64,000 nt of DNA from Gemmatimonadales bacterium. Its GTDB lineage: Bacteria; Gemmatimonadota; Gemmatimonadetes; Gemmatimonadales; GWC2-71-9. Position 1 is the stretch's first letter. Every line of letters starts with the position of its first letter. The notes beneath the pieces were generated by a model that saw nothing but the letters and a program-made list of their open reading frames with translations, was not told the origin of the DNA and made no database searches. The translations under genes and the position numbers were made by a program. The DNA is taken from positions 30,243 through 94,242 of the forward strand of contig DATJXC010000029.1 in NCBI GenBank assembly GCA_035500495.1. Reading direction: 5' to 3'. Below, piece after piece: positions 1 through 64,000 of the stretch.

Positions 1-963
1 TCGGGATCCGGGCCCAGGATCGGAAGGGAATCCGGAGTGACCGGGCGCAGTCCGGCCCACGTCCGCGCCGCGGGCAGGTCGCGGAACGAAGGGCAGATCG
101 CGGTGACCACACGGCGAATCTGTGCGAGGCCTTCGGCCGTGGTCTGGGAAGCGAATCCGACCTGCTCCATCGTGCTCCCGGCGATGGCCTCATTCCCGCG
201 AGGGACGATGTAGCCGTGTCCGTGATAGAAGACCCCGCGAGGCAGAGCTGTCGGCCACGCCGTCGCGAGCATTTGGCCTCGCATCGGCTCGACCGGGAGT
301 CGGCGCGGCAGCCCGGCGACTTCGGGAGACCAGACGCCAGCCGCCATGACGACATGCTCGCACGGCACCGTCTCACGCGCGGTACGGATTGCGGTGGTGC
401 GTCCGCCGCTAATGTCGACTTGCCGGACCGCGTCATGCGTCACGGCCGCGCCCAGCCGTCTCGCGTCCGCCAGCAACGCGCCGGTCAGGGCCTGCGGGTC
501 GAGGGCTCCGTCTTCGGGGGCGAACAACGCGCCCTGGCAGGTCGAGGCGAGGCCGGGCCAGCGCTCCAGCACGTCGGTCGGGGTCAGCCAGTCACAGCGC
601 AGGCCGGCCTGGCGCTGCATGGCGACTTGTTCCTCCAGGATTTGCGCGCCGGGTTCGTCCAATGCCAGGGAAGCAATCCCGATCGCCTGGAAGCCGATGT
701 CGATCCCCGTGCTATCTTTGAGTGCGGGAGCCAGGGTGGCGTAGCGGTCACGCCCCCGGATGGCGAGCGGATAGAACTGGTCGTCCGCGATCTCGATCTG
801 GGCCGCTAATAAGCCCGCCGACGCCGAGGAAGCGGCCGCAGGGAGCGGTCCCGGCTCGAACAGGGTGGTGCGCAGGCCCCGGGCGGCAGCGGCCCTGGCA
901 CAGGCGGCCCCGATCACGCCTCCGCCGATCACAGCGACCTGGGTTGAAACCGGTGGGGTCATC
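1..963 (-). CDS. FAD-dependent oxidoreductase, glycine oxidase (ThiO)/D-amino-acid oxidase family; 3' end off window
   Basis: Absent from the ORF track because the window edge truncates it. Hand translation from ATG 963..961 gives MTPPVSTQVAVIGGGVIGAACARAAA (GxGxxG), then VEPMRGQ and TWAGLRPVTPDSLPILGPDP. The frame stays open to base 1. Confidence 0.7.
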
Positions 964-1008
964 GGCACGTAGGGACGTCAGCGTATCGGAGCATTCACGG
1001 GAGGATAC

Positions 1009-1227
1009 ATGTTCCGCAGCATACTGGGTTTCGCGATCCTCGCGATCGTGGCGTGGCTGGTTCTGAAAATCGTCTTCAGCCTGCTCGGCATGGTGATGGG
1101 CTTCGCCATGACGATCCTCTGGCTCGCAGGGATAGGGTTCCTGTGCTACCTGGTGTTGCGGGTGGTCAGCCCCAGCACCGCGGACAAGGTTCGCGATGCG
1201 ATCAAAGGCCGCGGCAGAACGGCCTGA
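1009..1227 (+). CDS. small hydrophobic membrane protein, unknown function
   Basis: 72-aa ORF with two hydrophobic stretches (ILGFAILAIVAWLVLKIVFSLLGMVMGFAMTILWLAGIGFLCYLVL). GGGAGGA lies about 6 nt upstream of the ATG. Confidence 0.55.
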   Translation: MFRSILGFAILAIVAWLVLKIVFSLLGMVMGFAMTILWLAGIGFLCYLVLRVVSPSTADKVRDAIKGRGRTA

Positions 1228-1247
1228 CCCTCATCCAGCGAAGCGTC

Positions 1248-1279
1248 ATCGGGGCACTCTCAAATCGGAGTGCCCCGAT
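1248..1279. terminator. bidirectional hairpin terminator between convergent genes
   Basis: Perfect 12-bp stem ATCGGGGCACTC (1248-1259) / GAGTGCCCCGAT (1268-1279) with an 8-nt loop, followed by TTCGTTT. It sits between the + gene ending at 1227 and the - gene ending at 1285. Confidence 0.65.
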
Positions 1280-1284
1280 TCGTT

Positions 1285-2247
1285 TCAGCGACCGTCGAGT
1301 CGCGTCGCCAGGCCCCAGCAGAGCAGCGGGATCAGCAGCTCGTGATGTCCCGTCAACTGGATTCCTCGCCCCCCGGCCAGGGTCGGTCGCTCTACCACGT
1401 TGACTCGAGGACGGTAATGGCGCTGCATGTCGCAGTCGACGGCCGTGAAATGGGTCGGCCGCCCATCGTTCAGGTTTCTGGCGATGGTGAGCGCCTTCAG
1501 GAACACCTCCGGCATCACCACGGCGCTACCGAGGTTCAAGACCACGCCACCATGGTCGAGCGCCGGCAGCGAGGCCGCCAGCCGTTTGAAATCGCGGTGA
1601 CTGGTCGCGCCGAGCGCCGCGCCGTCGGCCGAGGGGTGTTGATGGATGATCTCGGCGCCGATCGCCGCGTGCACCGTGACCGGGACGCCCATCTCGCCGC
1701 AGGCCAGCAGGATGGAAACCTCCCGTCCGGGCAGCGTCTTCCGGCGGGCCAGCGCCTCGGTGAGCGCTTCACCGGCCCCCTGGTCCGCGGCGGCGCCCTG
1801 CGTGATCGCCGCGTTCATCTCGCGGCCGGTCTCTTCAGCCATTCCAAACGTGCCGTCGGCCAGCCCGGCCGCGACGTCTTCGCTGGTGGCGCCGAAGGCC
1901 GCCAGCTCGAAATCGTGGATCGCGGCGCTGCCGTTCATGGCCACGTGCGTGATGACCCGGCGCCGCAGCAGATCGACGAGCAAAGGACCGAGCCCGACTT
2001 TGATCACATGCCCCCCCAGCATGACGACGACGCCGTGCCGGCCGGCGGCCTCGGCGAGGCGATCGACCACGAATCGCAGATCGCGCGCGGCGAGGATGTC
2101 GGGGAGGGAACTCCAGAAGTCGGCAAAGCGGCGATCGGATCCGGCACCCGGTGGATGGGCGAGCAGGGAGGCCTCGACCTTGTTGCGGCGTTGAGCGATG
2201 GGCACCGTCTTGAGACGGCTAGTGTCCGCCTCGCGATACTCGGTCAT
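1285..2247 (-). CDS. deoxyhypusine synthase-like family protein (tentative)
   Basis: 320 aa. The segment VVVMLGGHVIKVGLGPLLVDLLRRRVITHVAMNGSAAIHDFE and a later GSAVVMPEVF resemble the DHS-like NAD-binding fold pattern. Its ATG overlaps the upstream stop (ATGA at 2244-2247). Confidence 0.5.
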   Translation of the reverse strand: MTEYREADTSRLKTVPIAQRRNKVEASLLAHPPGAGSDRRFADFWSSLPDILAARDLRFVVDRLAEAAGRHGVVVMLGGHVIKVGLGPLLVDLLRRRVITHVAMNGSAAIHDFELAAFGATSEDVAAGLADGTFGMAEETGREMNAAITQGAAADQGAGEALTEALARRKTLPGREVSILLACGEMGVPVTVHAAIGAEIIHQHPSADGAALGATSHRDFKRLAASLPALDHGGVVLNLGSAVVMPEVFLKALTIARNLNDGRPTHFTAVDCDMQRHYRPRVNVVERPTLAGGRGIQLTGHHELLIPLLCWGLATRLDGR

Positions 2248-3854
2248 TTCGAATCCGCCGGCGGCGGGGAAAGGTGCGGAGGCGGAGCAGGCGCCGAGAA
2301 TTCCTTCAGGTTCATCGTGATCGTGCCGAAGGAGAAGTTGGACTGCAGCTTGAGCAGCAGGCGCCGGTCGTCATCGGACAGCCACATCCGCGCGTCGGCG
2401 TCCTCAGCCAGAATGCCGCGTCCCTTCGGGATGATCGGCTTGATGACGATCGCCTGGAACTTGTGGTCGGCGACCTCGATCTCTTCTTTCTTGATGACCT
2501 GGACGATCACCGGGTTGCGGTCGGGGCGGAAATACCGGGTGTACTCATAGCGGTGGCCGACCACAAGCGGGACCGTCCGCACCCAATAGATGAACGCCAT
2601 GTCGTCCAGCGGGTCGGCGACGGTCGCCCGCGTCGAGTCCTGCTCGTCCTCGCGGTAATAGCCGGAATCGGGAAAGATGTCGTACCGCTTGAAGCGCTTC
2701 TTACCGCGCTCCTCGGTATCCTGGATGAAGCGCCGCGACCGGAAATCGGTCCGTCCCACCCACGACTCCATCGTCTGGTCGAGGTGGTACCAGAGGGCGC
2801 CACCATGGATATGGAAGCGGAAGTGCACGGCGTCCTCCCCGCGCACCGTGTCGCGGCCCACGACATCCAGGGTGGCCTCCCCTACGCTGAATATCCCGAA
2901 CTTGGCTTGGTAGCGGAGGTGCTCCCCCATCGGAAACGGAACGGCGTCGGGCGGAGCGGGCTCGCCGGGGGTCGGCACGGCCGCGCCGGGGCCGAGTAAG
3001 GCGCTGGCAGACTTCATCGAATCAGCGGGTTTGGTGGAGTCGGCGGATTTGGCCGAGCCGGTCGAATCGCCCTGCCCCGCGAGCGTCAGGTGCAGGGAGA
3101 GTGCCATCAGCATCAACGCCGCGCTCACGGTACGCGCCGCGCGCACGATCGGGCGAGCCTTCCAGGCGGCGACGAGCGCGCTCCAGGGGCGCACCCGGGA
3201 GGGACGCGCGTGCAGGTCGTAGCGGGCGGTGACCCCCACCGTTTCTACTCGGCGGGCCTGCGGGATCAGCCGCGCCAACAGCTCCGCATTGGCGACCCAC
3301 CCGTCGGTGGTGAGCAGCGCTTCCTCGCCGTGTTCCCGGAATGCCTGCCGCAGGGCGATCAGCCTCAGGCAGAGGAATCCGGAAACCGAATCCTTGACCC
3401 CCGGTACCTGCAGCAGACGCGGGGCCATCCGCCTCACCCAGCGCATCGTTCGCGAGGTCGCCCCTTTCGCTCTCCCGATCTGCTCCGCCACCACCAGGTC
3501 GGCGCCCGACTCGATCCGCTTGACCATCTCCTCCATCGAGTCCGGCGAATGCACGAAATCGGCGTGTAACGTGATGGCGCAGTCCCGCTTGGGCCGGTCG
3601 CTCCGCTGCAGGGCGAGCCGCAGCAGCGCTTCCAGACTCTTGGCGTACCCCTGACGCTCGGTATTGGTCACGACCGTCATGGGGAGCACCCGGCCGTACC
3701 GGCTCAAGACCTCGGTCGTGCCATCGGTGGAGCCGTCGTCGCAGACGAGGAGCTGGTACTCCCGCTGGAACGCCGTAAACACCTGGCGGACTTTCCAGAG
3801 GACCAGGCCGGCGGTCTTGGCTTCGTTGTAAACGGGAATGCAGACGTAAATCAT
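2244..3854 (-). CDS. family 2 glycosyltransferase fused to a C-terminal DUF3108-like domain
   Basis: N-terminus MIYVCIPVYNEAKTAG...LLVCDDGSTDGT is the GT2 signature. Mid-protein there is a TM segment (AALMLMALSLHLTLAG) and a low-complexity SAKSADSTKPADSMKSAS linker. The C-terminal YQAKFGIFSVGEATLDVVG... looks DUF3108-like. Confidence 0.7.
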   Translation of the reverse strand: MIYVCIPVYNEAKTAGLVLWKVRQVFTAFQREYQLLVCDDGSTDGTTEVLSRYGRVLPMTVVTNTERQGYAKSLEALLRLALQRSDRPKRDCAITLHADFVHSPDSMEEMVKRIESGADLVVAEQIGRAKGATSRTMRWVRRMAPRLLQVPGVKDSVSGFLCLRLIALRQAFREHGEEALLTTDGWVANAELLARLIPQARRVETVGVTARYDLHARPSRVRPWSALVAAWKARPIVRAARTVSAALMLMALSLHLTLAGQGDSTGSAKSADSTKPADSMKSASALLGPGAAVPTPGEPAPPDAVPFPMGEHLRYQAKFGIFSVGEATLDVVGRDTVRGEDAVHFRFHIHGGALWYHLDQTMESWVGRTDFRSRRFIQDTEERGKKRFKRYDIFPDSGYYREDEQDSTRATVADPLDDMAFIYWVRTVPLVVGHRYEYTRYFRPDRNPVIVQVIKKEEIEVADHKFQAIVIKPIIPKGRGILAEDADARMWLSDDDRRLLLKLQSNFSFGTITMNLKEFSAPAPPPHLSPPPADSK

Positions 3855-3865
3855 GGCCCTGCAAT

Positions 3866-4921
3866 CTAGACGAGCGTCCGATACAGGGCTACGACGGATT
3901 CGGCCATCGCCGCCGCGGTGAAGCGGTTGGGAAGCGTCGGCCGCATCGGGCGGTCGAGCATGTGCACCACCCGCTGGGCCAACCGGGCGGCATCACCCAC
4001 CGGGACGAGCTGTTCGGCGGGGACGAGCTCCGGCAGTCCTCCCGCCGCTGTGGCGACCACCGGTGTGCCCAGGGCCAGGGCGTGCAGCACGACGCTGCCC
4101 AGGCCTTCTTCACGCGATGACATGACGAACACGCTCGCCTGGCGGATCAACGCGTCGACTTCCGTGACGTAGCCCAGCAGGTGCACGCGGTCCGTCAGGC
4201 CGAGAGATTCGACCAGGGCGAGGAGCGACGGACGTAACGGGCCTTCTCCGGCGATCGCCCAGTGCAGATCTGGACGCAGGGCGCGGGCGGCAGCGGCCGC
4301 CCGGATCAGGGTCGCCTGATCCTTATGGCCGACCAAGGCCGCGACGTTGACGGCCAGCGGGGCGCGGTCCGCGACCCCGAGCTCGGCGCGGAATCGCCGC
4401 GCGGGGGGGGCATCCGCGGCGGTGCGGACTTCGTCAGGGTCGATGCCGTCGGCGATGACGGAGACCCGCGATCCGTCCACACCATCGGCCATCAGCACGC
4501 GTCGCACGGCATCGGACACCGCGACGATCGCGTCGGCCGCAAACCAATGTCCGTGTGGCCGAATGTGGAAATCCACCCGCCGGTGCGCGACGATGCGGGG
4601 GGTCGGTCGGATCCAGCGCCGGGCCCAGACGGCGAGCGAGAGGGCATGGCTCTCGTGAACGTGAATGATATCGGGACGCCACCCGCGTCCCGCGCGCACG
4701 AGCCCCCACCACGCCCGCGGGTCCAGCCCCATGTCCCACGTCACGCCGGTCACCGGGACGCCCTCGACCCGCGCGCGCGCCGCCAGGGGGCCCGTGTCCC
4801 GCGTCACCAGCAATTGGTCCACCTCGGGGTGCCGCCGAAGCTCCCGGGTGAGCAGTCGGACCTGGTTCTGCCCGCCGCGCCATTCGCGACCGGCATCCAC
4901 CTGGAGTACGCGCACCGCCAC
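3866..4921 (-). CDS. glycosyltransferase, GT4 (group 1, GT-B fold)
   Basis: The track ORF 3866..5578 is over-extended. The GT begins VAVRVLQVDAGREWRGGQ with GTG at 4921..4919, overlapping the kinase stop (TAGTG). The C-terminal SREEGLGSVVLHALALGTPVVATAAGGLPELV is the GT4 E-x7-E region. Confidence 0.8.
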   Translation of the reverse strand: MAVRVLQVDAGREWRGGQNQVRLLTRELRRHPEVDQLLVTRDTGPLAARARVEGVPVTGVTWDMGLDPRAWWGLVRAGRGWRPDIIHVHESHALSLAVWARRWIRPTPRIVAHRRVDFHIRPHGHWFAADAIVAVSDAVRRVLMADGVDGSRVSVIADGIDPDEVRTAADAPPARRFRAELGVADRAPLAVNVAALVGHKDQATLIRAAAAARALRPDLHWAIAGEGPLRPSLLALVESLGLTDRVHLLGYVTEVDALIRQASVFVMSSREEGLGSVVLHALALGTPVVATAAGGLPELVPAEQLVPVGDAARLAQRVVHMLDRPMRPTLPNRFTAAAMAESVVALYRTLV

Positions 4922-6924
4922 TACCGGGAGGTGGCGGTCGACGGCGTGACGCGGCCCAGGACCGTCCGCAGCTCGGCCAGGGTGAAGGGCTTGTGGAGGA
5001 AGGGTCGGTGGAGCGACTCGAGAAACTGGAGGGTGTCGCCGCGCACGGTGTCGCCGGTGGCGAAGATCACACGGCGGGCGATGTCGGGATGAGCGCTGGC
5101 CAGATTGTCGTACATCTCGCGGCCGCCCAGGCGCGGCATGCGCAGGTCGCAGATGATGACGTCGAACGGCTCGACCAGGGCGCGCTCGACCGCTTCCGTC
5201 CCGTCCGTGGCGACCTCGACGGCGTGACCCCAGCTTGCCAGGGTCGCCTTCATGTAGTGCAGGATATGAGGCTCGTCGTCCACCACGAGAATCCGCAGGC
5301 GGCCGCTCGACGCGGGCGCGGCCTCCTCCTGTGAGGGGCGCGCCGGGCGTCGGCCACCGAGCAGCTCGACGGTGAAAGTCGCCCCATGGCCCAGCGACGA
5401 CTCGAGCGTGATGCGGCCGCCGTGTTCCTTCACGATACCCTGGCAGATCGACAGTCCCAGCCCGGTTCCTTCGCCCTCCCCCTTGGTCGTAAAGAACGGC
5501 TCGAACACCCGGGGAACCAGCTCCTCGGGGATCCCGGGCCCGTCGTCCGCGACGCTCACGCTGACGCCATCGAGCCATTTCCGGGCGCTGATCTGGATGT
5601 GTCCCGGGCGCCCGGTGCTGGCGATCGCCTGGGCGGCGTTGTTCAGCAGGTTCACGAACACCTGCTTGATCTGGTTCACGTTCATTTCGATCTCGGGCGT
5701 CCCCGGCTCGACGTCCAGGACGGCGTCCACCTTGAGCGCCATCAATTGGTTACGCAGCAGCGCCAGAACGGACTCGATCAACGGGCGCAGCGCCTGGGGG
5801 ACGCGCTCGCCTTCCTGCCGCCGGGCGAACGACAGGAGGTTCTTCACGATCGTGGCGGCGCGCTCGGCCTCCTGCCGGATCACTCGCAGGGGTTCGGCCA
5901 GGGCGGGGGGCACGTCCTCGGACTCCGCCAAGTAGTCGGCAAAACCCACGACCGAGGCGAGGGGGTTGTTCAGGTCGTGGGCGATCCCCGAGATCAGTTG
6001 ACCAATCGCCGACATCTTCTCAGACTGTATCAACTGATCTTGGAGCCGCCGCTTCTCCGTATGGTCCTCGACCGACAGCACCGCCGATCCGGCGTCCGCA
6101 CCTTCCATGCGGACCGCGCTCACCAGATAGACCCGCTCCCCGGAGCGGATCTCGTGGGCGCCGGGCTCGGCCAGCGCGCGCGTGACCACGCTCGCCCAGG
6201 CGGGCGGCACCAGGGTGAGCCAGGCCCGGCCCGGAAGCGCCGTCACGGGCACTTTGACCAGATCGGCAAACACGCGGTTCGAGCGTCGCACGATGCCTTG
6301 AGGGTCGATGATGCAGATCGCCTGGCTGATGGCGTCGACCGTCAGCTCCCATTCCCGTTTCCCGGAGGAGAGCAGCTCCAGGAGTCGCGCATTCTCGAGC
6401 GCGATGGCCGCCTGGGCCACGACCGCGTTGAGCAGAGCCAGCTGCGGGGGTCCATACGCGCCCGGTCGGTCGCTCGCGAGCGCGATGACGCCGATGGCGC
6501 GGCCGACGGTCACGAGAGGCGCCCCCATCCAGGACCCCGGCGGGGTGCCAAGCGGTGCCGCACCGGCGGCGGCCGCCGCTTTGGCGACGTCCCTGGAGAG
6601 AAGCGTCGGCCCGCGGCGCAAAGCCAGCTGCAGCAGGGGGTCGTCGATGTGCGCCGCATCACCGCCGCGGTCGTAGGCGACGGCGAGGCTATTGGTATCG
6701 CCGTCGAGTGCCAGCACCGTGAGCTTGTCGGGGGTGAGCGCGGTGAGCAGCCAGGCCGCGACCCGCTCGACCACGGTCGACGGCCGGTAGGCGCCGGCCA
6801 ATTCACGGGCGAGCTCGGTGAGCCCGCTCAGAACCTGCGCGGGACTTCGAGAGGTGGTGCGTGTCGATGAGGAGCGGCTCATGATCCTCGCGAACACCCG
6901 GGCGCGGCTGCGCGGCCCGGACAT
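4921..6924 (-). CDS. hybrid sensor histidine kinase (GAF-PAS-HisKA-HATPase_c-receiver)
   Basis: H-box SGIAHDLNNPL, N-box NLLNNAAQA, G-boxes DDGPGI and GTGLGLSICQGIVKEHGG. The C-terminal receiver is LRILVVDDEPHIL...DVIICDLRMPRLGG. An alternative start is ATG 6882. Confidence 0.9.
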   Translation of the reverse strand: MSGPRSRARVFARIMSRSSSTRTTSRSPAQVLSGLTELARELAGAYRPSTVVERVAAWLLTALTPDKLTVLALDGDTNSLAVAYDRGGDAAHIDDPLLQLALRRGPTLLSRDVAKAAAAAGAAPLGTPPGSWMGAPLVTVGRAIGVIALASDRPGAYGPPQLALLNAVVAQAAIALENARLLELLSSGKREWELTVDAISQAICIIDPQGIVRRSNRVFADLVKVPVTALPGRAWLTLVPPAWASVVTRALAEPGAHEIRSGERVYLVSAVRMEGADAGSAVLSVEDHTEKRRLQDQLIQSEKMSAIGQLISGIAHDLNNPLASVVGFADYLAESEDVPPALAEPLRVIRQEAERAATIVKNLLSFARRQEGERVPQALRPLIESVLALLRNQLMALKVDAVLDVEPGTPEIEMNVNQIKQVFVNLLNNAAQAIASTGRPGHIQISARKWLDGVSVSVADDGPGIPEELVPRVFEPFFTTKGEGEGTGLGLSICQGIVKEHGGRITLESSLGHGATFTVELLGGRRPARPSQEEAAPASSGRLRILVVDDEPHILHYMKATLASWGHAVEVATDGTEAVERALVEPFDVIICDLRMPRLGGREMYDNLASAHPDIARRVIFATGDTVRGDTLQFLESLHRPFLHKPFTLAELRTVLGRVTPSTATSR

Positions 6925-7585
6925 CCGACTCGTAGTGTTGGCCCTGTGCCACCGCGATCCCGGGGCTCGGGCCCGGACCGAGGAGCGTCTGTCCCGGGAA
7001 GGGCCGGACGTCCTGCTCGACGCGCCGGGACTCCTCGAGGCACTGTGTGCCGTTCGCTCACTCGCGATGCCGTCGGCCCCACTGTTTTTCTACGTGGCCG
7101 TCCGACATGCGCTGCTCGGCGCCGGCGTCGACGATCGCTCGCTCGCCGATTATCTGGCGGCGTTGCTGCTCGAATTCGGGGCGCATGGCCGGGCCAATCG
7201 CCTCCGCGCCGCGGATGACCAAACCTACAATTATCTCCTCGAAATCGTCAGCGACCTCGAGGAGCAGGAGCCCGGGCCGCGCGCGTTCGAACTGCAGGCA
7301 CACCTCGGCAATTACAGTCTGTGGCTGGCCGGGTTGTTCCCGGACTTCATCGCCGCCGTGAAGCGGCGTCGGGCGGGGCCGGACCTCACCTACTACGATG
7401 CCTGGGGGCGACGCGGCTATGGGCTCGCGGCGGGCCATCGGCTGGCGGCGCAGTACGGCGTCGACGACATCTTCCGGCAGGCAGCCGAGCGGTTTCCCGC
7501 GCTGCGCCTGGCCCTGAATCGCCTCTCCGATCGGACGTTTTTTCCGGCGGTCCGGACCGAAGACAAGCTGTTGCGCAATCTCTAG
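6881..7585 (+). CDS. hypothetical protein
   Basis: The track ORF starts at GTG 6818; the internal ATG 6881 (MILANTRARL) is equally possible. Amino-acid composition looks normal and I recognise no motif. It is divergent from, and overlaps, the kinase 5' end. Confidence 0.5.
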   Translation: MILANTRARLRGPDIRLVVLALCHRDPGARARTEERLSREGPDVLLDAPGLLEALCAVRSLAMPSAPLFFYVAVRHALLGAGVDDRSLADYLAALLLEFGAHGRANRLRAADDQTYNYLLEIVSDLEEQEPGPRAFELQAHLGNYSLWLAGLFPDFIAAVKRRRAGPDLTYYDAWGRRGYGLAAGHRLAAQYGVDDIFRQAAERFPALRLALNRLSDRTFFPAVRTEDKLLRNL

Positions 7586-8010
7586 TCCGCGAGAAACGAG
7601 GTCGGGACCGTCGTCACGGCCGAGATCAGCTCCTCCGCGGATCTCACGTAGCGCATCAGAATCGCGTAGGACCCGGCGAGCCGGATCTTCCGCGCCATGA
7701 TCGCGGGGACGGGCTGCAGCTCTCCCCGCAGGAGCGAGCGCCATGCGCGATACTCACCGGTCAGCCGGAATGGCGCTTCCTCCGCCTGTTCGAGGGTGAT
7801 GAGCTTCGCGGCGCGACAGGCTCCCCGCTCCAGGTCGAGCCACACGCCGACCGTCTCGGTCCACCCGATCTCCGGTTGTGGCGTGACCACGAGCGACAGG
7901 GCGCCGTGCGTCCAGTCGAGGGAGGCATCGCGGTAGGCTGAGCTGGCGTTGATCGCGCGCGCGCAGGCCGCCACCCACTGGCGGGACAGGAAGTCGAGCG
8001 ACGACGTCAT
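7582..8010 (-). CDS. SCP2 sterol/lipid-binding domain protein
   Basis: The track ORF extends to 8070. I prefer start MTSSLDFLSRQW at 8010, which gives an ATGA overlap with the upstream stop. The C-terminal GELQPVPAIMARKIRLAGSYAILMRY matches the SCP2 pattern. Confidence 0.6.
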   Translation of the reverse strand: MTSSLDFLSRQWVAACARAINASSAYRDASLDWTHGALSLVVTPQPEIGWTETVGVWLDLERGACRAAKLITLEQAEEAPFRLTGEYRAWRSLLRGELQPVPAIMARKIRLAGSYAILMRYVRSAEELISAVTTVPTSFLAD

Positions 8011-8693
8011 CGAACAGCGTCGGCAAACCCGCGGAACAACGCGTCGCCGGTGAAATCCTCGGGGTGCCATTGCACGGCCAGCAACCAGGGGGCGTCGGGA
8101 AACGCGGACTCCGCGCCTTCGATCACCCCGTCCGGAGCCCAGGCGCTCGCGACGAGCCCCGGCGCCAGATCCCGTACGGCCTGGTGGTGACGGCTGTTCA
8201 CGCTGGTCTGCAGGGTCTGGAGCGTCCGGTGCATGAGCGTCTCGGGGGCGATGGAGAGCTCGTGTGTGCCGTGGGGGTCAGCGTGATTGATGGGCCCTGG
8301 GCGCTCCTCCGGCAGGTGCTGAAACAGCGTACCTCCCAATGCGACGTTGACGAGCTGGATGCCGCGGCAGATGGCGAGCACGGGGAGACGCCGTGCCTGG
8401 GCGGCTTCGAACAGCGCGATCTCGATGGCGTCGCGTCCGGTGTCGGCGGCATCAAGCTCGGGATGCGGGACGGCGCCGTAGCGCGCGGGGGCTACATCCT
8501 CTCCGCCGGTGAGGACCAGCCCGACGACGGCGTCCGCCACGTCGCCCGCCGCCTCCGGCGCCAGATGCGGGGGCACGACCAGCGGTACGAGTCCGGCGTC
8601 CGCCAGGGCCGTGACATAGGCCGAGGCGAGCGCCACGCGCTCCCGATCACCGAGGGTGCGTCGGGGCGCGGTCACCGCGACGAGGCGGCTCAC
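8007..8693 (-). CDS. class I glutamine amidotransferase-like gamma-glutamyl hydrolase (peptidase C26, PuuD-like)
   Basis: LAICRGIQLVNVALGGTLFQHLP (nucleophile Cys), then NSRHHQAV and AVQWHPE. The track start is 8726; GTG 8693 gives a GTGA overlap with the upstream lipoprotein stop. Confidence 0.8.
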   Translation of the reverse strand: MSRLVAVTAPRRTLGDRERVALASAYVTALADAGLVPLVVPPHLAPEAAGDVADAVVGLVLTGGEDVAPARYGAVPHPELDAADTGRDAIEIALFEAAQARRLPVLAICRGIQLVNVALGGTLFQHLPEERPGPINHADPHGTHELSIAPETLMHRTLQTLQTSVNSRHHQAVRDLAPGLVASAWAPDGVIEGAESAFPDAPWLLAVQWHPEDFTGDALFRGFADAVR

Positions 8694-9214
8694 GGCTGAG
8701 TCGTCGGGGCGCCGAGCAGCGGGCAATGCGGGTTGGAAACGCTGCCCCAGTCCACCCGGACGCCGAACACGGGAAGCGTGAGGTCGCTGCTCGATACCGT
8801 GCCGAGCCGCGGATATTCCTTGGGAGGCTGGGTGGATTCGTAGACCAGCAGCCCCATGGCGCGCTGGGTGGAGTCATCCACCACGAGCAGGCCGTACCCG
8901 GCGTCCCGCCCGACCCGCGCCGGGAAGCCCGCGCCTTGATAGGCCATGACGATGTTGCCTTGATCGTAGCCGATGGCGATGCGTCCGGTGTCGGCTTGCC
9001 CGGCGACGCGCGCCGGCAGGGTGGCCGGGAGGCCACGCGGCACATCGGTGAGGATCGCCCGCGCATTGTTCAGCTGTTGCTGCACGATGGTCGGACCCGC
9101 GAGCATCGCGAGGCCGCACACCGGAGACCGGTTGCGGGGGCCTCCGCATCCGACGACTACGATGGTGAGGATCGCGGCGGCGCGGCCGCTCCAGACGCGC
9201 GTCATGGCCACCAA
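8690..9214 (-). CDS. predicted lipoprotein, unknown function
   Basis: N-terminus MVAMTRVWSGRAAAILTIVVVGCGG is a signal peptide plus lipobox Cys. It starts 1 nt after the TonB receptor stop. Confidence 0.6.
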   Translation of the reverse strand: MVAMTRVWSGRAAAILTIVVVGCGGPRNRSPVCGLAMLAGPTIVQQQLNNARAILTDVPRGLPATLPARVAGQADTGRIAIGYDQGNIVMAYQGAGFPARVGRDAGYGLLVVDDSTQRAMGLLVYESTQPPKEYPRLGTVSSSDLTLPVFGVRVDWGSVSNPHCPLLGAPTTQP

Positions 9215-9215
9215 G

Positions 9216-11486
9216 CTAACGGGTCCAGGTCAGAACGAGGGTCGCCGTTCGCCCGGGTTCGAGGATGCGGGGGGCCAGATTGTAGATGTAATTGAAGGTG
9301 TTCCCCAGTTTGAGGTGGATGCCCCAGGGTCCCTGGCCCCACGATGCGCGCAGGTCGACCGTCTGTTGACCGACTCTGGGGTCGGTTTCGTGCAGCTCGA
9401 CGCGCTCGAAGCGGCTGGAATAGCGGAAGTCCCCTCCGATGCCGAACCCGCGCCAGGTGTAATCCGCGCTGATGACGGCCAGGTGCTCGGGCCGGAACGG
9501 CAGCGGCTGGTGGATCGCCAGATCCTGGGTGTACAGGTACATGTACGACACGGTAGTGGTCAGGTGGGTGGTGAGGGGCAGGGCGGTCACAGCGACATCC
9601 ACCCCCGCGAGCCGAGCATTCTGAATGTTCTGGAACTGAATCTGGTTGGTGAGGAAACCGAGAACCGGCTCGATCGCATCTTTGGCTTCCGTCCAGAACC
9701 CCGCCACGTCCACCTGGAGTCGCCCGCTCGGGATGAACAGCCGTCCCGCCTCGAAGGACCAGGCGGTCTCGGAGGTGAGATCCGGATTGGGGATCACCCG
9801 GATCCCGTCGAAGTAGGTCGTCACGAACCGCTCGGCCAGGCTGGGGGCGCGGAAGGCGCGACCGGCGGAGGCCCGCCACGAACCCCGGTGATCGAGCAGG
9901 ACCAGCCCAACCCGGGGGCTCACGACGGAAGAGATCGCGCCCGCGTCCACCGAGATGAAATCCGCTCGCACGCCGATGGTCATCCGGAGTTTCCCGAACG
10001 CCTGCTCGCCTTCGGCATAGGCGGCGTATTCTCCTTGATTGTGCGTCCCCGTGGTCGCCGTCGTGGTGTCGCCGGAGAAGATGTTGCTCCAGTCGGTATC
10101 GAAGCTCCCCTCGACGCCGACGGTCACCGTGCGGTGCTCGTCGGGGTGCGCCACCACCCGTCCTTCGGCTCCGTACCCGGTAGAGATGGAAACGTCGGCG
10201 GAGGAGAACTTGGGATTCTGTATCGGGCGCAGTGGGTACTCATCGGTGAAGTGGGTTCGGAACGCGGACAGCCGCGCCAGCCACGAAAGCTGCTCCGAAG
10301 GCCGGCGATTGATCACGGCAGCCAGGATGCCCTTGTCGGACCGGGTGAAATTGCCCCGACTGGAGAGCGTGTCACCGTTGTCGACGATTCTGAACGGCTG
10401 ATAGTCCTGGCCCTGCATGTCATGGCATTGATCGAGCAGTGGCACCTTGGTCGAATCGCGTGCGCACCAGGGTTCGTACACATCGTACTGATCGCTGGCC
10501 CACGAGCCGGAGACATCGACGTGGGTCACGGGGTCAGGACGCCATTGCACCTTGCCGGCAGTCTGCCAGTGATTGGCGACGTCCTGCTCGCGGTAGCCGT
10601 CCGAGTGGCGTCCCCCTGCTGTGAGGGCGGCGCGCAGCGACGGCGTGCCGTAGGACGCCGAGGCATCGACCCCTTCCTGGTAACCGGTAAAGTCCCGGAA
10701 GGCCCAGACGTCGTGCGGAGGATTGGCGTAGTTGCCGCCGGTGGCCCGGACCCGCAGATGGAGCCCCTCGGCGAGATCACGGGTAATGAGGTTGACGACG
10801 CCCCCGAACGCCGAGGATCCGTACAGCGCCGAGCCCGCTCCCTTGGCGATCTCGACGTGATCGATCTCGTCCACCGGTAGGACGTCCCAGTTGATTCCCC
10901 CGCGGTCAGCCTGGTTCATCGGGACCCCATCCACCAGCAGCAACACCCGGCTGCCCAGGCCGTTCACGAAGCCCGAGGAGCCCCGGATGTTCACCTGGCC
11001 GTCGATCATCTGCACGGCGGGCGCATAGTTGACCGCTTCGTCCGGGGTGTTGATGGCCCGTTGACGCAACACCGTGTCGGACACGAGCGCGATCGTCGTC
11101 ATCGCTTCGGCCTGGGTCTGCGCGTGCTTGGTGCCGGTTACCTGAATCGCGCCGAGCTGGAAGGGCAGCGGCTGGAGGATGACGGTGAGTCGCACCGTGT
11201 CACCGGCCGCGAGCTGGATCGTCCGTTGATCGGGCCGGTAGCCGTAGAGTCGTACCGTGACGGTCGGCGATCCGGCGGGAACGTCTGTCAGGTGGAACCG
11301 CCCGGTGGCGTCGGAGGCCACCGTGGCTCGCGCGCCCGTCACCGTGATGAGCGCGTCGGCGATTGGCCGCCCGGCGCTGTCGGTGACGCTCCCCGATACG
11401 ACGCCCGTGCCCTGAGCGGCGAGGCCAAGGCTGAGCGCCATCAGCGCGGGGAGCAGCCGAGTGACGCGGCCGCGCCAGCTGCTCAT
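9216..11486 (-). CDS. TonB-dependent receptor with N-terminal carboxypeptidase-regulatory-like domain
   Basis: Signal peptide, then VVSGSVTDSAGRPIADALITV...TGRFHLTDVPAG (CarbopepD_reg-like). A plug region follows (TPDEAVNYAPAVQM..NIRGSSG), then a long beta-barrel-type sequence. Confidence 0.85.
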   Translation of the reverse strand: MSSWRGRVTRLLPALMALSLGLAAQGTGVVSGSVTDSAGRPIADALITVTGARATVASDATGRFHLTDVPAGSPTVTVRLYGYRPDQRTIQLAAGDTVRLTVILQPLPFQLGAIQVTGTKHAQTQAEAMTTIALVSDTVLRQRAINTPDEAVNYAPAVQMIDGQVNIRGSSGFVNGLGSRVLLLVDGVPMNQADRGGINWDVLPVDEIDHVEIAKGAGSALYGSSAFGGVVNLITRDLAEGLHLRVRATGGNYANPPHDVWAFRDFTGYQEGVDASASYGTPSLRAALTAGGRHSDGYREQDVANHWQTAGKVQWRPDPVTHVDVSGSWASDQYDVYEPWCARDSTKVPLLDQCHDMQGQDYQPFRIVDNGDTLSSRGNFTRSDKGILAAVINRRPSEQLSWLARLSAFRTHFTDEYPLRPIQNPKFSSADVSISTGYGAEGRVVAHPDEHRTVTVGVEGSFDTDWSNIFSGDTTTATTGTHNQGEYAAYAEGEQAFGKLRMTIGVRADFISVDAGAISSVVSPRVGLVLLDHRGSWRASAGRAFRAPSLAERFVTTYFDGIRVIPNPDLTSETAWSFEAGRLFIPSGRLQVDVAGFWTEAKDAIEPVLGFLTNQIQFQNIQNARLAGVDVAVTALPLTTHLTTTVSYMYLYTQDLAIHQPLPFRPEHLAVISADYTWRGFGIGGDFRYSSRFERVELHETDPRVGQQTVDLRASWGQGPWGIHLKLGNTFNYIYNLAPRILEPGRTATLVLTWTR

Positions 11487-11614
11487 GGCCGCAACGAGTG
11501 AGTCGAGTCCGCGCGCGCCGGGGTCGGCTGCAGCGACGCCGGGCGAGGCTGCAGTCCCTGATTGCAGGCGGCGAGCAATACGAGACCGACGAGCAGAACC
11601 AGACGTCGCGTCAT
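11483..11614 (-). CDS. small lipoprotein (43 aa) translationally coupled to the TonB receptor
   Basis: Within track ORF 11483..11689. MTRRLVLLVGLVLLAACNQ is a signal peptide plus lipobox. Its stop overlaps the receptor ATG by 4 nt. Confidence 0.45.
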   Translation of the reverse strand: MTRRLVLLVGLVLLAACNQGLQPRPASLQPTPARADSTHSLRP

Positions 11615-11687
11615 GCGGACCAATCTGAGCGCTGTGGGCGCCACGTCAACTTGACCGCTTCGGAGGGCCGGAATACGTTGATTTGCC

Positions 11688-11852
11688 ATGCCGATCTACG
11701 AGTATCGCTGCGCCAAGTGCGGCCACGAATTCAGCGAGACCATGCCCATCTCCGAGCACGGGTCGCGGCGTCCCACCTGCCCCAAGTGCGGGGCCCGCAA
11801 CGTCGAGCCCGAGTTCTCCGCGTTTTTTCCCAAGACGGTGCGGAAGAGCTGA
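11688..11852 (+). CDS. FmdB-family zinc-ribbon protein (54 aa)
   Basis: Below the track size cutoff; hand translation gives MPIYEYRCAKCGHEFSETMPISEHGSRRPTCPKCGARNVEPEFSAFFPKTVRKS. The MPIYEYxC..CG...CPxCG pattern is the FmdB/CxxC_CxxC_SSSS signature. Confidence 0.75.
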   Translation: MPIYEYRCAKCGHEFSETMPISEHGSRRPTCPKCGARNVEPEFSAFFPKTVRKS

Positions 11853-11858
11853 GCCGCC

Positions 11859-12428
11859 GTGTTCGAGCGCCTGCGTGACGCCTTGCGGGCCGCGCTCGCG
11901 GCCGCCACGCCGCCCGGGGATCTGCGCGACCTGACCCGCCAGATGCGGGAGGCGGTGATCGACGCCAAGGTGGCGGTTCAGGAGATCCGGGAGGCGGTGG
12001 CCCGGACCGAAGCGCGCCTGGCCGCCGAGCGGCAGGCGTTGGCCGATGCGGAGCGACGCAGCCGCCTCGCGGCCGAGATTCAGGATCAGGAAACGACGGA
12101 GGTCGCCCAGCGGTTCGCCGCCAAGCATCGGGAGCGGGTGGACGTTCTCGAGCACAAGCTGGCGGCGCAGCGGGAGGAGCAGGCGCTGGCCGAACGGGAC
12201 TTCGCCGAAATGCAGGCGCAGCTCGTCGCCGCGGAGCGGCAGCGCCCGGCCGCGACCGCGAACTCGAGTGCGGAGGCGGCGTGGCGCGACATCCAGGCGG
12301 CCGGAGGCGCCCGCCCCGGCGTGGACCTGCAGGATGAGCTGCTCAAGTCGGATCTGGATCGGACGGCGCGAGAGGCGACCGCCAACCGCCAGCTCGATGA
12401 GCTCAAGAAGAAGCTCAGGAAGGAGTAG
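11859..12428 (+). CDS. coiled-coil protein, PspA/IM30-like (tentative)
   Basis: 189 aa with a GTG start. It is strongly helical and charged (A/E/R/Q-rich heptad-like sequence). The N-terminus MFERLRDALRAAL resembles PspA-family openings. It starts 7 nt after the FmdB ORF. Confidence 0.45.
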   Translation: MFERLRDALRAALAAATPPGDLRDLTRQMREAVIDAKVAVQEIREAVARTEARLAAERQALADAERRSRLAAEIQDQETTEVAQRFAAKHRERVDVLEHKLAAQREEQALAERDFAEMQAQLVAAERQRPAATANSSAEAAWRDIQAAGGARPGVDLQDELLKSDLDRTAREATANRQLDELKKKLRKE

Positions 12429-12431
12429 GGG

Positions 12432-13439
12432 ATGCTCGCGCTGTTGGTCACGGTGCTGCTCCAGCACCCCCAGCCCACGGTCGCTCCGGGCGACTACGAG
12501 AAACGCGCCCACACCTACAGCATCGTCGCCTACGATTCGGCCACCGGAGACCTGGGCGTCGCCGTGCAGTCGAAATTTCCGAACGTCGGCGGGATCGTCC
12601 CGTGGGCCAAGGCCGGCGTGGGCGCGGTCGCGACGCAATCGCTCGGCAACACCGCCTATGGTGATGAAGGGCTCCGTTTGATGGGGCTCGGAGCCACGGC
12701 GCCCGAGGCGATGAGGATCGTGATGCGGAGCGACACGCGCGCGGCGCAACGCCAGGTAGGAATGGTCGACACCCACGGCAACGCCGCCAGCTGGACCGGC
12801 GATTCCTGCTTCGATTGGGCCGGCGGGCGCACCCTGGGCGCGGATGGGCAGATCACCATCGGCGGAAAGGGGGCGATGATCGTGGGCCACGGTTTCGCCG
12901 CGCAGGCGAACATCATGGTCTCCGACCAGACGGTGAAGAACATGGCCGACGCCTTTCAGCGCTCGACCGGCGCGCTGGCCGATCGCTTGATGGCGGCGCT
13001 GGTCGCGGGGCAGGCCGGGGGGGGCGACAAGCGCGGCATGGAGTCGGCGGCCCTGCTGGTGGTGCGCGCCAACGGCGGCTACCTCGGCGCCAACGACCGC
13101 TACATCGACATCCGCGTGTACGACGATACCAACCCGATTCACGAGCTGCAGCGGCTGTATCGGCTGCATCAGCTGTATTTCTTCCAGAGCCGCGCGGAAG
13201 ACTTGATCCCGATTACGCCCGACGTGGTCCGCCAGCTCGAGCCGATTCTCCTGTCGGAACCCACCAGCCAGAAGGAGAAGTGGCTGGACGCCCCGCAGGG
13301 ATCGGCCACGCCGAAGTTCTTGCAGGCGCTCGAGAACTTCATGTACTGGGAGAATTACGACGTCCGCGTCCGCAACGACGGGAAGATCGATCGGGTCGTG
13401 TTGGACGACATCCTCGCCCGGCGGCATGGCCGCCGGTAG
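12432..13439 (+). CDS. DUF1028 family Ntn-hydrolase-fold protein
   Basis: HTYSIVAYDSATGDLGVAVQSKF is the characteristic DUF1028 N-terminal nucleophile region. The C-terminal FLQALENFMYWENY segment resembles the peptidoglycan-binding-like tail seen in this family. Confidence 0.7.
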   Translation: MLALLVTVLLQHPQPTVAPGDYEKRAHTYSIVAYDSATGDLGVAVQSKFPNVGGIVPWAKAGVGAVATQSLGNTAYGDEGLRLMGLGATAPEAMRIVMRSDTRAAQRQVGMVDTHGNAASWTGDSCFDWAGGRTLGADGQITIGGKGAMIVGHGFAAQANIMVSDQTVKNMADAFQRSTGALADRLMAALVAGQAGGGDKRGMESAALLVVRANGGYLGANDRYIDIRVYDDTNPIHELQRLYRLHQLYFFQSRAEDLIPITPDVVRQLEPILLSEPTSQKEKWLDAPQGSATPKFLQALENFMYWENYDVRVRNDGKIDRVVLDDILARRHGRR

Positions 13440-13471
13440 CGCCCTCCTTCCCCACCTCCATCCAGGACCTC

Positions 13472-14803
13472 ATGACCGTCGCGTCCACGACCACCCGGGA
13501 CACGTCAGGCTGGGCCGGACATCCGCGTGGGATTTCGACCCTGTTCTTCACGGAGATGTGGGAACGGTTCAGTTACTACGGGATGCGGGGGTTCCTCATC
13601 CTCTACATGACCGCCTCGGCGGCGAACGGCGGACTCGGGTTCGATGATCGACGGGCGGCCACCGTGTACGGGAATTACGTGGGGGCCGTGTGGCTGACGC
13701 CGATCCTGGGCGGTCTGATCGCGGACCGTCTGCTCGGCCAATACCGCAGCGTGCTGGTGGGGGGGATCATCATCGCCCTGGGGCACTTCACCCTCGCATT
13801 CAAGTCCCTCCCGTCTTTCTATCTCGGACTGACCCTGATCGTCATCGGGACCGGCCTCTTGAAACCGAATGTGAGCACCCTGGTCGGCTCGTTATACGAG
13901 AAGGGCGACGAGCGGCGCGACGCGGGGTTTACCGTCTTTTACATGGGGATCAACCTCGGCGCGTTCATCGGGCCTCTGATCGCGGGGTGGTTGGCGCAAA
14001 AGGTCGACTGGCACATGGGCTTCGCGGCCGCGGGCGTCGGAATGACCCTCGGCCTAGTGCAGTACGTGATGGGAAGAAGGCGCCTGGAGCCGGCGCGGGA
14101 GCGCCTGGCGGCGCGACCCAAGCCGGCGGCAGCCGAGGCCGCGGCCGGCCGCCCGCGCTACACCCCGGACGAGGTGCAGCGCATCGCGGTCATTTTCATC
14201 CTGTTCATCTTCGCCTCCATCTTCTGGGGTGCCTATGAACAGGCCGGGTCTACCCTCAACCTCTTTGGTGATCGGTACACCAACAACGTGGTCCTGGGGT
14301 TCGCATTCCCGTCGTCCTGGTACGTGTCCGTGCAGGCCGGCTTCGTCATCCTGCTGGCGCCGGCATTCGCCTGGTTGTGGATCAAGCTCGGACCCCGCCA
14401 ACCCTCCGTCCCGACCAAGTTCGCCTTCGCGCTGCTGTGCGCCGGCATTGCGTTCCTCCTGCTCGTGCCGGCGGGTGCGATCGCGCAAAGTGGAATGAGG
14501 GTCAGCCCCCTGTGGCTGGTGGGCACCTACTTCATCGAGGAATGGGGCGAGTTGAGTCTCAGTCCCGTCGGTCTGTCGGCCGTAACGAAGCTCTCCCCTC
14601 CGCGTATCGTCAGCCTCATGATGGGTGTGTTCTTTCTGGCCAATTCCCTCGGAAACAAATTGGCGGGATGGACGGCGGGGTTCATCAGCGCGATGCCGTT
14701 GACTCAGCTGTTCGGAACGATCGCCGCGGTGTGTCTCGTGGCGTCACTGATCATGTTCGTGCTCATCCGCCCAGTCCGGCGGATGATGGGCGACGTGCGC
14801 TGA
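13472..14803 (+). CDS. proton-dependent oligopeptide transporter (POT/PTR2, DtpT-like)
   Basis: In frame within track ORF 12815..14803. I take the start MTVASTTT at 13472. FFTEMWERFSYYGMRGFLILYM and GGLIADRLLG are the POT signature motifs. Multiple TM helices. Confidence 0.85.
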   Translation: MTVASTTTRDTSGWAGHPRGISTLFFTEMWERFSYYGMRGFLILYMTASAANGGLGFDDRRAATVYGNYVGAVWLTPILGGLIADRLLGQYRSVLVGGIIIALGHFTLAFKSLPSFYLGLTLIVIGTGLLKPNVSTLVGSLYEKGDERRDAGFTVFYMGINLGAFIGPLIAGWLAQKVDWHMGFAAAGVGMTLGLVQYVMGRRRLEPARERLAARPKPAAAEAAAGRPRYTPDEVQRIAVIFILFIFASIFWGAYEQAGSTLNLFGDRYTNNVVLGFAFPSSWYVSVQAGFVILLAPAFAWLWIKLGPRQPSVPTKFAFALLCAGIAFLLLVPAGAIAQSGMRVSPLWLVGTYFIEEWGELSLSPVGLSAVTKLSPPRIVSLMMGVFFLANSLGNKLAGWTAGFISAMPLTQLFGTIAAVCLVASLIMFVLIRPVRRMMGDVR

Positions 14804-14818
14804 CAGGAGGTAGCCGAC

Positions 14819-15364
14819 ATGCTGCGTAAGCTCGGAGCCGTGGTACTCGCTGTCGGGCTATGCCTGCCCTATGGATGCGACGTGCGACCGATCACCGGTG
14901 TGTGGTCCGGGATCTCCATGATCGCGTTCCTCGGCATCCCGGTCCTCCTCGGCGTCGTGTATGTCCTGCTGGTGCTGGTCCCTCCCGTGGCCGAGGCGCT
15001 CGAGCAGCGCGGGCAGGGAATCCATGGCCTGTTGCGGCTCTGCTATTTCGTCCTCGCTGGTGCCTACCTGGCCATGGCCATCACCAAAAGCGACAACTGG
15101 CCAGGGCCGATCGACGTCGCGGTGATGCTGGTCGTCACCGGAGCCCTCTTCTATTGGGAGCAGGGTCGGGGGACCAAAGCGGCGCGGGTGCCGCTGCTCC
15201 TGCTCATGTGCCTCGGCGTGCCCGAGGTCGCCTATCTCACGGGATTCCTGCGGGAGGGGGGGTTGCAGTACGGGGGCATCGTCCTGACGGCAGGGTGGTT
15301 GGTGGCCCTGCTCGCGGAAACCCGGGTTCTGGCCGGCGCGCCACGAATCGCGCACGGAGGCTGA
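14819..15364 (+). CDS. integral membrane protein, unknown function
   Basis: 181 aa with about 5 hydrophobic helices. A strong AGGAGG lies 6 nt upstream of the ATG. Confidence 0.6.
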   Translation: MLRKLGAVVLAVGLCLPYGCDVRPITGVWSGISMIAFLGIPVLLGVVYVLLVLVPPVAEALEQRGQGIHGLLRLCYFVLAGAYLAMAITKSDNWPGPIDVAVMLVVTGALFYWEQGRGTKAARVPLLLLMCLGVPEVAYLTGFLREGGLQYGGIVLTAGWLVALLAETRVLAGAPRIAHGG

Positions 15365-15382
15365 GCCAGGGTGTGACCGGCG

Positions 15383-16204
15383 TCATCGAGTCATCGCTTG
15401 GATCAATTCGGCCCCATTGCTCGGCCGTTCCGCCGGCTGCTTGGCAAGCGCCTGCATGACCGCCCGTTCCAGGGCGGTCGGCACGTCAGGTCGCACTACG
15501 CGCAACGAAGGCGGCGAGCCGGCGATGTGCCGTGCGAGGATCGCTTGCACGGTCGCGCCGTGGAACGGGGGCTCACCCGCGAGCATTTCGTAGATCATGC
15601 ACCCCAGCGAGTAGATGTCGCTCCGCCCGTCCAGCTCCTCGACCTGGCCCGCCTGCTCGGGGCTCATGTAGTGCGGAGTGCCGGGGATGAGGCCGCTGGA
15701 GGAGAGGCTTTCCCCGCCGGCGCGGATGATCGCCCGCGCGATCCCGAAGTCCGAGACCGCCGGGCGGTCATCGCGGAACAGGATGTTGTCCGGCTTGATG
15801 TCGCGGTGGATGATGTTGTGAGCGTGGGCGTAATCGAGCGCCGCGGCGACCCCTGCCGTAATGGACAGGACGTCGGCGAGCGGGAGCCGCGGTTCCCGGA
15901 CCAGGCGATCCCGCAGCGATGCGCCTTCGGCGTAGGGCATGACGTAGAAGGGCAGCGCGCCGGCCTGTCCCGATTCGATCAGCGGCAGGATGTTGGGGTG
16001 GTCCAGGGTGCCCAGCACCGCGGCTTCGCGATGGAACCGCTCCGCCCCGACGACGCGGGCGAACTCGGGTCGCAGGAGCTTGATCGCCACCTGCATCCCT
16101 GAATCCACTCGCCGCGCGAGGTGCACGGTGGCCATCCCCCCGCGGGCGATTTCGCGCTCTACCGTGTAGCGCCCCGCGACCGCGGCTTGCAGCCCTGCGT
16201 CCAT
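15383..16204 (-). CDS. Ser/Thr protein kinase, catalytic domain only
   Basis: G-loop IARGGMATV, VAIK lysine, HRDIKPDN, DFGIA and GTPHYMSPEQ. At 273 aa it has no extra domain. GAGGAG lies 4 nt upstream of the ATG, which is 29 nt after the ABC ATPase stop. Confidence 0.85.
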   Translation of the reverse strand: MDAGLQAAVAGRYTVEREIARGGMATVHLARRVDSGMQVAIKLLRPEFARVVGAERFHREAAVLGTLDHPNILPLIESGQAGALPFYVMPYAEGASLRDRLVREPRLPLADVLSITAGVAAALDYAHAHNIIHRDIKPDNILFRDDRPAVSDFGIARAIIRAGGESLSSSGLIPGTPHYMSPEQAGQVEELDGRSDIYSLGCMIYEMLAGEPPFHGATVQAILARHIAGSPPSLRVVRPDVPTALERAVMQALAKQPAERPSNGAELIQAMTR

Positions 16205-16233
16205 GTACTCCTCTTCTCACGACCCTTGCCGCT

Positions 16234-17235
16234 TCAGCTCATCGGCGCCTCGGCAAAATGACACGCGGCGACGTGCCCCCCCCCGGGGTCCACCTCCCGG
16301 AGCTCGGGCCGCTCCGTGCGACACCGCTCGTTCTTCTGCGGATGCGGGCACCGCGGATGAAACGGGCACCCCGTCGGAGGGTGGGCCGGCGACGGGACGT
16401 CGCCTTGCAATACGATTCGCTGCGGCTGCGCCGCGGGATCGGGGACCGGCGCGGCCGAGAGCAGGGCCCGTGTGTAGGGGTGCCGAGGAAGCCGGTACAC
16501 CGCCTCGGCAGGCGCGTGCTCCACGATGCGCCCGAAGTACATCACCGCGACCTCGTCCGCGATATGGCGCACGACCGCGAGGTCGTGGGCGATGAACAGG
16601 TAGGTGAGCCGGCGGCGTTGCTGCAGGTCGGCGAGCAGGTTGAGGACTTGGGCTTGCACCGACACGTCGAGGGCCGACACCGGCTCGTCACACACGAGAA
16701 ACGCCGGCTCCACCGAAAGCGCGCGCGCGATCCCGACCCGCTGGCGCTGGCCGCCGGAAAGCTCGTGCGGATACGACGCGGCCAGGGCTGGGTCCAGGCC
16801 GACCTCCTCCAGCAGTCCGCGGACCCGGGCTTCGCGCCCGGGGCCGGCGGCGAGCCGGTGGATCTCGAGCGGCTCCCGCAGCGTCTGCCGGACGCTCATC
16901 CGCGGATTCAGCGAGCCGTAGGGATCCTGGAACACGATCTGCATGCGGCGGCGCAGGCGGCGCAGCGGTTCGGGGTCAAGGCGGAACACATCCTCATTCT
17001 CCAGGAGGAACCGCCCGGCGGTAGGCTCCGTGAGCCGCAACAACGTGCGGGCGACGGTGCTCTTCCCCGATCCCGATTCGCCGACGAGGCCGAGTGTCTT
17101 GCCGGCCGCAATGCGGAACGAGACGCCGTCCACGGCCCGGACGAGGTGTCTGGGCGCCCCCAGCCCCCACCATTTCCGGTCGCCTGGATAGTGCTTGACG
17201 AGTCCTTCGACCTGGACGAGGGCCGGCTCGGTCAT
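16234..17235 (-). CDS. peptide ABC transporter ATP-binding protein (DppF/OppF-like)
   Basis: The track ORF is over-extended to 18102. I take the start [12 protein letters not shown] at 17235 (ATGA overlap). Walker [10 protein letters not shown], signature LSGGQRQR, Walker [13 protein letters not shown], and a C-terminal oligopeptide-ABC Cys-rich tail. Confidence 0.9.
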
Positions 17236-18239
17236 GGTGCCGCCGCTCCGCGGCGGCGGGCGGGCTCGACCACGAGCCAGCACCGAGCCGTGTGGCCCGG
17301 CCCGACCTCGAACAGCGTTGGCTCTTCCTGGCGACACCGATCCCAGGCGTGGGGACAGCGGGGGTGGAACCGGCACCCCGACGGCCACGCGGAAGCGGCC
17401 GGCACGGTTCCGGGGATGCCGCTCAGCCGCTCGCGCGGACGATCGAGGCGGGGGACCGAGGCGAGCAGGCCCTCCGTGTAGGGATGCACGGGATGCGCGA
17501 ACAGGTCGGGGGTGCTGGCGCCCTCCACTACCTCGCCGGCATACATCACCAGGACGCGGTCCGCGGTGCCCGCCACGACGCCGAGGTCGTGCGTGATCAG
17601 CATGATCGCCATCCCCAGCTCTCGCTGCAGCCGATCGAGCAGCTCGAGGATCTGCGCCTGGATCGTGACGTCGAGGGCGGTCGTCGGTTCGTCGGCGATC
17701 AACACCTGGGGATGGCACACCAACGCCATGGCGATCATCACGCGCTGCCGCATCCCGCCGGACAGCTGATGCGGGTAGTCGTCGACCCGGAGCTCCGGAT
17801 CGGGGATGCCCACGAGCTGCAGCATTTCCATCGCGCGCGCGCGGGCGGCCCGTCGCGACAGCCCCTGGTGCACGATCGCTCCCTCGGCGATCTGGTCCCC
17901 CACGGTGAGCACGGGGTTCAAGGACGACATCGGCTCCTGGAAGATCATCGCGAGCCGATTGCCGCGGACGGCACGCAGATCGCGTGGTGCCAGGGTGAGC
18001 AAGTTGCGCCCCTCGAGCTCGATCAGGCTCCCGGGCCGGATGTGGCCCGGCGGCTCGGGGATGAGCCGCAGCAGGGACAGGGAGGTAATCGTCTTGCCGC
18101 AACCCGACTCGCCCACGAGGCCGAGGGTTTCGCCGGGGTACAGATCGAAGGAAACGCCGTCCACGGCGCGCGCCGTGCCGCCGCCCTCGGTCACGAAGTA
18201 GGTCTTCAGATCGCGGACGCGGAGCACCGGCTCCGTCAT
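17232..18239 (-). CDS. peptide ABC transporter ATP-binding protein (DppD/OppD-like)
   Basis: The track ORF is over-extended to 18917. I take the start [11 protein letters not shown] at 18239 (ATGA overlap). Walker A GESGCGKT, signature LSGGMRQR, Walker [12 protein letters not shown]. Confidence 0.9.
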
Positions 18240-19177
18240 GGTGTCTCCTGGCGCGGGTCGAGGGCGTCGCGCAGCGCGTCGGCGACGGTATTCAGGGCCA
18301 TGACGACGAGGACGATCGCGAGCCCCGGGAATATCGTGGTCCACGGCGCGGTGGCGAGCTGATCCCGTCCCTCGGCGATCATGTTCCCCCAGGACGGCGT
18401 CGGAGGCTGGACGCCGACACCGAGGAACGACAAGGCGGCTTCGAGCAGCATCACCTGGGCGATGCCCAAGGCCATGGAGACGATGAGCGGCGCGGCGACA
18501 TTCGGCAGAACGTGGCGAAAGATAACGCGCCAGGCGCCGCCGCCTAGCGCGCGGGCCGAGGCCACGAAATCGCGCTCGCGGATGCTCAGGACCTCGGCCC
18601 GCACGAGGCGACTCGTCGCGAACCAGCTCGTCAACCCGAGCATCAGGACGAGGGTCGCGAGCGGCAGGTGCGTGGTGAGGGCGGCGGCGACGAGGAGAAT
18701 GAAAATGCGGGGAATCGCGAGGCCCACGTCGACCAGCCGCATCAGCACCGCGTCGGTCCAACGCCGGAAGTACCCTGCGGCCGCGCCGACCAGCGCGCCC
18801 AGCGTCGCCGCCAGCAGCATCGCCAGCGTGCCGACGGAGAGCGAGACGCGGGCGCCGTACGCGATCCGACTCCAGGTGTCCCGGCTGTACAGATCGGTGC
18901 CGAGCGGATGCCCCCACGACGGGGGGGCGTTCTGCAGCCGCACGATGTCCAATTGCAACGAAGGGCGATAGGGGGTCAGCAGGGGGGCGACGAGCGCGAC
19001 GGTGGCGAAGAACACCAGGATGCCGACGGCGATGAGCGTCCCCCGCGCACGGACAAAGCGCCGTCCCGGCCCCCGGTGGTCGGCTCCGCGTCGCTCGAAT
19101 CGCTGCCGCAGCACCAGGGCGGCGAGGGCGGACCAGGCGATCACCGCCAGCACGGCGAACCAGCGCGCGCCGCTCAC
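18236..19177 (-). CDS. peptide ABC transporter permease (DppC/OppC-like)
   Basis: 313 aa, multi-TM, with an EAA-type loop ([21 protein letters not shown]). It overlaps both neighbours by 4 nt. Confidence 0.85.
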
Positions 19178-20148
19178 GCGTCCGGCGCCCGCACGCGTGG
19201 ATCGGCGGCCATATACAGCAGGTCGGCGAGCGCGCTGCCGGTGACCACGAGCACGCTCGCGAGCAAGGCGGTGGCCGTCACCACCGGGTAGTCACGCGCG
19301 GCGATGGCATCCGCCGTGAGCTTGCCCATCCCCGGCCAGGCGAACACGGTTTCGACCAGCACCGCACCGGTGAGGAGAAACGGAAGGGCCAGACCGACCA
19401 TGGTGATGGCCGGCAGCAACGCATTGCGAAGCGCGTGGAGCCACACCACCCGACGTTCCGAGAGGCCCTTCGCGCGGGCTGCGCGAACGAATTCCTGATT
19501 GAGCGCCTCGAGCATCGCGGCCCGCTGGTAACGGGCGGTCCCCGCGGCCCCGACGACCCCGAGGGTGAGCGCCGGGAGGATCAGGTGACGCAGGCGATCG
19601 GCGAGATGCGCGGCGAATGGGGCCGAGTCGGAAAGCACCGGATCCCGGATCCCGCCGACGGGCAGCCAGTGCAGGCGCTCCCCGAACACCAGCAGGAGGA
19701 CCAGGGCGAGCCAGAAGACGGGGAGCGAGTAGAGGGTCAGTGTGGCGGCACGGATCGCCGCGTCGACCCGGCGTCGGGCGCGGGAGGCCTGGTAGGTACC
19801 CAGCGTGAGCCCCAACAGCAGATCCACCGCGAGCGCCGTACCGGCGAGGAGCAGGGTGTTCGGCACGGCATCGGCGAGCGCCTGGGCCACGGGCCGCCGC
19901 TGGCTGAAGGAGAGACCGAGATCGCCGTGCCCCAGGGCGCCAAGGTAGCGAACGAACTGTACTGGGAGGGGCTGGTCCAGGCCGAACCGCGCGCGCAAGG
20001 CGGCCACGACCGCGGGGTCCACCGCTCGCTCGTCGCCGGGGAGAAACGGGGTACCCGGGGCCAGGTGGATGGCGATGAAGCTGAGGGTGACGACCGCGAA
20101 GACGATGGCGAGCGCGGCGGCGAGACGCCGCAGGAGCCATGTCGCCAC
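19174..20148 (-). CDS. peptide ABC transporter permease (DppB/OppB-like)
   Basis: 324 aa. The N-terminus MATWLLRRLAAALAIVFAVVTLSFIAIHLAPG is typical of DppB/OppB. EAA loop: RAARAKGLSERRVVWLHALRNAL. Confidence 0.85.
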   Translation of the reverse strand: MATWLLRRLAAALAIVFAVVTLSFIAIHLAPGTPFLPGDERAVDPAVVAALRARFGLDQPLPVQFVRYLGALGHGDLGLSFSQRRPVAQALADAVPNTLLLAGTALAVDLLLGLTLGTYQASRARRRVDAAIRAATLTLYSLPVFWLALVLLLVFGERLHWLPVGGIRDPVLSDSAPFAAHLADRLRHLILPALTLGVVGAAGTARYQRAAMLEALNQEFVRAARAKGLSERRVVWLHALRNALLPAITMVGLALPFLLTGAVLVETVFAWPGMGKLTADAIAARDYPVVTATALLASVLVVTGSALADLLYMAADPRVRAPDA

Positions 20149-21807
20149 TCAGCGCTCCGCGCGATCCCGATCGATCAGCTGGTCCGGCGCGATGCGCCAG
20201 GTGCGAATCAGCGCGGCCCAGGCGTCGGGCCGGATGCGGACGTGGGTCACGCGCCGGTGCAGCGCGGCCACGTTATCCGCCGCGTTCAGCACGATCGCGG
20301 GGGCGTCCTGATTCAGGGTTTGGAACGCGCGCCGCCAGGCGTCGATCGCCCCCGCGCGGTCCGGGGCGGACACCGCCCGCTCGACCAGGCTGTCGAAGGC
20401 CGGATCTGCGTAGTGCCCGTAGTTGGAGCCTCCGCCGGTTTCCCACAGCTGGGCCACACCTGAGGACGGCGACGGATCGGCGGACCAGGATTGGATCGCG
20501 GTGTCGAACGTCCCCGCCCGGGAACGCTCGCTGAACGCGCCGGCGTCCACTTCGTCGATCACGACCTCCGCACCGATCGCGCGCAGCTGCTCCTGGATCA
20601 GGCGGGCGTACATCCGGCGGGAACCGCTCGTCACGGGCACCATCAGGTGGAACGAGAGCCTCACGCCGTTGTGGTCGCGGATGCCGTCGCCGTCCGTGTC
20701 CCGCCAGCCGCGGCGTTCCAGTATTCGGCTCGCCTGCAGCGTGTCGTAGGGCGGCACCGTCAGCTCGGGGAGCCAGAGCCACGACCAGGCCTGCGGTATC
20801 GGCGCCGGCGGCACCTTCGCGGTCCCCGCGAACACGCTCTGGGCCATCGCGGCCCGGTCGGTGGCGAGGATCAAGGCGCGCCGCACGTCGGGATCGCCGA
20901 ACAACGGGTGGGGTCGAGTGCTGTCGCCGTTGGCGCGAAGATTGTAGCCCAGGTAGCTGTAGACCGTACCGGAGTATGGGTAGAGCGCCAGCTGTGCGGC
21001 GGCCCGGGCGCGCGCCACGTTGGTCGGGGAGAGCAACACCTGCAAGGCGTCGGCTTCGCCCGCCACGAGCTGCGTCACCGCGGCGGAGAAGTCGGTGGCG
21101 AAGCGCCAGATCAATCGCCGAATGTGGGGCCGACCGAGAAAGAAAGTCGAGTCCGCGGCCAGCTCCAGCGACTCCCCCTCCTTCCAGGCGACCAGGCGGT
21201 ACGGGCCGTCCCCCACCGGAGCTCGGCCGAACGCCGCCGTGGTCCACTGACTGCGGGGCACGGCGGAGAGCAGATGCTCCGGCAGGATCCGCATGTGGTA
21301 GACCGCGTCGTAGAACATCTCGGGGTAGCGGTCGCGAAACGCGAAGGCGACGGTCAGCGAATCGCGCGCGACGACCGCGGCGATGTGCCGCAAGCTGGCC
21401 CGGTAGGGCGAAACCACAGTCGAGTCGGTGTAGGCGGCGAAGCTGAACGCGACGTCGCGCGCCCGGACGGGACGGCCGTCCTGCCAACGGGCGCGGGGGT
21501 CCAGGGAAAAGACCAGGGTGAGCGGATCGGCCCACCGCCACCGCTGCGCCAAGAGGGGCTCGAAGCCGGAATCGCCGAGCGTGCTTCCGGCGGGGCCGAT
21601 GTCAGCGAGCTTCAGGAAGATCTGATCGAAGATGTCGCTGTCGAGCTTCTGATCGGTCACCGGCGGGAGCAGGGACGTCGGTTGGCCGATCCCCAGGATC
21701 AGGAGCGTACCGCAGTAGTCACCCGCGCAGTCCACCCGCCCCCCGCCCGATGAGGCGGTTGCGCCCAGGGTGAGAAACAGAAGGAAGACCCAGGTCGCGA
21801 TGCGCAT
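20149..21807 (-). CDS. ABC transporter substrate-binding protein, family 5 (peptide/nickel type)
   Basis: 552 aa with a signal peptide (MRIATWVFLLFLTLGATASS). Length and sequence pattern fit SBP_bac_5. It directly abuts the first permease gene. Confidence 0.8.
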   Translation of the reverse strand: MRIATWVFLLFLTLGATASSGGGRVDCAGDYCGTLLILGIGQPTSLLPPVTDQKLDSDIFDQIFLKLADIGPAGSTLGDSGFEPLLAQRWRWADPLTLVFSLDPRARWQDGRPVRARDVAFSFAAYTDSTVVSPYRASLRHIAAVVARDSLTVAFAFRDRYPEMFYDAVYHMRILPEHLLSAVPRSQWTTAAFGRAPVGDGPYRLVAWKEGESLELAADSTFFLGRPHIRRLIWRFATDFSAAVTQLVAGEADALQVLLSPTNVARARAAAQLALYPYSGTVYSYLGYNLRANGDSTRPHPLFGDPDVRRALILATDRAAMAQSVFAGTAKVPPAPIPQAWSWLWLPELTVPPYDTLQASRILERRGWRDTDGDGIRDHNGVRLSFHLMVPVTSGSRRMYARLIQEQLRAIGAEVVIDEVDAGAFSERSRAGTFDTAIQSWSADPSPSSGVAQLWETGGGSNYGHYADPAFDSLVERAVSAPDRAGAIDAWRRAFQTLNQDAPAIVLNAADNVAALHRRVTHVRIRPDAWAALIRTWRIAPDQLIDRDRAER

Positions 21808-21831
21808 GCGCCTAAGATTCCATCCTCGCCC

Positions 21832-22623
21832 CTAGCGGCGCCAGGTCCATGCGGGGTCGGAGAAGCGGACGGAGGACGGCGGGCAAGGACGGGCGAGGAC
21901 GGGCGGGGACGGGCAAGGTGGACCCCAGGTGCTCGCGATTGCATCGGTCACTTCACCAAAGCCGACCGGGCGCCCGAGAATGGCCGATAGAGTCGTAGCG
22001 GAGCTGACCGCTGACGGCTGAACGCTGACGGCTGAGACCGTCTCCTGCGATCCATCCAGCAGGATCGATCCGTGCTGCAGGAAGGCTCGACCGAGTCGCA
22101 CCTGGGCGGAGCCGATCACTTTCTTCCCGTCAACGACGACCTCGCCACCCACCGGGGCGGAGAAACAAGCGCTCGGGCGACCGTCCAACGCCGGGATCCG
22201 CGTGCGGGGGGCGAGTGAGGCCGGCACGCCGAGGAGGCGTAAGGCCCTTGCCAGGCGCTCGTGGATCGCGCGGTAGCTCTCGGTCAAGGAGCCGAACGCC
22301 GCGATTGGCGCGGCGACGGCATAGGTCACTTCGTGCTCGTGCCACACCGCTCGACCCCCGGTGGGCCGGCGCACCACGTCGAGACCCAATCGCTCGATGG
22401 CGGCCCGATCGTACCGGGTCAGCGCCGGTTCATTGCGCCCGAGCGAAAGGCACGGCGGGGACCATCGATAGAGGCGCAGGAACGCGGCGCCGGAGCGGTC
22501 GGCTGCGCCGAGCAGCGATTCATCTTCCGCCATGTTCTCGTCCCCGGGGCGACCTTCCGGCTCGACCGACACGCACCACGTTAAGGTCGCTGCACCGACG
22601 GGAGAGGCTGCCACCGGCTGCAT
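21832..22623 (-). CDS. lipoate-protein ligase / octanoyltransferase family protein (BPL_LplA_LipB domain)
   Basis: FLRLYRWSPPCLSLGRNEP, VVRRPTGGRAVWHEHEVTY and GKKVIGSAQVR (catalytic Lys region). I prefer start MQPVAAS at 22623, 1 nt into the gcvP stop (TGATG); the track start is 22668. The C-terminal third carries repeat DNA. Confidence 0.7.
   Translation of the reverse strand: MQPVAASPVGAATLTWCVSVEPEGRPGDENMAEDESLLGAADRSGAAFLRLYRWSPPCLSLGRNEPALTRYDRAAIERLGLDVVRRPTGGRAVWHEHEVTYAVAAPIAAFGSLTESYRAIHERLARALRLLGVPASLAPRTRIPALDGRPSACFSAPVGGEVVVDGKKVIGSAQVRLGRAFLQHGSILLDGSQETVSAVSVQPSAVSSATTLSAILGRPVGFGEVTDAIASTWGPPCPSPPVLARPCPPSSVRFSDPAWTWRR
21867..21916. repeat. GGACGG-based short tandem repeat (three 10-mers plus two degenerate units) inside the CDS 3' end
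   Basis: GGACGGA GGACGGCGGGCAA followed by GGACGGGCGA GGACGGGCGG GGACGGGCAA. The GGACGG motif starts at 21867, 21874, 21887, 21897 and 21907. Confidence 0.7.
22003..22037. repeat. five tandem heptamers (GCTGANN)5, CAGCSGT-family element inside a CDS
   Basis: GCTGACC GCTGACG GCTGAAC GCTGACG GCTGAGA. 22002-22025 matches the right arm of the intergenic palindrome (26262-26285) at 21 of 24 positions. Confidence 0.7.
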
Positions 22624-25520
22624 CAGGGCCCGACCTTGGCGTACTCCTCGATCGGTGGACAGGTGCACACCAGGTTGCGGTCCCCATAGGCGTCATCGAT
22701 CCGGCTCACCGGTGGCCACACCTTGTGCTCGCGGGTGGCCGCGGACGGGAACGCCGCGCGCTCCCGCGAGTAGGGGCGGTCCCACCGATCCGCGAGGAGA
22801 TCGGCCAGGGGATGCGGGGCGTGCTTCAGCAGGTTGTTCTCCTTGTCCGCCTCCCCGCGCTCGACCTCGAGGATCTCACCGCGGATCGCGATCAGCGCGT
22901 CGCAGAAACGATCCAGCTCCTCCTTCGACTCACTCTCCGTCGGCTCGACCATCAGCGTACCGGGTACGGGGAAGCTCACCGTGGGCGGATGGAATCCGTA
23001 GTCGATGAGCCGCTTCGCGATGTCCGACACCTCGATCCCCGCCGAAGCCTTGAAGGGGCGGGTATCGAGAATGCACTCGTGCGCCACGAGCCCCCCGGGT
23101 CCCGTGTACAGCGTCGGAATGTGCCCGGCCAGCCGCTTGGCGATGTAGTTCGCGTTGAGGATTGCGATCTTGGTCGCTTCGGTCAGTCCATCGGGTCCCA
23201 TAAGCCGGATGTACGCCCAGGAAATCGGGAGGACGCTCGGGCTCCCCCAGGGAGCCGCCGACACCGTGCCGCAGCTTTGCGCGCCGATCCCCAGGGGCAC
23301 CACAGGGTGGTCCGGGAGAAACGGCGCCAGGTGGGACGCGACGCAGATGGGCCCCATCCCCGGCCCGCCGCCCCCGTGCGGGATGCAGAACGTCTTGTGC
23401 AGGTTCAGGTGACAGACGTCGGCGCCGATGTCGCCGGGACGGCACAGCCCCACCTGGGCGTTCATGTTCGCGCCGTCCATGTACACCTGGCCGCCGTGCT
23501 CGTGCACGATGCGGCACACGTCCTTGATGGTGGCTTCAAACACGCCGTGGGTGGACGGGTAGGTGACCATGAGCGCGCCGAGCGTGGCCTTGTGGGTCTC
23601 GGCCTTGGCTTTCAGGTCCGCGACGTCGATCTCCCCGCGGTCGTTCGTCTTCACCACCACGACCTGCATCCCGGCCATCACCGCGCTCGCCGGGTTCGTG
23701 CCGTGGGCCGAGGCGGGAATGAGACAGGTAGTGCGGTGCCCTTGGCCCTGGGCGCGGTGGTAGGCCCGGATCACGAGCAGACCCGTGAACTCCCCCTGGG
23801 CTCCGGAGTTGGGCTGCAGGGAGGTACCGGCGAAGCCGGTGATTTCGTTCAACCATCCCTCGAGCCGCCGGAACAGATCCGTGTACCCGGGAGCCTGCTC
23901 GCGCGGCGCGAACGGGTGCAACCGCCCGAACCCGGACCAGGTGATCGGCGCCATCTCGGCCGTCGCGTTGAGCTTCATCGTGCACGAGCCGAGGGGGATC
24001 ATCGCGCTCGTCAGCGAGAGATCGCGGTCCTCGAGCTTCTTGAGATAGCGCAGCATCTCGGTTTCGGAGCGGTACCGGGAGAAGATCGGGTGCGTCAGGA
24101 AAGGCGACGTGCGGGTGAGGGCCGCCGGCACGGCGGCGGGGGCATCGGCCACCAGCGCGCCGCGGGGGGCGCCCCCTTTGGCGCTGCCGAACACCTCCAC
24201 CAGATCCGCGAGGTCCTCATCGGTGACGGTTTCGTCGAGCGCGATGCCGACCTGAGTGGCACCGAGTGCCCGCAGGTTGATCTGCCGCCCGTGGGCGGCC
24301 TGGTGGATGGCCGACGCGAGCTTCGCGTCGACCTGCACCGCGAGGGTATCGAAGAATGCCTCGTGGGAGAGCCGGTAGCCCATGGCGCGCAGCGTGGCGG
24401 CCAGCCGCCGCGTCTGGTGGTGGACTCGCTCGGCGATGCGCCGAATCCCTTCGGGGCCGTGCCACACGGCATACATCCCGGCGCACACGGCGAGCAGGAC
24501 CTGAGCCGTGCAGATATTGCTCGTGGCCTTCTCGCGGCGGATGTGCTGCTCGCGCGTGCCGAGCGCCATCCGCAGGCCAGGACGTCCCGCCCGATCGCGC
24601 GACACCCCGATAATCCGCCCCGGGAAGAGCCGCTTGTACTGATCCTTGGTGGCGAAGAATGCCGCGTGAGGACCGCCGTACCCCAGCGGCACGCCGAAGC
24701 GTTGGGAGTTCCCGACGGCGATGTCCGCTCCCCATTCACCCGGAGGCGTGAGCACGGCGAGGGCCAGGAGATCCGTCGCCGCCGTGACCAGCGCGCCCGC
24801 GGCGTGGGCGCGCTCGCACAGCCCACGAAAATCCCGTACGGCGCCGTCGGTGCCGGGGTACTGCACCAACGCGCCCACCACATGCCCCTGGAAGGCGAAC
24901 TCATCCGGGTTCCCCACGACGATCTCGATTCCCAGCACCTCAGCGCGGGTCCGCACCACGGCGATCGTCTGCGGATGGCACCGGTCGTCGATGAGATAGA
25001 CGGGACTCGCGCCCGGCTGCGCCGCGGCGACGGTCATATGCATCGCTTCGGCGGCCGCCGTGGCCTCGTCGAGCAGTGAGGCGTTGGCGATTTCCAGCCC
25101 CGTCAGGTCGGCGACCGTGGTCTGGAAGTTGAGCAGCGCTTCGAGGCGCCCCTGCGCGATTTCGGCCTGGTAGGGGGTGTACGCGGTGTACCAGCCGGGG
25201 TTTTCGAGAATGTTCCGCAGGATCACGGGTGGCGTGACCGTATCGGAGTAGCCCAGGCCGATGTAGGACCGGAACACCTGATTCTGCGCCTGCATGGATC
25301 GCAGCTCGGCGATGGTCTGGCGCTCCGTCCTCGCCGCGGGCAGGTCCAGGGGCCGGCGCAGCCGGATCTCCGGCGGCACGACCGCGTCGATGAACGCGTC
25401 GAGGGAGGAATACCCGACGACGCGCAGCATCTCCTGGACGTCGTGGGGTCGTGGGCCGTTGTGCCGCGCCGCGAAGCGGTCCGGCGCGGATGAGGGGGGG
25501 GTCGAAGCGGCTTTCGCCAT
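22623..25520 (-). CDS. gcvP: glycine dehydrogenase (decarboxylating), single-chain P protein
   Basis: 965 aa. [36 protein letters not shown] and [16 protein letters not shown] (PLP lysine region) are classic GcvP motifs. Confidence 0.95.
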
Positions 25521-25531
25521 AATGGTCTCGT

Positions 25532-26215
25532 TCAGGTGCGTTGCAGGGACTGGCCGGGCGCCAGGATCACGACGTCGGCCCGACTGCCCACTTTGCGGCG
25601 GAACTCCTCGGGATCGGCTTTGATGATGTCCCAGGTGTTGTAGTGCATCGGGACGACCACCGTCGGCTGCACGAATTCGACGGCGCGGACCGCGTCATCG
25701 ATACCCATCGTGTAGTTGTCGCCGATCGGCACGAGCAGGACGTCCACCCGCCCCGCCAGGAGCTGCATCTCCAGGGTCAGCGCCGTGTCCCCGGTGTGAT
25801 ACACCGTCTGGCCCGCCAGGGTGAGCACGACGCCGCACGGGTTGGTCGTGTACTGCCCCGTGGGGTCGCCCTCCACGCGACCGCCATGGAACGCGGGGAC
25901 GAGCTTCACGCGTCCGAAAGGAAACGAGTGCGCGCCGCCGATGTGCATGGCGTGCACCTGCGCTCCTTGCGATTCGCAGAACTTGGCCAGCTCGGAGGGG
26001 GCCACGACCGTCGCGCCGTCGCGGCGGGACAAGGGGATGGCGTCACCCAGATGATCGCGGTGGCCGTGGGACAAGAGAATGGCATCGACCCGCGGCAGCT
26101 GCGCGAGGCTCACATCAGCTTTGGGATTGTCGGTGAGGAATGGATCGATGATCACCCGCTTCCCGTCTCCGGTGACGGTGAAGCAGGCGTGGCCGTGGTA
26201 GGTGAGGGTGAGCAC
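25532..26215 (-). CDS. metal-dependent hydrolase, MBL fold (UPF0173-like)
   Basis: GTG start. [24 protein letters not shown] (HxHxDH) and YHTGDT. 227 aa. Confidence 0.8.
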
Positions 26216-26220
26216 GGCGG

Positions 26221-26280
26221 GCTGTCAGCGGTCAGCCGTCAGCGGTCTGCCAAAAGCTGGTAGCTGACCGCTGCATGCTG
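26221..26280. repeat. heptamer-periodic palindromic element (CAGCSGT family)
   Basis: (CAGCGGT CAGCCGT CAGCGGT) at 26226-26246 faces GCTG motifs spaced 7 nt apart at 26256, 26263, 26270 and 26277. CAGCGGTCAGC (26226-26236) pairs perfectly (11 bp) with GCTGACCGCTG (26263-26273). It fills the gcvH-to-hydrolase spacer. Confidence 0.75.
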
Positions 26281-26286
26281 AACGCA

Positions 26287-26679
26287 TCATTTCCCTTCCA
26301 GCTGCTTCTGATAAGCCGCGGCGTCGAGCAGGCCGGCCGCGTCCGCCGGCTTATCCATCTTCAACTTGATCATCCAGCCTTCGCCGTAGGGATCCCGGTT
26401 CACGAGGGCCGGATCTTGCTCGAGGGCGGCATTCGGGGCCACGACTTCCCCCGCGACGGGGCAGAACAACTCGGATACCGCCTTGACGGCCTCGATGGTG
26501 CCGAAGACCTGCATCTTGCCGAACTTGGCGCCGGGTTTGGGGAGATCCACGTACACCACGTCGCCCAGCTCGCCCTGTGCGTAATCGGTGATCCCGATCT
26601 GCACGACGCCGGCTTGCGCGGTCGGCTTCAGGTATTCGTGCTCGGGTGTATAGCGCAGGTCTTTGGGAATGTTGGCCAT
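26287..26679 (-). CDS. gcvH: glycine cleavage system H protein
   Basis: MANIPKDLRYTPEHEY, VGITDYAQGELGDVVYVDLP and the lipoyl-lysine motif EAVKAVSE. The track start is TTG 26697; ATG 26679 fits family length better. Confidence 0.9.
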   Translation of the reverse strand: MANIPKDLRYTPEHEYLKPTAQAGVVQIGITDYAQGELGDVVYVDLPKPGAKFGKMQVFGTIEAVKAVSELFCPVAGEVVAPNAALEQDPALVNRDPYGEGWMIKLKMDKPADAAGLLDAAAYQKQLEGK

Positions 26680-26749
26680 CGGGCTGGTGCCCTTCAAGGA
26701 GGGGGTTCAGGTGACGCCGCGAAAAACTACCCGCGGCCGCAAACCATTG

Positions 26750-27349
26750 TCAAGCTTGACCCTGCAGCGCTTCCCACACGCGCCGGGCCTCGCGCTCCAG
26801 GTCCTCCCGGCTCCCGGCATTGTCGATCACGAAGTGACTCTTGGCGCGCTTGCGATCCGACGCCATCTGGGAGGCGATCATCTGGTCGGCGGCATCGTTG
26901 GTGAGACCGCGTAGCGCCCGCAGGCGCGTGCGCCGGACCGCCATGGGGGCGTCCACCAGCACCACGGCGTCGAATTGGGTCGGATCGAGCACTTCGAAGA
27001 GCAGGGGGATGTCGTTCACCACGATGGCGTCTCCCCGGGCGCGGGCGGCGGCCAGCAGCTCGTCCCGGCGCCGCTGCACGGCGGGATGCACGATCGCGTT
27101 CAACGCACCCAGCGCTGCGTCGTCTCCCATCACCTTCCCGCGCAGTGCCGCCCGGTCGAGGGACCCGTCGGCGGCGAGTACGTCACTGCCGAACCGACGG
27201 GCGATCGCCGCCACCACCTCGGTCCCGGGTGCCTGGGCTTCCCGCGCCAGCAAGTCGGCGTCGATGATGGTCGCCCCCCAACCGCGGAACAGCTCGACCA
27301 CCGTGGACTTGCCGGCGGCGATGTTGCCGGTGAGGGCGACGTTCAACAT
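26750..27349 (-). CDS. coaE: dephospho-CoA kinase
   Basis: The track ORF is over-extended to 27430, through the hairpin repeat. I take the start MLNVALTGNIAAGKSTV (P-loop) at 27349. IIDADLLARE and VVLVDAP fit CoaE. Confidence 0.85.
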   Translation of the reverse strand: MLNVALTGNIAAGKSTVVELFRGWGATIIDADLLAREAQAPGTEVVAAIARRFGSDVLAADGSLDRAALRGKVMGDDAALGALNAIVHPAVQRRRDELLAAARARGDAIVVNDIPLLFEVLDPTQFDAVVLVDAPMAVRRTRLRALRGLTNDAADQMIASQMASDRKRAKSHFVIDNAGSREDLEREARRVWEALQGQA

Positions 27350-27353
27350 GAAG

Positions 27354-27431
27354 CAGTGCGAAGTGCGAAGTGCGAAATGCGAAGTGACCGTGGGGTGGAC
27401 ACTTCGCACTTCGAATTTCGCACTTCGCACT
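27354..27431. repeat. long inverted repeat built from GTGCGAA heptamers (32-bp stem)
   Basis: Left arm 27355-27386 (AGTGCGAAGTGCGAAGTGCGAAATGCGAAGTG) pairs with right arm 27400-27431. That gives 29 Watson-Crick pairs, 1 G-T and 2 mismatches, with a 13-nt loop. It occupies nearly the whole tdk-coaE spacer. Confidence 0.9.
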
Positions 27432-28036
27432 CAGAGTAGCGCCGTTTGGTCCTCATCCGCCCGCGGAACCTTGTGGCAATGCCGGCACCGGGCCTCGTAC
27501 GCCTCCCGCCCGCCGACCATGATCGTGGGGCTGTCCCAGGTCGCCGGGCGGCCGTTCACCAGGCGCTGATTGCGGGTCGCCGGACCGCCGCACACCACAC
27601 AAATGGCGTGGAACTTGTCCACCACTTCCGCGATGCACATCAGCGTGGGCATCGCGCCGAACGGCAGCCCGCGAAAATCCACGTCCGTGCCGGCCAGGAT
27701 GACCCGCACTCCTCGGTCGGCGAGGTGGTTCACGACGCCCACAATGCCCTCGTCCAGGAACTGCACTTCATCCACCGCCAGCACCTCGGTGTCGGGGCGC
27801 CGACGGCGCATGATCTCCTCGGAGCTGTCGACCGGCTCTGCCTCGACCATCAGCCCGTCGTGTGTGGACACGGTATACAACCCCGCGTAGCGCTCGTCCA
27901 AATGGGACTTGAACACCTGAACTTGCTTGCGGGCGATCACGGCCCGCCGGACTCGGCGGATCAGTTCTTCGCTCTTGCCGGAGAACATTACTCCGGCAAT
28001 GACCTCAATCCATCCGGGGCGGGTGCCGTGGAACAT
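27431..28036 (-). CDS. tdk: thymidine kinase
   Basis: The track ORF is over-extended to 28561. [28 protein letters not shown] (P-loop), VLAVDEVQF and the zinc-site cysteines CVVCG...CRHCH. An alternative ATG is at 28072. Confidence 0.9.
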
Positions 28037-28173
28037 GGGGGAAGGTGCCAAGCGTCGGGTTTCAGGTGTCATATAGGCGCCGTGGGCGTTCTGGCACTGA
28101 CGCCAGACACCCGGCACCTCGGTGGGGGAAGGGTAGTCGGGGGGGAGGGGGGGGTCAAGGAAGTGTTGGTATC

Positions 28174-28203
28174 TTGCGGATTTCCGGGGGATACCCCAAT
28201 ATT
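28174..28203 (+). promoter_or_regulatory. candidate sigma70-like promoter upstream of the HU gene
   Basis: TTGCGG (28174-28179), 18-nt spacer, AATATT (28198-28203), about 95 nt upstream of the HU start. Pattern match only. Confidence 0.3.
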
Positions 28204-28300
28204 GTGTCGGTGTATCAAGGGTTTTCTGAAGGCCCCCAGAGATAGGGGTTGAGTTGCAAGGGCTTCTCCCGGACCCACTTCCTACCACAAGGAGACCGCT

Positions 28301-28588
28301 GTGAACAAGGCCGAGCTGATCGCGGCACTGGCGATGCGGACGAAAATGTCCAAGGCCGATGCCAGCCGGACGATCGAGGCCCTCTTCGACGACAAGGGCA
28401 TCATCGCCGGTGAGCTGAAGAAAGGCGCGAAGGTGCAGGTCACGGGATTCGGCAACTTCGAGGCCCGCAAGCGCGCGGCCCGGATGGGTCGCAATCCCAA
28501 GACGGGCGCCGAGATTCAGATCAAGGCGACGATTGCCCCGGCGTTTCGTGCCGGCAAACAATTGAAGATGGCGGTAAACAAGAAGTAG
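28301..28588 (+). CDS. hup: HU family DNA-binding protein
   Basis: GTG start preceded by [17 protein letters not shown]...[28 protein letters not shown] is the canonical HU arm motif. Confidence 0.95.
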
Positions 28589-28613
28589 TCGAGCGAAGCG
28601 AAGCGCTGGATAC

Positions 28614-28635
28614 GGGCTGCCCCGCTGGGCGGCCC
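28614..28635. terminator. GC-rich hairpin between convergent genes
   Basis: GGGCTGCCC (28614-28622) / GGGCGGCCC (28627-28635): 9-bp stem including one G-T pair, loop CGCT, followed by GTCGGCGTTTA. It lies between the HU stop (28588) and the CoA-transferase stop (28658). Confidence 0.5.
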
Positions 28636-28657
28636 GTCGGCGTTTATGGGACGGCGG

Positions 28658-29881
28658 TCAGATCACGCCGGCGCTGCGGAGCCGGGTGATCTCTCCCGCG
28701 CTCATCCCGAGCCGCTCGCGCAGAATCATGTCGGTGTGCTCTCCGAGCAGCGGAGGCGCCCGGCGGTAGTTCACCGGCGTCTCGGAAAGCCTGATCGGCG
28801 ACCCGACGAGCGGGACCGTGCCGGCAACGGGGTGGGGCAGCTCCACCCGCATGCCGCGATGCCGTACCTGCGGCTCCGAGAACACCTGAGCCACGTCGTT
28901 GATCGGCGCGCACGGCACACCCCGCTGCTCGAGCTCGGCCACCCACGTGGCGGCGGGTCGGCCGGCGAGCAACTTGGCGACGATCGGCACCAGAACCGCT
29001 CGATGCTCGACGCGGGACGGGCTCGTGGCGAAGCGGGGGTCGCCGGCTAGCTCGGGCGCCCCGGCCACCTCACAGAACCGGGCGAATTGCACGTCGTTGC
29101 CGATCGCAAGGACGATCGCTCGATCGGCCGTGCCGAAGACCTGATACGGGACGATGTTCGGATGTGCGTTGCCCCAGCGCTGCGGCACCGCTCCCGACAC
29201 GAGGTAGTTGAGCGCGACGTTGGCGAGAGTCGCGACCTGGACGTCCAGCAGCGCGAGGTCGATGTGTTGGCCGTTCCCCGATCGCTCCCGATGCGCCAGC
29301 GCGGCCAAAATGGCGATGCCGGCGTAGAGCCCCGCCATGATGTCCGCTACCGCGACTCCGACTTTCTCGGGGGGGCCGTCCGGCTCCCCGGTCACGCTCA
29401 TGAGCCCGCCCAGGGCCTGGATCACGAAGTCATAGCCGGCTCGCTCCGCCTCCGGGCCCGTCTGACCGAACCCCGTTATGGAGCAGTAGACCAGCCGGGG
29501 GTGCTCTCGGCGCAGTGACTCGTAGTCGAGGCCGTACCGGGCGAGGTCGCCGACCTTGTGATTTTCGATCAGCACGTCGCTCTGCGCGACGAGGCGGCGG
29601 ATGATGGCCTGTCCCTCGGGGGCCGCGTAGTTGATCGTGATCGACTGCTTGCCGCGATTCGTCGCGAGGAAATAGGCGGCTTCCCCCGTGTCACGGCCCG
29701 CGCGGTCTCGCAGCGTGGGAGGGCCCCAGTGCCGCGTGTCGTCTCCCGTTCCCGGACGCTCAACCTTGATGACGTCGGCGCCGAGATCCGCCAGCAGCTG
29801 GCTCGCCCAGGGTCCCGCCAGCACGCGCGAGAGGTCGAGCACGCGGATGTGCGAGAGGGCCCCCACACCCGGCTCGGGCAC
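28658..29881 (-). CDS. family III CoA-transferase (CaiB/BaiF type)
   Basis: ALSHIRVLDLSRVLAGPWASQLLADLGADVIKVERPGTGDDTRHWGPP is the class-defining N-terminus. The track start 29956 overlaps the upstream gene; GTG 29881 lies 1 nt after that gene's stop. Confidence 0.85.
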   Translation of the reverse strand: MPEPGVGALSHIRVLDLSRVLAGPWASQLLADLGADVIKVERPGTGDDTRHWGPPTLRDRAGRDTGEAAYFLATNRGKQSITINYAAPEGQAIIRRLVAQSDVLIENHKVGDLARYGLDYESLRREHPRLVYCSITGFGQTGPEAERAGYDFVIQALGGLMSVTGEPDGPPEKVGVAVADIMAGLYAGIAILAALAHRERSGNGQHIDLALLDVQVATLANVALNYLVSGAVPQRWGNAHPNIVPYQVFGTADRAIVLAIGNDVQFARFCEVAGAPELAGDPRFATSPSRVEHRAVLVPIVAKLLAGRPAATWVAELEQRGVPCAPINDVAQVFSEPQVRHRGMRVELPHPVAGTVPLVGSPIRLSETPVNYRRAPPLLGEHTDMILRERLGMSAGEITRLRSAGVI

Positions 29882-29882
29882 C

Positions 29883-31208
29883 CTACGCCTCCCGGTACGG
29901 TCGCGCCTGCACTCGACGCGAACGAATCGTCGTCGCCGACAGGCCCTGCACGGCACGCTCCGCCGCCGCGGGCACGATCTCGACGATGCTGAACGTGTCC
30001 CGGACGACGATGCGTCCGATTTGCTCGCGGGCCAGGCCGATTTCGCGCGTCAGGGCGCCTACCAGATCCTTCGCGCCGGCCCGGTCTTTCTTGCCGACGC
30101 TGACGAAGAGTTTCGTGAACTCGGAAGCGGGAGCCGAGGGGGGAGCCGCACTCGCGGTCGTCGTCGCGACTGGAAGCGGCAGCGTCCGCTCTCGGCGGAG
30201 GGCCAGGATCGCGGCGGCGACTTCGACCGGATCGTAACGGGCGAAGAGCGGTTCGAGGACGGCCATCTCCGACTCCAGGTGACCGGCCTCGAGCCGCGTC
30301 ACCACCTCGGCGCGCACGGTTTCCCCTGCGGTACGCGCTAGTTTGGCGGCCGCGGGTAGCGCTAAGGCAGTCAGGGGGGCCGCGATGGACCTCAGGTATT
30401 GGACCTGTCCCGGTGATACGAGCAGCACGGGGGGCCCGCTGGCGGAGAGGGTCTGCAGCTCCGCATGGGTCGGCAGGTCGAGGCAGAGGACGGCGTCGGC
30501 GTGATCGGGGCAGGGTGTCCCGACGGTCCAGAGGAAGACGTCGGGGCGGTTGAGCGCGTCGAGCACCTCCCTCGTCGCGGCCGAACGTCGCTCCCGGGGG
30601 ATCACGGCGAACCGGGCGGGTCCCGCCGGCCGCGGCGGTCGCCCGTCGGCATCGAGGGGCAGGTCGCCCACGACGTGAGGCCGCGGCGCGTGCCGCTCGA
30701 GCAGCGGCTCGAGGGCGGCCGGATTCCAGGACAGAATGATCCGGCGGGCCCGAGGCATCTGAGTGAGCAGGGTGTCCAGCGAGTCGGCCTCCGGTGACCC
30801 CACGATGGTCTCCGGCCAGGCCAGCACTACGGTCGAGATGCTCTCCAGCTTCAAGGCGGTGCGGGCGGCGAGGGCGGTGAGATCCCCGGGGGTGCCGGCG
30901 AGGATGTCGATGCGGTCCTCCCGCTCACCGAGCAAGCGGATGGTGCGATCGAGGCCGGTAACGGGGTGGACGGAGATTCCTGCGGGGGCGGCGTGCGCCC
31001 ACTCCACGGCGCAGCCCTGGTCCCCGGTGACGATCACGGTCGCTGGGGTGGGCGCCTCCGCGGCCCGCTCCTGCGGGAGCAGGTCCCAGAGAACCCGCGC
31101 CTGTTCGACCGCGGGGGGACCCACGATCACGACGCCGCGGCCACGCTCCAGCGCGGCCTTCGCAGGCGTTAAGTCCGGCAACCCTGTCACACGATCCTCG
31201 ATTGTCAA
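29883..31208 (-). CDS. DbpA RNA-binding-domain protein with a degenerate DEAD-box helicase-like core
   Basis: The C-terminus KLFVSVGKKDRAGAKDLVGALTREIGLAREQIGRIVVRDTFSIVEIV is DbpA-domain-like. Upstream segments align in order with helicase motifs but are degenerate: no GKT, VLAWPE in place of DEAD, ILSWN in place of SAT. Confidence 0.55.
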   Translation of the reverse strand: MTIEDRVTGLPDLTPAKAALERGRGVVIVGPPAVEQARVLWDLLPQERAAEAPTPATVIVTGDQGCAVEWAHAAPAGISVHPVTGLDRTIRLLGEREDRIDILAGTPGDLTALAARTALKLESISTVVLAWPETIVGSPEADSLDTLLTQMPRARRIILSWNPAALEPLLERHAPRPHVVGDLPLDADGRPPRPAGPARFAVIPRERRSAATREVLDALNRPDVFLWTVGTPCPDHADAVLCLDLPTHAELQTLSASGPPVLLVSPGQVQYLRSIAAPLTALALPAAAKLARTAGETVRAEVVTRLEAGHLESEMAVLEPLFARYDPVEVAAAILALRRERTLPLPVATTTASAAPPSAPASEFTKLFVSVGKKDRAGAKDLVGALTREIGLAREQIGRIVVRDTFSIVEIVPAAAERAVQGLSATTIRSRRVQARPYREA

Positions 31209-31287
31209 AGGGCAGAACTGCGGTGGGGATGCTAGTTTGGTATGACCCGACGCGCAACGCCTTTCTCACCAACGGAGCGGGCATTAC

Positions 31288-32472
31288 ATGAGCGACGGCC
31301 TGTCGCCCAATCTGCAGCACCTCGAAACGTCCGCCACGATCGCGATTTCGCAGGAGGCCAAACGCCGCAAGGCCGCGGGCGAGGATGTGATCGACCTCGG
31401 CGCCGGGGAGCCGGATTTTCCGACGCCGGCCGTGCCGGCGGAAGCCGGGATCAAGGCGATCCGCGACGGCAAGACGCGCTACCCGTCGAACGAGGGCATT
31501 CTCGAGCTGCGGGCCGCTGCGGCCCACCATCTCTCCCTGCTGTCTGGCGGACGCCCGGTGAATGCCGACCATGTCGTCGTCTCGACCGGCTCCAAGCAAT
31601 CGCTCTTCAATGCGTGCTTCGCCCTGTTCGGACCGGGTGATGTGGTCGCGATTCCGGCTCCCGCCTGGGTCTCGTATCCGCAGATCGTGCACCTCGCCCG
31701 CGCGCGGCCGGCCCTGGTCCCAGGTGATGCGGAGTGGGGGCTGAAGGTCAGCGTCCGCGAGCTGGAGCGCATGCTGCCGGCGCCCAAGGGCCTGATCCTC
31801 TGCTCACCCTGCAACCCGACCGGCTCGGTCTATACCCATGCGGAGCTCAAGGCGATCGCCCAGTGGGCGGCCGAGCGGGGGGTCTGGGTGATCGCGGACG
31901 AAATCTACCGGCGGATTCACTACGGCGGCGGGCCGGCACCATCCTTCCTCGATCTTCCCGATGAACTGTTGCAGCGCGTCGTGCTCATCTCGGGCGTGAG
32001 CAAGACCTACGCGATGACGGGGTGGCGGATCGGGTTTGCGCTGGCGCCGGGGCCCGTGGCCAAAGCCATGTCGGCGCTGCAATCCCATACGACGTCGGGG
32101 GCGAACCACATGGCGCAGTACGCGGCGGCGGCGGCGCTGTCCGATGAGCGCGTCGAGCAGGATGTGTCACGCATGGTCGGAGAGTTCCGGAAGCGGCGGG
32201 ACACCCTGGTGACCCGGTTCCGCCAGCAGCTTCCCGGCGTGGAGTTCGTCGAGCCGCTCGGGGCCTTCTACTTCTTCTTTCGTGTGGATTCGTTCGGGGG
32301 GATGTCGGGCACGCAGTTCTGTACCCGCCTCATCACGGAAACGGGCGTCGCCCTCGTGCCCGGCGCGGCGTTCGGTGACGACCGCTGGACCCGTCTCTCC
32401 TACGCGGCGGCGCCGGCCGAGATCGAGAAAGCCCTGGACCGGATCGTCCGGTTCGCCACGGCCCGCGTCTAG
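31288..32472 (+). CDS. pyridoxal-phosphate-dependent aminotransferase, class I (aspartate aminotransferase-like)
   Basis: 394 aa. LGAGEPDFPTP, NPTGSVY and SKTYAMTGWRIGF (PLP lysine). Confidence 0.9.
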   Translation: MSDGLSPNLQHLETSATIAISQEAKRRKAAGEDVIDLGAGEPDFPTPAVPAEAGIKAIRDGKTRYPSNEGILELRAAAAHHLSLLSGGRPVNADHVVVSTGSKQSLFNACFALFGPGDVVAIPAPAWVSYPQIVHLARARPALVPGDAEWGLKVSVRELERMLPAPKGLILCSPCNPTGSVYTHAELKAIAQWAAERGVWVIADEIYRRIHYGGGPAPSFLDLPDELLQRVVLISGVSKTYAMTGWRIGFALAPGPVAKAMSALQSHTTSGANHMAQYAAAAALSDERVEQDVSRMVGEFRKRRDTLVTRFRQQLPGVEFVEPLGAFYFFFRVDSFGGMSGTQFCTRLITETGVALVPGAAFGDDRWTRLSYAAAPAEIEKALDRIVRFATARV

Positions 32473-33701
32473 AGCTTGGTCGCGCGGGTGGAGAGCACCT
32501 CCAGTCCGTCGTCGGTCACGCGGCAATCGTCCTCGATCCGCACGCCGAACTTGCCCGGTTGGTAGATCCCCGGCTCGATCGTAAAGACCATCCCCGGCTC
32601 GAGGCGGGTGTCGTTGCCGTGCACCAGGTAGGGTGCCTCGTGCCCGTCCATCCCCATCCCGTGACCGAGTCGATGGGTGAAGTACTGCCCGTAGCCGCCG
32701 GTGACGATCGCGCCGCGGGCGGCGGCGTCCATCTGCTCGCACGTCACGGTGAACGGCTTCCCCAGCTGCATCGCGGCCGTCTGAGCGTCGTGCACCAGAT
32801 TGAACACCTTCTTGAACTCGTCCGATGGCGCGTCCCCGTACCAGTGGGTCCGGGTGATATCGGAGGTGTAGCCGGAAACTAGGCAACCGCAGTCGATCAA
32901 GACGACGGATTCTTTTTCCAGCTTCGAGCCGCCGGGCCCGCCGTGGGGGAGGGCGCTCGAGGGCCCGAACTGCACCAGGCCGCCGCCACTCGACCCGCGG
33001 CTGGCCATTTCCTGGGCGAGGTGGGTCGCCACCTCCTGTTCGGTTGCCCCGACCGCGAGGGCGGCGAACGTCGCGGCCATGCTGTCCTGGGTGATCTCGA
33101 TGGCCCGCCGGATCTGCGCAATTTCCTCGGGATACTTGATCATCCGGAGCCGGTCCGTCACGGCGACCGAGCTCCGGAGGTGCCAATCTCCCCCGGCTAC
33201 GTCCGCGAGACGGAGGTACGCGCCGTAATCGAAACTGGGCTCGATGATCAGCTCCCCGCGGTGGCGCGGTGGCTTGGCCGCCTGCAGCACCGCCTTCACG
33301 AGCTTCCAGGGATCCTGATCCTCTTCCCATCCGCGCACGTCGGAGATCGTGGTGCCACGCTTCACCCGCTCGACTTCGAAGCTGGGGCACACGATCACGG
33401 CCTCGCCCTTCAGCGGCACGAGCAGGGCGATGAGCCGTTCGCTGCGACCGGGGTTTGATCCGGTGAAGTAGGCGTAATTGGTGCTCGGCTCGACAATGAA
33501 GAGGTCGAGCTTCTGCGTGTTCATCTCGGCGCGCAGTCGGTCGAGCCGGCGAGCGAAAACCTCCGGGCCCAGCGCCGGCGTCTGACCCTGGGGCACGAGG
33601 GCGCGGCCGCTCGCGCGGGAGCGACGACCCGGGGCTATCCCGCCGAACCGCCCGACCATCACTGCCCCGCCCGCCGCCGTCAGAAACTCCCGCCGTTCCA
33701 T
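32469..33701 (-). CDS. Xaa-Pro aminopeptidase/dipeptidase, M24 family, with Tat-type signal
   Basis: MERREFLTAAGG is a twin-arginine motif. HRLGHGMGMDGHEAP, GMVFTIEPGIY and GVRIEDD are the metal ligand regions. Confidence 0.85.
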   Translation of the reverse strand: MERREFLTAAGGAVMVGRFGGIAPGRRSRASGRALVPQGQTPALGPEVFARRLDRLRAEMNTQKLDLFIVEPSTNYAYFTGSNPGRSERLIALLVPLKGEAVIVCPSFEVERVKRGTTISDVRGWEEDQDPWKLVKAVLQAAKPPRHRGELIIEPSFDYGAYLRLADVAGGDWHLRSSVAVTDRLRMIKYPEEIAQIRRAIEITQDSMAATFAALAVGATEQEVATHLAQEMASRGSSGGGLVQFGPSSALPHGGPGGSKLEKESVVLIDCGCLVSGYTSDITRTHWYGDAPSDEFKKVFNLVHDAQTAAMQLGKPFTVTCEQMDAAARGAIVTGGYGQYFTHRLGHGMGMDGHEAPYLVHGNDTRLEPGMVFTIEPGIYQPGKFGVRIEDDCRVTDDGLEVLSTRATKL

Positions 33702-33771
33702 CGACTCACTCCGTTGAAGGTCCCGCGCTATATTACGCGACCCTCACCGCCGCTGGAAGGCACGGACCGTC

Positions 33772-34287
33772 ATGCAGTACGAAGCCCGTATCGAATCGCT
33801 GGATGGAAAGCTCCCCAAAGTCGCCTATCACTGGGACCCGGAGACCGACATTCTGTCCGTCGCCTGCAAGGGTGGGGCGAAAGCCACGGGGATGAATGGG
33901 ACCGTGGATCTGGAAGGAAGCGACGGCTCCTTCATCGTCCTCGATATCGCGGGTGGTCTGCTGCGCGGGCTGGATGTGGTCACCTGGCCAGACCAGGTCC
34001 GCAACGTCGACGGTTTGGCGGCTCCGGCACCCGATAAGGAAGGCCGCGTGGTGTTTCCGAGCCGGCGGTCGCAGCCGGAGATCACCGCGGTCGAGGTGGA
34101 CACGGCCCTGACCGTGGACAAGAACCCCAGCGAGTCGGTGTTCCACATGCGGGTGGGTCGGGCCCGTCCCGTGACGGTGGTCCGGGTCGGCGACAACCTG
34201 CTCGTGGAAGTGGACAAACAGTCACACCTGGCCGGCCTCTGGCTGATCGAAGTGCCGCCGTTCCCGGACTTCGACGCCGCCAGCTAA
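33772..34287 (+). CDS. hypothetical protein, possibly two DUF2283-like repeats
   Basis: 171 aa. VAYHWDPETDILSV...GSFIVLDIAGGLLRGLDVV and LLVEVDKQSHLAGLWLIEVP resemble the YDxExDxL...G.vvGiEi pattern. It ends 46 nt upstream of the NurA-like gene. Confidence 0.4.
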   Translation: MQYEARIESLDGKLPKVAYHWDPETDILSVACKGGAKATGMNGTVDLEGSDGSFIVLDIAGGLLRGLDVVTWPDQVRNVDGLAAPAPDKEGRVVFPSRRSQPEITAVEVDTALTVDKNPSESVFHMRVGRARPVTVVRVGDNLLVEVDKQSHLAGLWLIEVPPFPDFDAAS

Positions 34288-34333
34288 GCTCGACCGGCTC
34301 CCCTCCGTCGGGGGCCAGCGTTTCGATCGCCGA

Positions 34334-35317
34334 ATGCCCATACGTTGGATGGATGCGGCTATAGCCGCCGGCGCGGTGCCCGCCGCCTTTGTTCCGGAGG
34401 CGAGCCTCGGGCGTACCGACCTGACCACCGTCACGGGGGCCGACCTCGTCGAAGGAGAGCGTCTCCGCGCCCTGCCCGTTGGAGCGGCGGTCGGCCCGCC
34501 CGGTCCTGCGGCCTTTCTCGACGGTATCCAATACTGGGCGGTGACGGGGTACGACGGTGTGACGCCCATCGTCCGCGCCTACGTCGCGGCGGCGATCCGC
34601 CGTCGCGGACCGGACCGGCGCCTCCACACCGTGGCCGAAGCCATACGGGAGATCGGCATCACCTGCCGGGCCGCCCTGTCCCCGGCGGTGCGGAACGCCT
34701 TGGCGCGGTTCGAGGTGGACCTGATCGATCTTCCGGTGGCGGAAGCAAGCCAGCCCGGCCGCCTCCTCGCGGCGGCCCACGTGCAGGTGGACCGGGCCCG
34801 GGAGCAGATCGAACGTGACCTAGCCGAGCCCTACGTCGCCTCGATGGGAAAGGAGGAGTGGCTGGTGGTCGACGGTCTGCTCTCCGATACCGTGGCTCTG
34901 GCCCGCCACCCACGCGCCGTCGGCGTCGTGAAGAGTCATGGCGCTCAGTACTTCGAAGGTGAGGACCTGGTCACGGCGCTCACTTTGGCCCAGGGTCATC
35001 GCACCAGCGTGTTCCGGCCCCGGGGCCACAGGCACCAGCCCGTATTCTCCTGGTATCTCCGGCTGTGGCCGTGGCAGGGGAACGACCTGCACTACGGACT
35101 GCTGCGGGTCGAGGCGCAGGCCGCGGAGGACACGGTGGCCAGGGCCTCGGCCCTCTCGGCCTGGCTGCTGGGCGAGCGCGCCCCGTTGTCGACCCCGGAC
35201 GCGCGGTGGGACCGGCTGCTGTATCCTATATATGAAGTGGAAGCCTACCTGAAGTCCCGCGCTCCGGGGGATCTGCTCCCGTTGCCCGGCGCCCGTCTCC
35301 CGAGAACCGGCACGTGA
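34334..35317 (+). CDS. nurA: NurA-like nuclease (tentative)
   Basis: Ordered pattern FLDGIQ (D63), REQIERD (E157/E160), LVVDGLLS (D180), VVKSHG, SWYLRL and LYPIYEVEAY, resembling NurA motifs. Its stop overlaps the HerA-like start (GTGA 35314-35317). Confidence 0.55.
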   Translation: MPIRWMDAAIAAGAVPAAFVPEASLGRTDLTTVTGADLVEGERLRALPVGAAVGPPGPAAFLDGIQYWAVTGYDGVTPIVRAYVAAAIRRRGPDRRLHTVAEAIREIGITCRAALSPAVRNALARFEVDLIDLPVAEASQPGRLLAAAHVQVDRAREQIERDLAEPYVASMGKEEWLVVDGLLSDTVALARHPRAVGVVKSHGAQYFEGEDLVTALTLAQGHRTSVFRPRGHRHQPVFSWYLRLWPWQGNDLHYGLLRVEAQAAEDTVARASALSAWLLGERAPLSTPDARWDRLLYPIYEVEAYLKSRAPGDLLPLPGARLPRTGT

Positions 35318-37272
35318 TTCTCCGCCCCGACACGGACCCGGTCGGCCGGGTCGTCGCGACCGAGCTGAAGCCAGCTACCCCGCACCAGTTCCACTTCTGG
35401 ACGGCGACCGAGACCACGATCGGGATCGGAACGATCGTCAAGGTCGAAGCCGCCGGGAGAGGGGAGCCGGGAGAGGGGCGTGTCGTGTACGGGGTAGTCA
35501 CCGACGCCTACGCCTACTCCGACCTGGCCACGCCGCTGCATGACGTGGTTGGCGCCGAGGGGGATCCGGCGCGCGCGGCGGAGGCGCCGACGGCCCGCCA
35601 GGAGATCCGGCTCTGGACCGCGGCCGTGTTACGGCAGATCCCCGAAGAGCCGCTGCAGCCGGTGCCGCTCGGTCGGGTGTTTGTCGCGAGCGATGCGGAC
35701 GTGGCGCAGGCGCTGCGGATGGATGCCTATCTCTCCGGGGCCACGCCAACGGCCATCCCCATCGGGCTCTATTCCTCAGGAGGACTCGAGGCCCCGGTCT
35801 ACCTCGACGCCGACTTCCTGCTCGGTCCTGAGGCGGCGCACCTGAACATCTCCGGTGTGTCGGGGCTTGCCACCAAGACCAGCGCCGTCGAGTTTCTGCT
35901 CGGCGCGGTCTTCCAGCACTTCCCCCGTCACAAGGGTCGGATCGCGGCCGTCTGTTTCAATGTGAAGGGCCCCGATCTCTGCTTCCTCGATCAGCCGGGC
36001 GCGCTGACGGACGAGGATCGCGCTCGCTACGAGCGCCTGCACGTCGTCCCCCAGGCGTTCTCGCCGGTGCACTACTTCGCGCCCTTCAAGGCGGACGGGG
36101 TGAACCTCAACACCCTGCGGACCCATCCCGGTCTGGTGGAGACGGTCGAGCCGCTGGTGTGGGGGCTCGGCGAAGTGCTCGATTTCGCCGAGGTCCTGCT
36201 CAATCGTGACGATATCGACGCCAAGGCGGATGCGTTCATCGACTTTCTCTCGGACCGGGTGCTGAACCGCGAGTTTGAGGACGGGTTCGGGGGGACCCAT
36301 CGCGTGCAGACGTTCGCGGACCTGGAGCGGCTGTTCCGGGCGATCTTCGACGGGCTGGAGCTGTCCGGCCGGAGCGACATGTGGCGCACGCATCACATTG
36401 CGACGATCCGCAAGGTCCGCAACCGGCTCGGCAACGTGTCGACGCGGTGCAAAGGGCTGGTCACCGACGACGGGGCGGCGAACGACCTGCCCTGGGGGCG
36501 GTTCGAAGACCGCGCCGTCTACGTGATCGACCTTGCGAACGTGGATCCCCTGGGGCAGGACCTCGTGTTCGCCCGGGTCGTCTCGAAGCTGCGCGAGCAC
36601 CTCGAGAAGCGCGCCCTGGGGGTCGACGCGGTGGCCGTGTTCGTCGACGAGCTGAACAAGTACGCGCCCGCCGATGGCCCCGAGACGTATGTGAAGAAGA
36701 TGCTGCTCGACATCTCGGAGCGCGGCCGCTACCTGGGCCTCGTGCTGTTCGGGGCCGAACAGTTCCGTTCGCAGGTCCACCGCCGGGTGGTGGGGAACGC
36801 CGCTACCCAGGTGTTCGGGCGCATGGATTCGGATGAGCTGGCGACCCCCTCGTACCAGGTGCTGTCGCCGGCCACCAAGATCAAGCTCGCGACGCTGCCG
36901 GTGGGGGAGCTGATGGTCCGCCACCCGCATTTCACCCAACCGATCTTCGTGCGGTTTCCCCGCCCGCCGGTCCTGCGCGGGCGCGACGGCGTGGAGCGCT
37001 TCCCGCCCGCCGCGGACCTGCCGTTCGAGGAGGCCGTGGTCCGGCAGCTGGTGCGCCTCGACCGCCGGGTGAAGCCGAATGTCGTCAGGGATCTGATCGC
37101 CGATCGGGAAGAAGACGACGTGCGTCGCGCCCTGGGGGCGACCCGCCGTGAACGACCGGCCGATGTCGTCGCCTTCTTCCGCAGGGTGCTCGGGGCGCGG
37201 GTAGGTCCCGAGTCGCCGCGGGAACGGGCCGTGGTGCCGCCGTTGAACCCGCTTTCCGAAGAACCCTACTGA
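35314..37272 (+). CDS. herA: HerA-like ATPase/helicase (HAS-barrel + FtsK/HerA-type P-loop core)
   Basis: N-terminal barrel-like GRVVATELKPATPHQFHFWT...IGTIVKVEA...VVYGVVTD. P-loop region NISGVSGLATKTS (deviant), Walker B AVAVFVDELNKYAP, then LVLFGAEQFRSQV...TQVFGRM. Confidence 0.7.
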   Translation: MILRPDTDPVGRVVATELKPATPHQFHFWTATETTIGIGTIVKVEAAGRGEPGEGRVVYGVVTDAYAYSDLATPLHDVVGAEGDPARAAEAPTARQEIRLWTAAVLRQIPEEPLQPVPLGRVFVASDADVAQALRMDAYLSGATPTAIPIGLYSSGGLEAPVYLDADFLLGPEAAHLNISGVSGLATKTSAVEFLLGAVFQHFPRHKGRIAAVCFNVKGPDLCFLDQPGALTDEDRARYERLHVVPQAFSPVHYFAPFKADGVNLNTLRTHPGLVETVEPLVWGLGEVLDFAEVLLNRDDIDAKADAFIDFLSDRVLNREFEDGFGGTHRVQTFADLERLFRAIFDGLELSGRSDMWRTHHIATIRKVRNRLGNVSTRCKGLVTDDGAANDLPWGRFEDRAVYVIDLANVDPLGQDLVFARVVSKLREHLEKRALGVDAVAVFVDELNKYAPADGPETYVKKMLLDISERGRYLGLVLFGAEQFRSQVHRRVVGNAATQVFGRMDSDELATPSYQVLSPATKIKLATLPVGELMVRHPHFTQPIFVRFPRPPVLRGRDGVERFPPAADLPFEEAVVRQLVRLDRRVKPNVVRDLIADREEDDVRRALGATRRERPADVVAFFRRVLGARVGPESPRERAVVPPLNPLSEEPY

Positions 37273-37289
37273 GCGAGGAGCCAGCGCGC

Positions 37290-38180
37290 GTGCGGTGGTC
37301 CGTCGTTTCGGATGCTCTCGCGGTCTGCGGCCTCGCGGCCGCGGCGCTCGCGTGTGGCCCCGAGCCCTACAGCGGGCCCGTCACCGGCAAGATCCTGTTG
37401 CGCTACCACCCGCCGGCGGGTGCGCGTTACGCCTACGCCTTCTCGCAGGTATCGACCATGAAGGAGCCCAACGGGCCGATGGCGGGCATGGGCGAGCAAC
37501 GAATCGAGCTCGCGATGTGGTTCAACCAACAGGTGGGCCCGACGGAGGGGAATGGCGCGGGGGTCGGTCTGACCGCGGTGATCGACTCGGCCCGCGTCAC
37601 GTCGCCGCTGGTCGGCGGCGACGTGGCCCGCCAGTTGGCTGGGGCACGGACGACGATGATCGTGGACGACCACCTGCGCGTGCTCCGCGCGGATCCCGCA
37701 TCGCCCCTGTCGCACGACGCGAGCCAGGTCGCGGAGCAGATGGTCGCGTCGCTCCGCACGATGAGCTTCCCGTTGCCGGACAGCGCCGTCGGTCCCGGCG
37801 ATTCGTGGATGACACCGATGCAGGTGCCCTATACCGATTTCGCGGGCGGAGAGCCGGTGTTCGCGACCACGCGGCTCGCGGTGCAGAGCCTCGAGGTGGT
37901 GCGGGGCGATACCGTCGTGGGGTTCACCGTGGAGGTACAGCTCCCGCACAAGCCGATCCCGGTCGTGGTCATGGGCCAGCCTGGCACGATCTCCCTTTCG
38001 GGGACCATCGCCGGGACCCAGAAATTCTCGCTGAACCGCGGAGCCATCCTGGCCACCGAATATTCCGGGACGGTCGTTGTCACCATGAGCGGTGGGACCT
38101 TGGGGCCCAACGCGATGCACCTGGACATCGGACAGGAGGCGTCGCTGACGTTGCTGGACGGAAGGCAGGGAGGGCGCTGA
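37290..38180 (+). CDS. predicted exported protein or lipoprotein, unknown function
   Basis: GTG start. MRWSVVSDALAVCGLAAAALACGPEP is a signal peptide with candidate lipobox cysteines. Composition is ordinary. It sits 17 nt after the HerA stop and 4 nt before the SbcD start. Confidence 0.6.
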   Translation: MRWSVVSDALAVCGLAAAALACGPEPYSGPVTGKILLRYHPPAGARYAYAFSQVSTMKEPNGPMAGMGEQRIELAMWFNQQVGPTEGNGAGVGLTAVIDSARVTSPLVGGDVARQLAGARTTMIVDDHLRVLRADPASPLSHDASQVAEQMVASLRTMSFPLPDSAVGPGDSWMTPMQVPYTDFAGGEPVFATTRLAVQSLEVVRGDTVVGFTVEVQLPHKPIPVVVMGQPGTISLSGTIAGTQKFSLNRGAILATEYSGTVVVTMSGGTLGPNAMHLDIGQEASLTLLDGRQGGR

Positions 38181-38184
38181 ACGC

Positions 38185-39369
38185 GTGAAACTGGCCCACC
38201 TCGCCGATCTCCACCTCGGTTTCCGCCAGTTCGACCGGCAGACACCGCGGGGGGGGAACCAGCGCGAGGCGGACGTGGCGCAGGCCTTTGCGCGCGCGGT
38301 GGACGATCTGCTGGAGCAGCGTCCCAATCTCGTGCTGGTGGCGGGCGACGTCTTCCACTCGGTGCGACCGACCAACCCGGCGATCCTGTTTCTCTTCCAG
38401 CAGCTGCAGCGCCTGCGGGTCGGGCTGCCGGACGTGCCGGTCGTGCTCGTCGCGGGCAACCACGATACTCCGCGGTCCGCGGATACGGGGACCATCCTCC
38501 GCCTGTATGAGGCGCTCGGCGTTCACGTCGTGAACGAAACCGCGCGCCGGCTCGTGTTCCCCTCGCTCGACTGCGCGGTCCTGGCCGTGCCGCACCAGGC
38601 ATTGATCGCCCCCGAGCGCCCGGCGCTGCGACCGGAGCGGGGCGGCCCACGTTTCAACGTGCTGCTCGCCCACGGGGAGCTGCCGGAGCTGACCCCCATC
38701 GGCCAGGTGCCGCTCGAGTTCGGGGGCGCCCCGCTCTCCCGCGAGGAGCTCGGGATCGCCCACTGGGATTATGTCGCCCTGGGCCATTTCCACGTCGCCA
38801 ACGAGGTCGCGCCCAACTGCTGGTACGCGGGATCGTTGGAGTACGTCAGCGTCAATATCTGGGGTGACCTGCGGGAGCAATCGGATCGAGCCGGGAAGCG
38901 GGAGGGGAAAGGCTACCTGTTGGTGGACCTCCCCGGCGCCAAGGTCACCTTCCGTCCGGTGGCTCCGGCGCGGCGCTTTCTCGATCTCCCCCCGGTGCAC
39001 GGCTCCGGTCTCACGGCCAAAGAGGTCATGGCCCAGATCGAGCAGCGGGTCGGAGCGGCCAAGCCGTCGATCGACGACCAGGTGGTGCGGCTGGTGGTGT
39101 ACGACGTCTCCCGCGGTACGGCGGCGGATCTCGACCACGCCGCGATCCGCGCCTTCAAGGCGCGGGCCTTGAACTTCCAGCTGGACATCCGGCGGCCTGA
39201 ATCGCGGCGGGTGACGGGGGTCGGGGCTCCCGGAAGCCGGCTGACGCTCCCCGAGACCGTGCGGGGATTCCTGGCGCACCGCCCCCTGGACGCCGATCTG
39301 GACCGCGACGAGTTCGTCCGGTTGGGCGTTCACTACGTGGAGCAGGTCAGCCGGGAGGACCACGGCTGA
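38185..39369 (+). CDS. sbcD: SbcD/Mre11-family nuclease
   Basis: All calcineurin-like phosphoesterase motifs are present in order: LADLHLG, AGDVFH, VAGNHD, LLAHGEL and ALGHFHV. GTG start. Confidence 0.9.
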   Translation: MKLAHLADLHLGFRQFDRQTPRGGNQREADVAQAFARAVDDLLEQRPNLVLVAGDVFHSVRPTNPAILFLFQQLQRLRVGLPDVPVVLVAGNHDTPRSADTGTILRLYEALGVHVVNETARRLVFPSLDCAVLAVPHQALIAPERPALRPERGGPRFNVLLAHGELPELTPIGQVPLEFGGAPLSREELGIAHWDYVALGHFHVANEVAPNCWYAGSLEYVSVNIWGDLREQSDRAGKREGKGYLLVDLPGAKVTFRPVAPARRFLDLPPVHGSGLTAKEVMAQIEQRVGAAKPSIDDQVVRLVVYDVSRGTAADLDHAAIRAFKARALNFQLDIRRPESRRVTGVGAPGSRLTLPETVRGFLAHRPLDADLDRDEFVRLGVHYVEQVSREDHG

Positions 39370-41813
39370 TGCAGCTCCACCGGATCCGCCTCGTGAACTT
39401 CCGCCAGCACGCCGACACCGATCTGGCGTTCGGCCCGGGCGTCACCGGAATCATCGGGCCGAACGGTTCCGGAAAGACCACGCTGCTCGAGGCGATGGCG
39501 TGGGCGATTTACGGCGTGCAAGCGGCCCGGGGCGACAAGGACTCGGTCCGGAACCTGAGGGCCAAGGCGCGTTCATCCGTACGCGTGGAGGTGGAGTTCG
39601 GTCTCGGGAAGCACGAATTCCGGGTCGTGCGCGGCCTGCATCAGGCGGAGCTGTACCAGGACGGCCATGTCGTCGCCAATGCCAACCGCGAGGTCACCGA
39701 CCGGCTGCAGCGCGCGCTCGGGATGACCCATGACGAGTTCTTCAACACCTACTTCACGGCGCAGAAAGAGCTGGCCGTGATGGCCTCACTCGGGAAGACC
39801 GAACGAGCGGCGTTTCTCGCGCGCATGCTGGGATATGAGAAGCTCGACTTCGCGCAGGTGGCGGTGCGCGAGACGCGCAACGCGGCCGCCGCCGAGCTGC
39901 GTGGGCTCGAGGCCGGATTGCCCGACCGTGCGGTGCTCGCAGAGGAGCGATCCCAGGCGCAGCGGCGTCTCGAGGGGGCCCGGACGACGGCGACGGAGGC
40001 CAATCGAAAGCGTGCCGCCGCCCTTGAGGCCCTCGAACGGGAGACGCCCAAGTGGAAGGCCTGGGAGGAGCGCCGCGATCGCAGCCGCTCTCTCGAAGCG
40101 GACCGCGCCATGGCGGCGCTTGCCGTCCAGACCGCGGTGCAGGAGATCGAGCGGATCAACAAGGCGCTGGCTGATGCGCTGCGAGCCAAGAGCCAACTCG
40201 CCGAGCTGGCCGATCCCCTCGCCCCCGTGGGTCAGCTGAAGGAGGAGCTCGGTCGCCTGGAAGAGCTGCAGCGGCATGAAGCGGCCCGCCGGGCGGAACA
40301 GGCTCAGCTGACGGAGCTGGCGCGAGCGCAGGCGGAGCTTGAGGCCCGGTTGCAGGAGCTTGCCTCCGCCGACGCCACCCTTGCCCGAGTGGAGCGGGAG
40401 GCGGCGACCGTGCAATCCCGCGTGCGGGTCGTGGAACAGGCGATCGAGGAGGAGCGGACCGCGTGGGTCCGCGACCGCCAGGATGCGGAGACGAAACGGC
40501 TGCAGCTGCGCGAGCAGTACAAGGAGGTCAAGGAGCAACGCGACCTGATCGCTGGACTCGGACCGGAGGGGGTCTGTCCCACCTGCAAGCGGCCACTCGG
40601 GAGCGAGCATGCGACGGTGGTGGAGGTGCTCGATCGCCAGCTCGAAGACATCACCATCAACGGGCAGTTCTTCAAGCAGCGGGTGGAGCAGCTCGAAACG
40701 GAGCCGGCGAGCCTCCGGGCGGCCGAAGCGGAGCGCGACCGGGCGCTCGAGGCGGAGCGGGCGGTGAATGCGCAGCTGGGCGCGCTCAAGGAACAGCTGC
40801 AGGAGCGGGGGCGCGCCCAGGAGTTTCAGACAGCCGGCGCGGCGCGGGCCGCGGAGATTTCGGCCCGCCTGGCGGCGCGCCCCACGGGCTACGATCGCGA
40901 GCGCCATGAGGTCGTGCGGGCGGAATTGACGCGGCTCGAGCCGCTGGCGTTGGAGGCGGCGGTGCTCGACGCCAAGGCCAAGACCGCGGAGAGCCTGGTG
41001 CAGGAGGCGGAGCAGGCCGAGGCCGCCCTCACCCGGCAGGAGCGCCGGGCCACCGAGCTGGCGGACGCCATCGCCGCTCAGGGGTTCTCGGAGGCGCAGT
41101 TTGCCAGGGCCAAGGAGCGCTACGAGCGCCTCACGGGGGCGCTGCGGGAGAGTGAGCTGGAGGTGCTCGAAGCGCGCGGGGCGCTGATGCGGGCCGAGGA
41201 AGTCATCACCGAAGTCGACCGGCGACTGGTCGAGCGCGAGGCGCGGGAGCGCGAGATCGCCGAGCGCAAGGTGCGTCTGCGGTTGCACAACGAGCTGGAC
41301 CGGGCCTTCTCCGATCTCCGGGCCGAGCTGAATGCCGCGATGCGTCCCGAGATCGCCGAGCTCGCCTCCTCCTTCCTGGCCGACCTGACCGATGGGCGGT
41401 ACGATGCGATGGACTTGAGCGAGGACTACCGGGTCACCATCCTGGACGACGGGATCCCCAAGACGGTGATTTCCGGCGGGGAGGAGGATCTTGCGAACCT
41501 CGTCCTGCGGCTCGCCATTTCCCAGATGATCGCCGAGCGGGCGGGTCAGCCGCTGTCCCTGCTGGTGCTGGACGAGATCTTCGGCTCGCTCGACGAATCG
41601 CGGCGGCAGCACGTCCTGGGGCTGTTGCGGCGCCTGGGGGATCGCTTCCCCCAGGTCATTCTCATCACGCACATTGACCAGGTGCGGGAAGGATTGGATC
41701 GTGTGATCCGGGTCGAGTACGATGTCACCTCCGGCAGCAGCGTGGTGCGGGACGATACGGCCACACTCGCCGCGGGAGGAGGAGGGGGGCTCGATGCGGG
41801 CGTGGCTGCCTGA
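39369..41813 (+). CDS. sbcC: SbcC/Rad50-family ATPase with zinc hook
   Basis: Walker A GPNGSGKTT, long coiled coils, central hook CPTCKRPL, signature ISGGEEDLANLVLRLA, Walker B LLVLDEIFGSLD and H-loop ILITH. The ATG overlaps the SbcD stop (TGATG). Confidence 0.9.
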   Translation: MQLHRIRLVNFRQHADTDLAFGPGVTGIIGPNGSGKTTLLEAMAWAIYGVQAARGDKDSVRNLRAKARSSVRVEVEFGLGKHEFRVVRGLHQAELYQDGHVVANANREVTDRLQRALGMTHDEFFNTYFTAQKELAVMASLGKTERAAFLARMLGYEKLDFAQVAVRETRNAAAAELRGLEAGLPDRAVLAEERSQAQRRLEGARTTATEANRKRAAALEALERETPKWKAWEERRDRSRSLEADRAMAALAVQTAVQEIERINKALADALRAKSQLAELADPLAPVGQLKEELGRLEELQRHEAARRAEQAQLTELARAQAELEARLQELASADATLARVEREAATVQSRVRVVEQAIEEERTAWVRDRQDAETKRLQLREQYKEVKEQRDLIAGLGPEGVCPTCKRPLGSEHATVVEVLDRQLEDITINGQFFKQRVEQLETEPASLRAAEAERDRALEAERAVNAQLGALKEQLQERGRAQEFQTAGAARAAEISARLAARPTGYDRERHEVVRAELTRLEPLALEAAVLDAKAKTAESLVQEAEQAEAALTRQERRATELADAIAAQGFSEAQFARAKERYERLTGALRESELEVLEARGALMRAEEVITEVDRRLVEREAREREIAERKVRLRLHNELDRAFSDLRAELNAAMRPEIAELASSFLADLTDGRYDAMDLSEDYRVTILDDGIPKTVISGGEEDLANLVLRLAISQMIAERAGQPLSLLVLDEIFGSLDESRRQHVLGLLRRLGDRFPQVILITHIDQVREGLDRVIRVEYDVTSGSSVVRDDTATLAAGGGGGLDAGVAA

Positions 41814-42768
41814 GCGGACGGTGACCGGGCCGATTCCCGTGACGGTGCAGGACGTGCGGGAGCTGAACCACCTCTTCGCCGAGTCGTTCACCGACCGGTA
41901 TCGCCGCGACGGCCTCGTCGGGGTCCGCGTCCCGGAGCTGAATCCCAAAGTCTGGGAGTACGCCCTGCTCGACGCCGGACACGGCGCGATGCTGTGGCGC
42001 GATGAAGCCGGCGCCATCGCCGCTTTCAACGTCGCGCACCGCTGCGGGTCCGAAGGCTGGATGGGGCCGCTCGCCGTCCGCATCGACCGCCAGGGGACCG
42101 GGCTCGGCAAGACGATCGTGCGCACCGCGGTCGATTGGCTGATCGACCAGGGCGCGACGACCGTCGGACTCGAGACCATGCCGCGGACCGTGGAGAACAT
42201 CGGCTTCTACGCCCGGCTCGGGTTCGTCCCCGGGCATCTCACCGTGACCATGAGCCAGGACATCGCGGTCCGCCGGAGAGGGCAGCCGGTACCGGCGTTG
42301 TTGTCAACGCAGGCGGCCGCCGACCAGGAGCGCTCCGTCGCCGCCGTGCGCGGGCTGGTTTCGACGCTCGGGCCGGGCTGCGACTTCACGCGGGAGATCC
42401 TCCTTACCGCGGAGGTGGGACTCGGCGACACCGTCCTCGTCAGCGACGGGGGCGAGCTCACCGCGATGGTGCTGTGGCACACCGCGTCGCTCGCGGCGGA
42501 TCGCGGCTCCGATGAGCTTCGGGTGCTGAAGCTCGCCGCCCGTGACGCCTCGGCCTTCGAGGCCGCCGTCACCGCGGTGGAGCGTTCGGCCGCGTCGCTT
42601 GGGCTGCGACGCGTCGCGGTGCGGTGCCAGACCGGGTACCCTGGCGCCTTCCGCGCGCTCGTGGCCCGCGGCTATCAGGTGCGCTGGACGGACCTGCGCA
42701 TGAGTCTCGACGGGTATCCCGAGCGGCTGGCGGCCCGTGGGGTGCTGTTCTCGAATTGGGAGATATGA
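41794..42768 (+). CDS. GNAT family N-acetyltransferase (two-lobed)
   Basis: In frame within track ORF 41722..42768. ATG 41794 is preceded by GGGAGGAGGAGGGGGG. The acetyl-CoA motif is VRIDRQGTGLGKTIV...GFYARLGF. It overlaps the sbcC 3' end by 20 nt. Confidence 0.7.
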   Translation: MRAWLPERTVTGPIPVTVQDVRELNHLFAESFTDRYRRDGLVGVRVPELNPKVWEYALLDAGHGAMLWRDEAGAIAAFNVAHRCGSEGWMGPLAVRIDRQGTGLGKTIVRTAVDWLIDQGATTVGLETMPRTVENIGFYARLGFVPGHLTVTMSQDIAVRRRGQPVPALLSTQAAADQERSVAAVRGLVSTLGPGCDFTREILLTAEVGLGDTVLVSDGGELTAMVLWHTASLAADRGSDELRVLKLAARDASAFEAAVTAVERSAASLGLRRVAVRCQTGYPGAFRALVARGYQVRWTDLRMSLDGYPERLAARGVLFSNWEI

Positions 42769-43991
42769 TCGCCGGCCTGCTCATCTTCGCCGCGACCTAC
42801 CTGCTGATCGCGGTGCAGCGTCTCCCCTTCATTCATCTCAATCGCCCGGCCGCGAGCCTCCTCGGGGCCGTCGCCATGGTCGCCTGCGGCGTGCTGACCA
42901 TTCCGCAGGCATACGCGGCGATCGATCTCGACGTGATCGTATTCCTCCTCGGGCTGATGCTGATCGTCGGGTACCTCGAGGTGGGGAAGTTCTTCGAGTG
43001 GGGGGCGGAGTGGGTGCTGCGACGCGCGCGCACCCCGGGGCGCCTGCTCTTCGGCGTCGTCGTGGGTGGCGGCCTGTTGTCGGCGTTATTCGTGAACGAC
43101 ACCGTCTGTCTGGTCGTGACCCCGGTGCTGCTCGCGGCCCTCGGTCCCCTGCGCGTCCGCCCCATCCCGTATCTCCTGGGCTTGGCGATGGGCGCGAACG
43201 TCGGCTCCGTCCTGTCGGTCACCGGCAACCCACAGAACATGCTGGTCGGCATCTGGAGCCAGACGACCTTCGGGGCGTTCGCCTGGCGCATGCTGCCCGT
43301 GGCCGTGGGCGGGCTGGCGATAACCTACGGATGGCTGCGCTGGACGTTCCGCACGGAGCTGCGCGAGCCGTTCCTAGAGTCCCCGGCACCGGTCCCGGTG
43401 AGTCTGGATCGACCCCTCGTGGCGAAGGGGATCCTGCTGTTCGGCGCCGCGGTCGCCGGGTGGCTCGCCGGCGGCTCGCTCCCCGGCGTCGCGATCACGG
43501 CGGGAGCGGTAATGGTGCTCATCGCCGGTCGGGATCCGGCGTATGCGATCGAGCGGGTGGACTGGGACCTGTTGCTGTTCTTCGCGTCGTTGTTCGTGGT
43601 CATGCGCGGCTTCGAACAGACCGGCGCGGTGGCGTGGATCGACCGCCACGCCCTCCAGCTGGCCCAGCAGCAGTCGCCGCTCGGCACCGCGGCGGTGGTG
43701 AGCGGGGTGATGGTGACGCTGTCGAACCTGATTTCCAACGTGCCGGCCGTCATCTTGTGGCGGAACACGGTGCCGCACCTGCCCGATCCTGGCCTGATGT
43801 GGCGGGTCGTCGCGATGAGCGCGACCTTCGCCGGGAATCTCGTGCTGATCGGCTCGGTGGCGAACCTGATTGTCGTGGAAAAAGCGGCACACCGAGGGGT
43901 GCGGATCGGGTTTTGGACCTATGCCCGCGTGGGGATACCCCTGACGCTCCTGACCACGCTGTGGGGAATCGGAGTACTGACTCTCTCTTAG
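42765..43991 (+). CDS. ArsB/NhaD-superfamily anion permease (citrate-transporter-like)
   Basis: In frame within track ORF 42624..43991. Start MIAGLLIFAATYLLIAV at 42765 gives an ATGA overlap with the GNAT stop. About 10 or more TM helices, with LSALFVNDTVCLVVTPV and GNPQNMLVG. Confidence 0.75.
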   Translation: MIAGLLIFAATYLLIAVQRLPFIHLNRPAASLLGAVAMVACGVLTIPQAYAAIDLDVIVFLLGLMLIVGYLEVGKFFEWGAEWVLRRARTPGRLLFGVVVGGGLLSALFVNDTVCLVVTPVLLAALGPLRVRPIPYLLGLAMGANVGSVLSVTGNPQNMLVGIWSQTTFGAFAWRMLPVAVGGLAITYGWLRWTFRTELREPFLESPAPVPVSLDRPLVAKGILLFGAAVAGWLAGGSLPGVAITAGAVMVLIAGRDPAYAIERVDWDLLLFFASLFVVMRGFEQTGAVAWIDRHALQLAQQQSPLGTAAVVSGVMVTLSNLISNVPAVILWRNTVPHLPDPGLMWRVVAMSATFAGNLVLIGSVANLIVVEKAAHRGVRIGFWTYARVGIPLTLLTTLWGIGVLTLS

Positions 43992-44344
43992 GCGCTGGGC
44001 GAGCGCGGCTCACGGGCGGGCCGCGGTTCGAGCGATTGGTCGGTAGAGCCGGTGACGTAGATCGTCGGCGAGAGGCCTAGCACCTCGAAGCCATGTCGGG
44101 TGCCAGGGGCCAGGTCGAGGCGATCACCCGGGCCGAGCTCGAATGCCTCCCCGCCGACGGTGATGCGCACGAATCCCGACAACACCCACCGCACTTCCGG
44201 AAACGGGTGCGCATGCTCGTCGACATGGGTACCCGGGATATCCGACCACCACGCCGTCACCATCCCTTCCCGCTTCAACGCGCCGCGCAGCGTCGAGAGC
44301 TGCAGCGGGCCGAGGGTGGGGTCCCACCGCCTGACGGTCGTCAT
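43988..44344 (-). CDS. cupin domain protein
   Basis: 118 aa. HAHPFPEVRWVLSGFVRITVGGEAFELGPGDRLDLAPGTRHGF is the two-motif cupin signature. Confidence 0.75.
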   Translation of the reverse strand: MTTVRRWDPTLGPLQLSTLRGALKREGMVTAWWSDIPGTHVDEHAHPFPEVRWVLSGFVRITVGGEAFELGPGDRLDLAPGTRHGFEVLGLSPTIYVTGSTDQSLEPRPAREPRSPSA

Positions 44345-44402
44345 ATTCAGGAACGTAGGAGGGGAGGGGGGGCGGCGCCAGCCATCGGGACTCGATCCGG
44401 GG

Positions 44403-44597
44403 TCAGGACAGGAACTTGGGAGCGCCCACGACGATGCGTCGCACCAGGAGGATGATGCCTCCGGCGTAGAGCAGGTGAATGAAGCCGGTCGGCACCTGAT
44501 GCACGAGCAGGGCGATCCAGATGCCTAGCGACGCAATTGCGACCACGAGGGACAGATTCACGGGGGACCATCCTATCGGCGCGGTGACGGTGGTCAC
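44403..44597 (-). CDS. small membrane protein, lmo0937-like family (tentative)
   Basis: GFIHLLYAGGIILLVRRIVVG resembles the conserved tail of about 50-aa two-TM proteins. The GTG start at 44597 may be too long; an internal GTG at 44561 would give 52 aa. Confidence 0.45.
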   Translation of the reverse strand: MTTVTAPIGWSPVNLSLVVAIASLGIWIALLVHQVPTGFIHLLYAGGIILLVRRIVVGAPKFLS

Positions 44598-44869
44598 GGG
44601 ACCGGTCGGCGAGCGCGATACCGTTCACGCCGGTCTATTGACGAATGCATTCTACTTTGACAAGTTGAGTTCGGGAACGGAGAGCTCAATTTTTGAGCCA
44701 ACAGCTCGATCGTGGACCCAGATACTGTGACCAATGTCAGGCCCCTTTGCGGGGGAAGACAGACGCTACGGTGAGGGACCAACGCTTTACGCTCGGGCTT
44801 CAAAAATCCTCTTCGTTCCTTCTGTAACCGGTCGGCCGGATCGCGACAGCGACGCCGGCCGATCGTCGT

Positions 44870-46060
44870 TTACGCTCGCTCCGAGCGGATCGTTTCCCTG
44901 AACCTCCGCCACACCAGGAAGCGTCGTCGTCCGATCGCGTACTCGAACGCCAAGATCACCATCCACAATCCGTAGGCCACCGCGACTTCCACGCGCCAGT
45001 GGGGCACCAGGAATTGGGCCAGCCACAGGACGAAGATGACCGCGGCGTCGATCGCGTCGAACTCCATGTTGGCGAGGAGCAGCATCGCGAGCGCGGTTTG
45101 GAGCAGGGTCAGCAGGATTTCGAGCCGCTGGGCGGCGTCGAAGTGGAACGCCGCGAACGTGCCGTAGTGGTGGTAATGGGAGTAACCATAGATGAGTGGG
45201 ATCATCGCGGCGAGCACGGTCCACTGATTGATGTTGCTCGACACCAGATTCATCAGCGCCAGCGGTGCCTGAGTCACCCGGCGCGCCCAGTAGAACGCCG
45301 AAATCTTCTCGGGAAATTCCGACAGGAACGGCGCCACCCATTGCACCAGCACGAACTGACTGATGCCGAACGTTCCGGCAATCGCGAGCATCGACTCCAG
45401 AAACGGGTGGGCCGTGAGGTACAGCAGGCCCCCGCCGGCGGCGAACAGCCCCGCGATCGCCGCCGGCCGGCGCCACCCGCGTTGCCGATAGGCCCACTGG
45501 GAAACGATCGGCGCGTCCTCGACGTGCTCGCTCGCGTGCGGAGGGTTCTGGAACAGCACCCACACGTAAGCGCCGTAGAGGGCGATGAGGACGACCGCGT
45601 CGCCCCAGGCAAACGAGCCTTTGAGCAGAATGACGCCGAAGTACAGGAGCGGTGGGACCAGCCCCACGACTTCCACCGCGTGTTCGGCCTGCAGCTCGAT
45701 CGCCGGGAAGCGTCGGCCGGCGCGGTGCCGGCCGAAATACGCGAACACGAAGTAGATCATCGGCCACCCGAGCCCGAGCAGGAGCCGGATCGCGCCGGTG
45801 AGGTTGGCGATGGCCAGATGCGCCCGCGCGGGGTCCTTCCCGGCGTCCCACGCGATCACGGCTTCCACGGCGAACTCGGGGAGCGTCTGCAGCCAGGCGA
45901 GGATGGCGAGCGCCAGCCCCTGAGACATCAGGAACTGGGCCGCTTCCGCGCCCCAGGCCACCAGGAACGCGGACAAGAGCATCGCGGGGAAGGTCCAGAG
46001 GGCCGAGACCGCCGAGGCTCCCCCCTCCACGACGACGGCGAGTAACTTTATCAGTCGCAA
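44870..46060 (-). CDS. cation/Ca2+ exchanger (CaCA) superfamily membrane protein
   Basis: 396 aa, multi-TM. There are two alpha-repeat-like motifs, LQTLPEFAVEAVIAW and FLSEFPEKISAF. Confidence 0.6.
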   Translation of the reverse strand: MRLIKLLAVVVEGGASAVSALWTFPAMLLSAFLVAWGAEAAQFLMSQGLALAILAWLQTLPEFAVEAVIAWDAGKDPARAHLAIANLTGAIRLLLGLGWPMIYFVFAYFGRHRAGRRFPAIELQAEHAVEVVGLVPPLLYFGVILLKGSFAWGDAVVLIALYGAYVWVLFQNPPHASEHVEDAPIVSQWAYRQRGWRRPAAIAGLFAAGGGLLYLTAHPFLESMLAIAGTFGISQFVLVQWVAPFLSEFPEKISAFYWARRVTQAPLALMNLVSSNINQWTVLAAMIPLIYGYSHYHHYGTFAAFHFDAAQRLEILLTLLQTALAMLLLANMEFDAIDAAVIFVLWLAQFLVPHWRVEVAVAYGLWMVILAFEYAIGRRRFLVWRRFRETIRSERA

Positions 46061-46101
46061 GGTGCCGCAAGTGTACTCTCGACCCGGAGCGCCTACAAGC
46101 C

Positions 46102-46527
46102 ATGCCCCGCTGCGCGGTGACGCGACGGCTGCATTTCAACGCCGCTCACCGGCTCTCGAACCCGAGATTTACCGACGCGGAGAACGACCGCGTGTTCGGC
46201 GTCTGCAACAATCCGAACTATCACGGGCACAATTACAATCTGGACGTGACCGTCGAGGGGGAGATCGATCCGGCGACGGGGTATGTGATGGACATCAACG
46301 TCCTGAAGGAGCGGGTGGAGGCGGCGGTGGTGCGGCAGCTCGACCACAAGAACCTCAACCTCGACGTTCCCTGGTTCCGCGACCTCAACCCGACGGCGGA
46401 GAACATCGCGGTGGTGTGCTGGCGGATGCTCGTGCCGGCGGTGGCCCCCGCCCGCCTGAAACGGATCCGGCTCTGGGAGACGGAACGGAATTATGTCGAC
46501 TACGACGGGAGTGACGATGGGACGTGA
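46102..46527 (+). CDS. 6-pyruvoyl-tetrahydropterin synthase, BH4-type active site
   Basis: [41 protein letters not shown] and [13 protein letters not shown]. The Cys-x5-HGH spacing and overall wording match animal PTPS as I recall it, not the QueD Cx3HGH pattern. Confidence 0.8.
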
Positions 46528-47164
46528 TCAGATCCAATCGGCCAGCCTGCACAGCTTCCACGAGGCGCATGCCGAACCCTCCGCCCCCGCTTCGGCGGAC
46601 GGCTCCTTCGAACGACTCGTCACCCAGATTCTCCTGCAGCTCGGGGAGGATCCCCAGCGGGACGGATTGCTCGAGACCCCCGCCCGGGTCGCGGCCTCGC
46701 TCAAGTGGTTGACGCGCGGCTACCACATGTCGGTCGAGGACGTGATCGGCAACGCCGTCTTCGAAGAGAAGCACGAGAACATGATTCTGGTGCGCGACAT
46801 CGAGATCTATTCGATGTGCGAGCACCACATGCTGCCCTTCTTCGGACGAGCCCACGTGGCGTACCTGCCGGACGGCCGGATCGTCGGGCTGTCGAAGATT
46901 CCGCGAGTCGTCGAAGTTTTCGCCCGGCGGCTCCAGGTACAGGAGCGCCTGACCGATCAGGTGGCGGATGCCCTCTGCCGCGTGCTCCAGCCGCTCGGCG
47001 TCGGCGTGGTGATCGAGGCCTTCCACCTCTGCATGATGATGCGTGGCGTGGAGAAGCAGAACTCGAAGACCGTCACCTCCGCGTTGCGCGGCGCGTTCCG
47101 CGACGATGCCAAGACGCGCGACGAATTTCTCCGGCTCGTGCACGGCGGCTTGAGCCGGTCGTGA
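46493..47164 (+). CDS. folE: GTP cyclohydrolase I
   Basis: [40 protein letters not shown] and [23 protein letters not shown]. An alternative ATG at 46517 follows GGGAG. Confidence 0.9.
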
Positions 47165-47889
47165 GCGGGGCGGCGGGCGCCGGGCCGCTCCCGCTGAGGG
47201 GGAGCATCGCGCTCGTCACGGGCGCCTCACGGGGGATCGGACTCGCGGTCTCCGATGAGCTGCGGGCGGCCGGAGCCCATGTGGTCCGACTGGCCAGGAG
47301 TCTGACCGACGGCTCAGGCGATCGTGAGACGACCTGGCGGTGCGACCTGGGACGCGCCGACGAGGTCGAGCGGGTGATCGCCAGGACGCTCGAACAGGTC
47401 GGCGTCCCCGACGTCGTCGTGAACAACGCTGGGGTGTTCTTCTCCAAGCCGTTGGCGGAAGTCAGTCCCGTCGAGTTCGCGGACCTGATCGCGGTGAACC
47501 TCACCGGTCCGTTCCTGGTGGCGCGGGCACTCGTTCCCCACCTGGTGCGCCGGGGCCACGGCCACCTCGTCACGATCGGGTCATCGAGCGATCACATTCC
47601 CTATACCGGATCCGCCGCCTACGCCGCCAGCAAGTACGGCGTGCGCGGCCTGCACGAGGTGATCGCGGCCGAAGTGGCCGCTTCAGGCGTGCGTACGACG
47701 CTCGTCTCGCCGGGCTCGGTGGACACCGATCTCTGGAACGCGATCGATCCCGACGCGAAGCCCGGATTCCGCAAGCGCAAGGACATGCTGCGGGCGGAGG
47801 ATGTGGCGGAGGCGGTTTTGTTCGCGGTGACGCGGCCGCAGCGGGTGGACGTGACGGAGATCCGGCTCATGCCGAGCGCGGGGAGCTGA
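47161..47889 (+). CDS. short-chain dehydrogenase/reductase (candidate sepiapterin-reductase-like)
   Basis: In frame within track ORF 46705..47889. GTG 47161 overlaps the folE stop (GTGA). [12 protein letters not shown] and the YAASK catalytic tetrad region. The role is inferred from context only. Confidence 0.75.
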
Positions 47890-47890
47890 C

Positions 47891-47928
47891 CAGTGCGAAG
47901 GGCGAAATGCGCAGTGCGAAGTGACCGT
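47891..47928 (+). repeat. solo half-copy of the GTGCGAA-heptamer element
   Basis: CAGTGCGAAGGGCGAAATGCGCAGTGCGAAGTGACCGT matches 27354-27391 at 34 of 38 positions (hand alignment, same strand). No inverted partner lies nearby. Confidence 0.8.
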
Positions 47929-47971
47929 TCTGGCGTATCTTCCTCCGTCGAAGCGGCGGAGGCCAACCCCG

Positions 47972-48592
47972 ATGCACATTGAGCTCACTGAGATGCTGCG
48001 CTGCCCGGAGCCGCACCGCGACGCGCTGCTGGTGCTCGCGACGAGCGAGATGAACGGTCGCATGGTCTGGCGCGGCGTGATCGGGTGCCCCGTCTGCGAC
48101 CGGCAGTATGAGATCATCGACGGGATCGTGGACTTCACCGAAGTCGCCGGCGTCGAGCCCGGCCAGCGGACGGTACGCCGAACCCCGGCGCCGCCGTCCC
48201 CGGCCTCTCCCGACGCGCAGACCCTGCAGGCGCTGCTCGACCTGTCCGGACCTGGCGGGTTCGTCGTGCTGGTGGGCTCCGCGGCCCGCAACGCGGTCGG
48301 CCTCGCCGCGTTGATGGGGGGGGTGCACTTCGTCGGGATCAATGCCCCAGAGGACGTCGGCGAGCTTCCCGTGCTCAGTCTGCTGCAGACCGACCACGTC
48401 ATTCCCCTGCGGGGGGCCATGGCTCGCGGCGTCGTCGTTGGTGCCGAAGTGGCGACTGAGGCGTGGATGGCGGAGGCGAGCCGGATCCTGCTGCGAGGCC
48501 GGCGTCTGGTCGTCGAGAGCGAGCGCGCCCGTCCCGCGGGCATGACCCAGCTCGCCGTGGCGGACGGCCTCTGGGTCGGAGAGAAGCGCTAG
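47972..48592 (+). CDS. Trm112-like zinc-ribbon N-terminus with an uncharacterised C-terminal domain
   Basis: MHIELTEMLRCPEPH...GCPVCDRQYEIIDGIVDF is the Trm112/UPF0434 pattern. The track start GTG 47921 lies inside the repeat element, so I prefer ATG 47972. Confidence 0.55.
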   Translation: MHIELTEMLRCPEPHRDALLVLATSEMNGRMVWRGVIGCPVCDRQYEIIDGIVDFTEVAGVEPGQRTVRRTPAPPSPASPDAQTLQALLDLSGPGGFVVLVGSAARNAVGLAALMGGVHFVGINAPEDVGELPVLSLLQTDHVIPLRGAMARGVVVGAEVATEAWMAEASRILLRGRRLVVESERARPAGMTQLAVADGLWVGEKR

Positions 48593-50416
48593 CTAGAACG
48601 CGGCGGTGGACGGGTGATGCGCCTCCGCGTCCACGTACGCTGCTTCGATCTGAGACTGGTAGCGCTTTTCCACCGCGCGCCGCTTCACCTTCAACGTCGG
48701 CGTCAACTCCCCGTTCTCGATCGTGAAGTCCTGTTCCAGGAGCACGACTTTCTTCGGGCTCTCGAAGCGCGCCAGGTCGCGCAGCATTCCCATGACTTCC
48801 ATTTCCATCTTCGCCTTCACGTCGGGCAGCGCGAGCAGCTCGGCGCGCGTCGTGTACGGCAGGCGCCGCTCCCGCGCCCAGGGCTCCAGCTGCTCGTAGT
48901 TGGGGACGATCAGGAGAATGGGGAACTTGCGCTGATCGCCGAGCAGCACGGCGTTGCCCACGAACTTGTTGAGCTTGACCTTGTTCTCGATCGGCTGTGG
49001 GGCGACGTACTTCCCGCCGGCGGTCTTGATCAGGTCCTTCTTGCGATCGGTGATCCGGAGGAAGCCGTCCGCGTCGAGCTCCCCGATGTCACCGGTGTGG
49101 AACCAACCCTCGGCGTCGATCGACTCGCGCGTGGCGTCGGGTTTGCCGTAATAGCCCTGCATGACGTTGGGGCCCTTGGCGAGGATCTCGCCGTCCGCAG
49201 CGATCTTGAGTTGCACGCCTGGAACCACCGTCCCCACGGACCCGAGTTTGGGCCGGTCGAACGGATTGAGCGTCAAGACCGGCGAGGTTTCGGTGAGTCC
49301 GTAGCCCTCGATCACCGGCAGGCCGGCCGCGAAAAAGAACTTGGCGATCTCCGCCGACATCGGCGCGCTGCCGGTCACGAAGAACTTGATCCGGCCCCCC
49401 GTGCGCGCGCGCAGCTTGGAAAACACGAGCTTGTCGGCCACCACCCGCTGCAGCCGCAGCCCGGCGGGGACGGGGAGGCCGGCCAGCTGGTAGGTCGCCG
49501 CCGCTTCGCCGACCCGCTTCGCCCAGAAGAAGATCCGGCGCTTCAGGGGGCTGCCGGACAGCGCGCTCTCCAAGACCCGCGCGTACACCTTCTCGAGAAT
49601 GCGGGGCACGGCGACGGCGATCGTCGGCCGAACCTCCTGCAAATTGGGCCCGATCTTGTCGATCGACTCCGCGTAGCTGATGACCACACCGGCCGCGAAC
49701 AGGGTGTAATCGACCATCCGCTCGAAAATGTGCGACAGCGGCAGCATCGCGAGCGCTTCGTCGCCCTCGACCAGCGGGAAGACCTCGGTCGCCGACGCGA
49801 CGTTGGAGCAGAGATTCCGGTGCGTCAGAATCACACCCTTGGGCTCGCCGGTCGTCCCGGAGGTGTAGATCAGCGTCGCCATCGCCTCCGGGGCCACGGC
49901 GAGGGCTTCTTCCCGCCACCGCGGGTACTTCGCCGCGGCCGCCGCCCCGCGGGCCTCGAGCTCGGCCAGGGTGGAGACGCCGTCCCGTCGGCCGCCGGGC
50001 TCGAACACGATCACGTGCTGCAGCGCGGGCAGCTGGGCCCGAACCTCGAACACCTTCGCCACTTGCTCGGGCGTAGAGCAGAACACCACGCACGCTCCCG
50101 AGTCCCGCAGGATGTATTCGGTTTGCTGGGCGGTGAGCGTGGGGTAGATCGGCACGTCCGCCGCCTGCGCGCACAGGCAGGCGTAGTCGGTGAGCGCCCA
50201 TTCCGTGCGGGTCTCGGAGAGCAACGCGACGCGATCCCCAGGCCGCACTCCCAGGTCCCGGAGGCCGAGCGTGATCGCCTGCACGCGGCGCTCGATGTCG
50301 TGGTGGCTGATCCCCTGCCAGGTGCCGTTCGCCTTGGTCCGGCAGGCCGCCGGATGGGCGTCACCGAACCGCTTGATGCTGTCGAAAAAGAGATGGGTGA
50401 GGGTGGGGCTGTTCAC
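48593..50416 (-). CDS. long-chain fatty acid-CoA ligase (AMP-forming)
   Basis: 607 aa with a GTG start. LIYTSGTTGEPKGVILTHRNL (AMP-binding box), GYGLTETS, TGDIGELDADGFLRITDRKKDLIKTAGGKYV. Confidence 0.9.
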   Translation of the reverse strand: MNSPTLTHLFFDSIKRFGDAHPAACRTKANGTWQGISHHDIERRVQAITLGLRDLGVRPGDRVALLSETRTEWALTDYACLCAQAADVPIYPTLTAQQTEYILRDSGACVVFCSTPEQVAKVFEVRAQLPALQHVIVFEPGGRRDGVSTLAELEARGAAAAAKYPRWREEALAVAPEAMATLIYTSGTTGEPKGVILTHRNLCSNVASATEVFPLVEGDEALAMLPLSHIFERMVDYTLFAAGVVISYAESIDKIGPNLQEVRPTIAVAVPRILEKVYARVLESALSGSPLKRRIFFWAKRVGEAAATYQLAGLPVPAGLRLQRVVADKLVFSKLRARTGGRIKFFVTGSAPMSAEIAKFFFAAGLPVIEGYGLTETSPVLTLNPFDRPKLGSVGTVVPGVQLKIAADGEILAKGPNVMQGYYGKPDATRESIDAEGWFHTGDIGELDADGFLRITDRKKDLIKTAGGKYVAPQPIENKVKLNKFVGNAVLLGDQRKFPILLIVPNYEQLEPWARERRLPYTTRAELLALPDVKAKMEMEVMGMLRDLARFESPKKVVLLEQDFTIENGELTPTLKVKRRAVEKRYQSQIEAAYVDAEAHHPSTAAF

Positions 50417-51141
50417 GGCACGTAGACCACGACGAAACGGACGGAGTCCGGCGCGACCAACGATCCGTCGACATGATACGACCGGGCCAGCACGACCACG
50501 GAATCGGGCACGGAGCCTCCCTCGAAGCGCACCTGGAACACGGCGAGCCCGGAGCCGTCGGTTCGCAGGGTGTCCTTGGGTAGTAATGTGAACGTGCCGA
50601 CCCCGGCGGGGAAGGTGGAGTCGCTGAGAATGATCCGTCGTGCGCTGAGACTGCGCGGACCCACGGCCGCGAACGCGCGCACGGTGAAGGAATCCGAAAG
50701 ACTGTCTGAAGCCGACGCGCTGATCGTATCGACCTGGCTTCCCAGGGCGCCGAGCGAGTCCAATGGCGGCAGGATCGTGAGCGTGACGGGAGACGAGATG
50801 AGATTACCGACCCGGGCCTGAATCCGGCCGGTGGTGCCGCCGATCAGGCCGACGGTCTTTCCGGTGGCGCTGTCCACGACCTTGACGGTGGTGTCGATGC
50901 GCTGCCAGAAGGCGGTGGCGGTGACGGTGTCGCCGCCGGCACTCAGGGCTTTGGCGCTCGCTTGAATCGTATCGCACACTATGGGTTGGATCGTATCGCA
51001 CGCCTCGACCAGGCCGCTGTCGGGAACGGAGGTCACGAGCGCCACGATGGCGCCGGTGTCGACGGTGACCGACTTGCACGCCGCAACGGCCGCGCAGCCC
51101 AGCGCCGCGAGGCGGGCGCCGCACCGAAGTGACGGAATCAG
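50413..51141 (-). CDS. predicted lipoprotein with Ig-like/beta-rich body; start codon unresolved
   Basis: ARLAALGCAAVAACKS is a signal peptide plus lipobox. The track start ATG 51231 lies inside the upstream TPR gene. No ATG, GTG or TTG occurs between the TPR stop and the signal peptide, so I provisionally place the start at CTG 51141. Confidence 0.5.
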   Translation of the reverse strand: MIPSLRCGARLAALGCAAVAACKSVTVDTGAIVALVTSVPDSGLVEACDTIQPIVCDTIQASAKALSAGGDTVTATAFWQRIDTTVKVVDSATGKTVGLIGGTTGRIQARVGNLISSPVTLTILPPLDSLGALGSQVDTISASASDSLSDSFTVRAFAAVGPRSLSARRIILSDSTFPAGVGTFTLLPKDTLRTDGSGLAVFQVRFEGGSVPDSVVVLARSYHVDGSLVAPDSVRFVVVYVP

Positions 51142-51608
51142 GGGGCTTCGGCGGATAGCGGGGGAGAGGGTTCGGCCGCCGGCGGCGCCGCCCCCAGGTC
51201 TTGCAATGCGCGGGTCGCGTGCTCGACCCACTTCTGAGCGTCCGGTCCCTTGGGGGGTTGGCCCAGAAACAGCTTGAGATGCTGGGCGGCGCCGTCGGGG
51301 TCGCCGCGCTTCAACAGCAAGAAGGCGAGGCCGTAGTGCGCGCCGGCGAGCGTCGTGTCGAGCTCGAGCGCCCGCCGATAGTGGCGGATCGCCTCATCCA
51401 GACGTCCGGTCTTGGTGAAGGCGATCGCCATGTTCTGGAGAATGCGCGCATCGTTGGGGTGATCGCGCAGGGCGAGCCGATACGAGGTCAGGGCGGCGTC
51501 GTAGTCACCCTGGCGCTCGAGGGCGAGCGCCTCGTTCAGGTAGTCGAGGCGCTGCGGGCCCAGCTCGCCGGATGACGAGCCGCCGAACAGGCGGCGCCAG
51601 AAACGCAT
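51138..51608 (-). CDS. TPR repeat protein
   Basis: Only the last 156 aa of track ORF 51138..52397 look real (start MRFWRRLFGG at 51608). Repeats include EALALERQGDYDAALTSYRLALRDHPN and AIAFTKTGRLDEAIRHYRRALELD. Confidence 0.7.
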   Translation of the reverse strand: MRFWRRLFGGSSSGELGPQRLDYLNEALALERQGDYDAALTSYRLALRDHPNDARILQNMAIAFTKTGRLDEAIRHYRRALELDTTLAGAHYGLAFLLLKRGDPDGAAQHLKLFLGQPPKGPDAQKWVEHATRALQDLGAAPPAAEPSPPLSAEAP

Positions 51609-51659
51609 GCGCCGAAAATAGCTTGCGGCCCGTCGCGTTCGCAATGTAGCTTCTGCCCG

Positions 51660-52214
51660 ATGCCGCCCTCCCCGCAGTTCCCCGTTCCGCGAAAAACTCG
51701 GAACCCAGGCCGCCAGTCGCCGAGCGGCGTGCTCCAGGTCGACTGGCCGTTCTTCGGTGAGCTGTGCCGGGCGCTCGCGCTCAAGATCTTCCGCGAGTAC
51801 GATCCCGATGTGGTCATCGGGATCGCCAAGGCCGGGGTCATTCCCGGGGCGGTGGTGGCATCCATTCTGCAACGCGACTTCGCGTCGATACAGATCACGC
51901 GCACCGAGGGCGGAGCCCGGCCCGTGGTCATTGCGGGACCGCCGCGGCTCCTGTCCGGGAAACGGGTGCTGATCGTCGATGAAACCTGCGACTCGGGCGA
52001 CACGATGAAGCTCGCCCTCGCCGCGGTCCGCGAGCTCAAGCCCGCGGCGGTGAAGACCGCCGTATCGTTCCGCACCGGTCCCTACGCGACCGATTTTTAC
52101 GCGCTCGAGACCGACAGCTTCATCATCCTTCCCTGGGATCGCGAGATCATCGTGGACGGCGAGATCGTCGTGCGACCGGACTACGCCGAGAAGCTCCGGG
52201 ATGCCGGGCTTTGA
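51660..52214 (+). CDS. type I phosphoribosyltransferase
   Basis: VVIGIAKAGVIPGAVVA and the PRPP-binding motif RVLIVDETCDSGDTM. Confidence 0.75.
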   Translation: MPPSPQFPVPRKTRNPGRQSPSGVLQVDWPFFGELCRALALKIFREYDPDVVIGIAKAGVIPGAVVASILQRDFASIQITRTEGGARPVVIAGPPRLLSGKRVLIVDETCDSGDTMKLALAAVRELKPAAVKTAVSFRTGPYATDFYALETDSFIILPWDREIIVDGEIVVRPDYAEKLRDAGL

Positions 52215-53587
52215 AGGATCGGCTGCTCGCGGCGCTCCGAACCTCTCGCGCCGACTACACTGAAATCCGCGTCGAGCACACCTGGAGCTCCGCCGTAACC
52301 TTCCGCGGGGCGCGCCTCGAGTCCGCCACCGTTTCCGAGGATCGCGGCGGGTTTGTGCGGGCCTTGAACCGCGGCTGCGGCTGGGGCATCGCGTCATTCA
52401 ACTCGGTCGATGCGCTGCCAGCCATGGTGGCTCGCGCCAACGAGCTGTCCCGCGCCGTCCGCCTCGACGCCCCGATCCGCCTGGCCGAAGTCGCCCCGTC
52501 CCAGGCCGAGCAGCTCCTCGACCTGGACGGCGACGTGCGCGGGGTCTCTCTCGCGGACAAGCGGCGCCTGCTCGAGGGCTACAACGGCGAGATGCTCGGG
52601 GTCCCCGGGGTCGTGGATACGTTGGCGAGCTACCACGACGAGGTCACCGAGTACTGGTACGCCAACACGGACGGCACCTTGCTCCACGAGCGCCGGCCGG
52701 AGATCGTCCTCTCCGGGACGGCCATCGCTCGGCGCAACGGCACGATCGAAAAAGGCCTGGAGTCGGTCGGGCTGCGACGGGGCTGGGCCTCGGCCCAACA
52801 TCACGCCGCCGGGTTCCGCGAGGCGGGACGCCGTGCCGCCGCGCTGCTCGCCGCCCCCACCGTCAAAGGGGGGACCTACCCTGTGGTGCTCGATCCCGAG
52901 CTGGCCGGCGTGTTCGTTCACGAAGCCTTCGGTCACCTGTCCGAAGCGGACTTCGTGTACGAGAATCCGCAGGCGCGGGAAATGATGACGCTGGGCCGGC
53001 GTTTCGGGCGACCGGTCCTGAACGTGGGCGACCATGGTGCCGCGGTGGGGCTCCGCGGCACGCTCGGCTTCGATGACGAAGGGACCCCCACGCAGGACAC
53101 CCCGCTGATTCGCGAAGGCATCCTCGTCGGCCGCCTGCACTCCCGGGAGACCGCGGCGACCATGGGCGAACGGCCGACCGGAAACGCCCGCGCCCTGTCG
53201 TTCCGTCACCCGCCGATCGTCCGGATGACCAACACGTACATCGGGAACGGGAGCGGCACCTTCCAGGACCTGATCACCGACATCAAACTGGGTGTCTATG
53301 CCTGCTCGGCATTCGGCGGGCAGACGCTGCTCGAGAACTTCTCCTTCACGGCGGCGTACGGGCACATGATCCGGGACGGCCAAAAGGCCGAGCTCGTGAA
53401 GGACGTGGTGCTGGCCGGCAACCTGTTCCAGACCCTCGACCGCATCGAGCGGATCGCGGGCGACTTCCAGTGGAACCAGATGGGCGGAGGCTGCGGCAAG
53501 GGCGGCCAGTCGCCGCTGCCCGTCACCGAGGGAGCGCCGCACGTGCGGATCGAAGGGGCGCTCGTCGGGGGCGATGTGCCCGCGTGA
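52211..53587 (+). CDS. tldD: TldD-family metalloprotease
   Basis: 458 aa. The TTG start overlaps the upstream stop (TTGA). HEAFGHLSEADF is the HExxxH-type site, with GTPT and a glycine-rich C-terminus. Confidence 0.8.
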   Translation: MKDRLLAALRTSRADYTEIRVEHTWSSAVTFRGARLESATVSEDRGGFVRALNRGCGWGIASFNSVDALPAMVARANELSRAVRLDAPIRLAEVAPSQAEQLLDLDGDVRGVSLADKRRLLEGYNGEMLGVPGVVDTLASYHDEVTEYWYANTDGTLLHERRPEIVLSGTAIARRNGTIEKGLESVGLRRGWASAQHHAAGFREAGRRAAALLAAPTVKGGTYPVVLDPELAGVFVHEAFGHLSEADFVYENPQAREMMTLGRRFGRPVLNVGDHGAAVGLRGTLGFDDEGTPTQDTPLIREGILVGRLHSRETAATMGERPTGNARALSFRHPPIVRMTNTYIGNGSGTFQDLITDIKLGVYACSAFGGQTLLENFSFTAAYGHMIRDGQKAELVKDVVLAGNLFQTLDRIERIAGDFQWNQMGGGCGKGGQSPLPVTEGAPHVRIEGALVGGDVPA

Positions 53588-54900
53588 TCGCTCAGGTCCT
53601 GGAGGCCGTCCGCGGCCAGGCGGAAGCGGCGGACGCGATGTGGCAGCGGGGCGAGCGGACCAGCATCGCCTTCGAAGCCGGGCGACTGAAAACCTGCGGC
53701 AGCGCCGAAGAGGCCGGGGTGAATCTGCGCGTCGTCCGGGACGGCCGCGTGGGGATCGCCGGCACGACCACCACGGACGTCGCCGACCTGGTGCGACGCG
53801 CCCTGGCGTCGGCGCAACTTGGGGAGCCGGTCGCCCTCGCCCTCCCGGCGCGCGCGAGTTACCCCGCCATCGAGACCACCGCCCGAGCCGTCGCCGACGC
53901 CTCGCTCGACCAGCTGATCACGTTGGGACGGAGCCTCGTCGACCGCGTGGCGCGGGACGGCTGCCAGGTCAATGTCTCGATCGAGCGCAGCGTCGCGGAA
54001 ACCAGCGTCGGCAATTCATCGGGCGTGGAGGGTCGTTACGACTCGACGGGCATCGCCATCGGCGTGGACTTGATGCGGGTGGCGGGCAACGACGTGCTGA
54101 TGGTCTACGACTATTACGTCGGGGTCGACTGGCCGAGCACCGCTGCCCTCGACAGTCTGGTCCACTCGATCGCCACCCGGCTCGACCACGCCCTTCGAGT
54201 GGTGGAGCCGCCGGAAGGCGCGCTCCCGGTCGTGTTCACTCCGGCCGGCCTTTCGCCGATCCTGCTTCCGCTCGAGCAGGGGCTCTCGGGGAAGGCGGTG
54301 CTGCAGGGCGTGTCCCCACTCGCCGGAAAACTGGGGGATCGGGCATTCGACGAGCGGTTCACCCTGATCGACGATCCCCTCGCGCCGGGCCGTACGTCCT
54401 CCCGACCGTTCGACGATGAAGGCGTTCCTTCGGTGGTGACTCCCCTCATCGAGCGCGGGGTGGTCCAGCGGTTCGTCTACGATCTCGAAACCGCCGCGCG
54501 CGCGGAGCAGGCGAGCACCGGCAATGGGAGCCGGGGCATTTTCGCCAAGCCGAAGATCGCGTACTCGAACCTCGTGGTCGGCAAGCGCGACTCGAGCGCG
54601 GCCGGGACGGCGTCGCTCGGCGGCGGGCTCATCGAGGCGCTCCAGGACGGTCTCGTGATCGACGACCTCATCGGGGTGGGGCAGGGCAACGTGATCGGGG
54701 GAGCGTTCAGTCACCCGGTCGCGCTCGCCTATCGCGTGCAGGGCGGGGAGATCACGGGGCGGGTCAAGGACGCGGCGGTGGCCGGGAATGTGTACGAGCT
54801 GCTGAAGCGGATCGGAGGATTCGGGACGGACGGCCGCTGGCTGGGGGCGCGCTGGACGCCGTCGCTCCTGCTCGAGGGGGTGTCGGTGGCCCGGCGCTAG
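53584..54900 (+). CDS. pmbA: PmbA/TldE-family protein
   Basis: In frame within track ORF 53470..54900. GTG 53584 overlaps the tldD stop (GTGA). Homologous wording to the preceding gene but without the HExxxH site, as expected for a TldD/PmbA pair. Confidence 0.75.
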   Translation: MIAQVLEAVRGQAEAADAMWQRGERTSIAFEAGRLKTCGSAEEAGVNLRVVRDGRVGIAGTTTTDVADLVRRALASAQLGEPVALALPARASYPAIETTARAVADASLDQLITLGRSLVDRVARDGCQVNVSIERSVAETSVGNSSGVEGRYDSTGIAIGVDLMRVAGNDVLMVYDYYVGVDWPSTAALDSLVHSIATRLDHALRVVEPPEGALPVVFTPAGLSPILLPLEQGLSGKAVLQGVSPLAGKLGDRAFDERFTLIDDPLAPGRTSSRPFDDEGVPSVVTPLIERGVVQRFVYDLETAARAEQASTGNGSRGIFAKPKIAYSNLVVGKRDSSAAGTASLGGGLIEALQDGLVIDDLIGVGQGNVIGGAFSHPVALAYRVQGGEITGRVKDAAVAGNVYELLKRIGGFGTDGRWLGARWTPSLLLEGVSVARR

Positions 54901-55427
54901 GTGCCGGCCAGCGCATCCTCGTAGGTTCTGCCTTGCGTCATCGCTTCGTAGACCTGCTGCAGCGTTTCCTGCGACGCCGAGAGAAACCGGCACTGCGCAT
55001 CGCCCTTGCTGCGGCATTCCACTTCCATGACGGCCACCGGTTCGGTGGAGACCCGCCCCAGGAAATCCGCCAGCATCCCGGAGGAAAAGAAGCACATCGG
55101 CATCCCGGCCGTTCCCGGCTCGGCCTCCGCCCAGTCCGCCGAGTCGAGCGCGAGCGCCGCGCCGCCGAGCGGCCTCACCGTCACACTCCCCCAGCCGCTC
55201 GACTGCAGAAACGCCGACAGGGCGCCGGGAAAGTGCGCGGCATCGAGATCCCCGGGCACGCCCACGCCCGTGTGGCTCGGTAGCCAGGCGCAGAAGCTCT
55301 CGTAGATCCCCTGCCCGGAGGCGTACCCGGCTTCCTGCAGGACGGCAATAGCCTGATCGGGGGTGTGTTGCAGCAGGCTTTGGTGAAGCTGGCGGAGGCC
55401 GCCGCGGCCTACACTGAGAACGGTCAT
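54897..55427 (-). CDS. V4R (4-vinyl reductase-like) small-molecule-binding domain protein
   Basis: I take the start MTVLSVGRGG at 55427; the track ORF is over-extended into ligA. GMPMCFFSSGMLADFLGRVS...VMEVECRSKGDAQCRFL is the V4R Cys pattern. Confidence 0.7.
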   Translation of the reverse strand: MTVLSVGRGGLRQLHQSLLQHTPDQAIAVLQEAGYASGQGIYESFCAWLPSHTGVGVPGDLDAAHFPGALSAFLQSSGWGSVTVRPLGGAALALDSADWAEAEPGTAGMPMCFFSSGMLADFLGRVSTEPVAVMEVECRSKGDAQCRFLSASQETLQQVYEAMTQGRTYEDALAGT

Positions 55428-55440
55428 GGCGAGCGCCAAC

Positions 55441-58271
<2,831 letters not shown>

Positions 58272-58279
58272 GCGGGAAC

Positions 58280-58309
58280 AATATTCGCCTCGCGGCGCGC
58301 GCTGCACAA
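58280..58309 (-). promoter_or_regulatory. candidate promoter giving a (near-)leaderless GAF-ligA transcript
   Basis: On the minus strand: TTGTGC (58309-58304), 18-nt spacer, AATATT (58285-58280), with only 8 nt before ATG 58271. Pattern match only. Confidence 0.3.
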
Positions 58310-58417
58310 TGCTGTTGCCGCGCTTGTTGGGGCGCGGTAGCTTCGACCGAGCGGGAGTCTGGTTGCGAATCGAGGACGACGGCCTCGTGACGGCGAGCGG
58401 GGTGAGCGCGCGGCGCA

Positions 58418-59236
58418 CTAACCCTTGCGGAGCAGGTCCTTGGCGTCGTCCGCTTTGTGGGCGCGGAGGTCGGCCAACGCCGCGGCGGCTTGCTCCCGAT
58501 AGTAGTGATCCATCGGGTCGGTCGTCGGCAGGCCCGCGATCGCCTGGAGCTCGGCTTCGGCTTTGTCGGGCATGTCCAGGTCGAGGTACACGCCGGCCAG
58601 CTCGAGCCGGTGATAGATGTGCTGGGGATTCAGCGCCACCGCCTTTTCCATATAGACCCGCGCGCTGTCCCAGCTCGCCTGGTCCATGAACCCCGCGCCG
58701 AACAGGGTCTTGGCGAAGAACTTGGTGAACCCGGACAGGCGCTTCACCTCGGCGTGCCAGATCCCGAGGATGTGGTACGCGGCATCGTGGGTGGGATCGA
58801 TTTGGACCGTCCGGGCGGCCTCGTCATAAATGATCTTGGCGAAACGGACCCGTTCCTTGCCGCCGCGCGTCCGTGACAGCCGTCCCAGGACGAGGGCGAG
58901 CACGTAATGGCCGTTGGCGCCGGTCGAATCCGCCTTCAGGGCGGCCTCGGCGTAGGTCTGGCCCAGGGAGTAGAGACTGTCGCGCTGCGTCTTGAGGGAG
59001 TCGCCGAGCAGCTGCTTCGCCACGTCGGCGATCTCCCGCGCCGCTTTCCAATTGGCCTCGTAGGTCGTCGGGGCGAGGCCCACGGCGGCCTGGTAATGTT
59101 TGAGCGCGTCGGCGGAGTGCAGCTGGGCCCGGGCGCTGTCGCCCATCGCGATGTGGTCGGCAAGCGATTGCGCATCCACTGACGGGGGAAGGGCGACCGC
59201 GATCAGCAGCGGGGCGAGCCAACGGGTGACGCGCAT
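58418..59236 (-). CDS. exported TPR-like helical repeat protein
   Basis: MRVTRWLAPLLIAVALPPSVDAQS is a signal peptide. Helical repeats rich in A/L/Y follow (ALKHYQAAVGLAP..., YMEKAVALNP...). Confidence 0.7.
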   Translation of the reverse strand: MRVTRWLAPLLIAVALPPSVDAQSLADHIAMGDSARAQLHSADALKHYQAAVGLAPTTYEANWKAAREIADVAKQLLGDSLKTQRDSLYSLGQTYAEAALKADSTGANGHYVLALVLGRLSRTRGGKERVRFAKIIYDEAARTVQIDPTHDAAYHILGIWHAEVKRLSGFTKFFAKTLFGAGFMDQASWDSARVYMEKAVALNPQHIYHRLELAGVYLDLDMPDKAEAELQAIAGLPTTDPMDHYYREQAAAALADLRAHKADDAKDLLRKG

Positions 59237-59268
59237 CGTGAGACTCCGCAGTGGAGGGTGACGCTCGA

Positions 59269-60627
59269 ATGTTGGTCGTTCCTCTGATCGAACGCAAGCG
59301 CGACGGCGGGGCGCTCACTCCGGAAGAATGGTCGGCGCTGATCGCCGCGTACACCGCCGGTAACGTGCCGGACTATCAACTCGCCGCCTTGCTCATGGCC
59401 GTCGTGTTTCGAGGACTCGAGCGCACGGAACTCGCCGCGCTCACCGACGCGATGATCGCCTCCGGCGACCGCCTCAGCTTCGACGGCTGGTCCGTTCCAC
59501 GCATCGACAAGCACTCGACGGGGGGGGTGGGGGACAAGGTATCGCTGGTGCTGGCGCCCCTCGTCGCCGCGTGCGGGGTCGCCGTGCCGATGATGTCTGG
59601 GCGCGGGCTCGGCCACACCGGGGGGACCCTCGACAAGCTGGAAGCGATTCCCGGATTCCGGACTCGCCTTTCCCTCACCGAAGCCAAAGCTCAACTGCAG
59701 AAGATCGGCTGCGTATTGATCGGCCAGACGCCCGAGATCGCCCCCGCCGACAAGCGGCTGTACGCCCTGCGCGACGTCACGGGCACCGTCGAGGCGATTC
59801 CCCTCATCGCGGCGTCGATCATGTCGAAGAAGCTCGCCGAAGGCCTCACCGGGCTCGTGCTCGACGTGAAACACGGCAGCGGCGCGTTCCTGCCCCCCAC
59901 GGAATTGGGACTCGAGCTGGCCAAAACGATGATCGCCCTCGGTGAGGACCGGGGCTGCCCCACCGTCGCCCTGCTCACCGCGATGGACCGCCCGCTCGGT
60001 CGCGCCTGCGGCAATTCCCTGGAAACCGAGGAAGCGATCCTCGCCGTGCGAGGGGAAGGACCGGAGGATCTCATGGAAGTGACCTACGCGCTGGGCGTCG
60101 AGATGTTGCTCGCCGCCAAAGTGGAAAAGACGCCGGCCAAGGCGCGCCAGCGCCTGGAGAACGCCCTCAGCTCAGGGCTCGCCGCGGAGAAGCTCGAGCA
60201 GGTGATCGAGGCCCAGGGGGGGAATCCCAACATCGTCGAAGACCCTTCCGTGATGCCGCAGGCCCAGGCGGTGGAGGTCTTCGCGGCTCCGCAGAGCGGC
60301 GTCGTGACGCGGGTGGAGCCGCGCACCATCGGTCGGGCGGTGGTGGCCTTGGGCGGCGGTCGCACCAAGGTCGACGACGAGGTCGATCCGAGCGTGGGGT
60401 TCGTGATTACGGTGAAGCCGGGCGACAAAGTCCTGCAGGGCGAGCCGATCGCGTCCCTGTTCGCCCGGGACGCGGCCGGGGTGAAGCTCGGGTTCGAGGC
60501 ACTGGCGCAGGCGATTCAGATCGGGGACCGGCTGGGGGAACGACCGCTGCCGCTCATCTCTCATCGGGTGACGCGGGCCGGGGTGGAAGTACTGACCAAA
60601 GAGCCCGCCAAGGCCAAACGCCGCTAG
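59269..60627 (+). CDS. deoA: thymidine/pyrimidine-nucleoside phosphorylase
   Basis: DKHSTGGVGDKVSLVLAP, MMSGRGLGHTGGTLDKLE and ALRDVTGTVE. I take ATG 59269, in frame within the track ORF starting at 59251. Confidence 0.9.
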   Translation: MLVVPLIERKRDGGALTPEEWSALIAAYTAGNVPDYQLAALLMAVVFRGLERTELAALTDAMIASGDRLSFDGWSVPRIDKHSTGGVGDKVSLVLAPLVAACGVAVPMMSGRGLGHTGGTLDKLEAIPGFRTRLSLTEAKAQLQKIGCVLIGQTPEIAPADKRLYALRDVTGTVEAIPLIAASIMSKKLAEGLTGLVLDVKHGSGAFLPPTELGLELAKTMIALGEDRGCPTVALLTAMDRPLGRACGNSLETEEAILAVRGEGPEDLMEVTYALGVEMLLAAKVEKTPAKARQRLENALSSGLAAEKLEQVIEAQGGNPNIVEDPSVMPQAQAVEVFAAPQSGVVTRVEPRTIGRAVVALGGGRTKVDDEVDPSVGFVITVKPGDKVLQGEPIASLFARDAAGVKLGFEALAQAIQIGDRLGERPLPLISHRVTRAGVEVLTKEPAKAKRR

Positions 60628-60842
60628 GGGTGGGGCGACTTCCCCGGCCCCCAGTCCCGCACCGAGTCCTCATCGTCCGCGTCCCGCACCTCCCGCTCCG
60701 CCTGCTCCAGCTCCGTGCGGTCGATATCGTCGCTTTCGTTCACCCGGCGGTGGGCCGTCGGCTCAGGCGCGTCCTCCCGACCGCCGAACAGCCACAACAG
60801 GGCGCCGAGAACCACGGCAAGAACGATTAGGGAAGGGAGCAT
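60624..60842 (-). CDS. small single-pass membrane protein with acidic tail
   Basis: MLPSLIVLAVVLGALLWLFGG is followed by a charged tail. It lies 5 nt downstream of the gyrB stop on the same strand. Confidence 0.45.
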   Translation of the reverse strand: MLPSLIVLAVVLGALLWLFGGREDAPEPTAHRRVNESDDIDRTELEQAEREVRDADDEDSVRDWGPGKSPHP

Positions 60843-60847
60843 GATGG

Positions 60848-63202
<2,355 letters not shown>

Positions 63203-63218
63203 GACTTAGTTGCGGTAC

Positions 63219-63593
63219 TCACAACCCCTTCGCGACCACGAACGTATCGAGAATGCCGACCCAACCATGTGTATCCCGAGCGGAAAATTGGACCGTCACG
63301 CGCTGGCCCCTGACGTGGCTGGGGCGCACCTGCACGAGGACCGATCCGACGAAGCTGGTTTGCAGATAGGCGTCAGCGCCGATTGTCGGTTCCGAGTCCA
63401 CGACCAGAAATACGGAGTCGATGCCGTCGGGGTCGTTCGCGGCCATCGTGACTTGCAGGGTATCGGAAGTGCTGACGGAGTCCTTGTCGAACTTGACCGA
63501 GAGCTGGGGCGGCGCGGGGCGCTCCCGGTCGGCGCCGCAGGCTGCCAGCGTAACCAAGCCGAAAATCACCCACAGCCGCCAGGGCCAGATCAC
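63219..63593 (-). CDS. predicted lipoprotein, unknown function
   Basis: GTG start. WRLWVIFGLVTLAACGAD is a signal peptide plus lipobox. The start overlaps the upstream stop (GTGA). Confidence 0.6.
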   Translation of the reverse strand: MIWPWRLWVIFGLVTLAACGADRERPAPPQLSVKFDKDSVSTSDTLQVTMAANDPDGIDSVFLVVDSEPTIGADAYLQTSFVGSVLVQVRPSHVRGQRVTVQFSARDTHGWVGILDTFVVAKGL

Positions 63594-64000
63594 CTACCCT
63601 CGAACCTGGGCGGCCGCTTCTCGAGGAATGCGGCGGTACCCTCCCGCATGTCCTGGGTCGCGGCCAAGAGACCGAAGTGATTGGCTTCGAGCAAGAGCCC
63701 TTCGTCGAGGGTCATTTCGAGTCCTTGATCCACGGCTTCCATGGAGAGCCGCACGGCCAACGGGCCCATCGCCAGAATACCCCGCAGCAGCTTCTCCGAT
63801 TCGGCGAGCAGGTCGGCGGGTGGCACCACTTTATTCACCAACCCAATGCGGTGGGCTTCCTGGGCATCGATCATCTCGGCGGTGAGAATGAGCTGCAGCG
63901 CCACCCCCTTGCCGACCAGACGGGGGAGTCGCTGAGTGCCGCCGTACCCCGGGGCGATGCCCAGTTTGACTTCGGGCTGGCCGAACTTGGCCGTGTCGCT
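63590..64000 (-). CDS. enoyl-CoA hydratase/isomerase (crotonase) family; 5' end off window
   Basis: Hand translation upstream of the track ORF (63590..63904) continues in frame: SDTAKFGQPEVKLGIAPGYGGTQRLPRLVGKG..., then EGTAAFLEKRPPRF. These are crotonase signatures. Confidence 0.85.
   Translation of the reverse strand, partial: SDTAKFGQPEVKLGIAPGYGGTQRLPRLVGKGVALQLILTAEMIDAQEAHRIGLVNKVVPPADLLAESEKLLRGILAMGPLAVRLSMEAVDQGLEMTLDEGLLLEANHFGLLAATQDMREGTAAFLEKRPPRFEGR

Follow-up and report, generated by a model that had tools for sequence, protein, structure and literature searches.

Reports of tandem repeats of seven-nucleotide units in bacterial intergenic DNA go back to 1990, when the STRR sequences were described (Mazel 1990, as cited in PMC4692102). 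According to later accounts, a 2007 survey found heptamers to be the most over-represented class of long simple sequence repeats (SSRs); intergenic heptamer SSRs were over-represented in many bacteria and slippage was proposed as their origin (Mrazek 2007, as summarised in PMC4692102 and PMC4679880). Arrays of the TAACTGA type have been proposed as binding sites for a translational regulator (MacGregor 2015, PMC4679880). Heptamers also build the IVS of the 23S rRNA of Coxiella burnetii, where the 28-bp stem formed by terminal inverted repeats consists of three to four tandem GACAGAT units, varying in number between strains. An S23p ORF occupies the loop of this IVS, and its stem is cut by RNase III in vitro (PMC4990558). 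Salmonella and other enterobacteria carry ORF-less 23S IVS stem-loops that are removed by RNase III (Burgin 1990, as reported in PMC4990558). The S23p family (PF05635) is described as uncharacterised and as a homologue of the DGR protein Avd (PMC10053308). In the one literature collection searched, we found no paper on a GTGCGAA repeat, no paper that ties PF05635/S23p to heptamer SSRs except for the Coxiella IVS, and no paper describing ORF-less copies of PF05635 elements in operon junctions; a search of a single collection is not proof of novelty.

The Gemmatimonadales DNA analysed here (hereafter the window, a stretch of 64,000 nucleotides whose numbering is used throughout) contains two inverted heptamer arrays, 27355-27386 and 27400-27431, which fill the 81-nt spacer between tdk and coaE (Table 1). 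Tandem Repeats Finder resolved the left array as a period of 7 with 4.6 copies of AGTGCGA (92% matches) and the right array as the same period with 4.6 copies of CACTTCG (84% matches), in keeping with the "roughly four" heptamers per arm of the original prediction. An inverted-repeat search gave arms of 35 nt each (27355-27389 and 27397-27431; 89% complementary). Over arms of 32 nt, the 29 Watson-Crick pairs, single G-T pair, two mismatches and 13-nt loop described previously were reproduced, the three non-Watson-Crick positions being one G-T, one G-A and one A-C. A computational RNA fold, a check proposed along with that description, gave -58.3 kcal/mol for the mRNA-sense (minus) strand against -30.0 +/- 3.2 for shuffled sequences (z = -8.8), and none of 200 shuffles was as low. 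The two-unit heptamer pattern matched eight times in the window (0.44 expected), a number reached by 0 of 100 shuffles. On the mRNA side, the stem includes the final base of the tdk TGA and ends 5 nt (GCUUC) short of the coaE ATG, and no Shine-Dalgarno (SD) sequence lies between the stem end and this ATG; the placement and the missing SD had both been noted before and are confirmed from the sequence. The long stem of the hairpin, with arms of 32-35 nt, is thus made of terminal inverted repeats as in IVS/S23p elements (stems of about 25-35 bp), and the hairpin also has the features of an intergenic heptamer LSSR/STRR, namely a tandem 7-nt unit in at least three copies and above chance. It has no PF05635 ORF in its loop and lies outside 23S rRNA. 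An Rfam gathering scan of the whole window found no family and no rRNA, and a consensus scan of 26600-28400 found neither a terminator-like nor a promoter-like site. Tdk of the window shows 100% identity to a protein of a Gemmatimonadales MAG. Contigs of the same strain (L112-L115) carry an identical tdk-coaE hairpin and are hence uninformative.

Table 1 Positions of the tdk-coaE hairpin, its flanking genes and the other heptamer arrays in the window.
Feature	Position	Strand	Remarks
tdk, thymidine kinase, upstream gene	27431..28036	-	Pfam PF00265, E = 1.5e-45; TGA at 27433-27431; 201 aa in public contigs
5' arm on the tdk-coaE transcript, GUGCGAA-type heptamers x4.6	27400..27431	-	Starts on the final base of the tdk stop
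Hairpin loop, 13 nt	27387..27399	-	Full-length relatives have a PF05635 gene of about 400 nt here (L143, L151, L161, L197-L206)
3' arm on the transcript, (CACUUCG)n	27355..27386	-	Ends 5 nt ahead of the coaE AUG
coaE, dephospho-CoA kinase, downstream gene	26750..27349	-	Pfam PF01121, E = 6e-47; ATG at 27349; orthologue N-termini agree
Second, decayed heptamer hairpin, NNNCAGC x4, loop, GCUGACN x4	26216..26286	-	Spacer between gcvH and MBL-fold hydrolase gene
Solo GCTGACN array, 4.7 units	22003..22035	+	Within 3' part of the ORF called lipoate-protein ligase
Solo AGTGCGA-family array, 4.6 units, degenerate, AGTGCGAAGGGCGAAATGCGCAGTGCGAAGTGACCGT	47892..47926	+	2 nt past the stop of an SDR gene; without inverted partner

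The repeats also affect gene calls. In the mechanical ORF list, coaE extends to a GTG at 27430 and reaches 226 aa, compared with 199 aa in public assemblies. Since this frame reads through the hairpin, the extension is an artefact, and the public gene calls, which start at ATG 27349, bear out the earlier suspicion of a spurious 5' extension. The mechanical tdk ORF (27431-28561, minus strand) carries 175 additional codons upstream of the real start, beginning with a TTG at 28561, and overlaps the divergent HU gene (28301-28588, plus strand), an artefact typical of high-GC DNA.

Further heptamer arrays are present in the window. The copy at 47891 mentioned in the original prediction is a real array, but it is a single arm; it has in common with the left arm of the tdk-coaE hairpin the letters GACCGT beyond the array. 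The second hairpin, located in the same operon as tdk and coaE, is weaker than the tdk-coaE hairpin (-40.5 kcal/mol, z = -3.1). It fills the gcvH-MBL spacer, ends 7 nt ahead of a GTG start, and is composed of the units GTTCAGC, ATGCAGC, GGTCAGC and TACCAGC, a loop, and the units GCAGACC, GCTGACG, GCTGACC and GCTGACA. In most relatives the gcvH-MBL junction is empty, with an ATGA overlap. Within the 64 kb, AGTGCGA is found at two loci and the GCTGAC type at three. The ORF called lipoate-protein ligase (21832-22623, minus strand) also contains 3.9 copies of a 10-nt repeat, CGGGCAAGGA, at 21880-21918, and about 80 of its C-terminal codons may be spurious read-through of repeat DNA.

A survey of 80 tdk loci from metagenomes revealed empty junctions, hairpins and full elements in Gemmatimonadales relatives. 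At L118, L124 and L139 the tdk stop (TAG/TAA) is directly followed by the coaE start (GTG/ATG), and other loci have a very short spacer. About 20 loci carry a heptamer hairpin of two inverted arrays with about four units each. These hairpins have 21-37 pairs and z values from -4 to -11.5; their stems start between -3 and +4 nt from the stop codon and end between -3 and +9 nt from the start codon. Their units differ by locus and include GTGCGGA, ATGCGGA, ACGCGGA, ATTGCGG, GCGGGAA, GGGGGAC, GGGGCAC, GGGCTCG, GTATTCG, GCTATCG, GTCATCG, GTTCTCG, GCTGACG and GACGTCA. A full element is found at L143, where the tdk stop is followed by TCTTTGG x4, a decaying PF05635 ORF (Pfam E = 1e-31), CCAAAGA x4 and the coaE start. 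Intact PF05635 genes are inserted at the tdk-coaE junction in either orientation at L151, L161 and L197-L206. This family, comprising orthologues with other 7-mers and full-length relatives enclosing a PF05635 gene, had been missed in the original prediction.

The state of the junction differs between close relatives. L117 carries a hairpin and diverges by 1.5-2% in Tdk from the empty L118 and L124. Within 3-5% Tdk divergence, three different units (L134, L137 and L136) are found together with an empty junction (L139). Between L128 and L129, whose Tdk is identical, the 5' arm changes from ATGCGGA x4 to GTGCGGA x4. Turnover at the tdk-coaE junction is fast. Where filled and empty sites could be aligned, the insert separates the stop codon from the start codon and neither flank is duplicated; no target-site duplication or other mark of insertion was found in the comparisons of L117 with L118 and L124 or of the window with L139. 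A MITE was considered and rejected, because terminal inverted repeats are present without such a duplication. In L117 and in L144, one unit per genome is used in both the tdk-coaE and the gcvH-MBL spacers, and in L122 and L119 the PF05635 element and the tdk-coaE hairpin have a unit in common. The repeat unit thus appears to go with the genome and not with the locus. Such a genome-specific unit points to spread or conversion between copies and not to isolated slippage at one site. In the hairpins of L117, L137, L140 and L144 and in an element between accB and accC (L218), the heptamers regularly form six pairs and one mismatch, with the units of the two arms differing systematically at one position. 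This regular mismatch could be a protection against DNA palindrome instability or could tune RNase III cleavage.

An iterative profile search (jackhmmer) over 1.6 Mb of collected DNA identified 11 PF05635 ORFs, and inverted short-period arrays surround all of them, including two loci cut by a contig end (L042 and L119), for which the array is present on the visible side. The period of these arrays is 7 in eight cases and 9-10 in the other three (10 in L121, 9 in L151). The same bracketing of PF05635 genes by arrays was observed in three further lineages. In 419 kb of Gemmatimonadales DNA, all array pairs with a gap of more than 100 nt enclose PF05635 genes. Most of the PF05635 elements examined are located outside rRNA. 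The jackhmmer search found no PF05635 ORF in the 64-kb window, and full elements with AGTGCGA arrays were seen in other phyla only (L026 and L042). Relatives of the L161 protein (73-81% identical) occur at three insertion sites, namely at tdk-coaE, after a protein kinase gene and beside an M23 peptidase gene, and all of these elements have GGGTCTA/GGGTCGA arrays upstream and TAGACCC arrays downstream. Because the arrays are identical in kind at the three sites, they and the PF05635 ORF evidently stay together. In L197-L206, which are near-identical contigs from different samples, the PF05635 stop codon is the TAG of the first TAGACCC unit. Compared with L197, the TAGACCC array is shorter by 7 nt in L202 and by 14 nt in L204, and L199 has extra GGGTCGA units. 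The 7- and 14-nt differences are direct evidence of slippage polymorphism. In the predicted RNA fold of the L143 element, the arms pair across the ORF (z = -4.2).

The PF05635 elements showed other features. A simple code linking protein to unit was rejected, since L026 and L042 share the same unit with PF05635 proteins of different subfamilies. A second conserved insertion site follows an aminotransferase-like gene ending in ...FAKKLGD, where L119, L122 and L133 carry PF05635 elements with the units GGGAAGN, GGGGGAC and GGGGACG; at this site the unit drifts and the protein is clearly orthologous. The PF05635 proteins encoded at L121 2656-3132 and L151 2244-2753 are similar (AW..CH...LAVY N-termini) and are flanked by arrays with periods of 10 (GGAGGTTGGT) and 9 (CAGGAGCGG), which hints, from two cases, that the repeat period may track the protein subfamily. 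In a figure legend of a report on a large CRISPR discovery screen, "23S rRNA IVP" is named among the CRISPR-associated domains (PMC10910872). As a speculation, the short-period arrays flanking PF05635 genes might have been picked up as CRISPR-like arrays.

Xanthomonas provided a test case for the association of arrays with the protein. Among solved structures, the one nearest to the L161 protein is that of XCC0516 from Xanthomonas campestris (PDB 2GSC, five chains), whose family NCBIfam names "four helix bundle protein" (TIGR02436). In Xanthomonas, Dyella, Dokdonella and Stenotrophomonas, every XCC0516 orthologue is located between accB and accC. It has GGGAAT[C/G] x4 on its upstream side and CCATTC[C/T] x4 on its downstream side, and the downstream array runs exactly up to the accC ATG. 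The RNA of the L218 accB-accC element is predicted to fold with its arms paired across the ORF (-219 kcal/mol, z = -7.1). The arrays around the XCC0516 orthologues are the GGGAATC repeats of Xanthomonas, which number 186 per genome with 70-75 as inverted pairs and were read as G-quadruplex motifs, XCC0516 and IVS being unmentioned (Rehm et al. 2015, PMC4692102).

To see how far the unit of the window is distributed, species-representative genomes were scanned with the exact three-unit probe GTGCGAAGTGCGAARTGCGAA; the scan covered this one unit. It matched at least 111 loci, compared with about 0.5 expected in random sequence. The matches listed come from Gemmatimonadota, Acidobacteriota, Planctomycetota, Verrucomicrobiota, Bacteroidota, cyanobacteria, actinobacteria, proteobacteria and one archaeon, and the arrays among them are intergenic, often at contig ends and often beside arrays of other 7-mers. 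The original prediction had named uniqueness to this locus, apart from the copy at 47891, as part of what would refute it; in substance such uniqueness does not hold, given a unit at no fewer than 111 loci and an architecture found in about 20 relatives. A special role of the GTGCGAA unit was rejected, because any unit is expected to match if heptamer arrays are abundant. Some of the listed arrays have an inverted partner and most are single, so that not every heptamer array is a hairpin element. Clustering of the ORFs beside the 111 listed arrays, carried out to seek a shared neighbour protein, grouped only repeat-derived pseudo-peptides, from which we conclude that most GTGCGAA arrays have no adjacent PF05635 gene. 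The orientation of the arrays relative to flanking long ORFs (n = 101) was weakly biased, with starts after the TTCGCAC orientation in 30 versus 19 cases and stops before the GTGCGAA orientation in 29 versus 19, and this bias was not relied on. A comparison of array counts between periods 5-11 was discarded, as its thresholds were not comparable between periods. Contigs frequently start or end inside heptamer arrays (L115 at position 1; L008, L015, L036, L044, L055, L063, L077 and L080), and most contigs with PF05635 genes are shorter than 3 kb. The arrays seem to break short-read assemblies, which probably makes them look rarer in MAGs than they are.

We consider it somewhat more probable than even that the tdk-coaE hairpin is an ORF-less ("miniature") stem-loop element of the IVS/S23p type that is selfish, owes its form to slippage and probably introduces an RNase III site between the tdk and coaE genes. 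Several other origins were weighed. The hairpin could have evolved locally as a regulator of the tdk-coaE operon that gates or couples translation or that stabilises the tdk message at its 3' end, with the stem under selection and the heptamers a by-product of slippage. About 20 relatives with differing sequences do keep the architecture at the orthologous site, the stem brackets the stop and start codons in such a way that a ribosome terminating on tdk would melt the part masking the coaE AUG, and no SD is available for coaE. However, L118 and L124 lack the hairpin at 1.5-2% Tdk divergence from L117, full PF05635 elements occupy the same site in other relatives in either orientation, and the same unit recurs in unrelated spacers of one genome, whereas a local regulator would not be expected to have a genome-specific unit. 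This origin is therefore unlikely. We regard as quite unlikely that the hairpin is a neutral SSR unrelated to PF05635, in which slippage made the array, a template switch made its inverted copy and nothing acts on either. Such an SSR would fit the reported excess of heptamers in intergenic DNA and the slippage proposed for it (Mrazek 2007, as summarised in PMC4692102 and PMC4679880), the copy-number polymorphism that we saw directly, and the occurrence of one 7-mer's arrays in many phyla (at least 111 loci), as expected if all units are sampled. Yet it leaves unexplained why every examined PF05635 gene is bracketed by arrays, and why the arrays typically have 4-5 units and are paired at gene junctions. 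Nor does it account for the conservation of GGGAAT[C/G] arrays among genera of Xanthomonadales in which the PF05635 proteins share only about 70% identity.

The hairpin is also intergenic, palindromic, dispersed and of genome-specific sequence, as REPINs are. Mobilisation as a REP/REPIN-type element by a RAYT (an IS200/IS605-like Y1 transposase) is nevertheless highly improbable: the arms are tandem heptamers and not a REP consensus, ORF clustering showed no transposase-like family recurring beside the arrays in the 111 listed loci, and the gene inside the long versions is PF05635 and not a RAYT. The term "REP-like" used in the original prediction is therefore appropriate in the broad sense of a dispersed intergenic repeat family, but no REP/RAYT-type feature that we tested was present. 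Being very stable, G+C-rich and placed directly behind a stop codon, the hairpin could suggest an intrinsic terminator or attenuator ending the tdk transcript. We judge this to be very improbable as well, because no U-tract follows the stem (CUGCUUCAUGUUGAAC; tail CUGCUUCAUG), the consensus scan of 26600-28400 detected no terminator-like site, coaE would be left without a visible promoter, and the stem is far longer than those of typical terminators.

An ORF-less element of the IVS/S23p type would account for the locus as follows. Members of the class consist of two inverted arrays, usually with a 7-nt unit in about 4-5 copies, forming a 25-35-bp stem, and full-length members carry a PF05635 four-helix-bundle gene in the loop. 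The ancestral, empty tdk-coaE junction would have had abutting stop and start codons. Slippage would reshape the arrays by changing the number of units and homogenising the units within an arm, and copies would be spread or converted within the genome. Given the genome-specific unit and such spread or conversion of copies within a genome, the element may be selfish or nearly neutral. Its mobility is suggested by the presence/absence pattern and by unit sharing, to which gene conversion could equally give rise. Judging from the 23S IVS stems, RNase III should accept the near-perfect 32-bp duplex on the tdk-coaE transcript as a substrate, and cleavage of this duplex would be the most likely molecular consequence of the hairpin. 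An RNA-processing role, which had been among those raised in the original prediction, is thus also the role that we favour. A cut there would yield separate tdk and coaE messages and would release the SD-less coaE start, which is otherwise sequestered. In addition, since the stem reaches to both the stop and the start codon, a ribosome that terminates on tdk would also open it beside the coaE AUG, and the ancestral stop-start coupling could survive the insertion. The survival of this coupling may explain why inserts are tolerated at gene junctions. By these routes the hairpin may influence coaE expression.

More tentatively, the PF05635/S23p pentamers (five chains in PDB 2GSC) and short tandem arrays, typically of 4-5 heptamers, may form a cognate protein-repeat system. 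Each repeat family would then have one protein gene together with many ORF-less arrays and hairpins, which the protein would bind or help to make or maintain. Such a system would use transcribed junctions between genes, as well as rRNA helices, to spread through many phyla, and could be a hidden cause of the intergenic heptamer excess seen in STRR, GGGAATC, TAACTGA and the arrays described here, with the tdk-coaE hairpin as a non-autonomous member. We regard this wider proposal as possible and short of probable. The interest of the locus comes less from the single hairpin than from the link that it exposes between heptamer repeats and S23p/Avd-like proteins. The link is simple and checkable. 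In rRNA IVSs as well as at operon junctions, PF05635 genes lie inside inverted heptamer-array stems, and in relatives these junctions are taken by ORF-less hairpins built alike. Should the link hold genome-wide, a large class of "orphan" repeats would be explained, RNase III processing sites would be predicted in conserved operons (tdk-coaE, and accB-accC in Xanthomonas), and the four-helix-bundle proteins would gain a concrete nucleic-acid partner to test. In practice, heptamer arrays lead to spurious ORF extensions, such as that of coaE, to broken metagenome assemblies and possibly to confusion with CRISPR-like arrays.

Among described systems, REP/BIME and REPIN-RAYT sequences of gamma-proteobacteria resemble the hairpin in being dispersed intergenic palindromes, some of which are located between operon cistrons. 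Inter-cistron REP/BIME sequences stabilise the upstream mRNA, and one coding "master" is accompanied by many non-coding copies. Unlike the window hairpin, REP/REPIN sequences have no heptamer periodicity, are partnered by a Y1 transposase and have an unrelated consensus. Avd is a pentameric, nucleic-acid-binding four-helix bundle. As an accessory protein of DGRs (PMC10053308), it shares its fold and family with the cargo of the full-length elements; its partners are a reverse transcriptase and a template repeat, neither of which was seen near the elements here. The TAACTGA repeats of marine Beggiatoaceae (MacGregor 2015, PMC4679880) and, from what is cited of them, the cyanobacterial STRR (Mazel 1990 in PMC4692102) are likewise genome-specific heptamers with a patchy distribution. 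Their arrays have 2-6 units, are mostly intergenic and end a few nucleotides before SD-less start codons; unlike the window hairpin, nearly all of them are single direct arrays (one inverted case). The GGGAATC repeats of Xanthomonas form intergenic arrays of about four heptamers, often as convergent inverted pairs, and are transcribed. Their single or paired type is kept between species and their length varies, and they differ from the window hairpin in the unit. The Salmonella-type ORF-less IVS is also a short, gene-less stem-loop that is sporadic among close relatives and processed out of its host RNA; there, unlike for the window hairpin, the host is rRNA. Enterobacterial ORF-less 23S IVSs are about 90-110 nt in size.

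With the 23S IVS that carries an S23p ORF in Coxiella burnetii and Leptospira (PMC4990558), the hairpin shares a tandem-heptamer stem inside a host transcript. This IVS is self-contained and tolerated in the transcript of its host, and PF05635 is also found in the loop of the full tdk-coaE relatives. The window hairpin differs from it by having a 13-nt loop without an ORF and by its location in an mRNA spacer between two protein genes instead of helices 9, 25 or 45 of 23S rRNA. Excision by RNase III has been shown for the rRNA IVS and would be expected for the tdk-coaE hairpin. Since no PF05635 ORF is present here and full elements occupy the same junction elsewhere, the window copy is filed as an ORF-less derivative or relative only, that is, as an ORF-less, mRNA-borne variant of the IVS/S23p class and not as a canonical IVS.

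Follow-up and report, generated by a model that had tools for sequence, protein, structure and literature searches.

A probable nurA-herA-mre11-rad50 module for DNA-end processing on a Gemmatimonadales chromosome

Layout and coding status of the gene array

The window, a stretch of 64,000 nt of DNA, belongs to a high-GC soil bacterium of the order Gemmatimonadales, whose close relatives have been recovered from metagenomes. It contains an array of eight consecutive same-strand genes (Table 1), and all open reading frames (ORFs) and junctions that had been described in an earlier note on this DNA were confirmed. The first gene, g1, is separated from nurA by 46 nt, the stop codon of nurA and the start codon of herA share a GTGA at 35314-35317, and the spacings from herA to g4 and from g4 to mre11 are 17 nt and 4 nt, respectively. 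Further downstream, the mre11 stop and the rad50 start share a TGATG at 39367-39371, g7 starts at the ATG at 41794 behind the GGAGGAGGAGGGGGG stretch with a 20-nt overlap with the end of rad50, and g7 and g8 share an ATGA at 42765-42768. Since g1 to g8 are flanked by genes on the opposite strand, the array is a true directon. The overlapping stop and start codons indicate co-transcription and make translational coupling probable.

Table 1. Genes of the array and its two flanks, with window positions and the basis of each assignment
Gene	Product	Length (aa)	Positions	Strand	Basis
g1	DUF2283-like protein	171	33772-34287	+	ORF call
g2	NurA (nurA)	327	34334-35317	+	ORF call; profile, family-member and fold tests
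g3	HerA (herA)	652	35314-37272	+	ORF call; phmmer against PDB
g4	Predicted lipoprotein	296	37290-38180	+	ORF call; lipobox-like signal
g5	Mre11/SbcD (mre11/sbcD)	394	38185-39369	+	ORF call; Pfam, motifs
g6	Rad50/SbcC (rad50/sbcC)	814	39369-41813	+	ORF call; Pfam, NCBIfam, motifs
g7	GNAT acetyltransferase	324	41794-42768	+	ORF call; Pfam
g8	CitMHS/ArsB-superfamily anion permease	408	42765-43991	+	ORF call; Pfam
Upstream flank	M24 peptidase		32469-33701	opposite to array
Downstream flank	Cupin		43988-44344	opposite to array

The coding-composition filter applied to the window (GC3 > 0.82) was passed by seven of the eight ORFs, with values of 0.83-0.89. Only g1 failed, and for this ORF the support comes from about 1,000 conserved homologues. 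Six terminator-like sites were found against 3.2 +/- 2.1 expected from shuffling, which is no excess, and by their coordinates all six fall within coding sequence. The spacer between g1 and g2 shows no folding beyond that of shuffled sequence (z = 0.23). Housekeeping genes make up the rest of the window, among them those for GcvP, LigA and a GyrB-type topoisomerase subunit. Neither mobility nor defence genes were found beside the locus within the window, which bears out the earlier description of its flanks.

Assignment of the four core proteins

The product of g2 is a bacterial-type NurA nuclease with an RNase H/PIWI-like fold. As a single sequence it had no match in Pfam, NCBIfam, PADLOC or PDB, but a profile of its own NurA-like family (A1) matched the NurA proteins of T. 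maritima (1zup, 7.6e-11) and D. radiodurans (7f6d_H, 2.6e-9), and the Pfam NurA model PF09376 was matched by 18 of the 71 members of the g2 family. The AF2 model (pLDDT 88.1) gave 7f6d_G (1.4e-14) and 1zup (4e-10) as its top Foldseek matches, with no archaeal NurA structure among the significant ones. Conserved residues are D63 (FLDGxQ), E160, D180 (VDG) and H202 (KSH).

The g3 product is a HerA of the bacterial type, a hexameric translocase of dsDNA. It was likewise missed by Pfam, including its HerA model, as well as by NCBIfam and PADLOC. In a phmmer search of the PDB, D. radiodurans HerA (7f6d_B) was matched with an E-value of 4.1e-41 over residues 7-236 and 363-562, and no archaeal HerA was matched at E<=10. 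The Walker A motif GVSGLATKTS (K188/T189) and the Walker B motif VFVDE (D445/E446) contain the residues corresponding to K175/T176 and D487/E488 of DrHerA (PMC9960219). The earlier assignment of NurA and HerA to positions 34334-37272 thus stands, although standard HMMs miss both proteins.

The products of g5 and g6 are an Mre11-family phosphoesterase nuclease and a Rad50-family SMC-like ATPase, and every motif previously reported for them was located. In g5, these are the five phosphoesterase motifs (D8/H10, D55/H58, N92/H93, H163 and H201/H203), together with a Pfam Metallophos match (1.6e-13). Its best NCBIfam matches, Mre11_Sulfo and the sbcd subfamily, both lie under their cut-offs, and the nearest solved chains are archaeal Mre11 (3auz, 4tug, 1ii7). 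In g6, they comprise Walker A (30-37), Q132, the signature SGGE (702-705), LVLDE (732-736), H768 and a CPTC zinc hook at 403-406, with Pfam matches to SMC_N (80 bits) and SbcC_Walker_B (29 bits). The top NCBIfam match is archaeal Rad50 (PRK03918) with 181 bits compared to 82 bits for sbcc, and the top PDB matches are archaeal Rad50 (3aux, 3qkt). The four resection components are therefore present and coupled by overlapping or short junctions, as had been proposed.

Recurrence of the cluster and known relatives

The locus was compared across 80 Gemmatimonadales species, with denominators that vary with the sequence available per locus. In 79 species loci, HerA identity is 78-85%; the 80th and most divergent locus, L080, has 72%. 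A gap of at most 30 nt separates nurA from herA in all 75 loci and mre11 from rad50 in 62 of 63; mre11 itself is present in 63/63 and rad50 in 52/52. Synteny also extends to the flanking genes (aminotransferase, M24 peptidase, cupin and Na/Ca exchanger), and since the flanks are as conserved as the array, synteny within the order has no discriminating power. Beyond the order, the same compact gene order was found at four Armatimonadota loci (L081, L082, L166 and L168; GC about 50%) and at a locus with a GC content of 33% (L085), where the identities to the window proteins are 50-55% for HerA, 29-36% for Mre11 and 31-35% for Rad50. The adjacency is thus not a peculiarity of one genome. Other loci deviate from this arrangement: unrelated metabolic genes lie inside or against nurA-herA in L083, L172 and Thermus, the four genes are dispersed or split by opposite-strand genes in L167 and L170, and mre11-rad50 is absent from the vicinity of nurA-herA in L083 and L169. 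The genes thus do not have to be co-transcribed.

The four-gene set is best known from heat-loving archaea, and its recurrence in bacteria had already been noted before. In thermophilic archaea, the operon order, reportedly described by Constantinesco et al. in 2004, is said to be herA-mre11-rad50-nurA, as opposed to nurA-herA-mre11-rad50 in the window. Both clusters bring together the same four protein families, and Mre11 and Rad50 of the window are closest to archaeal structures and NCBIfam models, whereas its HerA and NurA are bacterial-type and its host is a high-GC bacterium. Stand-alone sbcDC of the E. coli type shares the Mre11/Rad50 superfamily and the overlapping sbcD-sbcC pair, but g6 is short, scores as Rad50-like and lies behind nurA-herA.

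The closest characterised proteins are NurA-HerA of D. radiodurans (DR_0836/DR_0837; PDB 7f6d; Yang et al. 2023, PMC9960219). Both organisms have a nurA-herA operon, the HerA proteins share the unusual Walker A motif GxSGxATKTS, and the NurA proteins share the bacterial-type fold despite a divergence too great for a pairwise sequence match. The D. radiodurans pair has been treated as a two-gene operon with its connection to SbcCD left open (PMC4663267), whereas mre11-rad50 lies in the same array here. The composition had been thought to match no known system. This does not hold for the core genes, since in Oceanithermus profundus sbcD-sbcC were reported downstream of nurA-hepA and interpreted as an archaea-like architecture for double-strand-break repair (Blesa et al. 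2017, PMC5448004), and the Armatimonadota and low-GC loci provide further cases. As in the window, a bacterial nurA is followed by herA (hepA) and by SbcD and SbcC homologues. Oceanithermus profundus, however, is a thermophile of the Deinococcota, and it was compared by its published description; the account consists of one descriptive sentence without a family-wide survey and reports no GNAT, lipoprotein or DUF2283-like neighbours (PMC5448004).

Proposed function and alternative readings

The four genes nurA-herA-mre11(sbcD)-rad50(sbcC) probably form a DNA-end-processing module that is carried on the chromosome and inherited vertically; the array is neither a new eight-part system nor a defence system. 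By analogy with the archaeal and Deinococcus homologues, Mre11-Rad50 would recognise, tether and trim broken or blocked DNA ends. The HerA hexamer would pass duplex DNA via its channel into a NurA dimer on its HAS-barrel face, and NurA would remove the 5' strand so that a 3' tail remains for RecA. Translational coupling via the overlapping codons would probably match subunit amounts.

Another role for the same proteins, mainly outside classical double-strand-break resection, is unlikely. Resection would then be performed by RecBCD/AddAB/AdnAB or RecJ encoded elsewhere. The candidate roles are growth control, DNA uptake or transfer, and the processing of forks that have stalled or reversed or of ends that are blocked by protein or form hairpins. 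Two bacteria have been studied, D. radiodurans and T. thermophilus, and their nurA/herA deletions lead to modest or even improved damage resistance (PMC9960219, PMC4663267), which counts against taking a resection role in bacteria as settled. In D. radiodurans, NurA-HerA is an interaction partner of RecJ and adds little to radiation resistance (PMC4663267), Thermus HerA relatives act in DNA donation (PMC5365140), and some lineages have nurA-herA without linked mre11-rad50. Nevertheless, three distant lineages repeatedly conserve a tight link of nurA-herA to mre11-rad50, an argument for joint action on DNA ends, and DrNurA-HerA resects 5' tails in vitro (PMC9960219).

It is highly improbable that all eight genes form one new integrated system, in which the resection enzymes would cooperate with the exported g4 product, the acetyltransferase, the permease and the DUF2283-like protein. 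Such a system would fit the same-strand arrangement with gaps of at most 46 nt between opposite-strand genes, the presence of g1 (56/56) and g7 (48/48) in every Gemmatimonadales locus with enough sequence, and locus L171, where g1-nurA-herA-(283 aa)-mre11-rad50 are packed with overlaps. However, g1, g4, g7 and g8 are all missing from the clusters of other phyla (Armatimonadota and the low-GC lineage), the housekeeping flanks are equally conserved, and in Thermus metabolic genes lie only 4-13 bp from nurA-hepA. The lipoprotein and the permease look like variable passengers. A g4 homologue was found in 45 of 76 loci with an identity of only 24-39% and is missing or unrecognisable in the other 31, and herA directly adjoins mre11 in 21/76. 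The g4 protein has a lipobox-like signal (LAAAALA|C), read from the sequence, and no Pfam family match; among its orthologues there are weak matches to DUF6263, the best of which (6.3e-6) reaches 26.4 bits where the cut-off is 26.7. Of the 43 Gemmatimonadales loci whose downstream sequence is long enough, only 21 have the permease gene g8 (CitMHS 7.3e-60, ArsB 2.9e-16) and 22 lack it. The g1 protein consists of two weak DUF2283-like halves, with DUF2283 sub-threshold in 18 of 35 orthologues (best E=0.0021) and an unusable AF2 model (pLDDT 36). Despite its constant presence, g1 is found no more than 30 nt from nurA at just 1 of 64 loci; at the other 63, the two are separated by unrelated genes, among them methyltransferase or amidohydrolase genes. 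It is a syntenic upstream neighbour, usually without adjacency to nurA. The four additional genes are thus no components of a common machine, contrary to the earlier note; of the eight genes that might have travelled together, the core four do so in 80 species and the GNAT gene does so within the order, whereas g4, g8 and the adjacency of g1 to nurA do not.

HerA-family ATPases occur in defence systems, g6 generically matches the SMC-type PADLOC models mad3 and LmuB at about 1e-30, and a SIR2-domain gene lies immediately upstream of nurA in Armatimonadota, yet a defence role, which had been considered before, as an anti-phage array built on a HerA-family ATPase with nuclease partners and resembling Sir2-HerA, DUF4297-HerA or Lamassu/SMC-type systems, is extremely improbable: PADLOC matches none of g2, g3, g4 and g5, g6 fits Rad50 models far better and has a zinc hook, the SIR2 gene matches PF02146, which we take to be the classical sirtuin family and not the defence-type SIR2_2, the locus is single and syntenic, lies among housekeeping genes and is strongly conserved in 80 species, and distant, partial HerA-like matches occur on only 6 of 72,556 plasmids.

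Among the additional genes, the GNAT gene alone has an invariable coupling to rad50. This holds only for Gemmatimonadales, where the flanking housekeeping genes are just as syntenic. The Pfam Acetyltransf_1 match of g7 (3.6e-11) covers an N-terminal GNAT domain at residues 53-144, and the C-terminal half (about 165 aa) has no family match. The GNAT gene is probably co-expressed with its neighbour rad50 throughout the order, and its product may at most be a lineage-specific modifier. The gap between rad50 and the GNAT gene is at most 30 nt in 56 of 56 Gemmatimonadales loci, a regularity beyond that of a mere passenger, which counts against limiting the module to four genes.

Layout and surroundings of the array

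The best-supported reading of the array is that its core forms a four-gene DNA-end-processing module, nurA-herA-mre11-rad50. The eight forward-strand ORFs and all of their junctions proved to be exactly as the earlier note had described them and are listed in the table. Applying a composition filter to the ORFs of the window, which has a GC content of about 68%, seven of the eight array ORFs passed with GC3 values of 0.83-0.89. The exception is g1, and its coding status therefore rests on conserved homologues. For g7, the start at ATG 41794 was preferred since a GGAGG-rich stretch precedes it and it is the point at which tblastn alignments to other loci start. An alternative upstream ATG at 41722 (41722-41793) would extend the overlap with rad50 to 92 nt.

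Genes of the array, their junctions and their flanks (window coordinates)
Feature	Coordinates	Strand	Junction or position
g1 (DUF2283-like)	33772-34287	+	46 nt before g2
g2 nurA	34334-35317	+	GTGA overlap with g3 (4 nt)
g3 herA	35314-37272	+	17 nt before g4
g4 predicted lipoprotein	37290-38180	+	4 nt before g5
g5 mre11/sbcD	38185-39369	+	TGATG overlap with g6
g6 rad50/sbcC	39369-41813	+	
g7 GNAT	ATG 41794 to 42768	+	20-nt overlap with g6; ATGA overlap with g8
g8 permease	42765-43991	+	
Array flanks			opposite-strand M24 peptidase on one side, cupin on the other

The remaining genes of the window are housekeeping genes, including those for the glycine-cleavage P protein, an NAD-dependent DNA ligase (LigA, 55441-57585, - strand), a GyrB-type topoisomerase subunit (60848-62926, - strand), a TonB-dependent receptor, TldD/PmbA and others. 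The ligase and the topoisomerase subunit lie 12-19 kb downstream of the array; they confirm a core chromosomal region and imply no link to the array. All of the closest relatives of the window are metagenome-assembled Gemmatimonadales. Scanning the window for tRNAs and Rfam families gave no match. No sigma-70-type promoter was found and terminator-like sites did not exceed the shuffle expectation, both scans being uninformative for this phylum. A hairpin in the g1-g2 spacer that was apparent by eye was not significant and was rejected. Three long antisense ORFs, opposite herA (35776-36939, - strand, 387 aa), g4 (37266-38495, - strand, 409 aa) and rad50 (39786-42200, - strand, 804 aa), were likewise rejected as genes, as none of the three passed the codon-position GC filter, which is expected in stop-poor high-GC DNA.

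Identity of the core proteins

Direct searches with g1-g4 against Pfam, NCBIfam and PADLOC returned zero matches. Despite these failed standard HMM searches, the NurA and HerA assignments made in the earlier note stand, the latter through a match to the D. radiodurans protein (DrHerA) and the former through a family profile, family members and fold. In the PDB, g3 matched DrHerA (7f6d_B) with an E-value of 4.1e-41 over residues 7-236 and 363-562, which take in the N-terminal barrel region and the ATPase core, so that homology to a characterised HerA covers both the HAS-barrel and the RecA-like domains; no Pfam or NCBIfam model matched it. Its Walker A (GVSGLATKTS, K188/T189) and Walker B (VFVDELNKY, D445/E446) motifs align to K175/T176 and D487/E488 of DrHerA, residues that are essential in the latter (PMC9960219), and the unusual form of the Walker A motif is common to both proteins.

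For g2, no Pfam model was matched at E<=0.01, PF09376 included, and a pairwise search of the PDB gave chance matches only. An exhaustive search with the window NurA yielded 581 representative clusters. The profile of its family (A1) matches both T. maritima NurA (1zup, 7.6e-11; named as tmNurA in PMC9960219) and D. radiodurans NurA (DrNurA, 2.6e-9), and 18 of 71 family members match PF09376, the Pfam NurA model, with a best value of 4.8e-7. In its AF2 model (pLDDT 88.1, pTM 0.87), g2 adopts a bacterial NurA-type RNase H/PIWI-like fold. Foldseek placed DrNurA (7f6d_G, 1.4e-14, prob 1.0) first and 1zup (4e-10) second without any other strong fold match; Argonaute PIWI domains and RNase T followed as weak matches. 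Based on the family profile, the member matches and the fold, g2 is a divergent bacterial-type NurA, and its gene is paired with herA through the 4-nt overlap. Across three alignments of the family, D63 (FLDGxQ), E160 and D180 (VDG) never vary, and conservation of H202 is 90% or higher. Judging from motif order, these residues probably correspond to the catalytic D...E...D...H set. As the present Pfam, NCBIfam and PADLOC models miss this NurA/HerA clade, its genes carry labels such as hypothetical or 'ATP-binding protein', which reveals a gap in the HMM libraries now in use.

All five phosphoesterase motifs are present in g5 (D8xH10, GD55xxH58, GN92H93, H163 and GH201xH203), and it exceeds the cut-off of Pfam Metallophos (51.9 bits; cut-off 21.5). 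At the equivalog level it fell short, with 68.5 bits for Mre11_Sulfo (cut-off 500) and 68.7 bits for the sbcd subfamily (cut-off 77.65). On sequence grounds, g5 is a member of the Mre11/SbcD superfamily that lies outside every curated equivalog. In g6, an ABC-type ATPase head is split around a coiled coil (Walker A 30-37, Q132, signature 702-705, Walker B 732-736, H768); SMC_N (80.4 bits) and SbcC_Walker_B (29.1 bits) are above the Pfam cut-offs, and each half of the head has matches among archaeal Rad50 structures. A CPTC zinc hook is located at residues 403-406 of 814, where the Pfam model Rad50_zn_hook stays below its threshold (18.4 bits; cut-off 24.3). Both g5 and g6 are nearer to archaeal Mre11 and Rad50 than to E. 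coli-type SbcCD.

Gene neighbourhoods within and beyond Gemmatimonadales

The window proteins were compared with 80 Gemmatimonadales species loci, with denominators varying per gene and per pair. Gaps of at most 30 nt separate nurA and herA in 75/75 loci, mre11 and rad50 in 62/63, and rad50 and the GNAT gene in 56/56, the last pair with a median overlap of 20 nt. Presence was complete for mre11 (63/63 loci), rad50 (52/52) and the GNAT gene (48/48). A further metagenome scan with the family alignment A2 listed the 80 nearest loci (identity 58-83%), all of them probably Gemmatimonadales, which are kept outside these counts. In one locus (L022, 13982-15130) the rad50 match starts about 1.1 kb past the end of mre11, which may point to an insertion, a gap in the assembly or a broken rad50.

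The extra genes are distributed differently. The gene g1 is present in 56/56 loci, yet lies within 30 nt of nurA in only 1/64, and g8, a CitMHS/ArsB-type permease according to Pfam, was found in 21/43. At the herA-mre11 junction the two genes abut directly in 21/76 loci, a g4-sized insert is present in 46/76, and a g4 homologue with 24-39% identity was recognisable in 45/76. None of these extra genes was found at the clusters of other phyla either. The interpretation of the earlier note is upheld for the four-gene resection module and is not supported for all eight genes as one system.

The product of g1 is a two-half protein whose structure model, with a pLDDT of 36, is too poor to be used. 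In the window it did not match DUF2283 (PF10049), which 18 of 35 orthologues match below the threshold (best E=0.0021, the 23-bit cut-off not being reached). The N-terminus of g4 reads as lipobox-like, and its orthologues score just under the DUF6263 threshold. This predicted exported lipoprotein, retained within a probable repair operon (orthologue e.g. at 12014-12865 of the Gemmatimonadales locus L071), evolves very fast, with the above identities against about 80% for HerA. The GNAT domain of g7 is followed by about 165 aa that make up the C-terminal half of the protein. Against the PDB and Pfam, g7 had generic GNAT matches only, and the C-terminal half was assigned to no family.

Insertions recur between g1 and nurA, a hot spot for them (L003 8308-8991, L012 8323-9012, L002 8281-9015, L026 8185-8940 and L080 7287-8936, all Gemmatimonadales loci), and the same holds between herA and mre11. 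The inserts at the g1-nurA junction are unrelated genes that differ by species, including an O-methyltransferase, a UbiG-like methyltransferase and a 549-aa amidohydrolase, and are missing from the window and from locus L009.

Genes outside the array, namely those for an aminotransferase, the M24 peptidase, a DbpA-domain protein, the cupin, a Na/Ca exchanger and PTPS, are also conserved, at matching positions. Within-order synteny by itself is therefore no proof of function, and the informative comparison is the one across phyla. A scan of genome contigs with HerA as a single protein gave Gemmatimonadales only among the matches listed and thus does not show the cross-phylum distribution, for which 11 loci were examined individually. 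A compact nurA-herA-mre11-rad50 cluster was found in Armatimonadota (GC about 50%) and in a 33%-GC lineage, with none of g1, g4, g7 and g8. The adjacency of the four genes, together with the Gemmatimonadales loci, thus extends beyond this genome. Among the loci examined, some other lineages carry nurA-herA without mre11-rad50, further ones have metabolic genes between nurA and herA, and in one lineage all four genes are scattered among opposite-strand genes. A more distant Gemmatimonadota-like contig (L171) shows g1-nurA-herA-(283 aa)-mre11-rad50 packed with overlaps.

Several individual neighbourhoods are of additional interest. In locus L170 (3352-6497), from a related lineage, two genes lie between a g1-like gene and nurA, one for a KaiC/RecA-like ATPase of 501 aa and the other for a hybrid histidine kinase, and an opposite-strand Ser/Thr kinase and a CLC channel separate herA from mre11-rad50. 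On two Longimicrobiales-like contigs (L167 7631-9405, L172 2128-3789), a flavin reductase and a short-chain dehydrogenase directly follow nurA, in L172 on the same strand between nurA and herA. At the edge of L083 (21009-21017), a locus with nurA-(hydrolase)-herA without mre11-rad50, a Cas12f1-like/TnpB gene starts about 7 kb from herA. All Armatimonadota clusters seen have, on the strand of nurA and about 100 nt ahead of it, a gene for a 256-aa SIR2 (PF02146) protein (L081 9133-9903, L166 9096-9866, L168 9133-9903), which we take to encode a sirtuin-type deacetylase. Since these loci are closely related to each other, this neighbourhood counts as a single observation. A deacetylase in Armatimonadota and an acetyltransferase after rad50 in Gemmatimonadales hence adjoin the same module in two phyla.

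Known systems, proposed function and rival readings

The kind of system is already known, and its phyletic reach is wider than documented. Although the earlier note could match the gene combination to no known system, SbcD and SbcC homologues have been reported downstream of nurA-hepA in Oceanithermus profundus, an architecture likened to that of archaea (Blesa et al. 2017, PMC5448004). In Thermus, unrelated metabolic genes lie at distances of 4 bp and 13 bp from nurA-hepA (PMC5448004), which provides a precedent for passengers. The array shares the clustering of herA, nurA, mre11 and rad50 on one strand with the archaeal resection operon. It differs in gene order, which is nurA-herA-mre11-rad50 here, and in its bacterial-type HerA and NurA, which match Deinococcus and Thermotoga proteins only. 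Unlike the Deinococcus nurA-herA pair, the pair in the window is joined to mre11-rad50 in the same array.

Work on bacterial NurA-HerA has been confined almost entirely to Deinococcus and Thermus, where its role is unclear and whether it connects to SbcCD was left unanswered (PMC4663267). Here, nurA-herA shares one predicted operon with archaeal-like mre11-rad50 throughout an order of common soil bacteria, HerA being about 80% identical across species. This order-wide arrangement and its recurrence in Armatimonadota and a low-GC lineage argue, on comparative grounds, that the four proteins also cooperate in bacteria, and point out lineages suited to testing this cooperation.

By analogy with characterised homologues, Mre11-Rad50 would act at the DNA end, HerA would translocate duplex DNA into a NurA dimer, and the dimer would degrade the 5' strand. 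Both activities have been demonstrated for the Deinococcus (PMC9960219) and archaeal homologues. A real rival is that the core proteins act outside classical resection, since studies of D. radiodurans and T. thermophilus give NurA-HerA a modest or unclear role in vivo (PMC4663267, PMC9960219). The defence role that the earlier note had kept as an alternative is unlikely and was rejected, given that g2, g3, g4 and g5 have no PADLOC match, the chromosomal context is conserved and housekeeping without a defence island, and the family is almost absent from plasmids.

For the DNA-end-processing module, a speculative and rather improbable extension is that mesophilic soil bacteria, those of Gemmatimonadales and perhaps others, use it as their main route of double-strand-break resection and regulate it by acetylating proteins. 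Two clues lead to this reading, a dedicated two-domain GNAT gene that is probably coupled in translation to rad50 in every Gemmatimonadales species examined and the sirtuin-type gene immediately upstream of nurA in Armatimonadota. If this were true, the GNAT protein would be a genuine fifth, lineage-specific component modifying Rad50/Mre11, HerA or a DNA-end-binding protein. The one regularity for which the four-gene reading does not account is the constant overlap of the GNAT gene with rad50 in the order, and the sirtuin-type gene of Armatimonadota is a faint parallel to it.
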